Source of the DNA: Planctomycetota bacterium | Lineage (GTDB): Bacteria > Planctomycetota > UBA8108 > UBA1146 | Direction: 5' to 3' | DNA length: 21,395 bases | Assembly (NCBI GenBank): GCA_032128395.1 | Contig: JAQBGV010000146.1 | Span: forward strand, 1 to 21,395 | Shown here: piece after piece, positions 1 to 21,395 of the stretch | Numbering within the stretch: position 1 is the stretch's first letter | How the letters are laid out: each line of letters starts with the position of its first letter | Made by a program: the position numbers and the translations under genes | Notes under the pieces: generated by a model | What the model was told of the DNA's origin: nothing | Database searches by the model: none | What the model saw: the letters and a program-made list of their open reading frames with translations, nothing else

Positions 1-165
1 TTCTGGGATCCGGTCGAGAACTTGAGCCTGTTCGTCGATGCGCAGTATGACTTCGCCCAGAGCACGCTCGATTACGACGAGGTGAGCACGAACGACAACT
101 CGAAGAGTGGGGTGGTGGACTTCGGTGGTATCAACTTCCTCTTCGGCTTGAGCTACAGCTTCTGA
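1..165 (+). CDS. Outer-membrane beta-barrel protein (porin-like), C-terminal fragment. The 5' end lies outside the window.
   Basis: Frame 1 translates to ...DFGGINFLFGLSYSF* with the terminal aromatic Phe typical of OM beta-barrels. Alternating hydrophobic residues; stop TGA at 163-165. Confidence 0.55.
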   Translation, partial: FWDPVENLSLFVDAQYDFAQSTLDYDEVSTNDNSKSGVVDFGGINFLFGLSYSF

Positions 166-203
166 GCGAGACTCGCGAACCGCGCCCTCGCGCGTGGCGG
201 TTC

Positions 204-1289
204 TTGTGCCCCGCGCTTGCGATCGTGCTCTTCGGTCTGCTCGATCCTCACCGTGGGTGCGCAGCCCCGGTTCGTGCCGCTGGGCCGTCGGAGATTGGGA
301 AGTCGGAGATCGGGAAGTCGGAGATCGGGCAGTCGGAGATCGGGCAGTCGGAGATCGCGGAGTCCCAGTCGATCTCGGAGATCCAGTTGGTGCCCGACGG
401 GCAGGGCCCTGGGCAGGACCACTCGATCCGGCTCACCCAGGTCGGCAACCCGGCTCGTCGACCCGTGCTCCCCGACCTCTCGCGTGAGGGGGTGCACGAA
501 CTTCCCGGACGCGTGAGCCTGGAGGTTCCCGACCAGGGTCTGCTCTGGGGGGATCGATGGCTCCCCCCGGGGATCTACCGGCTCGCACTGGTCACGGATG
601 GATTCGCGATCCGGCTGCGCGCCCGACCCCTCGCTCCGGGGCGAGACTTGGAGCTCCCCGTCGAGACCGGGACCCTCACTGCTCCCGCCGCGCAGTTCCG
701 CGCCCACCTCGGGGTCCGCCAGGTCGATCGCGATCGGAGCGGCTATCTCTCCCTTCGCTGGGGAGTCCTCCTGCTCGAGGCGACGCTCACGTCTCCCGAT
801 CCTTCCGTGAAACGGGTCGCGGATTGGGTGCTCCGAGCCGTCCCGATTCCATCGCATCTCACGGAGGAGGTGTTCATCGGCACCCTCGATCGTTCCTCGG
901 ACGGGAGCGGCCTGCGGGAAGTTCGATGGATACGGGAGGGGGGCGAGTCGCATCTGCGTCTCGAGCTCAGTCGACGACGCCGGCTCATCGCGACGCACAG
1001 GGAGTACGTCGCCCGCGCCGAGCGGTTGCACACGGTCGCGAAGGGACTGCTCGACGGCGGGGAGGAGTCGGCGAGCTCCCGAGTCGGCTTGACCGCGGAG
1101 TCGTACGAGGAGCGAGCGGCCCAGATCGAGCGCCAACTCGAGGCGCTCGATGGCAGCGGGCGCGAACTCGTCGGCACTCTGCGCCCGCCGGCGGGGGAAC
1201 GCCTCGAAGTGCGCCTCGAGTCGCTCGAGGGTGCGGTGCGCCTCGTCATCGATGGTCCCGACGGCGGTGTGGAGTTCCGGTTGCCGTAG
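204..1289 (+). CDS. Hypothetical protein with N-terminal hydrophobic segment and a 5x SEIG[KQ] pentapeptide tandem repeat. The start codon is uncertain: TTG at 204, or TTG 387 / GTG 390 after the repeats.
   Basis: Longest plus-strand ORF here. GC3 about 80% through most of its length, consistent with coding. The overlapping minus-strand ORFs are Arg-rich antisense artefacts. Hydrophobic stretch ALAIVLFGLL near the N-terminus. No recognisable domain. Confidence 0.45.
   Translation: MCPALAIVLFGLLDPHRGCAAPVRAAGPSEIGKSEIGKSEIGQSEIGQSEIAESQSISEIQLVPDGQGPGQDHSIRLTQVGNPARRPVLPDLSREGVHELPGRVSLEVPDQGLLWGDRWLPPGIYRLALVTDGFAIRLRARPLAPGRDLELPVETGTLTAPAAQFRAHLGVRQVDRDRSGYLSLRWGVLLLEATLTSPDPSVKRVADWVLRAVPIPSHLTEEVFIGTLDRSSDGSGLREVRWIREGGESHLRLELSRRRRLIATHREYVARAERLHTVAKGLLDGGEESASSRVGLTAESYEERAAQIERQLEALDGSGRELVGTLRPPAGERLEVRLESLEGAVRLVIDGPDGGVEFRLP
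288..362 (+). repeat. 5 tandem copies of a 15-bp unit (tcggagatygggmag), in frame with the 204 ORF (SEIGK SEIGK SEIGQ SEIGQ SEIAE). A degenerate sixth copy lies at 375-383.
   Basis: Direct reading: units at 288-302, 303-317, 318-332, 333-347 and 348-362, with 1-2 substitutions between copies. Confidence 0.9.
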
Positions 1290-1308
1290 CCGGGCTCCGC
1301 AGCCTCAC

Positions 1309-2490
1309 CTAAGGCAACAGGATCTCCCTCGCCCACCGCACCGGATGCTGGACGATTCCACCCACTCCTCGAACCAGTGACTCCCATCGGAGCAGGCAAC
1401 CCGGATTGCCGGTGGCGAGGTTTGGTTGCCCCGCACGGACCCACCGTTCTCGAGCGAGCGCACCGATCTCTGAGGAGCGACCGCGACGCCTGAGCAGGTA
1501 CAGCCCCGCCGCACCGCAGCAGCGCTCCTCCCCCGGGAGCGAAATCACGCCGGCGGGAAAGACCCGCGTGAGCAAGGCGCGGGTCGCCATCGTGGTACGG
1601 GTTCCGTGCTCCTGATGGCACGGCGGGAAGAACGCGATCGGCCCGCGGGGGGGATCGACCGGAGTCGGAAGTTCGGCGTCGAGGAGCAGGGTCGGGGTGT
1701 CGGTGAGACGCTCCGCGACCTCCGCCACGGCGGGATCTCCGTCGAGTGGTTCCGCCATCGCGGCCCCGCAGCCCGCGCTGTCCATGACGAGGTGGTCGGG
1801 ACGATCGGCGAGCAGATCGCGTGCGCGCGCCGACGCGAGCGACGTCGCCTCCGTCACGAGCCCGGCGTGCCGGTGGAGCGCACCACAGCACCCCGCGGAT
1901 CGGAAGGTCACGCGATAGCCGACGTGCGCGAGGAGTCGCGCCGCGTCGAGGGTCTCTCGCCGGAAGAGACGATCTGCGATGCAGCCGCGCAGAATAGTCA
2001 CCCGTCCGCGCTCCGCGCCGCGCGGAGAGAGCTCGGACGGGAGCGGGAGTGGGCGGAATCGATCCCGGTGTGGGAGGTCGGCCGATCGGAGCGCGGTGAT
2101 GGCCGGTCGCGCGAACCGCAAGAATCCGAGGGCGCGCTCGAGTCGTTCCGGGTGGGCGATGACCTCGGACAGCAGCCATCGCTCGAGCCGGGAGGCGAGA
2201 TCGGCGCGCACCGGCCGCGTGCGCTCCCGCTGAGTGAGCATCAATCGCTCCATCGAGATCCCCGAGGGGCACGCACTCTCGCAGGCGCGGCAGACCAGGC
2301 AATCCTCGAGCCCAGCGAGCAGCTTGTCCGAGAGAGGAGCCCGACCTTCCTCGACCGCTCGGAGCGCCGCGATCCGACCGCGTGGGTTCTCGGACTCCCG
2401 CTTGTCGACCGCATAGGTCGGGCAGACCGGGAGACAGAGACCGCAGTGGACGCAGTCGTCGAGGCCGGGGTACGGATCGGTCGGTCTCAT
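1309..2490 (-). CDS. glcF: Glycolate oxidase iron-sulfur subunit GlcF
   Basis: Two 4Fe-4S ferredoxin motifs (CVHCGLCLPVCP, CLVCRACESACP). Two cysteine-rich CCG domains (GCCGALH, ERCCGAAG). ATG at 2490-2488 overlaps the glcE stop (ATGA). The ORF-track upstream extension is Arg-rich junk. Confidence 0.85.
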   Translation of the reverse strand: MRPTDPYPGLDDCVHCGLCLPVCPTYAVDKRESENPRGRIAALRAVEEGRAPLSDKLLAGLEDCLVCRACESACPSGISMERLMLTQRERTRPVRADLASRLERWLLSEVIAHPERLERALGFLRFARPAITALRSADLPHRDRFRPLPLPSELSPRGAERGRVTILRGCIADRLFRRETLDAARLLAHVGYRVTFRSAGCCGALHRHAGLVTEATSLASARARDLLADRPDHLVMDSAGCGAAMAEPLDGDPAVAEVAERLTDTPTLLLDAELPTPVDPPRGPIAFFPPCHQEHGTRTTMATRALLTRVFPAGVISLPGEERCCGAAGLYLLRRRGRSSEIGALARERWVRAGQPNLATGNPGCLLRWESLVRGVGGIVQHPVRWAREILLP

Positions 2491-3479
2491 CGCGGGTCCC
2501 CGCACCAGAGGCGACCCGATCGGTCCCACGCTCCACGCACTAGTGAGCCGAATTCCGAGGCCCGCTCGGTGGCGACCGACCCCGCGACCACACCCTCGAT
2601 CCGCCCGACCCCGATGAAGGGATGGACCACCGCACGGACCGCTGGAAGAGTCCCGAGCTCTGCGATCCGCTCGCACCAGCCGCGCGTCGGCCGGCGCTCC
2701 ACCCCTCCTTCGCCGAGCTCGAGCCAGGACGCGAGCGCCTCGAAGTCGATCGGCTCCGGCGTGAGTATTCCGTCTACTCCTGCGGCGATCCTCTCCCCGA
2801 GTTCCCGAGCAGTCGCCTCGCTCCCCTCGATGAGCGCGTGGAGCGTGACCATCCCTCCCTCGAGGTCGACTCGGAGCGCCGTCGGATCCGGACCGGCTCG
2901 AATCGCGACGAGCAGCGACTCGATCTCGCGCGCGGGGCGGCGGGTGATGACTTCGCGCCAGCACTCCGGGCGCCTTCGGAGGCGCCAATGCATTCGGGTG
3001 ATCACGGCGAGGGTTCCGCGAGACCCCGAGAGGAATCGGGTGAGGTCGTAGCCGGTGACGTTCTTCACCACGCGCCCCCCGCCACGGAGCGTATCCCCAT
3101 CTCCGGTCACTCCCTCGATCCCGAGGACCGCGTCGCGGATGCGCCCTTCTCCGGGAGCTGCGGGCGATTCCTCTCCGCTCGCGTAGAGTCCGCCGAGCGT
3201 GCCATGCATCCCGACCGGGAGCAACGGACAGAGCATCAGCCCCACCTCCAATGCTGCCCGTGCGGCGACCTCGACCGGGGTCCCGGAGAGCGCGGTCATC
3301 ACCATCTCCTCGACGTCGAATTCTTCGATCCCCGCTAGTCGAGCGAGCGACAGCGGTTCGACTGCCGCGGGGAGCGGTTCGGAACGCGTTCCCCATCCGA
3401 TCGGCCCGAGAGGTGGCGCCGATGGCGCGCGGCCGCGGAAGAGCGCCGGGAGCTGGTCGGTCCGCGCGATCTCGATCAT
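2487..3479 (-). CDS. glcE: Glycolate oxidase FAD-binding subunit GlcE
   Basis: Translation MIEIARTDQLPALFRG... shows an FAD-binding PCMH-type fold. ATG at 3479-3477 overlaps the glcD stop TGA (ATGA). Positioned between glcD and glcF as in canonical glcDEF operons. Confidence 0.8.
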   Translation of the reverse strand: MIEIARTDQLPALFRGRAPSAPPLGPIGWGTRSEPLPAAVEPLSLARLAGIEEFDVEEMVMTALSGTPVEVAARAALEVGLMLCPLLPVGMHGTLGGLYASGEESPAAPGEGRIRDAVLGIEGVTGDGDTLRGGGRVVKNVTGYDLTRFLSGSRGTLAVITRMHWRLRRRPECWREVITRRPAREIESLLVAIRAGPDPTALRVDLEGGMVTLHALIEGSEATARELGERIAAGVDGILTPEPIDFEALASWLELGEGGVERRPTRGWCERIAELGTLPAVRAVVHPFIGVGRIEGVVAGSVATERASEFGSLVRGAWDRSGRLWCGDPR

Positions 3480-4942
3480 CCGATGATCCGCTCCGTCCGA
3501 TCTGCGTGCCCCGGGCCCCGATGTCCCGCTTCGACGCAGCCGCGTCCGCCGGGGAGGATCTTCCCGGGGTTCGCGAGTCCGAGCGGGTCGATCGCTTGCC
3601 GCACTCGCCGCTGCGTCTCCAGTTCCTCCTCGGTGAACATCAGCCCCATGAACTCTCGCTTCTCGATCCCGATCCCATGTTCCCCCGAGAGAGCGCCCCC
3701 CGCTGCGACGCACAGTCGGAGGATCTCCGCCCCGGCGGCGACGACGCGGGAGGTCTCGTCCGGGTCGCGGGAATCGAAGCTGATGTTGGGGTGGAGGTTT
3801 CCGTCTCCGGCGTGAAAGACATTGCTCAGACGCAAGCGGTGACGACGCCCGATCTCGGCGATCGCATCGACCACCTCGGCCAGGCGCCGCCGCGGGACGA
3901 CCCCATCGAGGACGTAGAGGTCGCGCGCGATCCTTCCCATCGCCCCGAACGCCCCCTTGCGCCCCCGCCACAAGCGGGCGCGCGACTCCGAATCCTCGGC
4001 CTCCTCGAACGCGATCGCCCCCTCCGCCTCGCACGCGTCGCGGATCGCTCGGGTCTCCTCCGCGATCTCCGCGGCCGAGCCTTCCCCCTCGACGAGGAGA
4101 ACGGCATCCGCATCGCTCGGGTAGCCGGCGCGAAACACGCTCGCCTCGACCGCGGCGATGGTCTGCCGATCGAGCACTTCGAGCGCTGCGGGTCGCGTCC
4201 CGCTCGCGATGATCCGCGCCACCGCACGGCAGGATGCGGTGAGCGACGAGAAGCTCGCCAGGAACGTGCGTACGCACTCCGGTCGGCGGACGAGCGCGAC
4301 GGTCGCCTCGACCACGATCCCGAGAGTCCCTTCCGATCCGACGAAGAGCCCTCGATCGTCCGGGCCGTCGACCGAGCCGCTCCGGTCCCCGAGGGTCGTC
4401 CGCGTGCCATCGGGGAGGATGACCTGCAGCTCGAGGATGTGCCGAGTGGTCATCCCGTGGCGGAAGCAGTGGGGCCCGCCTGCGTTCTCCGCGATGTTGC
4501 CGCCGAGGGTGCAGGCGCGTTGGCTAGAAGGATCGGGCGCGTACCGCAATCCGTGGGCACCAGCTGCGACGTCGAGATCGAGATTCACCACGCCGGGCTG
4601 GATCCGTGCGATCCGGTCGAGCGTATCGATCTCGAGGATTCGATCGAGTCGCGTCACATCGAGCAGCCACGCCCGATCGAGCGGGACGGCACCCCCCGAG
4701 AGCCCGGTTCCCGCGCCGCGAGGGAGGAACGGCACGCCCTTGCCTCGACAGGCGAGAACGGCCGAAGCGACCTCGTCCGAATTCTCGAGGAGCAACACCC
4801 CCCCCGGTGTCCCCCGGTGGAGGGCGAGCCCATCGGTGTCGTAGAGCGCGAGTTCTCCCGGGTCGGTCAGAATCCGGTCACGGGGGAGGAACCGGCGCAG
4901 CACGGCGATGAGCGCCGAGTCGATCCGCTTCGGCTCCCGCAC
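3476..4942 (-). CDS. glcD: Glycolate oxidase subunit GlcD (FAD-linked oxidase)
   Basis: 488-aa FAD-linked oxidase: N-terminal FAD-binding domain (GAGTGLSGGAVP) and C-terminal FAD-oxidase_C domain. GTG start at 4942. First gene of the glcDEF operon. Confidence 0.85.
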   Translation of the reverse strand: MREPKRIDSALIAVLRRFLPRDRILTDPGELALYDTDGLALHRGTPGGVLLLENSDEVASAVLACRGKGVPFLPRGAGTGLSGGAVPLDRAWLLDVTRLDRILEIDTLDRIARIQPGVVNLDLDVAAGAHGLRYAPDPSSQRACTLGGNIAENAGGPHCFRHGMTTRHILELQVILPDGTRTTLGDRSGSVDGPDDRGLFVGSEGTLGIVVEATVALVRRPECVRTFLASFSSLTASCRAVARIIASGTRPAALEVLDRQTIAAVEASVFRAGYPSDADAVLLVEGEGSAAEIAEETRAIRDACEAEGAIAFEEAEDSESRARLWRGRKGAFGAMGRIARDLYVLDGVVPRRRLAEVVDAIAEIGRRHRLRLSNVFHAGDGNLHPNISFDSRDPDETSRVVAAGAEILRLCVAAGGALSGEHGIGIEKREFMGLMFTEEELETQRRVRQAIDPLGLANPGKILPGGRGCVEAGHRGPGHADRTERIIG

Positions 4943-5088
4943 GGGCGCTCTCCTTCCTCGGGGCCACTCGTTCGCTCGCGTTGGCTCCGACCTTCCGCGA
5001 TAATCTCACCCGAGGAGTCCGGTGTGCGACTCCGCCACCGAGAATCGTCGATGATCCCCCGGCGGGCCGGGGGAGGGAGGAGCGGCGG

Positions 5089-6195
5089 ATGGGTCTTCTC
5101 GACAAGCTCCGCGGGGAACTGGTCGACATCATCGAATGGATCGACGACAGCCGCCACACTCTGGTCTGGCGCTTCCCGCGCTTCCACAACCAGATCAAGA
5201 ACGGCGCGAAGTTGATCGTTCGCCCCGGCCAGCAGGCGATCTTCGTCCACCAGGGCCGTCTCGCCGACGTGTTCGTGCCGGGCACCTACGAGCTGACCAC
5301 GGGGAACATGCCGCTCCTCTCGACCCTCGCGGGTTGGAAGCACGGCTTCGACAGCCCCTTCAAGTCAGAAGTCTACTTCGTCTCGACCCGACAGATCACG
5401 GACATGAAGTGGGGGACTCCGAACCCGGTCGTGCTTCGCGACGTGGACTTCGGCCCGGTTCGGATCCGGGCCTTCGGCAGCTACTCCCTGAAGGCGACCG
5501 ACCCGAAGGCGCTCCTCGAGGAGCTGGTCGGCGCGGACGGAACCTTCGGCTCGGATGAGGTCGCCGAGCTGATGCGCTCGATGATCAACACGACCTTCGC
5601 CGATCTCGTCGCCAGCTCGCATGTGGCGGTGCTCGACCTGGCCAGCAACTACGAGGAATTCTCTGCGCAGTTGCGAGCCGCCGTCGAGGAGAAGGTCGAC
5701 GACGAGTACGGTCTGGCCATCCCGCAGCTCTTCATCGTGAACATCTCCCTCCCCGAGAACGTCGAGAAGGCGCTCGATACCCGCAGTTCGATGGGGATCA
5801 TCGGGGACATGGGTCGTTTCCAGCAGTACCAGTTCGGGCAGGCGATGACCCAAGCCGCCCAGAATCCGGCCGGCGGCGGCGCGGCCCAGGGGATGGGGCT
5901 CGGCATGGGTTTCGCGATGGCGAACCAGATGGTCCATGGGATGGGAGCCGCGGGCGCGGCCGGTGCTGCCCCTGCGATGGCGCCGCCCCCCCCGCCGGCG
6001 GCGGCGACGATCTGGCACGTCGCGGAAGGGGGGCAGAGCATCGGTCCCCTGACGCTCGATCACCTCCGCGCGATGGTCTCAGAGGGTCGTCTCGTCCGCG
6101 ACACCTTCGTCTGGTGCGCGGGGATGGCGGGTTGGATGGCCGCGGGGCAGGTCGCACAACTCAGCTCGTTGTTCGGACCCCCACCCACGCCATGA
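5089..6195 (+). CDS. SPFH/Band-7-like (Band_7_1 family) protein with Gly/Ala/Met-rich linker and C-terminal DUF4339-like domain
   Basis: ATG at 5089 preceded by GGGAGGGAGGAG (strong SD). N-terminus MGLLDKLRGELVDIIEWIDD...LVWRFPRF...SPFKSEVYFV matches the Band_7_1 signature. C-terminus WHVAEGGQSIGPLTLDHLRAMVSEGRLVRDTFVWCAGMAGWMAAGQV resembles DUF4339. Confidence 0.8.
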   Translation: MGLLDKLRGELVDIIEWIDDSRHTLVWRFPRFHNQIKNGAKLIVRPGQQAIFVHQGRLADVFVPGTYELTTGNMPLLSTLAGWKHGFDSPFKSEVYFVSTRQITDMKWGTPNPVVLRDVDFGPVRIRAFGSYSLKATDPKALLEELVGADGTFGSDEVAELMRSMINTTFADLVASSHVAVLDLASNYEEFSAQLRAAVEEKVDDEYGLAIPQLFIVNISLPENVEKALDTRSSMGIIGDMGRFQQYQFGQAMTQAAQNPAGGGAAQGMGLGMGFAMANQMVHGMGAAGAAGAAPAMAPPPPPAAATIWHVAEGGQSIGPLTLDHLRAMVSEGRLVRDTFVWCAGMAGWMAAGQVAQLSSLFGPPPTP

Positions 6196-6197
6196 GC

Positions 6198-7103
6198 TCA
6201 ACTGCCGGATCCCGGTCCGCCGTGCGTTCTCTGGATCTCCGCGGTGGGTGAGTGGGGTGCCACCGGGTCGATCGTGTCGCTGCCGCTCGAGACTGCGGAG
6301 GAACGAACTACGTCGGCCACGCCGCCTGCGGACTGAGCCCGCTTCTTTGCGTCGCGCCGCTTGCGCTGCTGCTCCGAGTGCACTCCGTGGATAACGGCGG
6401 CGATGACGAGGACGATGGTGATCAGAAGCCGCGGCTCGAGTCGCAACCAGCCACTCGCGCTCTCGACCCAGCGCACGAGGGGGATGCTCCCTTGCCGAAT
6501 CAGGCAGACCGCGACGAACCCCAAGCCGGCTCCGGGGATGAGAAATCGTTCCCTGGAGAGCACTTCGCGCCAGCTGAAGATCGCCTCGCCCGGGGTCGCT
6601 GGCGCCAGGCGCCGAGGGAGCGGGAACCAGCGAGGAACCTGTGACTTGTAGTCGAGGTAGGGCTGGCCCAGCTCCTCCTCGAGCCGCTGCTCCTCGTGGA
6701 GCACGATCAGCGTGTAGATCACCAAACCGCAGAGCAGAGCGACGACGGCGGACCCTCGCGCTCCGCCCGCCACGGTCATTCCCAGGAGAATCGCCAGATT
6801 GGCGACGTAGAGCGGATTCCTCGTGTATCGAAACGGCCCGGAGCACACCAAGACCTCCGGGGCACAACGGCGAACCCGCGCCTTTTTCCCAATACGTCGC
6901 ATCGATGCCAACCGCAGCGCTACGCCGACGGCCGTGAGGCCAGCCCCCACCGCCAGCTCCCACCCCTGTGACTGGGGTGCGGACGGGCTGAACAGCGACA
7001 ACAGCAGTGGGAGTCCGAGGAGGAGGAGGAGGACCGAGCGCAGGTGAAAGGCAGAGGCCAGGGCGGCTTCCACCGTACGATTCCGAGCGAGTCGGGTTAC
7101 CAC
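6198..7103 (-). CDS. Isoprenylcysteine carboxyl methyltransferase / phospholipid methyltransferase (ICMT/PEMT) family membrane protein with a C-terminal extension of about 130 aa
   Basis: Conserved GPFRYTRNPLY...EEQRLEEELGQPYLDYKSQVPRWFP motif of the ICMT/PEMT SAM-methyltransferase family. Several predicted TM helices. GTG start at 7103, so the start is uncertain. Stop lies 2 nt from the stop of the convergent SPFH gene. Confidence 0.6.
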   Translation of the reverse strand: MVTRLARNRTVEAALASAFHLRSVLLLLLGLPLLLSLFSPSAPQSQGWELAVGAGLTAVGVALRLASMRRIGKKARVRRCAPEVLVCSGPFRYTRNPLYVANLAILLGMTVAGGARGSAVVALLCGLVIYTLIVLHEEQRLEEELGQPYLDYKSQVPRWFPLPRRLAPATPGEAIFSWREVLSRERFLIPGAGLGFVAVCLIRQGSIPLVRWVESASGWLRLEPRLLITIVLVIAAVIHGVHSEQQRKRRDAKKRAQSAGGVADVVRSSAVSSGSDTIDPVAPHSPTAEIQRTHGGPGSGS

Positions 7104-7373
7104 TGGGAGGCCTCACTGCCTGGAACGAACATCCGTGCTCCTGTCGACGAATGAGTGCGATGCGTGTCGCCTCGATTCCCTCCGAGGCTCCTACGCCCCC
7201 CGATCCTGCCGGTGAGGAGCTCCGGGGACTCGCCGCGGCAGCCACAGGATCAGCCGAACGACCGTCCATGGTGGAGGCGACGGCGGATCACGTCCACGTG
7301 TTTTTCCCTCCTGCGTTCCTCCCGACGTCAGTGCCGATGTGCCCCCACTGCAAGAAGGGGCGACTCCGCTCGT

Positions 7374-8699
7374 TCAGGAGACGCGCTCACTCCCCCCCAG
7401 CCCGCTCCGCCGGATGTCCCTGCACAATACTACGGCGACCACTGCCAGCCCGAGACACAGCCCCCACCACAGTCCGGCGAGCCCGATCGTGCGCGACAAC
7501 AGCCACCCTACGGGTAGGGCGATCGCGTAGAAGCCGACGATGAATGCCATCGCCGCGACGAAGGTCCGGCCGGCGCCCCGGAGCGCGCCCGCTGCGGTGA
7601 CCTGCACGCCATCGAAGACTTGGAAGGCCGCGGCGACGGGGATCGCAGTCGCGACGAGGGCGAGCACCTCGGGTTCGCTCGTGAAGACGCGGCCGAGCTG
7701 ATGGCGAAGGACCACGAAGGAAAGGCCCGACACCGCCATCACTCCCGCGCCCATCGCGATGGCGGTCCACGCCGCCTGGCGTGCCTGATCGGCCCGTCCC
7801 TGACCGATCAGGTTCCCCACGCGGGTCGCCGCCGCCGTGCCGATTCCGAGGGGGACCATGAAGCTGAAGCTCGCGATCTTCAGCGTGATCGTGTGCGCGG
7901 CGAGGGATGCCGGCCCGAGGTGTCCGGCGAACAAACTCGCGGTCTGGAACGCCCAGATCTCGGCTCCGAACTGGAACGCGATCGGGATCCCGCAGGAGAG
8001 GAGTTCTCGGAATCCCCGGAAGTGGAGGTTCGCCCACCGCCACGGCGTCCATGCTCCACGATGGAGGCGGAACCCGACGATCCAAGCGATGAGGACCGCG
8101 AGCAGAAATACCCGAGTCAGTGCGGTCGCGATCCCGGCTCCCTCGATCCCGAGTTCGGGGAACCCGAAGCGGCCGAAGATCAGCGCTTCGTTCGCGGCGA
8201 CGTTGAAGAGGTTCGCGAGCAGCATCGTCCAGAGCGCCGGGCGCATCATCCCTCGTCCCTGCAGGAATTGACGGAGCGCGATGAAGGCGAAGAGCGGCGT
8301 GATACTCCACCACTGGACGGAGCAGTAGCGCTCCGCGATTTCGGCGAGGCCAGCGTCCTGTCCGAACCACATCATCGCCGGTCGGGCGAAGAACAGCAGG
8401 GTCCCGATGGCGAGCCCGAGCCCGACCGAGAGAACGAGGCCGCGCTGCACTGCACGCCCCATCCGCTCGCCGTCACCCGCCCCGTGGGCCTGCGCGATGA
8501 TCGGGTCGAGGCCGAAGAGGATCCCCATCCCGATGGAGGTGGTTCCGAAGAGCCAGAGGTCCCCGAGTGCTACCCCGGCGAGGGGAACGGGTCCGATGCG
8601 GCCGACCATGTAGAGGTCGACGAGCCCCATCGCCATCATCCCGAGCTGGGTCAGCGCGACGGGCACGCCGAGCTGGGTCAGCACTCGAATCTCACTCAA
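7374..8699 (-). CDS. MATE family multidrug/oligosaccharidyl-lipid efflux transporter
   Basis: 12-TM MATE-like sequence (LTQLGVPVALTQLGMMAMGLVDLYMVGRIGP...). Proposed TTG start at 8699 preceded by GAGGGG. The ORF track extends to a GTG at 8819, but the extra 40 aa are not MATE-like. Confidence 0.75.
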   Translation of the reverse strand: MSEIRVLTQLGVPVALTQLGMMAMGLVDLYMVGRIGPVPLAGVALGDLWLFGTTSIGMGILFGLDPIIAQAHGAGDGERMGRAVQRGLVLSVGLGLAIGTLLFFARPAMMWFGQDAGLAEIAERYCSVQWWSITPLFAFIALRQFLQGRGMMRPALWTMLLANLFNVAANEALIFGRFGFPELGIEGAGIATALTRVFLLAVLIAWIVGFRLHRGAWTPWRWANLHFRGFRELLSCGIPIAFQFGAEIWAFQTASLFAGHLGPASLAAHTITLKIASFSFMVPLGIGTAAATRVGNLIGQGRADQARQAAWTAIAMGAGVMAVSGLSFVVLRHQLGRVFTSEPEVLALVATAIPVAAAFQVFDGVQVTAAGALRGAGRTFVAAMAFIVGFYAIALPVGWLLSRTIGLAGLWWGLCLGLAVVAVVLCRDIRRSGLGGSERVS

Positions 8700-8819
8700 A
8701 TGGGGCCCCTCGGGATGGTGCTCGAGAGTGGATGGGACTGGCTCGCCGCAGGTGATGCCTGTCCCGGACGCTCGCCTGCTGATCCACGCTTCTTCAACTG
8801 GGTCTCCCGCCCGTCCCAC

Positions 8820-8995
8820 AGCTAGCGAGGAGGCGGTCGGAAATCCTCGACTCGGATGTCGCCGGCTTGCTCACGCCCGGTCGGACGGCGGCTCAGATCG
8901 AGGGTTCCACCGCTCCGATCGACCTGAGCCGCCATCCGACAGGACGCGACCCGCACGCGACGTCTCGAACGATGTTTCCCAACCGCCTCCTAGCT
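8820..8995. promoter_or_regulatory. Imperfect inverted repeat (arms 8820-8837 AGCTAGCGAGGAGGCGGT and 8982-8995 ACCGCCTCCTAGCT) in the MATE/M14 divergent intergenic region
   Basis: Arms match 14/14 apart from a 4-nt indel and lie about 150 nt apart within the 380-nt divergent promoter region. Far more similar than expected by chance locally. Confidence 0.3.
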
Positions 8996-9078
8996 GCCAG
9001 AATCCGCAGCAGCGGTTGTCTGGGCAGCCCGATATCACCGATGACCTGTCGTTCTCCCGACCGGAAGGACTCGCTCGT

Positions 9079-11688
9079 ATGACCCTTTCTCGCGCACGCT
9101 TCTCCGGACTCACCGCGTTGCTGCTGATCCTGACAGCCTCACCTCTCGGCGGCCAGGAGAACCGCTTCCCGTTCCGCGTCGGAGATACGGTCGAAGGGAA
9201 GGTTCCTTCCCCCGACGAGTACTTCGGGACTCCACTCGGCAGTCGATTCACTCCTCACCACGAGACGCTCGCCTACCTGCGGGCCCTCGGGGAGCGATCG
9301 GATCGGATCACCGTCCAGTCGTACGGACGGACCGGTGAGGGACGCGAATTGGTGCTCTGCTTCATCGGGAGCGCGGAGAGCATCGGACGGCTCGGCGAGA
9401 TCGCGACGCTCCAAGGGCAGCTCGCAGATCCTCGGTTGCGATCGGCGGATGGGGCCGAGGACCTCGGCGATCTGCTGCCGCGACTGCCGGCGGTCCTCTG
9501 GCTCTCGTACAACGTTCACGGAAACGAAGCCTCGGCGACGGAAGCGGCGCTGTGGACCGTCTACCAGCTGGTCGACGGAACCGACTCCGCGGCCCGCGCG
9601 ATTCGCGACCAGGCTCTCGTGATCATCGATCCCTGCCTGAACCCGGACGGTCGCGAGCGATACCGCCAGTGGTATCACCAGGTCGCGATGGAGGGGGGGA
9701 ACCCCGACCCCGAGAGTCGCGAGCACGATGAACCGTGGCCCGGCGGTCGCGCGAACCACTACCTCTTCGATCTCAATCGGGACTGGGCGTGGCAGAGTCA
9801 GCCGGAGACGCGCGCGCGGATCACCGAGTACCGACGGTGGTGGCCCCTCGTCCACGTCGACTTCCACGAGATGTCCCCGGAGTCGACGTTCTTCTTCTTC
9901 CCCCCGGAGAAGCCGATCAACCGGAACGTCCCCGAGAGCACTCTCCGCTGGGCGGAGACGATCGGACGCGCGAATGCCACGGCGTTCGACAGTTTCGGAT
10001 GGCTCTACTACACCGCCGAAGCCTTCGACCTCTTCTATCCTGGGTACGGCGACTCCTGGCCTTCTCTCCAAGGGGCGATCGGGATGACCTACGAGCAGGC
10101 AGGAGGGGGGAGTGGCGGGCTCCGCTATCGTCGCCGCGATGGCGTCGAACTGACACTCTCCGATCGACTGCATCACCACCACGTCGCGGGGATGGCGACA
10201 TTGCTCGCCGCGGTCGAGCGGAAGGAAGCACTGCAGAAGGACTTTCACACTTTCCGGCACGGCGCGACCGGGTCGACCGAGGCAGGCGAGGTTCGGCAGT
10301 ACTTCTTCCCGCCGGGCCATGGAGAGCGACTCGAGCACTTGGGTGCGCTCCTCGCCGCCCAAGGGATCGAGGTCGGCATACTGTCGGCAGAGCTGGTCGC
10401 TGAAGGGTTGACCGACTTCCACGGAGTAGTGCACGAAGTGGTGCGTCTTCCCGCGGGAACTCTCTCGGTCGCTCTCGACCAACCGAGCGGGCGGCTCGCC
10501 AGCGCCCTGCTCGAGCCCCGCGCCGAGGTGACCGACGCCTACTTCTACGATGTCTCGGCGTGGTCGTTGCCGATGGCGATGGCGGTCGACGGGTACCTCT
10601 CCGGAATCCGGATCGAAGCGACGACCGTGCCGTTCGCACCGAGAATTCGGGTCGAACGGATCGAAGGGGAGGCGCGCTACGCGTATCTCCTCGAATGGAA
10701 CGGAATCCGCTCGGCGCGAGCCCTTCAGGCGCTCCACGACCGGGGGATCCCGGTCCGCCTCGTCCCCGAGAAGATCGTGATCGCCGGACACCGTTACGCC
10801 CCGGGCACGCTCGTCATCCCCGCGCGGAGCGAGGGCGCGCATGCGGCGGTGCGAGAGGTGACAGCGCTCTGCGGCGTCGAGTTCCGGGCCGTCGACTCCG
10901 GGTGGACCGAGGAGGGGATCGACCTCGGATCGGAGAAGGTGTCCGCTCTACGCCCGCCGCGGATCGCGGTGGTGACCGGCTCCGGCGTCTCGAGCCTTTC
11001 TTTCGGCGCGGTGTGGAGTCTGTTCGAGCAGGATCTCGACGTCCCCTTCAGCGCCGTGGAGCTCGAGGGCCTCGGTGGAGTCGATCTGGCGAACTACGAC
11101 GTTCTCATCCTCCCCGAAGGATTCGGGTATCGCAATGCACTCGACGAAGCCACGACCGAGCACCTCCGCGGATGGGTGCGCGCCGGCGGCACCGTGATCG
11201 CACTCGGCGGTGCAGCGTTCGCGATCAGCGAAGAGGGGGCGAAACTCTCCGGTCGCAAGACGCAACTCGAGCCCCCTCCACGCAAGGACGACGCAGAGAC
11301 TCCAGCCGAACGGAAGACGATCGCGAGTCTTCGAAAGCAGCGCGAGGAGCGGCAGGTCCCTGGAAACATCTTCCGGATCGAACTCGACCCGGACCACCCG
11401 CTCGCCTTCGGGCAGCCGCGAAAGCTCTTCGCATTCATGGAGGAGACCCGCACCTTCGCGCTCGCCGGCGATGGGGGCGATGTTGCGGCGTTCACCGCAG
11501 ATCCCGCGGCGAGCGGGTTCATCTCGGAGGAGAACGTCGAGAAGGTCCGCCGTCGGGTCTACCTGGCGGAGGAGCGTCTCGGCCAGGGTCACCTGGTGCT
11601 CTTCGCAGGGGACCCCAACTTCCGCGGCTTCTGGCACGGCTTGACTGGCTTGTTCCTCAACGCCGTATACCTCAGATCAACCTACTAG
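9079..11688 (+). CDS. Secreted M14-family zinc carboxypeptidase with C-terminal class-I glutamine amidotransferase-like (DJ-1/ThiJ-like) domain
   Basis: ATG at 9079 preceded by GGAAGGA. Signal peptide MTLSRARFSGLTALLLILTASPLGGQE. M14 zinc-binding HxxE in YNVHGNE, plus LNPDG and a later His. C-terminal region VVTGSGVSS...ILPEGFGY...GGTVIALGGAAF resembles GATase1-like domains found fused to M14 peptidases. Confidence 0.85.
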   Translation: MTLSRARFSGLTALLLILTASPLGGQENRFPFRVGDTVEGKVPSPDEYFGTPLGSRFTPHHETLAYLRALGERSDRITVQSYGRTGEGRELVLCFIGSAESIGRLGEIATLQGQLADPRLRSADGAEDLGDLLPRLPAVLWLSYNVHGNEASATEAALWTVYQLVDGTDSAARAIRDQALVIIDPCLNPDGRERYRQWYHQVAMEGGNPDPESREHDEPWPGGRANHYLFDLNRDWAWQSQPETRARITEYRRWWPLVHVDFHEMSPESTFFFFPPEKPINRNVPESTLRWAETIGRANATAFDSFGWLYYTAEAFDLFYPGYGDSWPSLQGAIGMTYEQAGGGSGGLRYRRRDGVELTLSDRLHHHHVAGMATLLAAVERKEALQKDFHTFRHGATGSTEAGEVRQYFFPPGHGERLEHLGALLAAQGIEVGILSAELVAEGLTDFHGVVHEVVRLPAGTLSVALDQPSGRLASALLEPRAEVTDAYFYDVSAWSLPMAMAVDGYLSGIRIEATTVPFAPRIRVERIEGEARYAYLLEWNGIRSARALQALHDRGIPVRLVPEKIVIAGHRYAPGTLVIPARSEGAHAAVREVTALCGVEFRAVDSGWTEEGIDLGSEKVSALRPPRIAVVTGSGVSSLSFGAVWSLFEQDLDVPFSAVELEGLGGVDLANYDVLILPEGFGYRNALDEATTEHLRGWVRAGGTVIALGGAAFAISEEGAKLSGRKTQLEPPPRKDDAETPAERKTIASLRKQREERQVPGNIFRIELDPDHPLAFGQPRKLFAFMEETRTFALAGDGGDVAAFTADPAASGFISEENVEKVRRRVYLAEERLGQGHLVLFAGDPNFRGFWHGLTGLFLNAVYLRSTY

Positions 11689-11887
11689 CTCGCCCGGCCG
11701 CCGATGAGGGCCCGTCTGCTGCGTTGCGGGGCTCTTCCCGATCCTCGGGGGGCCGGGGGGGTCGCCTCCGGTCGGGACGCACCATCCGAACACTCCTCGG
11801 CGGCCTCGATGGGGGCGGGTGATTTGGAGTCCCCGGGTCTCTGTCTGACTTCAGTTCGCCCCCCCTCGCAGCCGATCATTCGATCAG

Positions 11888-11916
11888 GACCCGGTTCCCC
11901 GCTCGTCCCCCGGGTC
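11888..11916 (+). promoter_or_regulatory. Hairpin (GACCCGG-N15-CCGGGTC) immediately upstream of the HTH gene's RBS
   Basis: 7-bp perfect stem read directly from the sequence. It ends 2 nt before the GGGAG Shine-Dalgarno of the 11929 start. Confidence 0.25.
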
Positions 11917-11928
11917 TTGGGAGCAGCG

Positions 11929-12411
11929 ATGGCGACGAAGGACTCTTCAACGACCCGGGAAGTTCCGTGGGAGAGCTCACCGCGGGAAATCTTGCGCAAG
12001 CTCCAGTTCCTGATCTCCACGAACAACGTGACTGCGCAGCAGCTCGCCAGGACGACCGGTCTCTCGCAGAAGAACGTCCAAGAAATCCTCGATGGGGTCT
12101 CCTTGCCGACCGAGTCGATGCTGCGGAAGTGCGCAGATTTCTTCGGCGTGACGTTGGAATTCGTGATGGGCAAGGATGATGGGAAAGGGGCGAAGCAGAC
12201 CGCTCCGCGCTCGCATTCCAGCGGTTCGAAGAGTGGTGCTCCACCGGCGGGGCAGACCTCGCCGAAGGCCGCCGCTCCTTCCGGACCGCTCAACCTCCGG
12301 ACGATCGCGACCCGTCACCAGGCACTCATCGAGCTGCTGATCGAGAAACGCGTGATCACCGCGCGGGAGTACCACGACATGGTGCAGAAGATCGAGGGGC
12401 GCGGGCGGTAG
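11929..12411 (+). CDS. XRE-family helix-turn-helix DNA-binding protein with a disordered Ser/Gly/Pro/Ala-rich linker and a C-terminal helical domain
   Basis: ATG at 11929 preceded by GGGAG. HTH_XRE-like segment LISTNNVTAQQLARTTGLSQKNVQEILDGVSLPTESMLRKCADFFGVTLEFV. An in-frame ATG at 11704 would add an 75-aa low-complexity extension; it is considered less likely. Confidence 0.65.
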   Translation: MATKDSSTTREVPWESSPREILRKLQFLISTNNVTAQQLARTTGLSQKNVQEILDGVSLPTESMLRKCADFFGVTLEFVMGKDDGKGAKQTAPRSHSSGSKSGAPPAGQTSPKAAAPSGPLNLRTIATRHQALIELLIEKRVITAREYHDMVQKIEGRGR

Positions 12412-12427
12412 TCGGGGCGCGACCGCC
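12404..12427. terminator. Candidate bidirectional hairpin (GGCGGT-N12-ACCGCC) filling the 16-nt gap between the convergent HTH gene and pgi
   Basis: 6-bp perfectly complementary stem spanning the HTH stop codon and ending at the pgi stop. No U-run follows, so this is a weak terminator candidate. Confidence 0.25.
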
Positions 12428-13765
12428 TCAGAGCAATTCGACTCCGTCCGGCACATCCCCCAGTTCACCGATCTCCGTGCGCACCTTCTCTTCGAAACCC
12501 TCTCGACCCATCCGGGCGAAAGCGATCCACTTTCCGAGCTCGACCCCGGGTTGGTCGTAGGGATCGATCTCGAGCAGCTCCGCCGCGAGGACCGTCGCGA
12601 GCTCGAAGAACGCGAAGAGTGCCCCGAGAGTCCGGGCATCCAGACTCGAGAGCTGGAGGCGGGACACCGGTCGCCCGGCCGCTGCGAGGGATTGCCCCGT
12701 GCCGATCCGCTCCGCCTCGAACAGCGCATCGATGCTCCCTCCACCCAGATACTCGAAGTCCGGATGGAGCGTCCCGCCTGCGGCGGGGAGCGGGGTCACC
12801 GGTGAGATGTCGGCATCGAGTCCGAGGATCAGGAACTGCTTGTCCGCCGGACCCTCGACGAAGAGTTGCACCAGCGAGTGCTGATCGGTCGCACCTTGCG
12901 CGGAAAGCGGCGTGCTTCCCCGGTGGACCACTCGGCCGGCGCGGTCGAGCCGCTTGCCGAGGCTCTCCCCCCACAACTGGGCGAACCAGTCGCCGAAGGT
13001 GCTCAGGCGATCGACGTACCCCATCAGGACCTGGATCCGCTGGCCGCTCCGCTCGGCCCGGAGAACGTGCCCGACCACCCAGTCGAGGAGAGGATGGTCT
13101 TCCCGGTCCCGGACTGCGTGCCAGAGCGACCGCGCGCCTGCGAGCAACTCGGCGGGGTCGCTTCCCACGATCGCGGCGGGGAGGAGTCCGACGGGGGTGA
13201 GCACCGAGAAGCGTCCGCCGACGCGTGGTGGGATGTCGAAGGTAGCGTGTCCATCGCGCGACGCGACCCCCCGCAGTGGGCCGTTCGTTGGATCGGTGAT
13301 CAGCACCATCCGTGAGGACGGATCGATTCCCCCCTCGCGCAGCCAGTCGGCGAAGTAGAGCAGCTGGGCGGCGGTCTCCGCGGTCGAGCCGGATTTCGAC
13401 ACCACCAGGAATCCGGTCCGGGCCGGATCGAGTCGATCGCGGGTACGAGCGATCGTGTCCGGATCGATGTTGTCGATGACGATCAGGCGTTCGGCCTGTC
13501 CGGGAGCGAGAGCATCGCGGACCGCACGGGCGCCGAGAGCGGAGCCTCCGATGCCGAGTAGCACGACATGTTGAAAATCGGCGAGCGCTCTTGCCCCGAT
13601 TCGACAGCGGTCCGCGACCGCGTCTCCCTCTTCCAGGATCTCGATGAAACCCGGAGGGTGGGCGGCGAGGGTCCCGACCATCTTGCGCAGCTGGGCGCGC
13701 GCCGCCGTCGCCTCCTCCGCAAGGTCTGCGGGGAGTGCTCCGCCGAGGTCGAGCCGAAGGGTCAC
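12428..13765 (-). CDS. pgi: Glucose-6-phosphate isomerase (short-type PGI)
   Basis: PGI signature motifs LGIGGSALGA and VVSKSGSTAETA. GTG start at 13765 preceded by GGGGGAG; it overlaps the stop of the upstream aminotransferase (GTGA). The ORF-track upstream extension is Arg-rich and overlaps the aminotransferase in another frame. Confidence 0.85.
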   Translation of the reverse strand: MTLRLDLGGALPADLAEEATAARAQLRKMVGTLAAHPPGFIEILEEGDAVADRCRIGARALADFQHVVLLGIGGSALGARAVRDALAPGQAERLIVIDNIDPDTIARTRDRLDPARTGFLVVSKSGSTAETAAQLLYFADWLREGGIDPSSRMVLITDPTNGPLRGVASRDGHATFDIPPRVGGRFSVLTPVGLLPAAIVGSDPAELLAGARSLWHAVRDREDHPLLDWVVGHVLRAERSGQRIQVLMGYVDRLSTFGDWFAQLWGESLGKRLDRAGRVVHRGSTPLSAQGATDQHSLVQLFVEGPADKQFLILGLDADISPVTPLPAAGGTLHPDFEYLGGGSIDALFEAERIGTGQSLAAAGRPVSRLQLSSLDARTLGALFAFFELATVLAAELLEIDPYDQPGVELGKWIAFARMGREGFEEKVRTEIGELGDVPDGVELL

Positions 13766-14970
13766 TGAGCTTTCTCCCCCGCGGGTGAGAGGTGGGGGTA
13801 CTCCTGCGCGACCTTGGTCCAGCCGGGGAGGGAACGCTCGACGATCTCCCGGGAGACCGCGAACGAGATTCGGAAGTGTCCGGGCGTGCCGAAACCGCGA
13901 CCGGGGACGACGAGGATCCGCTCCTTCACGAGGCGCCCGACGAACTCGACCTCGTTCTCGATCGGCGAGCGGGGGAAGAGGTAGAACGCGCCCCCGGGCG
14001 GTGTGATCGAGAAGCCGAGCTCGGTCAGGTGGTCGAGCAAGATCTGCCGGTTCTCTCGGTAGAGGGTCATGTCGACGGCGAGATCCTGGCAGTCGGCGAC
14101 CGCCAACTGGAACAGGCTCGGGGCGTTGACGAATCCGAGGGTGCGGTTGCAGAAGGTGCAGGCGGCGGCGAGCGCCTCGGCGCCATCGAAGCGGGGCGAA
14201 ATCGCGAGATATCCGATCCGGTCCCCCGCCAGCCCGAGGTCCTTCGAGTGCGAAGTGATCAGTACGGTGTGTTCGTACGCCGGCGGCACCTCCGGGCACT
14301 CGTAGCCTTCGTAGACGATCTTTCGATACGGTTCGTCGGTGATCAGTGTGATCGGTACACCGGCCTTGAGCGATCCTTCGCGGAGCGCGTCGCAGAAGGC
14401 TCGGAGCTCCGTCTCGGAGTAGATCCGACCGGTCGGATTGTTCGGGAAGTTCATGACGACGGCGCGGGTGCGCGGGGTGATCGCCGCGAGGAGTTCTTCG
14501 GCCGGCGGCGGACCGAAGTCCTCCGTCGTGGAGACCTCGACCGGGACCCCGCCGGAGTTCCGGATGTAGAAGCCGTACTCGACGAAGTAGGGGCTGAGGA
14601 GGATCACCTCGTCCCCTGGATCGAGGATCGCGCGGAAGAGCACGTTCAGCGCGCCCCCGGCCCCGACCGTCATCACCACATCTCCTGCCCCGTAGGTCAG
14701 CCCCGTCCTCTGCGTGAGGTGAGACGCGATCTTCTCGCGCACCTCGGGCCACCCCGCGTTCGGCATGTAGCGGTGGATCCCCTCCTGATCGAGGAGCGAG
14801 CGGAGGCGGTCGAGCAGGGCGGGAGGGGGTGGGAGGATCGGATTGCCGAGGGCGAAGTCACAAACGGAGTCCTCGCCGAACTCACGCTTGAGGCGTGCCC
14901 CCTCCTCGAACATGCGCCGAATCCAGGAGGCGCGCTCGAGCGCCTCGGAGACGCTGCGAGAGATCGGCAT
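13762..14970 (-). CDS. Pyridoxal-phosphate-dependent aminotransferase (class I, aspartate/alanine aminotransferase-like)
   Basis: 402 aa; PLP-lysine motif SHSKDLGLAGDRIGY, N-terminal GNP, NPTG motif. ATG at 14970. Confidence 0.85.
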   Translation of the reverse strand: MPISRSVSEALERASWIRRMFEEGARLKREFGEDSVCDFALGNPILPPPPALLDRLRSLLDQEGIHRYMPNAGWPEVREKIASHLTQRTGLTYGAGDVVMTVGAGGALNVLFRAILDPGDEVILLSPYFVEYGFYIRNSGGVPVEVSTTEDFGPPPAEELLAAITPRTRAVVMNFPNNPTGRIYSETELRAFCDALREGSLKAGVPITLITDEPYRKIVYEGYECPEVPPAYEHTVLITSHSKDLGLAGDRIGYLAISPRFDGAEALAAACTFCNRTLGFVNAPSLFQLAVADCQDLAVDMTLYRENRQILLDHLTELGFSITPPGGAFYLFPRSPIENEVEFVGRLVKERILVVPGRGFGTPGHFRISFAVSREIVERSLPGWTKVAQEYPHLSPAGEKAQ

Positions 14971-15005
14971 CGGTCGGTCTCACTTCCCGGGGATCGCAGA
15001 GGCCC

Positions 15006-15051
15006 CTGGATCGAGGGGCGCAGTGATCGAGGAGCACAGTGATCGAGGAGC
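15006..15051. repeat. Direct repeats containing GATCGAGG (CTGGATCGAGGGG, CAGTGATCGAGGAGC, ACAGTGATCGAGGAGC) 36-81 nt upstream of the aminotransferase start
   Basis: Read directly: a 15/16-bp unit repeated twice in tandem, plus a third partial copy. Candidate transcription-factor binding sites. Confidence 0.6.
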
Positions 15052-15182
15052 GGCCGCCGGTTCGGAGCGTGGCGGTCGGATCGCGCTCACACCCCTCGTG
15101 CGGGGCCGAATGCCGCAGATAGGCCGGATGATACGGGTTACGTGAGTCCGCTCCAAGGCGGACTGCCAGTTTCCAGCGCGAA

Positions 15183-15221
15183 CGTACAAAATATTGACAA
15201 CGCCCGGGCGGGCCATACAAT
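15183..15221 (+). promoter_or_regulatory. Near-consensus sigma70 promoter with A/T-rich UP element: -35 TTGACA (15194-15199), 16-nt spacer, -10 TACAAT (15216-15221)
   Basis: Hexamers read directly. Upstream sequence cgtacaaaatat is A/T-rich in an otherwise very GC-rich genome. Predicted TSS about 15228. Confidence 0.5.
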
Positions 15222-15227
15222 CATGGT

Positions 15228-15448
15228 GTTCCGTCAAGATTTCGGACGGGGAGTGCGCGTTTTCCCTGGACCCACAAGTACGGATCGTGGAGACTCGCCC
15301 GTAATGTCCGCTTACTCTCGCTGTGCGGGGACCGGTGCCGGTTCCACCGCTGGAGTGGCGGGGACGACAACAACTGAACCTGTAGACCCGGCCCGGAACA
15401 TTCCCCTAATTTCCCCCTTTCGGGTTGGGTCTCTTTTTCTTGCCTTTT
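15228..15448 (+). ncRNA. Putative small non-coding RNA of about 200 nt (unidentified; 6S-RNA-like size) driven by the consensus promoter. Its ends can pair, and it finishes with a short hairpin and a U-rich tail.
   Basis: No downstream plus-strand gene (the next is 1.1 kb away, beyond a convergent minus gene). GC3 in all frames is low and the region is GC-poor. 5' GGTGTTCCG (15225-15233) pairs with 3' CGGAACATT (15394-15402). CCC-UUUC-GGG hairpin at 15415-15424, then a T-rich run at 15430-15448. tmRNA, RNase P and SRP signature motifs were not found. Confidence 0.3.
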
Positions 15449-15469
15449 CCGCGCCGTCGGGCCCTCTCC

Positions 15470-16421
15470 TCAACCGAGGAGGAATGGATCCGCCGGCGCG
15501 TTCTCATCCCCGAACCGCAACGTTCGCAGGTGATCGATTCCGGCGGCGATGCGTTCGTGGCCCTGCCCAGGGCGGCACTCGATCACGAGCGGTAGCTCCT
15601 CGGGAAGGTCTCGGAGCCGGGCCGAGAGGTTGAGCTCTCCCTCACCCGGGGGGAGGTGGTCCTGGATCCCGATCACATCGTGCACATGGCATCCGAGCAG
15701 AGTGGATCGCATCGCATCCCAAGTCTCCTGGGGAGCTGCGAATCCGAGGACCTCCTGGTAGCGCGCGTGACCGGTGTCGTACCACGTTCCGAGCGGGGCC
15801 CCCTCGAACGTCTGGATCAATCTTCCGAACTCGGCCGGATTGGGGATCTCGTGTGGATAGACCCGATTCTCGAGACCGAGCGAGACTTCCAGCCGTGTGG
15901 CCGCGACGAGGATACGGTCGAGCGAGAGCCTCAGGAGATCGAGGCAGCGCTCCGCGGTCTCGGCGCGCTCTCGCGCGATCTTTCGAATCACTGTCTCGCC
16001 CTCTCCGATCGGCCACTTCCCACCGTCGTAGAGCTCACGGATGCGGTGCTTGGGGTACTCGATGGGGGTCCGTCCCGAGTGACAGACGACGAACCGCGCC
16101 TCGAGGCGGGCGGCCCATTCTAGTGTCTCGATCGTGGCGGCGACCCCGCGGTTGCGCAGGGTGGTGTCCTCCGAGGTGAGCAGCAGGAGATCGCCGGCGG
16201 AGCCCCCTCGGCGACGTGCCACTGGGGACCGGGCAGAAGCTGTGAAGGCTGGCCACGCTCCGCCCAGCCGCTCGGATCGCCCGTCCCATCGGTTCGATCT
16301 CTCCCGCGGTGATCCGATAGCTGAACTCGTACCCCTCGACGTCGTACGAGAGCAACTCGGCGATCCGAGAATCCGCGTCTCCGTCGTTGGGGTCGAGGCA
16401 GGATGTGGAGAGTGCGATCAT
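15470..16421 (-). pseudogene. Sugar-phosphate isomerase/epimerase (xylose-isomerase-like TIM barrel) gene interrupted by a +1 frameshift in a homopolymer (C5 on the plus strand, 16204-16208)
   Basis: N-terminal part (ATG 16421, SD AGAGGAG; MIALSTSCLD...SVASLHSFCPVP) and C-terminal part (..GGSAGDLLLLTSED...VVCHSG...GLEN...YDTGHA...CHVHD) sit in different frames on the same strand. The length of 952 nt is not a multiple of 3. Deleting one G from the coding-strand GGGGG joins them into one 317-codon TIM-barrel protein. Confidence 0.65.
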
Positions 16422-16600
16422 GCGGTGGTGACTCCTCTGGGGGAGAGGATACAGGGAATGCTCGGCGGCGGGGGCGGGACTGAGGAGCAGGGTGATGGGG
16501 AGAATTCGGCCCCGGGCCGCGCCCGATTTCGGAAACGGCGACCGGACCCCCCCATGTACGGTAGACTGCCGCTTTCCGACCGTGGGAGGAGGATCGCGCC

Positions 16601-17212
16601 ATGTCATCGAGCGACATCACGACCGACCTCCTCGCCCGCCTCGAGAATTACCTCACCGTCACCCGCGAAGCCCTCACGACGATCGAACTCCCGCTGGTCG
16701 CTCGCGTCGTGACGATGATCGAGGAGGCGTACCGCGACGATCGCCGCGTCCTGGTCTTCGGCAACGGGGGGAGTGCGACGACCGCATCCCACCTCGCGGA
16801 GGACCTCGCGACCTACGCGATCCCCTTCACGGAGTCGCGGCGATTGCAGGTGCTCTCCCTCTCCGACAGTCCTTCGGTGATCACCGCTCTCGCGAATGAC
16901 CTCTCCTTCGAAGAAGTGTTCGCGGAACAGATCCAGCAATGGGCGCGTCCGGCGGATCTGGTGATCGCGATGAGTGGCTCCGGGAACTCTCCGAACATCA
17001 TCGCAGGGATCGAGCGGGCCCGCAGGATCGGCTGCCCGACGGTGGGGATGACCGGTTTCGACGGTGGCCGTCTGCGCGAATTGGTCGACGTGGCGCTCCA
17101 CGTCGACGTCGGCACGATGCAGAACGCCCAGGATGGTCACATGGTGATCGTGCACCTGATCATCGATGGCTTCCGACACCGAGTTCGTGCTGCGCTCGGT
17201 GAGAGCGGGTGA
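16601..17212 (+). CDS. gmhA: D-sedoheptulose-7-phosphate isomerase (SIS-domain phosphoheptose isomerase)
   Basis: ATG at 16601 preceded by GGGAGGAGGA. SIS-domain motifs VFGNGGSATTASHLAEDL and MSGSGNSPNI; about 200 aa, typical of GmhA. Confidence 0.8.
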   Translation: MSSSDITTDLLARLENYLTVTREALTTIELPLVARVVTMIEEAYRDDRRVLVFGNGGSATTASHLAEDLATYAIPFTESRRLQVLSLSDSPSVITALANDLSFEEVFAEQIQQWARPADLVIAMSGSGNSPNIIAGIERARRIGCPTVGMTGFDGGRLRELVDVALHVDVGTMQNAQDGHMVIVHLIIDGFRHRVRAALGESG

Positions 17213-17781
17213 CCTCGAGGGGCGTGTTCCTCGACCGGGACGGGGTGATCAACCGCTACCTTATCGACTACGTCAGAACCCTGGCCGACTTCGAGTACGA
17301 GTCCGGCGCCGCGGAGGCGTTTCGGATCCTGGGTGAGATCGGGCTCCCGATCGTGGTCGTCACGAATCAGTCGGGGATCGGGCGGGGGTACACGACGGCT
17401 GCCGCGGTCGAGGCGATCCACGCGCGACTGTCGACGGACGCCGCGCGCTGGGGAGGACCGATCTCGTCGATCGAGATTTGCCCCCACACCCCGGATGATC
17501 GCTGTGCCTGCCGGAAGCCCGAGTCCGAGCTCTTCCGGCGCGCCTCGGCTCGGTTCGGCTTCGACCTCGAGGGCTCGTTCATGATCGGGGATGCTCCGAG
17601 CGATATCGAGGCGGCGCAGCGACTCGCCATTCGAGCGGTGCGTGTCGGCACCGGTCGGGGGGGCGAGCCCTTGCCGATCGGAATCGCGGCGGAAACGACG
17701 GTCGGGGAGATCGAGGAGGCCGCGCGATGGATCGCCACTCAACACCGAGCGACCCACCCAGAAGAAGGATCTGAGCGATGA
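17209..17781 (+). CDS. gmhB: D-glycero-D-manno-heptose-1,7-bisphosphate phosphatase (HAD-IIIA)
   Basis: GTG start overlaps the gmhA stop (GTGA). HAD motif I FLDRDGVIN. Zinc-binding CPH...CxCRKP insertion typical of GmhB. HAD motifs III/IV (GDAPSD). Confidence 0.8.
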   Translation: MTSRGVFLDRDGVINRYLIDYVRTLADFEYESGAAEAFRILGEIGLPIVVVTNQSGIGRGYTTAAAVEAIHARLSTDAARWGGPISSIEICPHTPDDRCACRKPESELFRRASARFGFDLEGSFMIGDAPSDIEAAQRLAIRAVRVGTGRGGEPLPIGIAAETTVGEIEEAARWIATQHRATHPEEGSER

Positions 17782-20010
17782 ACGAACTCCGAGGTTGCTT
17801 CTCCAGCGGACTCGCCCTCGGTGTCGCGCTGCTCTCGGGGTGCGCTGGGAGCTCGACGCGGGTCGTCGACGAAGGTCGCGCTTCCTCGTGGGACCCGACC
17901 CCACCGCCTCTCGCCGCAGTGACGCGGGTCTTCGAGGGGCGCGAGCGGTGAGGAGATCGACCTCCTCGCGCTCATCCGGGCACTCTCTTCGGCGGACGTC
18001 GTTTTCCTCGGCGAGACGCACCTCGATGACGTGACCCACCGCACGGAGCACGCGATCCTCGAGGGATTGATCGATGCCAAGCGAGGACGGGTGGTCCTCG
18101 CGATGGAGATGTTCACGAGGGATGACCAACCCGCTCTCGATCGCTATCTCGCGGGACAGATCGACGAAGCCACGTTCCTCGCGGAGGCGCAAGAATGGGC
18201 GAACTACCACACGGGCTACCGGCCGCTCATCGAGTCGTCGCGCCGAGCGGGGGTTCCGGTCGTCGGCTCGAACCTCTCATCCGCCCTCCGGCGGAAACTC
18301 GCCTTCGGCGGGAGCGAGGCCTTCGCGGCGCTCACCGACCTGGAGCGGCAGGGGGCTGCGGCGGAGCTCTTCCCCAACTCACCCGACTACTGGGAGCGTT
18401 TCGACCGCACGCTGCGGGGGCACATGGGAGGACCGGGTGCGACCGACCCCGAGGCGCGGCTCTACTCGATCCAGAGCCTTTGGGACAACACCATGGGAGA
18501 GTCGTGCGCGCGTGCCCTCGCGGCGCATCCGGGCCACCTCGTCGTGCACGTCAACGGTGGCTTCCACTCCTGGCGCGGTCTCGGGACCGCCGAGCAGCTC
18601 CGTCTCCGAGCCCCGGACGCGCACGTGGCCACGGTACAGATCGTGCCGGTCGGTGATCTACCGGCGGTCGACCCGGAGTCGGGAGAGGAGAGCGCGGACT
18701 TCGTCGTCTACGCCGAGACCAGGGCGCGGGGGCTCTCCGAAGGAACCCATGCGGTCATCGTCGGCCGTGAACTCCGCTACCGCCTCCACGTTCCCGACGG
18801 AAAAGGACCGTGGCCGCTCTTGATCTGGTGTCCGGATGAGGGAGCGGGGGCTCCCGACGAAGCGAAGCGATGGGAACTTCTCATCGGGGACGACGCCGCC
18901 ATCGCTGTGGTCGAGCATCCCTACCCGGTCATCGAGGAGGACCTCCACGCGAGCGGCCGTTTCAGCTGGGACGAGACCTTCTTCGAGGACCTCGGAGCGA
19001 TCGGTTCGGGGCTCGCCCGAGTGCGCGATGCGATCACCAGGGCGCACCCGATCGATCGAGGTCGCGTGCTCTACGCTGGCATCGGGGCGGGGGGGCGAGT
19101 CGTGGCCACTGCGCGGTGGCAGGATCGTGATGGTCCGGCGGCACTCGCGATCGCACCGGGTCCACTCGGTCGTCTGATCGAGGGCGGACTCTCCGATCCG
19201 GAGGAGCTCCGCGGCGGGGAACTCCGGGTGCTCGCGACGTCTGCGAACCTGGAGAGTTGGGAATCGGAGATCGCTGATCGGATCGAAGTCGGGTTCCCCG
19301 GCCGCGTCGTCGAACTCGCGGCGGGGGGGGACGGAGTCGACGCGGTGCGAACCGCTCTCGGACTCGTATCGCCCGAGGCACTAGAGGACCCCAAGATTCT
19401 TTGGATCGCGCACGGTTCGCCTCTGGCGCGGCAGTGGGCGGCGCTCGCTGCAGCGCAGCTCGGGGGGAGCTGGCGAGTCGACGTGCTGTCGGTGGGCGGG
19501 GTGGATCTCACAGACGGTCTCGGCGCCGGCTCGATCTGCCTCGAGACGGATCTCGCCGCCGAGAGTCTCGCCGACGCGGACCTCGTGTTGCTGCTGCGGC
19601 CGATCTTCTCCGCGCAAGACCTCGCCTCCGGCGTGGGGATCCCGCTCCCGTCCGGCCCCTTCGGGGGAACGGTGGTGCTCGTCCTACCGCCCGGTCGTTC
19701 CGAAGACCGCAGCGCCGCTTGGCACCGTCTCGAGGAAGAGGATGTCACCCGCAAGAGGAGCCGCTTCGTCGGGCTCCGCGTCGCCGAGACCGGAACCGTG
19801 CGCGATCTTCCTGCGGTCCTCGATGAACTGCGTGCGGAGGGGAAGAGCGTGGTCCGGATCGCGCCCGTCAGGTTCTGTGCAACGGCGGAGGAGATGCGAA
19901 CGTTGCGCGCGAGCACCGTGGGGCACGACGAGGGGTTGAGGATCTCGTGGACGCCGGGGTTGGGCGGGGAGATCTGGCGGGTGCTCGGGGAGAGTGCCGG
20001 GGTTCGCTAA
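17778..20010 (+). pseudogene. Large lipoprotein with N-terminal ChaN/TIKI-superfamily (Cofac_haem_bdg-like) domain and a C-terminal extension of about 440 aa. The signal peptide and the body are in different frames (frameshift at the G4 run 17936-17939).
   Basis: ATG at 17778 overlaps the gmhB stop (ATGA) and encodes a lipoprotein signal with lipobox LSGC (MNELRGCFSSGLALGVALLSGCAGSS...), terminating at 17951. The ChaN-like domain (EEIDLLALIRALSSADVVFLGETHLDD...HVNGGFHSWRG) is open from 17923 in the other frame with no start codon before the GTG at 18031. The total of 2233 nt is not a multiple of 3. Removing one G at 17936-17939 fuses the two. Confidence 0.65.
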
Positions 20011-21359
20011 ACGCACCCGTAGGCGATCATCGCATCCGCCACCTTGATGAACCCCGCGATGTTCGCGCCGCGCACATAGTGGATCGTGCTCTCCCCCTGG
20101 GTCGATCCCCAGGTGACACATTGCAGGTGGATCTTGCGCATGATGTCGCGGAGGCGCGCGTCGACTTCTTCGCGTGTCCAGCTCAACCGCAGCGCGTTCT
20201 GGCTCTGCTCGAGACCGGAGACTGCGACTCCGCCGGCGTTGGCCGCCTTCGAGGGAGCGTAGAGGATCCCGGCCGTAAGGAAAGCGTGCGCTCCGGGGAG
20301 CTCGGTCGGCATGTTCGCCCCTTCGCACACCAACTGGATCCCGTTGCCGAGCAGGACCCGAGCATCGTGCTCCGAGATCTCGTTCTGGGTGGCGCACGGG
20401 AACGCGACATCCGCGGGAACTCCCCAGGGGCGGAGATCCCCGTGGAACTCGCATCCGAACTTCTCGGCATACTCGGAGATGCGGCCGCGCCTCACCTCCT
20501 TCAGGTCCTTCAGCCAGGCGAGCTTCTCTTCGTTGATCCCATCCGGGTCGTGGATGAACCCGCTCGAGTCGCTCGCGGTCAGCACCTTGGCGCCGAGTGC
20601 GATCGCCTTCTCGATGGTGTAGATCGCCACGTTCCCCGAGCCGGAGACGAGGCAGGTCTTGCCCTCGAGGGAGTCCCCTCGGTGGTTCAGCATCTCCTGC
20701 GCGAAGTACACGCAGCCGTAGCCGGTCGCCTCGGTCCGCACCAAGCTGCCGCCGAAGGCGAGCCCCTTGCCGGTGATGAACCCCGTGAACCGGTTGTGAA
20801 TCTGCTTGTACTTGCCGAAGAGGTAGCTGATCTCGCGAGACCCGACGCCGATGTCCCCGGCCGGGATGTCGGTGTGTTCGCCGATGTGACGAGAGAGCTC
20901 GATCATCATCGACTGGCAGAACCTCATCACCTCGCGATCGGATTTTCCCTTCGGATTGAAGTTGGATCCCCCCTTCGCTCCTCCCATCGGAAGCGTGGTG
21001 AGGCTGTTCTTGAAGGTCTGCTCGAAGCCGAGGAACTTCAAAATGCTGAGGGTCACGGAGGGATGAAAACGGAGTCCACCCTTGTAGGGGCCGATCGAGT
21101 TGTTGAACTGAACCCGCCAGGCGCGGTTGGTCCGGATGTTCCCCAGGTCGTCCTCCCAGCAGACTCGGAAGATGATGATCCGGTCCGGCTCGGTCATCCG
21201 ATCGAGGATACTCTCTTCGCGGTACTGAGGATGTTCATCCATGAACGGGAGGATCGTCTCTGCGAACTCGCGGACCGCTTGGAGAAACTCGGGCTCCCCG
21301 GGGTTTCGCCGTTCGACTCCGGACATGAAGTCTTCGAGCTGCTGGCGCGGATCGGGCAT
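20007..21359 (-). CDS. gdhA: NADP-specific glutamate dehydrogenase
   Basis: 450 aa with the Glu/Leu/Phe/Val dehydrogenase signature GGAKGG and an NAD(P)-binding GSGNVA motif. ATG at 21359 preceded by GAGGAGG. Its stop overlaps the stop of the convergent ChaN-like gene. Confidence 0.9.
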   Translation of the reverse strand: MPDPRQQLEDFMSGVERRNPGEPEFLQAVREFAETILPFMDEHPQYREESILDRMTEPDRIIIFRVCWEDDLGNIRTNRAWRVQFNNSIGPYKGGLRFHPSVTLSILKFLGFEQTFKNSLTTLPMGGAKGGSNFNPKGKSDREVMRFCQSMMIELSRHIGEHTDIPAGDIGVGSREISYLFGKYKQIHNRFTGFITGKGLAFGGSLVRTEATGYGCVYFAQEMLNHRGDSLEGKTCLVSGSGNVAIYTIEKAIALGAKVLTASDSSGFIHDPDGINEEKLAWLKDLKEVRRGRISEYAEKFGCEFHGDLRPWGVPADVAFPCATQNEISEHDARVLLGNGIQLVCEGANMPTELPGAHAFLTAGILYAPSKAANAGGVAVSGLEQSQNALRLSWTREEVDARLRDIMRKIHLQCVTWGSTQGESTIHYVRGANIAGFIKVADAMIAYGCV

Positions 21360-21395
21360 GGGGGCAGACCTCCTCAGGTGCGACTGGAGCCACGC

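Follow-up and report, generated by a model that had tools for sequence, protein, structure and literature searches.

The question raised by this locus is what a near-perfect sigma70 promoter on the plus strand would transcribe in a gap between two minus-strand genes. The window, a 21,395-nt stretch of DNA from a Planctomycetota bacterium that was analysed as a whole, contains at 14971–15469 an intergenic region bounded by the start of a class I/II aminotransferase gene (13762–14970, minus strand; NCBIfam PRK06836 type, 514.8 bits) and by the stop, at 15470, of a xylose-isomerase-like TIM-barrel gene that lies on the minus strand and is convergent to the region. In the public annotation of locus L132 (GCA_032124895.1), which comes from the same organism, the TIM-barrel protein has 316 aa, the aminotransferase and pgi genes overlap by 4 nt and no gene is called in the gap. 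The initial annotation had placed here a non-coding transcript of ~200 nt, divergent from a pgi-aminotransferase operon and convergent with the TIM-barrel gene, and this gene context holds. The evidence set out below makes it very probable that the plus strand carries an independent non-coding small RNA gene extending from 15228 (or ~15302) to ~15438.

The locus and its promoters

The segment 15183–15450 has a GC content of 57.8% compared with 67.2% for the window, about 3 sd low (300-nt windows, sd 2.8%). The GC-poor island of the initial annotation thus stands for this segment; it does not stand for the intergenic region as a whole, which at 62.9% GC is only mildly low, and a second stretch at 20750–21100, located within the glutamate dehydrogenase gene (20007–21359, minus strand), is equally low (~58%).

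Promoter P1 consists of TTGACA (15194–15199), a 16-nt spacer and TACAAT (15216–15221), an 11/12 match that is preceded by the UP-like A/T tract ACAAAATA at 15186–15193 and has its predicted start at ~15228. No other site on either strand of the 21.4-kb window reaches 10/12 matches; an 11/12 site arose in none of 200 dinucleotide shuffles of the window, in which sites of at least 10/12 averaged 0.1. The homologous promoters of relatives are likewise preceded by A/T tracts at this position, and TTGACA-16/17-TAnAnT is found at the same place in L135, L139, L138/L087 and L001. P1 combines the hexamers, the 16–18 nt spacing, the rarity beyond chance and the conservation expected of a sigma70-type promoter, which supports the near-perfect plus-strand promoter of the initial annotation, A/T tract included, as a genuine orphan promoter predicted from sequence.

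An inner promoter-like element, P2, which the initial annotation had missed, emerges on alignment to relatives at 15260–15295 on the plus strand. It comprises a T-tract (15260–63), TGGACC (15267–72), a 17-nt spacer containing CGTGGAG, and GAGACT (15290–95), is preceded by GTTTTCC and has a predicted start at ~15302. The pattern TGGAyN-17-GA[GC]ACT recurs in all five group-A relatives, and the P2 of the window aligns with the sequence TTTTT-CTGGAC-17-GACAAT, the sole promoter that groups C, D and E and L083 have in front of the RNA. P1-type sequences (TTGACA-16/18-TAnnnT) are present in the window, L135, L139, L138/L087, L001, L010, L011, L144 and L146, and five group-A members, the window among them, possess both P1 and P2. 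P1 is an upstream addition found only in some lineages, a restriction that had likewise gone unnoticed, and P2 may serve as a promoter in the window as well. In all homologues an A/T tract, a -35-like hexamer, a 17-nt spacer (16 nt in the window) and a -10-like nAnAnT stand at a plausible distance, and promoter hexamers and spacing are kept in every homologue despite diverged flanks. Three TGGAC-like pentamers lie in phase across P2, at 0, +11 and +21/22 (window 15267–15295; regions of L003, L008 and L103), and in group D (L085, L103, L113) both inner pentamers read GTCCAC, the reverse complement of GTGGAC. This phasing hints at a possible transcription-factor site.

On the opposite strand, a putative promoter of the divergent aminotransferase-pgi operon can be read at 15128–15156, with TTGGAG (15156–15151), a 17-nt spacer and TATCAT (15133–15128). 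Its pattern, TTGGnn/TTGCCn-17-TATCAT/TATCCT/TATAAT, is kept at the equivalent place in L135 and in groups C, D and E, and its -35 element stands back-to-back with that of P1, only ~37 bp apart. The position of this promoter implies a long 5' UTR for the aminotransferase-pgi mRNA, predicted at ~90–150 nt across lineages. Within the predicted ~150-nt leader of the window lies a 16-nt tandem repeat of 2.8 copies (15009–15052; GATCGAGGAGCGCAGT), reading ...CUCCUCGAUCACUG... on the aminotransferase mRNA strand, and none was seen in other lineages. Adjoining the RNA gene on the other side, the block 15470–20010 encodes the TIM-barrel protein (AP_endonuc_2), a SIS-domain protein (GmhA-like) and a HAD phosphatase with FLDRDGVIN (GmhB-like). 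The TIM-barrel/SIS/HAD block is kept in several of the homologous loci; in the window and L132, which represent the window lineage, it is followed by a ChaN/Cofac_haem_bdg protein.

The terminator hairpin and the variable body

The transcript predicted from P1 runs from 15228 to ~15438 and ends at an intrinsic terminator, so that its length of ~210 nt (211) agrees with the ~200 nt first proposed. The terminator hairpin (15384–15432, plus strand) has a 15-bp stem, formed by 15384–15398 and 15418–15432 with three G.U pairs, and a 19-nt loop, CAUUCCCCUAAUUUCCCCC (15399–15417), which is unpaired in both the MFE and the centroid fold. With a stem of -24.4 kcal/mol followed directly by the U-run CUUUUUCUU (15433–15441), the arrangement is that of an intrinsic terminator; it is kept in all homologues, each with a T-run after the stem, and it accounts for the U-rich tail that had been recognised from the letters. 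Upstream of the stem lies a single-stranded linker (15366–15383) that is mostly unpaired in the folds and ends in a semi-conserved CCUGUA; in the module alignment, at least 90% of the 20 sequences have CCUG(U/A)A before the stem. A simple terminator scan, covering loops of 3–8 nt only, missed the hairpin because its 19-nt loop is atypically large, and a generic inverted-repeat finder did not report it because three of its pairs are G.T.

The hairpin is near-invariant, with ~95% identity in relatives, and it was not noticed in the initial annotation. Its folding is strand-specific, reaching z -3.57 on the plus strand (1 of 200 shuffles as good) and z +0.37 on the minus strand, on which the side of the hairpin also lacks a U-run. 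Three stem pairs are G.U in nearly all sequences and would be A.C on the opposite strand; together with the strand-specific folding, these fixed G.U pairs assign the RNA to the plus strand. Across 20 distinct sequences 99.3% of the stem cells are standard pairs, and pairing drops to 21–60% when the partners are slid by 1–3 columns. Changes that preserve pairing include A-U to G-C in L011, G.U to A-U in L010 and L146 and C-G to U.G in L001, as well as a G-C/G.U exchange that separates the UUUCGGG form from the UUCUGGG form; in L135 one G.U has become G-C and the adjacent G.U a G.A mismatch. The observed covariation score is reached by 18 of 500 shuffles. Support from covariation is modest since 8 of the 15 stem pairs never vary, and the statistics are weak since only about five deep lineages are sampled. 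The initial annotation had suggested conservation with covarying pairs as a check on the RNA, and the near-invariant 3' hairpin answers to the first part, with little covariation and no conservation of the 5' body. The stem appears to be under constraint in its sequence as such. The two C-runs of the loop, AUUCCCC and AUUUCCCCC, are invariant in the 20 sequences, and variation within the loop is confined to the linker between them, which reads UAAUUU, AAUUU, UAUUU or UAACUU.

The 5' body is of another kind. It ranges from ~50 to ~430 nt across homologues with no common structure; the distance from the predicted start to the terminator is ~100 nt in L011, 187–230 nt in most lineages, 279–384 nt in group E and 481 nt in L001; close relatives differ in length by 1–2 nt. 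A short 5' hairpin of the P1 transcript, UCCGUC/GGACGG(G), can be read directly at 15230–15250 and has similar arms in L135 and L138, and the P1-specific leader 15228–15301 is not unusually structured (z +1.03). The core RNA from 15302 to 15441, the transcript that P2 would yield, folds (MFE, z -1.95) into a long 5' hairpin, the single-stranded A/C-rich linker and the terminator hairpin, of which the lineage-specific 5' stem-loop domain (15306–15365) is conserved among close relatives only. When the four nearest relatives are aligned, the 3' hairpin alone remains as consensus structure. For the full 225-nt stretch the MFE is multi-branched and no better than that of shuffles (z +0.46), and the description of the full P1 transcript as a highly structured RNA was rejected on this value.

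The initial annotation had also noted complementary 5' and 3' ends, GGUGUUCCG and CGGAACAUU. The letters are present and allow seven Watson-Crick and two G.U pairs, but the pairing is neither used in the MFE nor conserved. CGGAACAUU is made up of the 5' arm of the conserved stem (CGGAA) and the start of the loop (CAUU), so that end pairing competes with the terminator stem, and the 5' partner is absent in L135, L138, L139 and L001. A pseudoknot in which GGGGA motifs in the 5' body would pair with AUUCCCC in the loop was rejected as well, the duplex energy being non-significant in most lineages (200 shuffles). The partner of GGGG in groups C and D is not the loop but a nearby CCCC/CCCUG further downstream, with a compensating change between AUCAGGG/CCCUGAU in L085 and AUC-U-GGGG/CCCCGAU in L103. 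The long group-E RNAs (326–384 nt; L008, L009, L012, L015, L016) share an internal palindromic hairpin, GGGAUCUGGGGAUCCC, and also a GCACCGCnUGGGUGC hairpin, the second with compensating changes to CCACUUGGGUGG in L012 and to CCACCGCUGGAGUGG in the window (15343–15357). Directly after the terminator, short tandem repeats are seen in L009 (GCCGGGACTCCTGATCTTT-like units) and L010 (TTGGCTTCCCCTGGCTA-like units).

An invariant stem and loop attached to a hypervariable body mark the 3' hairpin as the functional unit. The best explanation of this pattern is that the terminator hairpin with its C-rich loop would constitute the functional core of the RNA.

Identity and distribution

Neither the window nor any of 12 homologous loci matched an Rfam 15 family at the gathering score, 14900–15550 matched none at E<=10, and a search with the long L008 form returned nothing relevant. 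Since no known family, leader or cis element was identified by Rfam, and since ARAGORN found no tRNA or tmRNA in the window, the earlier failure to recognise tmRNA, RNase P or SRP motifs by eye is corroborated. The sequence was not found in a literature search, and a keyword search of the literature for Planctomycetota sRNAs returned no paper.

Protein-coding potential had been dismissed from the start, and rightly so. The only long plus-strand ORF, 15142–15633, has no Pfam match, is not called in the public annotation of L132, crosses the terminator and runs antisense into the TIM-barrel gene. Nor is any ORF conserved, given the 1-nt indels in the loop, which belongs to the most conserved segment, and the 1–2-nt length differences between close relatives. 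A candidate minus-strand peptide, KKRPNP(K/E)GGN*, read across the hairpin was discarded because 1-nt loop indels in L001, L085 and L103 destroy both its frame and its stop. The RNA is also not a leader or riboswitch, since the downstream gene is convergent in every lineage; the variable 5' domain and the lack of a conserved sensor likewise rule out a cis-regulatory leader.

The distribution of the RNA was examined with the aminotransferase as anchor in 80 loci from species-representative genomes, to which closer aminotransferase homologues were added (L132, L135, L138, L139, L141/142, L144/145, L146). In 14 Planctomycetota MAGs (locus GC 50–64%), the segment 15379–15438 is 90–95% identical upstream of an aminotransferase that is itself only 58–76% identical. 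When metagenome contigs are added, the hairpin keeps ~95% identity across more than 25 contigs from Planctomycetota MAGs and metagenomes (50–71% GC), beside aminotransferases with identities of 58–82%; the ~95% is kept where the flanking protein falls to 58–61%. A covariance model of the 82-nt module, R1, found exactly one copy per locus with E values of 1e-20 to 1e-29, and found none in aminotransferase loci from outside the Planctomycetota. The module is absent from L140, L147 and L017. In L002 the covariance model gives a degenerate copy (3782–3856, minus strand; GGTCTGGCCCGGACTTCCCATGTTCTCCGGGTTGGCC; 12.7 bits, E 0.35) that has a shortened loop and no T-run and adjoins the aminotransferase in the same position as in other loci.

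The gene neighbourhood is equally constant. A context-free DNA scan of metagenome contigs with the loop pattern yielded 51 stretches, 12 of which contain the full hairpin, and all metagenome copies with enough flank have a divergent aminotransferase on one side and a convergent ORF on the other. The tail of this ORF, resembling P-x-P-G-x-P-[FW], identifies it as a homologue of the TIM-barrel gene. In every lineage the downstream gene is convergent and the terminator lies 32–250 nt beyond its stop codon, without antisense overlap. A mobile or repeated element (REP/MITE or phage-borne) was ruled out by the single copy, the fixed synteny and the absence of any match to the module among viral contigs. 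In these searches the family did not extend beyond a clade of Planctomycetota that is uncultured and mostly marine, with contigs from the Lau Basin/Abe hydrothermal plume and from deep water columns of the Mediterranean and Pacific, and the suggestion of a lineage-specific or novel sRNA is borne out. It is, on this reading, a previously undescribed, clade-specific sRNA family of a known general kind.

Possible modes of action

That general kind includes several RNAs that act through short unpaired motifs. RsaE/RoxS of Firmicutes uses unpaired C-rich (UCCC) motifs to target Shine-Dalgarno regions, and in RNAIII the loop of the terminator hairpin H14 is itself the pairing module, as is proposed here for the loop of the terminator hairpin. 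Both belong to a different phylum and have no known homology to the Planctomycetota RNA, their motifs are shorter, and the GGAGG-like Shine-Dalgarno sequence of this clade is an imperfect match to a pure C-run. In Yfr1, a short unpaired motif located between two hairpins is almost invariant clade-wide and the rest drifts; the RNA described here shares the near-invariant unpaired motif but has it in the terminator loop, on a stem that is invariant too. The Xanthomonas RNA sX13 has three stem-loops with CCCC motifs and is not known to have a fixed synteny. It is described as an abundant sRNA whose C-rich loop motifs act on G-rich motifs in mRNAs (PMC3771888), and the 6C sRNA of Actinobacteria as pairing through C-rich loops with G-rich mRNA sites, an action that the title of the paper presents as independent of RNA chaperones (PMC6486639). 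Like sX13, the present RNA has a C-rich loop motif, but its sequence is unrelated and without Rfam match, and its synteny is fixed. With 6C it shares the character of a small RNA of high-GC bacteria with a conserved C-rich apical loop, whereas in 6C each of two hairpins bears one such loop and here both C-runs lie in one 19-nt terminator loop; the phylum also differs, no Rfam family matches at E<=10, and target pairing is proposed by analogy. The RNA is an analogue rather than a member of the 6C, sX13 and RsaE families (no Rfam 15 match at E<=10).

By this analogy, transcription would start at the consensus sigma70 promoter P1, and probably also at the inner, ancestral P2, and stop at the strong intrinsic terminator. 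The 15-bp stem would display the 19-nt loop with its two C-runs, and the 5' body would be a lineage-specific, replaceable scaffold. Acting in trans, the exposed C-runs would pair with several mRNAs at G-rich, Shine-Dalgarno-like stretches and so change how the mRNAs are translated or how stable they are. As a whole, the best explanation is a clade-specific trans-acting sRNA operating through its C-rich terminator loop; it is favoured tentatively and somewhat short of an even chance, and the pairing mechanism taken by itself is possible with rather more doubt. Promoter, terminator, strand, non-coding nature, conservation, synteny and single copy are established by the sequence analysis; expression level, use of P2, action in trans and targets are the parts of this account that we infer. 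The exposure of C-runs in an apical loop, a trait of C-rich-loop sRNAs, is present. When the loop was compared, in six lineages, with the translation-initiation regions belonging to the aminotransferase, pgi, TIM-barrel, SIS and HAD genes, no complementary site recurred, and the Shine-Dalgarno sequences of neighbouring genes in the clade are GGAGG/GAGGA-like, a mismatch to the pure C-run.

The invariance of the stem is more than a seed plus terminator needs and fits better with recognition by a protein. This leads to the alternative of a protein-binding decoy or scaffold RNA, in which the invariant hairpin would be read by a conserved RNA-binding protein, such as a poly(C) binder of the KH type or a chaperone recognising the U-tail, which the RNA would titrate or deliver instead of pairing with mRNAs. 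It is unlikely, though with a real share of the probability, and as a mechanism it is a pure inference. The stem sequence and three G.U positions fixed across genomes of 50–71% GC speak for it, as do the two tandem AUU(U)CCCC repeats, which resemble a bipartite protein site, the lack of an mRNA complement in the neighbouring genes scanned and a 5' body that is dispensable in sequence. The U-tail and the single-stranded A/C-rich linker, features relevant to Hfq binding, are present at the level of sequence and fold. However, each RNA has one hairpin, compared with the many sites of the known sponges CsrB and RsmZ, and the conserved neighbourhood includes no gene for a candidate protein. In a broader version, the invariant hairpin would serve for recognition in an as yet undescribed ribonucleoprotein or global regulator that is peculiar to this Planctomycetota clade. 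The RNA would then be of a housekeeping type and of the rank of CsrB or 6S, its body free to evolve beside a fixed hairpin that binds a protein or the ribosome, and would not be an ordinary base-pairing sRNA; we regard this as a long shot. The strict synteny, with the same two flanking genes in every lineage with flanks, would in turn be explained by a local role in cis, be it interference or coupling with the aminotransferase promoter, whose -35 element is so close to that of P1 (~37 bp), or protection or termination against the convergent TIM-barrel transcript. Such a role is improbable, as it needs no ~95% identity over a 55-nt stretch, the hairpin is poor on the minus strand (z +0.37) and has no U-run there, the terminator 32–250 nt beyond the convergent stop excludes antisense overlap, and the loop has no match to neighbouring initiation regions.

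Two further readings carry very little weight. A small protein-coding or leaderless mRNA could be argued from a GTG at 15226 in frame with ORF 15142–15633 and from the minus-strand reading ...KKRPNP(K/E)GGN* across the hairpin in several lineages, but the ORF lacks a Pfam match, is uncalled in the public annotation and crosses the terminator, and the loop indels of L001, L085 and L103 break the minus-strand frame; a chance pairing of promoter and terminator without function is opposed by a promoter, a strand-specific hairpin and a synteny conserved far beyond chance, and this group of explanations as a whole is very improbable. Still harder to credit is the 6S-like RNA favoured in the initial annotation, which would mimic open promoter DNA and bind RNA polymerase. 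The size of the P1 transcript (~210 nt) and its strong promoter are indeed like those of 6S RNA, but the structure and covariance-model comparisons go against it: there is no Rfam 6S match even at E<=10, the fold has no rod, closing stem or central bubble (MFE z +0.46), the terminal hairpin is the only conserved structure in homologues of 100–481 nt, and the end pairing is not conserved.

RNA regulators are almost uncharted in the Planctomycetota. The locus provides a concrete RNA family, modelled as R1, with a clear promoter, terminator, strand and phylogenetic range, whose hosts are abundant uncultured marine and deep-sea lineages. Its pattern of conservation is unusual in that an invariant terminator hairpin is joined to a hypervariable body, with fixed synteny and, in one lineage, dual promoters, and the invariant 3' hairpin eases finding the RNA in metatranscriptomes. 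Should the C-rich loop act on ribosome-binding regions rich in G, a mechanism of Actinobacteria, Firmicutes and Xanthomonas would be extended to another phylum; if the hairpin binds a protein instead, it would point to a new RNA-protein system. Current understanding is not overturned by either, and the family offers an entry point into the RNA regulation of an uncultured, ecologically abundant phylum.
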